Of a stretch of 20,000 bases of DNA, positions 1 to 20,000 are shown in pieces. The stretch comes from Thelocarpon superellum. Its lineage: Eukaryota. Within the stretch, counting starts at the first letter, position 1; every line of letters begins with the position of its first letter. The position numbers were made by a program, and so were the translations under genes. Below the pieces are notes generated by a model that saw only the letters and a program-made list of their open reading frames with translations, ran no database searches and was not told where the DNA came from. The stretch spans positions 44,764-64,763 of the forward strand of contig JAPEUG010000055.1 of the NCBI GenBank assembly GCA_026025795.1. Reading direction: 5' to 3'.

Positions 1-571
1 TACTGGTACCTCTCGTACTCTGTCTGGTGGGACCACGTCGGATCTTCAGACACAAGACACGCTTGCGGCTGTCGACTTGGTCGTTACCTTGCCTTACGTA
101 CGACGCAAGTACGAGAACGGCCCGTGTTCCGTGCTCAATGCTCCTTTGATCGTCGTCGGCGCCAGTTTGCCTCATCGTACCGATAGTTCGACTCGACAGC
201 GAGCTTGCAACGACGAGCCCTACGCCATGCTTTGATCGTTCCATGATAGACATGAGACGCCTGGATGGCGAGGCCCCACCAGCGCCTTGGGACGTCTTTC
301 TCTTGGTGGTGGATAGCGTCGCGGAGCTCTCCGCATATCTGTCGGCCGGACCCTGCCGACGAGGGGGGGTCCCAGGAGGGGGCCCCGCCATTACTCTATA
401 TTCGTACAAACACCTCGGGGGCAGAGCCGTTAGGCAGGGCCACCCACCAAGTCCAGCTCCAGACCTCATCCCAGTACGATCCTCGGCGAGGAGGATCCGT
501 CTGCATGATAGCCACAATGCCTTTCTCCCTATTATGAACCCATTTGCCTCGGTCACTGTAGAACCAATACC

Positions 572-1012
572 ATGGCCACGGTGGATGAGATGCGGGGGCC
601 CTCTCTTCGCACGGTCAAAGAGGCGCCGGGCCCTGTCGCTCAGCCTGTCGCTCGCCTTGATCTCCAGACCCTACCACTCGAGATCCTTCACGACATCGCG
701 CAGTGGCTGGACTTGTGCTCGCTCATCGCGCTGCGGCAAACGAGCCGGTGGCTCTACTGGAACGGCGACTATGACATGATGCTCGGTCTGTATGCGGGGG
801 CCCGAGCGTCCCGGTCAGACCGACTACAATTCCTCGCTTTCCTCGAGCGCGATACGCCCCCATCGCAGCAGCGACGCTGGACCTGTTCCGCGTGCGTCCA
901 AACGCACCTGGGCCACCTTTTCGCCCCATGGGAGCTCGCCAGTCCGGCGGAAGGGCGGGTTTGTCAGTACGCCCAGTTTTTACGCGCCAGTCGCGAAGAC
1001 TATCCATTCTAA
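572..1012 (+). CDS. Short F-box domain protein (C-terminus uncertain, possibly truncated)
   Basis: The ORF contains an F-box motif, LDLQTLPLEILHDIAQWLDLCSLIALRQTSRWLY. It is followed by R..FL..LERD and a CxxC...H...C cluster (CSACVQTH...RVC), as seen in small Pezizomycotina F-box proteins. It stops about 15 aa after the last Cys. Confidence 0.6.
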   Translation: MATVDEMRGPSLRTVKEAPGPVAQPVARLDLQTLPLEILHDIAQWLDLCSLIALRQTSRWLYWNGDYDMMLGLYAGARASRSDRLQFLAFLERDTPPSQQRRWTCSACVQTHLGHLFAPWELASPAEGRVCQYAQFLRASREDYPF

Positions 1013-1728
1013 GCCCGGGGACTCCGTAACCCCCACTCCCTGGGACCGATCGCGGCGTCCCACTCACCTTGATGCGGTATGTCGATTTACTCTACCGATC
1101 GGCACGGACGTCTTTCTTCTCGCGCAGATGGACGATTACGAAGTGGACGCTCTTGGAATTTGTGGCTTCGCCGACACCCGAACATCCATCATTTTGTCAC
1201 ATTTCTGGAGCTAATGGGGGGGCGAATATAATGGATGAAGATGTTGGTAATTCCAAACATTAGTACAAACTGATCTCGTTATGTGGTCCTTCTTTTTGTG
1301 CCAATCACTCCAATCTCCATCGCTGGAACTCGAGTTCCTGAGTACGAAGGTTGTGTTATATCTCAAGGCTTTATCATCATCTGATAATTTAACAATTTAA
1401 AATATTTTTTCGGTCAGGAAACGTTACCCCAATTGCAAGCCTCCAAGTGCGGCAACTGTCACTACTTCTCACGCAGAGGCCTTGCTTCGCATGGGGGTGA
1501 TGAGGGACACGGGAGACTCTTGATCAATGACCTGATGTTGTGGTAATTCGGGTGTGGAGTTAACGGACGACGACGGACGACTGACGCGGGGAGCGCGTCT
1601 CGCTCGCCTGCGAAAGGTTCACATCATAGCGAACACACAGATCCACTCGCTCTTCCGCAACGCGATGGGAGCATGCCACCGACGTTGGAGACCCACGTGG
1701 ACGGCGTCGGCATGAAGCCACTCTGCCC

Positions 1729-3097
1729 ATGGACCTCAAACCCATTCCCGCCTTCTACTGTTGCTATCTCTTGAGGTCGACCGTGCGACATGCGAGCCTT
1801 TACGTGGGCTCGACCCCACACCCGCTGCGACGGCTAGCCCAACACAACGGCCTCATCAAAGGTGGGGCCATCAAGACGTCGCGATCGACTCTGCGGCCGT
1901 GGGAGATGACGTGTCTTGTGACGGGATTTCCGTCTCACGTCGCCGCTCTGCAATTCGAGTACGTGGACACCGCGATGCGCGAGACACGCGAAGCTCTCCG
2001 ATGGAGAGATAGAACATGTCTTGGAATCGTCCATCACCGCTGACACCGCGCATGGTAGGTGGGCATGGCAGCATACACATCTTACCCGACATATTCCCGT
2101 CGCCCAGCGTCTCACCGAGGCACGCACACTGGTCCGCGTTTCACCCAAGACGGGCCGCACGCGTCGCCGGCCGACCCGTCCGCGCATGTCGCTGACGGAC
2201 CAACTATCGAATCTTAATCTACTCTTGACCGCTGATACCTTTGTGCGGTGGCCCCTTGAGCTTCGCTTCTTTTGCGAGGACGTCTTCGCCGTCTGGCAAC
2301 GGTGGACGGAGCGAGTCGATGAGGCTGCTCGGACCACCGTCCCGGTCGTCTTGGACCTTCTCAGACCTCGGGAGCGAGGTGAGGGTGGCGACCCGGACGG
2401 AGGTTCGAGCTCCCCTCTCGCCCCGTCAAAGAAGCAGACGCGTGGGTTGGTGGGTCAAGGCGGCATTCACGGCCTCGACGTCGGGTACCGTGGGCTTACG
2501 GCTCATGTTGAGAAGAGTAAGACGCTTCTCGAGTCGGCCACACCACCGGCATGTGCCCTATGCCACACCACGCTCCGACGCGACGAGGACTTGACGGGCG
2601 TGTGTCCTCACGACAAGTGCCACACCGTCACTCATCTGACCTGTCTCTCCCATTTGTTCCTGGCGTCGGCGTCTGAGCAGGATATGGTGGTGCCCGTACG
2701 AGGGAATTGCCCTGGATGTGGTCGAAGCACCCGATGGGCGGATGTTGTCAAAGAGTCCTCCCTTCGGCTCCGCGGCTCGTCGGAGGTGGAAAAGCTGATC
2801 AAGCCTGCGCGAGGGAAGAAATCGCGGGTGGCCAAGGAGGTCGCGATGACACCTGCTGGTGAGGAGAGCAATCGGGCGATCTTGACCGTGAGCTCAGAGG
2901 TGGACATGTCCGACGAGGCGATGTCTCTTGATGACGAAGACGACGACGACGCCATGTCCATGACGAGCGCGTCCTCTGTCGACTCTAGACCCTCACTGAG
3001 CCTGGCAGGCCCCCTCGCGTCACGATCGATGGGTCCGCAGCGGCTTGAGGCTGTGGTGGAGGATAGTGAGTGGGACGACGCCGAGGTCCTGGACTAG
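1729..3097 (+). CDS. SLX1: Structure-specific endonuclease subunit SLX1 (GIY-YIG nuclease plus C-terminal RING-like zinc finger)
   Basis: Exons 1729-1958 and 2059-3097. Intron 1959-2058 (GTACGT...GCTGAC...TAG) restores ALQFE|WAWQ. Motifs: [27 protein letters not shown], and the zinc finger CALC...CPH..C...HLTCL...CPGC. Confidence 0.95.
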
Positions 3098-3113
3098 TGG
3101 GGATGGACGGAGG

Positions 3114-3930
3114 TCATGATTGGTGAGACCGTGACCGTAACGGCTGTATCGTACCCAGCGCCTGATCTGAAGCGCTGGTGTCGATCTGCTGTAACTGGGC
3201 CAGGACAGCCTGGAGCACGTTATCCTCGACCGTGTCTCGGGACTCGCCCCCATCGATGACATGAAAGATGTCTTTCTCGTACACGGTGCGTAGCTCGTAG
3301 AAGAGCGCCCTCACACGGGCCTGCATGGCCTGATTCTCGTACCGCTCGCCGCCAAAGCCCGCTCTGGCCGCGGCCGTGTCGGCGGAGAGCTCCAGAAAGA
3401 TGCAAACGTCCGGACGGGGCAGGCCGACGTCGGGCCAGCGCGCCCACTCGAGATCGATGCCGGGAATGTCCTTGGCCGCCGAATACACACAGCCCGAGTA
3501 GCAGTAACGGTCTACGATGACGGTCGTTCCGGCGGCAATGTCTGACGTGATTCGTGCTCTATTTGTTCAGCGGAGTCGCACGTGGAGGAACGGGGAGAGG
3601 ATTTCGGGTGTCGAAGGACATACGCAGCTTCCCATCGGTTGGCGGCGAAGAGCAAATGGATGACATGATCGTCTTGCTGGGCCTGGCCCGTGAGGTATTG
3701 ATTAATGATGGTGCCGGTGGGGGTAGAGCGATCTAGCGTCAGAGGTCAACATCAGCATCATGTGGCCTCTTACGACCCTTGGAGTGGTGGGGGAAGTATC
3801 AACCTGGAAACTTGACATATCGAACATCATGGCCGCGTGCCTCCAAATTCTTGACAAGTAATCCGCATTGAGTAGACTTCCCCGCTCGATCTAGCCCTTC
3901 GACGACAATCAGAGCACCACGTTTGGCCAT
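3114..3930 (-). CDS. CDC8: Thymidylate (dTMP) kinase
   Basis: Exons 3930-3804, 3732-3624 and 3558-3114; introns 3803-3733 (GTTGAT...CTGAC...TAG) and 3623-3559 (GTATGT...TAG). Spliced protein: MAKRGALIVVEGLDRAGKSTQ (P-loop), FPDRSTPTG, HLLFAANRWE, DRYCYSGCVYSAAK, GLPRPD, GFGGERYE. Confidence 0.95.
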
Positions 3931-4266
3931 GGCGAGATGTGAGGAAGTACGGTTGGGGGAGTCCTGCGTTGGGTGTAGCACGTCGTCGCTCAATCGTGTG
4001 GCTTTCATTCTTCACTCCTCCACGGCTTTCTGTCCTTCGTCCATCCCACGCGGCACACCGGCACCAACACTTCTCAATCAATCCACCAGAGCCAATTGGA
4101 TTCCAGCAGGGACTGGCCCTTACTATACTACTCCATTTGCACAGCAGATCGATTCACATGATTCTGCGAGCTCGTTCTCACCTCTGCAAATGTCTTTCCC
4201 CAGTGTGCACCAGTAGCCTTCGTGTTCTCTCCCATCGGAGCCGTATAGCTATACTGTACGAGTAGG

Positions 4267-5963
4267 ATGGACAACGGCAGCTCTGCATCAGAGATGCCAC
4301 GTTTCCGCGTGCATCCAAGCGTCCTCGAATCTCTTTCTCCTTCGTCCTCTTCTTCTCTGGGGCCACGACTAGGCCGATTATCTTATCCAAGGCGGAACCC
4401 CATCGACACGCCCCACTACCTCGCCATCACCTCACGGGGCGCCATCCCGCATCTGTCGCAGGATACGATGAGACAGCGGACGGAAGTGAAGGGGGTGTAC
4501 GTGGCGCTGGAAGACTGTGAGTCTTTTACTGTATTTGAACTCTTCACCCTCTGGTCCTTGGGGAAAAAAAGCTTGATACCAGTCAGTCGCTGACAAAGGA
4601 CAATTTCCGGGGCGCAATACAAGTCGTTGAGAAAGCGCCACGCGAGATACCGCCCATATTCAAGATGCACAGTGCAGGGGGAGAGACTCTGGAAGGAGGC
4701 GGCGGAGGTGTAGCTCCCGAAGGCGATGAGTCGACATTGAGGCGTTTCATCTCTCTACAGGCCGACACTCTCCTCGTCCTCGCGCCGCGCCGCCTTCCCA
4801 CGCTCGCGTGTCCGGCGTCCAATACCGACCGCGCCATCTCCATCGTCACCTCCGTCGGCTTCCGCCAGCTGCCGATGCAGGAATACATTGACGCGGCGCG
4901 CACGCTGGCGCCCGATATCGTCGTCGGCATGGGCGATGTTGTGTATTATCCGCGTGGCGGCGGCGGCGGCGGCGGCGGCGGCTTACCTGAGTCGACGACG
5001 ACGACGACGACGACAAAGACGCCGTCGCTGAAACGCATTTCGAAGATGGAGGATCGCACCCTGGTCTGGACACGGGAACTGGTGGAGGAGCTGTCCCATG
5101 GCAGCAGGAACGCAGGACAAAGCAGCACACCGGCACTCTTCGTGCCCATCTTACCCATCGCGCACCCTCACCAGCAGATCTATCTCGACCATCTAGTCGA
5201 GTCGTTGCACCTCCCGCAAGACACCACTACCGGCATCATCTCAGGCTTGGCGCTCTACGACGCAGCGTCCACCCTCGACCTGCCTCCCCCGCTACGCTCC
5301 CTTCCCCGTCTATGCCTCGCGGAGCCGGTGGACCCTCATGTCCTGCTGCGCGATGTAGCACTCGGCGTTGACCTGGTCACTGTTCCGTTCATTGGCGCCG
5401 CGACGGACGGGGGGATCGCGCTTGATTTCCGCTTTGGGTCTCCTTCTCCGTCTCCTCCGTCTCCTCCGTCTCCGCCGTCTCCTCTGGGCGTCGACATGTG
5501 GGACAGCGCGCACAGCACATCCCTCACCCCGCTCTCTACCGGGTGCACATGCCACACATGCCGCACGCACCATCGCGCCTACCTCCAGCACTTGCTCGTC
5601 GCAAAGGAGATGCTCGGGTGGGTGCTGCTCCAGATCCACAACTTGCATGTCATGGACGCCTTCTTTGCTGCGGTGCGTGCCAGTCTCGCTGCCGGCGGGT
5701 CGGAGCGCTTTGAGGAGGATAGGAGAGCTTTCGCCCGCGCGTACGAGCCGGATCTGCCGCCTAAATCGGGTCTTGGTCCTCGGTGAGTGGACAATCATCA
5801 GGGGTCGCTGAAGTGTCGCCGCGTGGTTGCTGACGCTGCGGCAAGGGTCCGTGGATACCAGTTCAAGGCAAATGGACCCGGTGAGCCAAAGAGGAACGAG
5901 CCGGCGTATCGCACGTTGGATGATTCTGGTCCTCTCGCGGTGCCTTTCCCGGACATTGCATAA
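4267..5963 (+). CDS. QTRT2: Queuine tRNA-ribosyltransferase accessory subunit 2 (non-catalytic eukaryotic TGT subunit)
   Basis: Exons 4267-4516, 4624-5782 and 5846-5963; introns 4517-4623 and 5783-5845 (both GTGAGT...GCTGAC...AAG). Motifs: RLGRL...IDTPHYLAITSRGAIPHLSQD, ALEDF|VEK, Zn site CTCHTCRTHHRAYLQHLL..KEMLGWVLLQIHN, and C-terminal GPR|VRGYQFK. Confidence 0.9.
4956..5014 (+). repeat. Adjacent coding trinucleotide microsatellites (GGC)n and (ACG)n
   Basis: A GGC run encodes poly-Gly and an ACG run encodes poly-Thr inside QTRT2 exon 2 (RGGGGGGGGGGLPESTTTTTTTK). Confidence 0.9.
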
Positions 5964-6066
5964 GATACCCTCGGGCGCAGAATCGCTTCTGCTTTGGTCT
6001 ATACGCTGTCTACCTCAGTCCAGCCATGTGCGCCCCGTGTCAAGATTGCCCATGCCACGCCTCCCG

Positions 6067-8309
6067 TTAGTCGCCTCCCAGCAACTCCCATAGACTCCCC
6101 TCTTGCACATAGGCATGATGAATCACATTCACGAGCCAGTAACCCTCCTTCACGTGCTTCAACAGCGCCGCCGTCGGCGACCGTGGTGGGTAGACACGCC
6201 GCCATTCGTCCCAGATGCTAAAAGCTTCTTCCTGCCACGCGCGAAAGGACACGGCTTCGATGATGGTGGGCGTGATGATCCTGCGGCATGTCAGCACCAG
6301 GGTTGCCGCATGGATGTGACCTGGCACACGGACTCCTTGCCGGGAAATGCGCCCCACGTGACCGCGTTGACCGCGTCGACGTCCGACGACGCACTCTCCC
6401 CTGATGCGTTGCCGGCGTAGTACGACACCTCTTCGAGCGTGTCAAGTCGAGCGTGAAGGGCTGTCCATTCAGACGTGGGGAGAAAGAACTCCACAAAGGC
6501 CTTGGAGGACGACGTGAGCACCGCCATCTGGTATGGTAAGGAGACGCCCCACGGACCTTCTGAAAGACAAACCCCCCCTTGGGTCCCCACCCAAACAGAC
6601 CGTGGTCACTTCGGACCCCGTTGACCGCCGGCTGGCTGGCCACGGTCCACCAGCCGCGTCGGTTCAGCTTGACCAGCTCGGATCGAATGGCGGCACTCTC
6701 CTCATTCAAGCCCTCCTCGCTCCATGGAAGGGCGTCGACCTCACCCAAGACATGTCGCACGAAGATGTCGGAGATGTCGGCGGTGCTCGTCGGCGAGCCC
6801 CAGAGTCGCACCGCTTGGGATACGGACACATGCAGCGAGACGCCATATCCGTCAATCTCGCCGTACGCTGCCACATATCGTCAGCCTCACTTTCCTTCCC
6901 ACGACCGCTTCCTGCGTCATCACATCACTCACCCGGTGACCGGGCGTCGCCCCAGCGGCCGTTGGGATAGTCGTCCCACGTCGCTTCCCTCCCCAGCGAC
7001 CCCTCCCCCTCGGAAATGGCCAGGGTGTTCGCCCGGGTGTTGATCTTGTCTTTGGGGACGCCGGCCTCGTCCGCCGAGGCTTCAAAGTGCGAATTGCTCG
7101 ACGCATCGTCCACCACGACCCGGTTGTAGGGGTCCGACACGACCGACGACGTTCGGCGAGGATGCTGGCGAGGGGCGCCGATGGCCCCGCTGGCCCCGTT
7201 GCCGCCATTGGTCAGATGCTTGGTGCTGGTCTCCTCGACCGCCACCTCATCCGGCGTATCCGGCGTCGAGGGCGCGATCAGGTGGCATCGTTCCAACACA
7301 AACGCCACGGCCTTTTCCAGGTTCAAGGTGTAGAAATGAAAGCCTCGGGGCGTGGGCGACGGGCGGTCCTTGATCGCCTCGACGATGTCGCTGACAATCT
7401 CCACCCCGGCTCGCTTGACCGCCTCGTCATCCCCCTTGACGGCGTCGAGTCGCGCCAACATGGGGGCTGGAATCTTGGCGTGGCTGAGCTTCGTCGTGCG
7501 TCGCAGGAGCTGGTAGCTCTGGATCGGCATCAAGCCGGGGATGATGACCATCTCTGCGAAGACGCCGGATGGATCGTGTCGTAGCATGCTCTCAAACGCC
7601 TGATATGCCCGCACGTCGTAGAATAGCTGGGTCATGATGAAGTCCGCGCCGGCCCGAGTCTTGTCGATCAGGGAAGGGAGGTCGTGTTGGGCACTTTGGC
7701 TCGCGGGGTAGGATTCGTCGGCGTGTCCTTCCGGGTAGGCGGCGACGCCGATGCAAAAGTATTGGCCGTGACGACGACGGATGTAGCGGACGAGATCGAT
7801 GGCCCAGGTGAACTCGCCCTCGCCCTCGCCCTCGCCCTCGCCCTCGCCCTCGTCCTGGCCGTCGACCTCTCCCGGGTGCGGTGCGTGGCGATACTCCTCC
7901 TGCCGGGGCGGATCGCCTCGCAGGGCCAGGATGTTGCGGATGCCGAGGGCCTTGGCCTGGTCGAGCGCCTGGTCGACGAGCGAGCGGTTCATGTTGGTGC
8001 AGGTCAGATGCAGGCAGGTGGTGAGGCCCAGCTGTCGCTGGCAGATCTCGGCGAGCTCGAGCGACTTGCCGGCCGTGCTGCCGCCGGCGCCCCAGGTGAC
8101 ATTGACGAAGAGCGGTCGTAGGCCACGAGCCATTCGCTCGAGTCGGGCCTGGAGGTTGGCGGAGCCCTGTCCCCTGTCAGCACGGGGTGCCGTCACCGTT
8201 GGGGCCGGGTCCTCCTCCCTACCATGGCCGTCTTGGGCGGGAAGAACTCCAACGAGAAGAAGTGGCCGTTGGCCGGCAAGGCGGCGATCTTGTCCGTGAT
8301 CTTCTCCAT
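6067..8309 (-). CDS. MET12: Methylenetetrahydrofolate reductase, Met12-type paralog
   Basis: Exons 8309-8223, 8166-6933, 6867-6557, 6500-6334 and 6280-6067; introns 8222-8167, 6932-6868, 6556-6501 and 6333-6281. Motifs: FSLEFFPPKT, VTWGAGGST, HLTCTN, ILALRGDPP, VAAYPEGH, FIMTQLFYD, HFYTLNLEK; regulatory domain TWDDYPNGRWGDARSPAYGE, SQPAVNG, FQKAFVEFF, NAVTWG.FPGKEI. SLEFFPPKT and TWGAGG match Met12 rather than Met13 (SFEYFVPKT, TWNAGG). Confidence 0.93.
7814..7851 (-). repeat. Hexanucleotide repeat (TCGCCC)n encoding a Gly-Glu repeat in MTHFR
   Basis: The + strand reads tcgccc about 6 times; the minus strand translates as DEGEGEGEGEGEF in a loop of the catalytic domain. Confidence 0.9.
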
Positions 8310-8456
8310 TGCCGCATCTCTCGCCTCTCCCGCGTCTCCCTCGAGAGCCTCGCTCGGGTGTCGCCGGGCTCGGACCAGGCCTCGGGGCCGCGGGGTGCAC
8401 CTGTGTGGCGTATGTGAGGGGTCAGCACACGGCCGACCGGTCAAACAAACGTCACG

Positions 8457-8488
8457 GCGACGAAGCGACGGAGCGACGAAGCGACGAA
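8457..8488. repeat. Tandem 8-mer (GCGACGRA)x4
   Basis: gcgacgaa gcgacgga gcgacgaa gcgacgaa, upstream of the MET12 ATG. Confidence 0.85.
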
Positions 8489-8541
8489 ACTCGCAAGGTC
8501 CCACCGCAAGCCGCGCTAGTACCCTTCGGTACCAGCCAGGT

Positions 8542-8659
8542 CGCTCAATTTGGAACCCCGCAGCCGCTAAGCCCCCTGTAGCCGCTAGAGCCCCCCGTAG
8601 TCAACAAAGCCCCCCGTAGTCCCACTGTCAACCTCAACGGTCGGGGTCCAAATTGAGCG
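8542..8659. repeat. Inverted repeat pair enclosing three 19-bp-period direct repeats
   Basis: CGCTCAATTTGGAACCCCG (8542-8560) and CGGGGTCCAAATTGAGCG (8642-8659) are reverse complements apart from one indel. AGCCCCCYGTAG occurs at 8570, 8589 and 8608. Confidence 0.85.
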
Positions 8660-8666
8660 CCTTTAG

Positions 8667-8674
8667 TATAAAAA
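8667..8674 (+). promoter_or_regulatory. Putative TATA box for a + strand non-coding transcript
   Basis: TATAAAAA in an otherwise GC-rich interval, about 140 nt upstream of the first C/D-like element. No credible + strand protein gene follows. Confidence 0.5.
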
Positions 8675-8806
8675 GCTTGCGTCCCCGACATCCCGTCCAT
8701 CAGTATTTTGTGTGTTTTTTCATCATAAGCTGAAGCTTACAGAGATCCTTCACATTTCATCATTTGGACGGGGGAAAAGTTCTCTCTCGTCCTCGCAGGG
8801 GGTTCA

Positions 8807-8891
8807 GACTGAGGATGAGACTCACCACGGCGACACTTCCTCTTCGCCTCTGGGTGGGGATGCGAAAGCGCCGCGGGATGTCACTGAAGTC
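8807..8891 (+). ncRNA. Putative box C/D (K-turn) small RNA, copy 1
   Basis: Terminal stem GACT (8807-8810)/AGTC (8888-8891). C-like box AGGATGA at 8812-8818 and D box CTGA at 8884-8887, with canonical spacing. Internal stems GAC/GTC, CGGCG/CGCCG and the hairpin TCTTCGCC-tctg-GGTGGGGA. Confidence 0.65.
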
Positions 8892-9005
8892 GAAGGCCCA
8901 CCGTCGCACTGTCCCGAATGTTATGGTGTCCGGTGCTGTTATCAGGTTGCATGTGGGTTGGTTTCCAGCAGAAGCCGACGCTTGCAGAAAGTCGTGGCTG
9001 TGTCA

Positions 9006-9088
9006 GACTGAGGATGAGACTCACCACCGCCACGTTCCTCTCCGCCTTCGGGCGGGGCTGCAAAGTGCGGCGGGATGTCACTGAAGTC
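9006..9088 (+). ncRNA. Putative box C/D (K-turn) small RNA, copy 2
   Basis: Stem GACT (9006-9009)/AGTC (9085-9088), AGGATGA at 9011-9017, CTGA at 9081-9084. Apical hairpin CTCCGCC-TTCG-GGCGGGG has a C(UUCG)G tetraloop. Outer flanking stem GTCGTGG (8991-8997)/CCACGAC (9095-9101). Confidence 0.65.
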
Positions 9089-9833
9089 CAAGGCCCACGA
9101 CAGCACTCTTTCTTCTCGACTGTGCTGTGGGAGGCGAGGGAGAGGATCGGAGGAGACGAGGAAGATGTCCCGGCACGATCTGGCTGGGGCGGAGACCTGG
9201 CATTTATACCTGCGCCTCCGTCTACGAGTCTACTACGTTGATGCCTTCGTGCTCCTTGTGGCAGCGGCGATGGTATCGTGGGAAGATGCGGTGGAGGAGC
9301 GAACATCACGAGCGGGACGCATCGGGCAGGAATGACGGCGGCTACGGAGGGGGGCTGCATCAACCGTGTAGGTAACCGCCCGCTTCTCACGGCCCTCAGC
9401 AGTCGTGAGGCACCGAAGAGGCAGGGACGACCGGGCTGACGAAGACGATGGCTACTTTTGGGCGGATTCGTCAGAGATCGCCTTCCGAGGGCCAGTCTCA
9501 CGGCAGAGACCCAGGCATGGTACGCTGACGAGCGGAAAGGAGAAGGGACGACGACTCCCTTCGCATCGGATGCGTGGCATGCCGGAGAGGATGGGGGAGG
9601 CACGGCGCCACGAACGACTCTACGGCAATGACGAGGAAGGGATAGAGGTGACCGGAGAGGTGTCGGATGGTGTTCAATTGAATGAGAGCGAGAAATGGCT
9701 ACGACCATGGCATGTTCATGATCCCGTTACATGGCAGCGCCCCGTCGTGTCCGACATGACCCAGCCCACCCACGCAGTGGTATCCGTGAGCCTGCCCCCG
9801 CCCGTAAACGCCGACCCAGTGCTGTGTCCCCCT

Positions 9834-12800
9834 CTAGACGCACGTCCATTCGGCAAAGACACACCAGCGAGCACTGCGATCCGCCAGCACCAGACCCCGC
9901 CAGACCCCCCGCTCGCCGCACTTGATGATCGTCTCCCACACCCCGCCATCACCCGCCTCGCTGCCGCCCGGCCCGCTGGTGGAGATGGTGTGATCGTTCT
10001 TCCGCATCAGCCGCAGGATCTTGCCCGAGGGCGCCTGCACCGCCAGCTTGGCCGGCTTGGCCTGCGATGCCCCGTCGCTCGAGGGACCGCCGCCCGCGGC
10101 CGACGAGCTGGCCAGCGACATGGCCGAGCTGGGCCGGGGAAAGGGGATGGGCGAGGTCGAGCGCACGTCCGGCGAGACGTTGCGGGGCGCAGACGGGTGC
10201 TGGCGCACGGCAAAGACAAAGGTGTTGTTGACGGCGAGGCGTGCACATTGCGGCTGTGCCACGTAGAGGTCGTGTCGTTGCGCGTGCGGCGTTGGGTGGC
10301 GCGTCAGGAAGTCGTAGGCCGGGTTCTGCCCGTGGTGGACGATGGGCACCGCAAAGGCCAGCGGATGAGGATTGTCCTTGATCGAATGCTAGTGGCCGGT
10401 GAGCATGCCATCCTCGCTCTCCCCGCAGCCCGGGCGCAGGGTGGGGTGACTCACCATCAACCCCCTCTTCCCCGCATACACCTTGAGCACCCCCTGGCCC
10501 TCGTCCCCGGGCAAGAGCGCCTTGACCGTATACCGCTTCTGCCCGCCGATCCACTCGGCCTGGGCCAGCGCCCGCTTGCGCACCACGTCGCCGCTCTCGA
10601 ACAGATCCCCGTCCGCGTCGCGCTCAAAGGCGCGGGCCTCGACCTCGGCGACACACTCGACGTCGTGGGGGACCACGACCTGGAGCTGCACCTGTTCCAG
10701 CTCCTCCGTCCACAGCAGGCTGGTGTCGTAGTCGCGCATCTGGAGGCGATGCCGGAAGAAGGGCGCGCAGGCGCAGGGAAGGGCCATCAGGATGGCCTGG
10801 TGCACCGGCGGACACAGATGCTGCTGCGCCGCCGTCATGGGGACGTGCGTGTAACAGGCCTCGAGCGGACGGGTCAGGAACCACCAGGCCTCGGCCGTCT
10901 GGGAATGCGAGCTCGAGTACTGGCTGCGGCGTGGATGTGTCGGGCTGGCCAAGGAGCAGTCCATGATGCGCCACTCGCCATCGGCCATCACCGCGTTCCA
11001 CCAGTGATCCGGCCGCGGCACTGTCTCGCGCTCCATCGTCTCGCCGGGGGCCTTGAGGTGGCCGCGCACAACCTCGGCGTGCATGCCCATGGCCTGACAC
11101 ATCTCCAGCACGAGCACCGCCACCTCCTCGGCACATCCGCGCTTGAGCTGGATCACCCGACGCGAGTCGACCTCGCCCTCAAAGTCCTCCTCCCACGAGA
11201 TCTTCTCGCTGACCCAGATGAAGATGGCCCGCAGGCGCTGCACGTCGCTCCGGTACGGGCGACAGAGGTAGCCTTGCGCCAGGCTGATGGGGTTGGTCAT
11301 GGGCGGGATGTTGTTGACGAAGCGCGCGCTCTTGTCCACCAGCGTCAGATTCACGGCCTGGAAGTTGGTCGGGCCCTCGACCGGCCGACCGTCGACGCCC
11401 TCGTCGCCGTGCGTCGAGTGGCGCAGCTCGTCGACCGGCCGAAGACACGGCCGGTCCAACATCTGGCACCGTTCCTGCCGCTCCACCCGCTCGTTCCGAC
11501 TGAGCGAGTTCGACCGGTTGACGTCACGCCGGACCTGGACCCAATCGATGGCCGTGCCGCCGCCATTGGCCTCGGCCTCCGTCGCCGCCATCCCTCCCGC
11601 GATGGCCGTCACTCCGTGGGGCAAACCGCTCGCCGTCGGGGCGAGGGACGTGGCGGCGTGCCCGGGCGCGATACTGCTCCGGGCGCTGGCGGCGCTCGTC
11701 TTGGCCGTGTCCATGATCTTCTTGAAAAAACCACTCTTCTTCGGGCGCGGCGCCATCAGGCCCCCGAGCGGACCCTGAGCGCTCGTCCCGCTCGCCGGCC
11801 CACCAGCCTGCGATCCGTCGGGCGTCGACGTGTCGTAGCCCGAGTGAAAGGTGACGCCGGTGAGGGGCGTTTCGGGTCGGCCCGTGCCGGAGGCGGAGAG
11901 CGGGCCCACCGCACTGCCCGCCGTCGTCTCCATCACGCTCATGGGCCGGGAGCGGAGGGTACCAAAGGCGCCACGTCGGCGCGCCAAGCTTCCCGCACTG
12001 GTGGCACTGCAGCCGCCGGCGCTGGCGGCACTCACCCCGCCGGCCGACTGTCCGCTCATGACGCTGCGGCTGGTCAGCTGCGTGCTGCCGCTGTGGGCGG
12101 TGCTCGTGCTCTGTACTCCCGACGACGAGTTCGTCGCGGTGGATCGAGTGGTGAAGGTGCGGCCCAGCATCTGACGCCCGAGCTCGTAGGCCGACTTCCG
12201 GTTCTTCAAGCGTTTGCTAGTATCGGGAGCGTCGGTGGTCGGCTGAGTCTGCGCCAGCGAGGACACGGGCCGCCCGTCAAAGGAGGCACGCTTGGGCGGG
12301 ACAGCGGGGGGTGGGCCAAAGTCGGGCGAGCCCTCCTTGGAAGGAAGGAAGAGCTCATCGGGCGCTCGCCGGCCGGATTGCTGCTGCATTCCTTGCAAGC
12401 GGCGCTCCATGCGGTGCACGTAGTTGTCCGGCTGCAGTGGGCCGCGATCGTCGCCGTACGCAAACTCAAGCTCGTCCTCCTCGTCGTGATCGTGCGCGCC
12501 GCCGAACCCCAGGGAGGTCACGGGTCGAGCGGGACGACGGGCGAACGTCTTGGACAGCTGCTGATCGAAGGCTTCGGGCGACCAGGGATTGAGCGGCGAG
12601 CGGTTGCGCGACGGCGGCGAGGGGGGGTGCACGCTCATGTCTTTGAGAGACGACATGACATCCTCCATGGCATCGCGGAGGGGCGATGGCGTGGTGCGCG
12701 AGAGATTGGGCGAGCGCGGCACGGCGGACGTCGGGCGCGATGGCGTGTAGCCATTTGTGTAATGCTCGTCATACGGCACGGATGGTGACGGCGCTCGCGA

Positions 12801-13539
12801 TGCATCGTACGGGATCCGGTGCGGCGGAGGCGCAGGTGGCGGCGAGGAGCCCGCGTCTTGATAGGGCTGCGGGGACGGTCCACGCGAGGCATGATGACGG
12901 TCCCACGAGGGGGTTGGTGACGGTCCCCGTGATGGGTATTCCCCATGATCGGGCAGGCGGGAGTGGGACCCGGCCGGCTGGTTGAGCGGGTCCAGGGGAT
13001 TCGGAAAAGAGGCGCGCGAGCTCTCCCTCGTCATGGGCTGGGGACTTCGCGAGCCGGTGCGAGTGTAGGCAGCGAACGGCTTTCGGAACGACTTGCCTGG
13101 GGCTCGCTGCGGCATCATCGAGGCCGCCGACGCTCCGTTGACCTGGTGCGACCCGTTTGCGGGGTGGGCATCCATAGCATTGGCGGGAGCGCTTGGCGCT
13201 GGGCTCACTCCACGGCTGCTGTCGGGACGATAGCTCTCCTCGAGTACCCGGACGAAGTTGGATGGAAAGAGACCCATCATCCGCCGATCCCGCTTCAGCC
13301 GACCCATCCACCATGAGCCATCGCCGGCATTGAGGCATTCGATCAGGTCGCCCTCGATGAACCCGAGGTCCCGTTTGGTCTACTCCACCCCGTGACTATT
13401 AGCAAGGTGCTCGGGCATGATTGCCGTCACGCACGACGGGGCCGGCGGATAGATCGAGGCTCACCTCTCCGCCCCAGGAGTACACGGCTCGACACCAGCA
13501 GGGGAACCGAATCGGCAGTTCCGCCGCCACGGGTGCCAT
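9834..13539 (-). CDS. CYK3: Cytokinesis protein Cyk3 (N-terminal SH3 plus transglutaminase-like domain)
   Basis: Exons 13539-13465, 13379-10455 and 10388-9834; introns 13464-13380 (GTGAGC...GCTAAT...TAG) and 10454-10389 (GTGAGT...GCTCAC...TAG). SH3: FPCWCRAVYSWGGE|TKRDLGFIEGDLIECLNAGDGSWWMGR...GLFPSNFV. TGc-like region: QRLRAIFIWV...HWWNAV...WRIMDCSLA. C-terminus: WRGLVLADRSARWCVFAEWTCV. Confidence 0.92.
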
Positions 13540-14221
13540 GGTGGGCGGCAGCAACTCCGTCGGCAAGGCAATCGTCGAGGGAAGGGGCGATCGTGTCGCA
13601 GCTCGAGCGGCGGTCAGTGGTGGTGGTGATGAAAATTCGACATGGAGCAGATGGGCCAGCAATGGCGTGTCGTCGGCGGTGGGTGGGCAATGGCCCAAAC
13701 AACACGCTCGCACCCGGCCAGATTGCAAGCCGAGGGTCAGAGTGAGCGCTAGGAGCAAGAGTGACCTGTCGCAATTGAGATCCACATTGAGCTGGCCAGG
13801 TCGGAGCGGAATGATGCATGGAGGGGAGGTGTCACGATGGCTGATCCTTCAAGCGAACGCTGATTGGCTGCGGCGCCGGTGTTTGTTGTGGTCCCGGAGT
13901 TCGCCATCCTTCCATTACTTGGGTCGCGTCGATCATGGCGCTACGCCCAACGCGATTAGCCCCGTCACCCTCACATCCTGGCATCCTTGTGGTACGGCCG
14001 ATTAGCTAAGCGATTTCGCTGGCACTCGGAGTTCCAGTGCGAGTGCTCGTACGCGAGCCCCCCGTCCGCCCCAACTTCGGCAGCTCAGCCAGAGCGTACC
14101 AGGACAGTGGGTCGGCAGGTTATCCGCCGTGCAGCTATGCAGCGGAAGTGTGGACTTTCCCTCTTGGCTCCGTGGCCGTATGTACAAGTACACCATAGTT
14201 CATGCACACCAAGACCGCGAC

Positions 14222-14242
14222 GGCCAATGGCCAATGGCCAAT
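14222..14242. repeat. (GGCCAAT)x3 tandem CCAAT array
   Basis: ggccaat ggccaat ggccaat followed by a degenerate ggctgat, between the OXA1 stop and the CYK3 start. Confidence 0.8.
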
Positions 14243-14331
14243 GGCTGATGGCGGATGATTCAACCCCATAAGCACCACGCAATGTCCCTGGGAACCACCA
14301 TACCATGATCGAGGGGTGGAAGATGTCAGGT

Positions 14332-15886
14332 TCACCGCGGCTCCTGATGCGCCTGTGCTGCCTTCCGCTGCGCCCAACGCTCTCGCTTAGCCTCGGCCTC
14401 GGCCCACTGCTGCTGCGCGATCTCCTTCTTCCGTCGTGCGTCGTACGTCTTGGCCTGTTCCAGTTCCTGCTTGGACCGTTTCCGGCTTCCGTCCGCCGTC
14501 GAGCCCGTGTACTTCTCGACCGTCTTCTTCATCTCGTTGCTCATCCCACGAAATTCCTTCACCGCGCCGTCGACCACACCCTTGACGCGTCCCGGCGGCT
14601 TGACGGCCTTCACCGGTACCATCGTGCTCGGTGCGGGACGTGTCGGCGCCACGGGCGCCTGGTATCGGTCGGCCAGGGTCATCGTCCCCGCGTATCGCGG
14701 CGCCGACGGAGCGCTCCCCCCAGCGGCGGATGCCGCGGACGGGCGTGGGAGAGGCGCGATCCCAGCCCAGGCGCGGAAGGACGGGGTGCGGAACAGGGTG
14801 GACTGGCCGAACGAGAGCAAGCTCGTGATGAAGAACCACAGCTGAAGCGCGCCAGGCATGGCGGACATGAAGATGAAGGTGATGGCGGGGAGGATGTAGA
14901 CCAGGAGCGCCTGGAACCGCTGCGTCTCGGGCGAGACAACCATGGCGCCTGTCTCGCCGCCCAGGCGCAAGACGACGTAGAGAAAGCCGGCGGTGGCGGT
15001 GGGGAGGAGGTAAAGGGGATCCGACACCGTCAGGTTGTGCAGCCACAACATGCCGCCGTCGCTCAAGCCCGGCACCGGCAACGTCGCCATGCCCCGCAGC
15101 AGCCGGAACGCGCCGTATCCCAGGGGAATCTGGATGAAGGGGCCGAAGACGGCCACGGTCCGGATCCCCGCCCGTTTCTTGATCTGTTGCAGTTCCTGTC
15201 GCGCCCGGAGGACGCCGGCCGTATCGCTCGCGCGCGAGCACTCGCTCATCCGGTCCGTGATGGGTTTCGTCACGTGCGTGATGGCGGCCGAACGGGCACT
15301 GGCGTCGGCCGCGCCCAGGAAGAGCCGGAATAAGGCGGCACGAAAGAGCAAGGCGGTCAGGGTGATGGAGACCCACCAGGGCGTGCCGGCATAGACATGC
15401 ACGTGCTCCAGCACCCATTCCATCAGCGCCGTGGGACCCCAGCCATAGTCCAGCCCAAGCTCCTTGAGAAAGCCAATTCGTTCCGTGACCGACGACATGT
15501 CCATCGTCGTCAGGTCAGTCGCCGCGTCGAGAGAGGAGGTCGGAATAGCGGCGATCGGGGGAGGCGTCGGGGCTGGGGGACTGGGCATGCTCGAGTTGAA
15601 TCGGATCGATCGTGCCAAAGCCCCCCCGATCCATGACGGAGGACTTGAGATTCTCCATGATGGCTTTGTGTGGGCGAAGATGCACGGTGGGGGATATACG
15701 CGCGAGCTCGAGGGAGCCGGGATTGTTTGGGATCCAGAAAACTGACATGCAGCGTCAGTGGACATGTCATCGCTGATCATAGCAATCGAAGCTCACCGGT
15801 CGGGTTGATATGGGAGGCCGCGGTACCCTGAGAGATCGGGGGCCCGGCGAGGGGGCACAACATCTCAATGACCGGCCGCGGAACAT
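14332..15886 (-). CDS. OXA1: Mitochondrial inner membrane insertase Oxa1 (YidC/Oxa1/Alb3 family)
   Basis: Exon 15886-15797 encodes an Arg-rich presequence, MFRGRSLR... (in-frame ATGs at 15892 and 15904 are alternative starts). Exon 2 is 15741-14332; intron 15796-15742 (GTGAGC...CTGAC...CAG). Motifs: IGFLKELGLDYGWGPT, HVYAGTPWWVSI, QIPLGYGAFRLLRGM, GGMLWLHNLTVSDPLYLLP, and a basic C-terminal tail. Confidence 0.92.
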
Positions 15887-16505
15887 GCTCATGCTTATGG
15901 GCATATGAGAGCACGCAGAGCGACGGGAGGTCGTCAGGGCGAGAGTTCGATAGTTACCCGTGCATCGTGAGTTGGAGCGCTTACATAATCCGTCTCTACA
16001 GCTTCCTCGCCGTTCACTGCAACACCGGCAAGAGCACATACTCGTACTACGGTAGGGTGGAAGGAGTTGGTATCTAACAATTACGAGTACCCCCATACTC
16101 CGCGCCACGCTTGACAGCCACGACCTCTACAAGGTGTATATGCTGGGCGAGATCGCGTCACTGCCCACGCGCAATGTACTAGGCATCCAGCGGGCAGCGT
16201 TTGATTTGGTACGCCGTCTGCGCATCTAGACAATCTTTCTGGTGGCTCGCATGTTGGACGCCCCACACAACGTCTTGGCCGTCCCTGCTTCGACGGCGCT
16301 CCGGCGGCGGAAGCGGTGAGAGATATGTACAATACTTATGCTGGCTACCGGCACACCCTCTACGCATGCCCGCATCTATCAAGCATCATGCCGCACCAAT
16401 GGTCAGCCCCCGGGTTGATCCTCCGAGCTTTATCTGAACGTACAACCGGTCGGATGTGGCCCGGGTGACCCTACACGCTAATTGCCCGATCCATGACACC
16501 GCTCA

Positions 16506-17007
16506 TCATTCCAGACTCGTAAGGTGTTCGAGTTCGCGATCTTCCCGCCGTCGTCGTTCCATCGGATCGTCGCGCACGGCGATGCCTGGGCCCACCGCTC
16601 TTGCGTTCCGATGTTGAGGGAACACCTGTGGTCCCACGCCGTCAGTGAGTGACTCACCATATCAAGCACGTTGTGCGAAGTAGGGCGCCCAAGGCGAGGA
16701 GGAGGAAGAGGAGTGAGGATGACGGTACCTTGGTGCCTCCCCAGCCTAACCGGAAGGCCGCTTCGTGGGCGAAGAGCTCGCCAAAGCCCAGCATGAGCCC
16801 ATTGATAAAGGGAAGGAGCACGTTGATGGCGGCGCCACGGAGAAGGCCCCAGAGGGTTGGCGGAGAGTAGAGGATCATTGGTGGGGCGGACGACGAGGGA
16901 GGGGATGGCGACGCTTCGCGGTGGGCTGAGTACGACTCGCTGTCCGAGGGAAGGGTCATGGTGGAGTCGGCGAGGGTATGCCGGCCATCACTTGTCCGAT
17001 TGGCCAT
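16506..17007 (-). CDS. MIM1: Mitochondrial outer membrane import protein Mim1 (Tom13)
   Basis: Exons 17007-16729 and 16625-16506; intron 16728-16626 (GTACCG...CTGAC...CAG). Signature LYSPPTLWGLLRGAAINVLLPFINGLMLGFGELFAHEAAFRLGWGGTK|VFP; the protein ends ...EHLTSLE*. Confidence 0.92.
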
Positions 17008-17509
17008 CTTGAACCGACCTGGAGGTGTGGCCCAACCCGAGTAAATTGATGGAGACACGAGAGGCGGTACTTGCGGCGAAGGGAACAGTGATGGTCCTGC
17101 CTAGGACCGGCTGTCTGGCAGCGACCCGGCAGAGGTCCAGACGGGCAATCCTTGCCGGAGAATGTCCCGACGCTGGATCGTGTAAAATTACCCGAGAGCT
17201 CCCCATGATGCATAAGCCAGGTCCAGTCCGGACGAAGACCAAGTGGGAGAGCTCCAGACCGTTGACTACCCTCCAGTACTTTCTCCTTCAGTCGATCCAG
17301 CTCGAGTTCATAGGCGAGCCTGAGCCCTGCTCCTCTCGTGATTGTTGGACGAGACCCACGACGTCTGCTAGTCCCACCATCGACTCTTGAGGTGCCCCCG
17401 CCGCCTCGTTATCGGCTTCTCACTCCCACTCGTCGGCCGCTCTCACCAGCGAGGAGGGGGAAACCGCCACCACCTCCGCCGTCAGCCTTGTTCCTCGTCG
17501 CAGGCCACT

Positions 17510-18915
17510 ATGGCTACTCCGGCATCGCAGGAAGAGCGTGATGCCATGATCGACCAGTTTTGCAGAGTCACGTCGGCCCCGCCACATGAGGTGCGTCGGA
17601 GGCATCTGCTCACCCTGCGCTAAAGCTTGCTCACTCGGGCGCCCAGGCCGAGCTACACCTCTCCACTAGTCACTGGGACCTGTCGAGCGCCGTCACCGAA
17701 TACTACACGTCGCTCGAGGACAGCGGCGCCGAGGCACTCGAGGACGATGCCATGACGGATGACGCCGGGGACCCCCTCAGCGCCTCCGGCGCCCAGCTGC
17801 ACGGGCGGACCCTGGGCGGACCCGCCGCACCGGTACCCGTCTCCTCCACCGCCGCGACCCGACCCGCCTCGTCCGCCCCGCCCAAAGCTCCGCCCAGCAA
17901 CAAGAAATTTGCCACCTTACGGGACCTGAACCAGGACCAAGGCCACTCGCATGGACACGGACACGGCCACGGTGATGATGAAGAGGAGGACGATGCTCAG
18001 CGTGATCTCTTTGCGGGCGGCGAGAAGTCGGCCTTGGCGGTCCAGAACCCCAGCGACCCGCGCAACCAGGTCAAGGAGATCCTAGACAAGGCTCGCAAGT
18101 ATCTCATCACTCTACCCGACGATGCTCCGGGAGACGAGCTAATGCGCGGCAGAAACTTGCCACGACCGGGTGGAGAGGAATCGTCAACCTCGACCTCTCG
18201 ATTCCGCGGCGCAGGTCAGACGCTCGGAGGCGATGACACGCCGAGCCAAGTCATCCCAGATCCACACGCCCAAGCCCCGCGGCCACGTGCCCCGGTGACG
18301 CGGACTTTGCACTTTTGGCGGGATGGCTTCTCGGTGGAGGATGGGACGCTCTATCGCTTCGACGATCCTGCCAACAATGCCGTGCTGAGCCTTATCCGAT
18401 CTGGCCGTGCACCATTGGACATTATGGAAGTCGAACCGGACCAACTGGTGGATGTGACGGTGCACCAGCACGAGGAAAATTACGTGCAGCCCAAGAAGAA
18501 GTACAAGCCCTTCGGTAGCGGCGGACAGCGACTGGGTAGTCCTACTCCTGGCGCCGACGTAAGCAGTGGCCATACCGTCGCCACCACCGCCATTGCTCCC
18601 AGCGACCCTGCATCTTCAAGCAGCTCCTCGTCGAACCCGGTCGCGGCCACGGGCGTGGTCGTGGACGAGTCCCAGCCCACGATCAACCTCCAGATCCGCC
18701 TCGCGGATGGTACGCGACAGGCCTCAAGATTCAACACGACGCACACCATCGGCGACGTGTACGCCTACATTGAGGCCAGCATGGCCAGCGCAGCCGGACG
18801 GCCGTGGGTGCTCATGACCACCTTCCCAAGCAAAGAGCTGACCGATCGACACATTGCACTGGGCGACTTGGCAGAGCTCAAACGCGGGGGCGTCGTGGTG
18901 CAGAAGTGGGCCTGA
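17510..18915 (+). CDS. SHP1: UBX domain Cdc48/p97 cofactor Shp1/Ubx1 (p47): UBA-like, SEP and UBX domains
   Basis: Exons 17510-17590, 17647-18098 and 18153-18915; introns 17591-17646 (GTGCGT...CAG) and 18099-18152 (GTATCT...GCTAAT...CAG). Motifs: LFAGGEKSALAVQNP, FRGAGQTLG, SEP (LHFWRDGFSVEDG.LYRFDDP...GRAP), PFGSGGQRLGS, UBX (QIRLADG...RFNTTHTIGDVY...TTFPSKEL). Confidence 0.95.
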
Positions 18916-19332
18916 GATAAGATGCATCCGTTGGAGGGATCAAACCGTGGCAGATCTCTCAAGACATCATGAAAAGAAATGAGATGCACGGGAGTCGCGT
19001 TACGATTCCACTCAGATTGGCACGACGATGATGGCCCTCATTCTTATCCTCATCCACGTCGTCATTTCACATGATGGAATGTCAGGGTCAGTCGGCGTGG
19101 TATGATTTGATAATTACATAAATCCGGCCCAGGGAACTGTCATCTCTGTGACGGTGGTGCTCGTATCATGTACAAGATGGAAAGGAAAGAGTGAGCGTGA
19201 ATAGAAACATGACACCCCCTGATATCACGCCGCCGTCAGGTCGCCGATAACAAGGGAAGGGGAGACAGAGAGAAGGAGAGCCGTCAAGCTCATTTGTCTC
19301 GCGAGATCAGACCAGAAACGAGAGCGGGCTGC

Positions 19333-20000
19333 TTAAACCGACGTGGTGGGCACAACGACCGTGCTGAGCGTCGTAGGCGCGTCGGCGATAGGAGCCTGCG
19401 CGTACTCGTACTCGACGTAGCAACCCTCGCTGTCGTCGGCGGGCGCCTCAGTGGAGGTGGGGGCAGAAGTCGGCGACGACGTGGTGGGCGTGGAGCTGAT
19501 GGGTGCAGCCGATGTGGCGGCGGCGGAGGAGGAGGAGGTGGGCGGGGCGTCGACGGCTGGCGCTTCGATGACTGGCGCGCTGGTGTACGCCGCTGGCGGA
19601 GGGGCCGCGGCGGACGAGGGGGGCGGTGGCGGGGGCACGCTGCTGGATGCTGCCGGGGGTGGCGGGGGCGGGGCGCTGGACGCCGCTGGGGCCGGCGCGG
19701 GTGCTACGTCGGGAGCAGCCGCGGGCGGGGGAGGCGCGGGTGGGTTGCTGGAGGCCGCTGGGGCCGGCGCGGGTGCTACGTCGGGGGCGGCTGCGGGCGG
19801 GGGAGGGGCAGGTGGGTCGCTGGAGGCCGCTGGGGCTGGCGCGGGGGCAACGTCAGGAGCAGGTGGGTCGCTGGAGGCCGCTGGAGGAGGCGGCGGCGGG
19901 GCGCTGGAGGCCGCTGGGGCTGGTGCGGGGGCTACTTCGGGAGTGGGCGGCGGGGCTGCGGCCTCGGTCGTCGGTGGAGGTGGCGGGGGGGCAGCAGTTG
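19333..20000 (-). CDS. 3' part of a Pro/Ala/Ser/Thr-rich repeat protein (probably secreted or cell-surface); 5' end lies outside the window
   Basis: The frame is open from the window edge to TAA at 19333 and reads TAAPPPPPPTTEAAAPPPTPEVAPAPAPAASS...DDSEGCYVEYEY...VVVPTTSV*. Synonymous variation between repeat units supports coding. Confidence 0.7.
   Translation of the reverse strand, partial: TAAPPPPPPTTEAAAPPPTPEVAPAPAPAASSAPPPPPPAASSDPPAPDVAPAPAPAASSDPPAPPPPAAAPDVAPAPAPAASSNPPAPPPPAAAPDVAPAPAPAASSAPPPPPPAASSSVPPPPPPSSAAAPPPAAYTSAPVIEAPAVDAPPTSSSSAAATSAAPISSTPTTSSPTSAPTSTEAPADDSEGCYVEYEYAQAPIADAPTTLSTVVVPTTSV
19640..19940 (-). repeat. Coding tandem repeat, about 72-nt (24-aa) unit DVAPAPAPAASS[DN]PPAPPPPAAAP
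   Basis: Near-identical segments ccgctggggccggcgcgggtgctacgtcggg start at 19683 and 19755 (72-nt period), with further degenerate copies up to about 19940. Confidence 0.85.

Follow-up and report, generated by a model that had tools for sequence, protein, structure and literature searches.

A tandem pair of predicted box C/D-type hairpin RNAs opposite putative splice signals upstream of a fungal MTHFR gene

Background

Two paralogous hairpins with an exact box C/D kink-turn (K-turn) at their base, here called K1 and K2, can be drawn on the plus strand upstream of a fungal MTHFR gene. The reading that we prefer, with a rough probability of 0.5 and on the grounds of sequence, is that both are structured orphan RNAs of the C/D type, antisense to a minus-strand unit that would be the host of a canonical box C/D snoRNA or the MTHFR leader. 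The DNA analyzed is a stretch of 20,000 nucleotides (the window), with a G+C content of 62.75% and with nearest protein clusters that are mostly from Ascomycota, that is, fungal. An earlier note on the same DNA had proposed that a tandem pair of K-turn RNAs is encoded here, and its interpretation as a whole is partly supported: the repeats, their ends and the K-turn are as it described them, whereas part of its argument for the plus strand is not upheld by the analysis presented below.

If the plus-strand RNAs are real, they would represent a new structured, non-canonical family in the box C/D class of filamentous fungi, a class that already includes orphans of unknown function. Their placement antisense to the leader of a snoRNA host, overlapping its donor sites, would be unusual, and the locus would lend itself, as a small system, to the study of how a single piece of DNA accommodates small-RNA genes together with the splicing signals that they overlap. 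Should function be confined to the minus strand, the region would contain a conserved pair of hairpins that encloses donor sites in the leader of a gene of one-carbon metabolism, a case in which regulated splicing would be worth testing.

Results

Organization of the region

The repeats lie in a spacer of 1.5 kb between two genes of the minus strand. One is the MTHFR gene, with its ATG at 8309 (protein MEKITDKIAALPANGHFFSLEFFPPKTAM; first coding intron 8222-8167; Pfam MTHFR, 283.6 bits), and the next gene upstream of it is a CYK3-like gene that ends at 9834. The features recognized in the region are collected in Table 1. The sequence TATAAA is present at no more than two places of the 20 kb, 8667 on the plus strand and 9208 on the minus strand, and these two TATA boxes face each other, bracketing three small-RNA-like elements. 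A UUCG loop and an upstream TATA box had been taken as pointers to the plus strand; both of them exist (the loop in K2, the box at 8667), but the second TATAAA aims into the repeats from the opposite side. The Homol-D promoter core, AGTCAC according to the accessible text of PMC4138321, is absent from both repeat blocks as judged by eye.

Table 1. Features of the region, with positions in the window
Feature	Positions	Strand	Remarks
Branch-point CUGAC, then CACAG, a strong 3' splice site	8401..8425	-	MTHFR leader; 92 nt before the ATG (8309)
TATA box TATAAAAAG	8667..8675	+	133 nt upstream of K1; 17 nt past the 3' end of the canonical snoRNA
Canonical box C/D snoRNA	8692..8772	-	8-bp terminal stem, box scans, fold, CD-box hits
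Canonical snoRNA, box D CUGA	8703-8700	-
Canonical snoRNA, box C' AUGAUGA	8726-8720	-
Canonical snoRNA, box D' CUGU	8742-8739	-	followed by a 5-bp D'-C' hairpin
Canonical snoRNA, box C AUGAUGA	8763-8757	-
CT-rich tract	8780..8796	+	directly upstream of K1
Conserved block 1	8804..8910		hairpin plus 19-nt tail (8892-8910), tail partly conserved
K1, predicted 85-nt box C/D-type hairpin RNA	8807..8891	+	strict K-turn scan, folds, pair table
K1 terminal stem	8807-8810/8888-8891	+	4 bp
K1 bulge	8811-8813	+	3 nt
K1 GAUGA	8814-8818	+
K1 apical stem	8841-8848/8853-8860	+	loop UCUG
K1 CUGA (box D)	8884-8887	+
GUGAGU, 5' splice-site-like hexamer	8820..8825	-	inside K1; 52 nt upstream of the 5' end of the canonical snoRNA
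Conserved block 2	9003..9107		direct repeats and alignment
K2, paralogous predicted 83-nt hairpin	9006..9088	+	basal blocks identical to those of K1; apical loop c(UUCG)g
K2 CUGA (box D)	9081-9084	+
GUGAGU, identical hexamer	9019..9024	-	inside K2
CT-rich tract	~9165-9128	-	after the TATA box at 9208
TATAAAT	9202..9208	-	~95 nt before block 2 in the minus sense; points into the repeats

The repeat pair

Two families of direct repeats relate 8804-8834 to 9003-9033 (94%) and 8865-8910 to 9062-9107 (85%). In a global alignment of the complete blocks 16 of the 108 columns differ, which corresponds to an identity of about 85%, and the flanks outside both blocks cannot be aligned with each other; the repeat pair is therefore as the earlier note had delimited it. 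The ends that it had called invariant are indeed so, given that each of the two invariant stretches has just two perfect matches in the window, a number that was reached in 0 of 200 shuffles; no further copy was found elsewhere in the window with up to 3 mismatches allowed. The internal-loop motifs TTCCTC and TGC(G)AAAG are also conserved in the alignment of the copies. The spacing between the copies is 199 and 197 nt, and neither value is a multiple of 3.

The differences between the copies are not evenly distributed. Within the hairpin (8807-8891) all 12 of them fall in 8829-8872, that is, in the central 44 nt, and the basal blocks 8804-8828 (25 nt) and 8873-8891 (19 nt) show none; under an even spread over the 88 nt of 8804-8891, the chance that 12 differences are all central is 0.5^12, or about 2e-4. 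For this reason both copies, as far as their sequence tells, are a single conserved unit with a freer centre rather than repeats with a diverged middle. A pattern of constraint in which the basal 44 nt carry 0 differences and the central 44 nt carry 12 fits what may be snoRNA paralogs. Each hairpin is followed on its 3' side by a conserved tail of 19 nt, which has no role in the plus-strand model.

A box C/D kink-turn at the base of both hairpins

The base of K1 and of K2 reads GACU/GAG/GAUGA...CUGA/AGUC on the plus strand, which gives a 4-bp stem, a 3-nt bulge, the tandem G.A/A.G pairs, a U.U pair and a G-C pair; above this K-turn the remainder forms an imperfect, long helix that ends in a hairpin of the UNCG type. 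Both strands of the window were scanned for a strict K-turn, defined as a 4-bp Watson-Crick stem, 3 nt and GATGA, followed after 35-110 nt by CTGA and the second half of the stem. Only three places were found, K1, K2 and the canonical C/D snoRNA of the minus strand, and in 300 shuffled windows the same scan gave a mean of 0.013 hits with a maximum of 1. The K-turn layout that had been proposed for the plus strand is thus exact.

Box C of both hairpins is AGGAUGA, which agrees with RUGAUGA at 6 of 7 positions and has G instead of U at position 2, where U is nearly universal and matters for the binding of Snu13/15.5K. The GGAUGA form of the box, which had been described as unusual, is present in the two copies and has a precedent in Neurospora crassa CD50, for which the accessible part of PMC2780460 (Additional file 1) shows AGGAUGA as the sole box-C-like motif near the 5' end. 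We also agree that recognizable C'/D' boxes are absent from K1 and K2: around the apical stem no pair of CUGA-like and UGAUGA-like motifs was seen by eye in the register of a K-turn or K-loop, and a looser box scan returned the outer boxes only. The candidate guide stretches of the hairpins partly pair with each other.

Folding of the plus strand yields the same hairpin for K1 and K2, with energies of -34.9 and -35.4 kcal/mol and z-scores of -2.2 and -1.8; when the copies are folded together with their flanks the z-scores are +0.5 and -0.4 and do not discriminate between the strands. It had been claimed that the middle of the copies differs but keeps its pairing. The second part holds inasmuch as all 21 Watson-Crick or wobble pairs of the K-turn-aware structure form in both hairpins, but the middle is less diverged than this wording implied, and the sequences lend modest support to the idea that K1 and K2 have kept their pairing. 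A double-sided change is found at one compensatory pair (G8829-C8872 in K1, C9028-G9069 in K2), wobble pairs become Watson-Crick pairs between the copies at 8844 and 8855, and K2 differs from K1 by matched 1-nt deletions, one on each side of the internal loop. Two pairs of K1 are lost in K2, the closing U-A of the apical stem and 8832-8869, which turns into C.U, a loss that a bulged C and the resulting shift of register offset. In a shuffle control for pair conservation 249 of 500 shuffles did no worse than the observed pair, a comparison that cannot discriminate with two sequences only.

The neighboring canonical snoRNA

The earlier account of this locus did not include a canonical box C/D snoRNA that is encoded on the minus strand, between the plus-strand TATA box at 8667 and copy 1. 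Its fold has a z-score of -3.75, none of 200 shuffles being equally stable, and it receives 15 weak hits from CD-box families of Rfam, the best with 24 bits and all of them under the gathering score. The register of its K-turn, CCA/AAU/GAUGA...CUGA/UGG, matches that of K1 and K2, and a covariance model built from K1 and K2 finds this snoRNA as its best non-self hit (15.3 bits, with a rough E of 0.023). The snoRNA and copy 1 are arranged head to head, with their 5' ends 34 nt apart, and the sequence upstream of the snoRNA overlaps K1.

Putative splice signals and the case for the minus strand

In minus-strand sense both copies give GUG/GUGAGUCUC, the local 5' splice-site consensus (GUG/GUGAGUC). 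From 9250 to 8380 on the minus strand, the hexamers GUGAGU at 8825 and 9024 are the sole ones that resemble a 5' splice site, and the plus strand has none from 8661 to 9250. Further near-matches of the minus strand, AUG/GUGAGUCAC, are located at 10446 and 16649, and from its context at least the one at 10446 is probably a real splice donor. The acceptor at 8401-8425 has the same form as those of the four coding introns of MTHFR, and the donors upstream of it that conform to the 5' splice-site pattern are again only 8825 and 9024; a weak GUUUGU at 8450 is the other candidate. A first intron would have its branch point at a branch-like CUGAU (8945) and its end at an AG, either that at 8936 or that at 8909, and on this strand the conserved blocks start with AG/UGC. 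The signals for putative minus-strand leader exons, namely donor, branch point, acceptor and upstream TATA, are all present in the sequence.

Whatever the model, a minus-strand transcript across the copies is likely, because of the canonical snoRNA, the donors, the acceptor, and the intronic habit of the C/D snoRNAs of N. crassa, 45 of 55 of which are intronic according to the accessible text of PMC2780460. Given these signals of use of the minus strand, any plus-strand transcripts would converge with the minus-strand unit and overlap it.

The main alternative, to which we assign a clearly lower but still appreciable probability, is that the minus strand alone is functional. A transcript would start after the TATA box at 9208, one of the two in the window and the one followed by a CT-rich tract on that strand; the blocks would be its first two exons, each with a donor, and a leader intron would host the snoRNA. 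With 8825 as the donor and 8401 as the acceptor of this intron, MTHFR itself would be the snoRNA host gene. The upstream promoter that the canonical snoRNA needs is thereby provided, the intronic habit mentioned above is respected, and the two GUGAGU donors, the CUGAU and CUGAC branch points with their AG and CAG, and the AG/UGC that opens the blocks all acquire a role, although the first putative intron would contain no snoRNA. In minus sense the element at 8667 is TTTTTATA, a motif of 3'-end formation in yeast. The hairpins enclose identical donors and may set how, or how often, these are used; hairpins that bury a donor would, however, hinder splicing unless this is regulated, and an invariance of 25 and 19 nt is unusual for leader exons. 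In addition, this reading assigns to chance, or to the relic of an inverted duplication of the snoRNA, an exact C/D K-turn on the plus strand, expected 0.013 times per window, together with a UNCG loop. The putative minus-strand exons (486 nt) contain no AUG, which would suit a leader and has a P(0) of 0.009 in mononucleotide shuffles, but it is 0.11 in dinucleotide shuffles, and the absence is not significant once the dinucleotides are kept.

The pairing itself was compared on the two strands. G-U pairs had been invoked in favor of the plus strand, a claim that we could not sustain: stacked wobbles number 3+1 on the plus strand and 2+2 on the minus strand (4 vs 4). Moreover, two mismatches of the plus strand (8823.8878 and 8827.8874) become G.U pairs on the minus strand in both copies, a point in favor of that strand. 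The minus-strand folds of the copies are nevertheless weaker than those of the plus strand (-29.8 and -33.5 kcal/mol), and the consensus fold reaches -32.5 with the apical hairpin kept on the plus strand against -24.2, over a longer stretch and with the apical hairpin lost, on the minus strand. Read in this sense, K1 shows 3 A.C mismatches among the 8 pairs of its apical stem, and the apical loops of the copies become CGAA, CAGA and CGGA, which are not known to belong to any class of stable tetraloops. The plus strand is favored because of the exact C/D K-turn, the UNCG-type apical loop of K2 and, in two strain contigs, of K1, and the more stable fold.

Variation among strains

Near-identical contigs from metagenomes were used for a comparison of strains, in which several bins had no cover. 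Six strain variants were detected (8836, 8851, 8855, 8872, 9053 and 9058), all in the central part of the copies. Two of the six toggle one stem position between G-C and G.U, and 8851 T>C, present in two strain contigs, changes the loop of K1 from UCUG to UCCG. The variant 8872 C>G, found in one contig at depth 2, would break the sole compensatory pair. In five of the six (8851, 8855, 8872, 9053 and 9058) the variant is the state of the other copy; consequently the copies may exchange sequence, and gene conversion may, besides selection, keep them alike, which weakens the argument for selection.

Such an exchange is also what one would see if the copies were decaying, unexpressed duplicates of the snoRNA, arising for example from an inverted and then a tandem duplication, kept alike by recency or gene conversion and without function on either strand. 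We hold this to be improbable. The closeness of K1 to the canonical snoRNA, its inverted orientation relative to it and the hit of the K1/K2 covariance model on it would all follow, and snoRNA copies can land antisense in host genes, as stated in the accessible part of a review (PMC11028025). Nevertheless, decay does not account for differences that are confined to the central half (12 of 12, about 2e-4), and the duplication is not recent, since the flanks are unalignable; the boxes, the terminal stem and the helix are intact in both copies, with indels that are matched across the internal loop.

Searches for known families and relatives

With Rfam, 0 hits were obtained at the gathering score in the whole window. 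At E<=10 in the region 8600-9300 there was none at K1/K2 on the plus strand and, at the copies on the minus strand, only a 16-bit hit to a miRNA model, and at this threshold the contrast with the neighboring canonical snoRNA is of 15 CD-box models against 0 on K1/K2. Hence the hairpins match no snoRNA family of Rfam at either threshold, an outcome that the earlier note had singled out as relevant to the novelty of the pair.

The same threshold bears on the idea of a ligand- or protein-sensing tandem cis-regulatory RNA in the minus-strand MTHFR leader that gates the two donors in the way of a TPP riboswitch, which we deem very unlikely: it would suit the position upstream of a gene of one-carbon metabolism, the tandem arrangement and a design with donors in a conserved helix, invariant internal loops and a variable apex, but among the riboswitch families of Rfam none has a hit on the minus strand at E<=10, a conserved pocket has no support from homologs, the strand-specific RNA motifs are on the opposite strand, and an MTHFR leader that reaches this far is putative.

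Other identities were discarded. ARAGORN reported 0 tRNA or tmRNA genes, and a hammerhead core, a SECIS-like form, a second K-turn around the apical stem and U14- or U3-like features were dismissed by eye. A coding or transposon fragment, the origin that the earlier note had set against its own proposal, was looked for. The overlapping open reading frames (8764-9084 and 8918-9241 on the plus strand, 8881-9708 on the minus strand, the last with a low-complexity translation) have no Pfam match and the spacing of the copies is out of frame; by eye, neither terminal inverted repeats nor target duplications were seen, and the window holds no more copies.

Pattern scans for homologs of K1 gave 1 match in metagenome contigs, which was read as coding sequence, and 3 matches in contigs of prokaryote genomes, all of which belong to bacterial MAGs. 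The folds of all four differ from that of K1, with which they agree at 55-61 of 91 aligned positions, so they were rejected as homologs and taken as chance; the relatives of K1 and K2 in these two collections are near-identical strains only. A full-text literature search with the strings of the invariant blocks retrieved no paper, a motif search of the available supplements of PMC2780460 produced no match, and among the N. crassa C/D sequences listed there no homolog of K1, K2 or the minus-strand snoRNA was recognized by eye. CD50 (PMC2780460) has in common with K1/K2 only AGGAUGA and the 8-nt UCACCACC, which was not counted as homology.

Discussion

In the plus-strand model, K1 and K2 would use the TATA box at 8667 for transcription, and their transcripts would be antisense to a unit of the minus strand that would start at the TATA box at 9208, carry the canonical snoRNA (8772-8692) and perhaps be a long leader of the MTHFR mRNA. 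The K-turn of the hairpins, with its stem, bulge, tandem G.A/A.G, U.U and G-C, would act as the nucleator of box C/D particles, binding Snu13 and then Nop56, Nop58 and fibrillarin, and the RNAs would accumulate as species of about 83-85 nt. Of the invariant stretches, GAGACUCACCAC (after box C) and GCGGGAUGUCA (before box D) are predicted to base-pair in trans with a target, and the variable central helix would serve as a scaffold. The D-proximal stretch could guide one 2'-O-methylation, and the C-proximal stretch would contribute only accessory pairing, given that there is no D' box. Methylation guides use an antisense element of 10 nt or more beside box D or D' that matches rRNA, snRNA or tRNA and follows the fifth-nucleotide rule.

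Compared with canonical C/D snoRNAs, those of the Rfam CD-box families and the 55 of N. crassa in the accessible text of PMC2780460, K1 and K2 have the same 4-bp terminal stem and the same GAUGA/CUGA K-turn register. They are also alike in their length of 83-85 nt, in being tandem paralogs and in having invariant stretches beside the boxes. In contrast, they have no C'/D' boxes and no Rfam match, position 2 of their box C is G, and inside them a GC-rich helix keeps the would-be guide stretches partly paired. Structured orphans are nevertheless represented in N. crassa by CD53 and CD55, as described in the available portion of PMC2780460.

The yeast RNAs snR4 and snR45 are longer than K1 and K2. 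The two-tract layout of the hairpins recalls that of the rRNA acetylation guides SNORD13/snR45/snR4, C/D RNAs that do not methylate and whose tracts pair to either side of the target cytidine in helix 45 or 34 of 18S rRNA. According to PMC9226516, SNORD13/snR45 has two antisense tracts, and SNORD13 genes have a transcription of their own and can sit inside host genes in the sense or the antisense direction. The tracts of K1 and K2 differ in that they abut box C and box D.

The U4 snRNA 5' stem-loop and Kt-7 are kink-turns bound by proteins of the L7Ae family, and K1 and K2 have the same stem, 3-nt bulge and tandem sheared G.A pairs. These K-turns belong to other RNA contexts, however, and the U.U and G-C pairs of K1/K2 fit the C/D subtype. 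The fungal TPP riboswitch controls the choice of 5' splice site; the likeness to it, which applies only if the minus strand is the functional one, is that of a structured leader element over donors upstream of a metabolic gene, and K1 and K2 have no similarity to it in sequence or structure (no Rfam hit).

A parallel for the joint use of both strands would be SNORD86 in the NOP56 pre-mRNA, a cis-acting snoRNA that steers the splicing of its host according to the part of PMC11028025 that was accessible. There, as would be the case here, one locus combines a C/D element with a host transcript that is alternatively spliced (PMC11028025); SNORD86 has its splice site on its own strand, whereas in K1/K2 the K-turn and the donors are on opposite strands. 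A speculative extension of the plus-strand model, of low probability in our view, is a sense-antisense module in which K-turn RNAs opposite two donor sites of a snoRNA-hosting leader gate its splicing and so couple the output of the snoRNA and of MTHFR. The gating could occur through convergent transcription or through C/D particles that pair with the nascent antisense leader, and it would be a case in which the pre-mRNA antisense to a C/D RNA is the target of that same RNA. The stretch next to box C is exactly complementary to the GUG/GUGAGUCUC donor sequence. The sites of the window complementary to this stretch are the copies' own antisense and seven matches with 2 mismatches, which include probable splice donors of other genes; for the box D-proximal stretch they are the copies' own antisense and one site with 1 mismatch.

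TATA boxes and the elements between them

The hexamer TATAAA occurs just twice in the 20 kb, at 8667 on the plus strand and at 9208 on the minus strand. The two are convergent, and enclose three small-RNA-like elements: the two predicted box C/D-type hairpins and a textbook box C/D snoRNA on the minus strand. In this snoRNA, a 5-bp D'-C' hairpin is located between CUGU and the second AUGAUGA. When compared with Rfam, it stayed under all gathering scores; the top score was 24 bits (snoR31/Z110/Z27), and the SNORD24 model gave 21.5 bits, also sub-gathering. No Neurospora crassa homolog could be assigned for its two guide stretches. A loose scan returned a weak box C/D-like candidate on the same strand, which is probably a false positive.

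The stretch from the MTHFR start to the TATA box at 8667 includes a 19-nt tandem repeat, an 8-nt repeat and a 17-nt inverted repeat, all of which could be promoter elements. A palindrome comes immediately after the second copy of the repeat and overlaps with the conserved tail. These features and the neighbouring genes are listed in the table.

Features of the region and neighbouring genes
Feature	Position	Strand	Description
SLX1	2021-3097	+	Pfam
Queuine tRNA-ribosyltransferase	4665-5786	+	Pfam
Weak box C/D-like candidate	3747-3835	minus	AUGAUGU ... CUGA, 4-bp stem
8-nt repeat GCGACGAA	8457-8488		4 copies
17-nt inverted repeat	8542-8558/8643-8659		arms 84 nt apart
19-nt tandem repeat CCCCGTAGCCGCTAAGCC	8556-8619		3.4 copies
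Box C/D snoRNA	8692-8772	minus	8-bp terminal stem, AUGAUGA, CUGU, AUGAUGA, CUGA
Palindromic stem	9097-9130		ACAGCAC/GUGCUGU, 7 bp, perfect; 15-nt pyrimidine-rich loop
CYK3-like transglutaminase/Ig protein	9834-13307	minus	Pfam
Oxa1-like 60 kDa inner-membrane protein	14332-15780	minus	Pfam
SEP/UBX protein	17752-18915	+	Pfam

MTHFR leader and coding sequence

On the minus strand, the MTHFR leader carries a strong branch point (CUGAC at 8425) and a strong acceptor (CAG ending at 8401). The sole donor near this acceptor, a weak GUUUGU at 8450, would define a 50-nt intron; otherwise, the donor would be one of the GUGAGU hexamers inside the repeated hairpins. An AUG at 8317 on the minus strand, in a different reading frame from the MTHFR start codon and 8 nt 5' of it, opens a short overlapping upstream ORF. 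Within the coding sequence, a run of GAGGGC repeats (about 7815-7865, minus strand) codes for a Glu-Gly repeat that forms an insertion in the catalytic domain.
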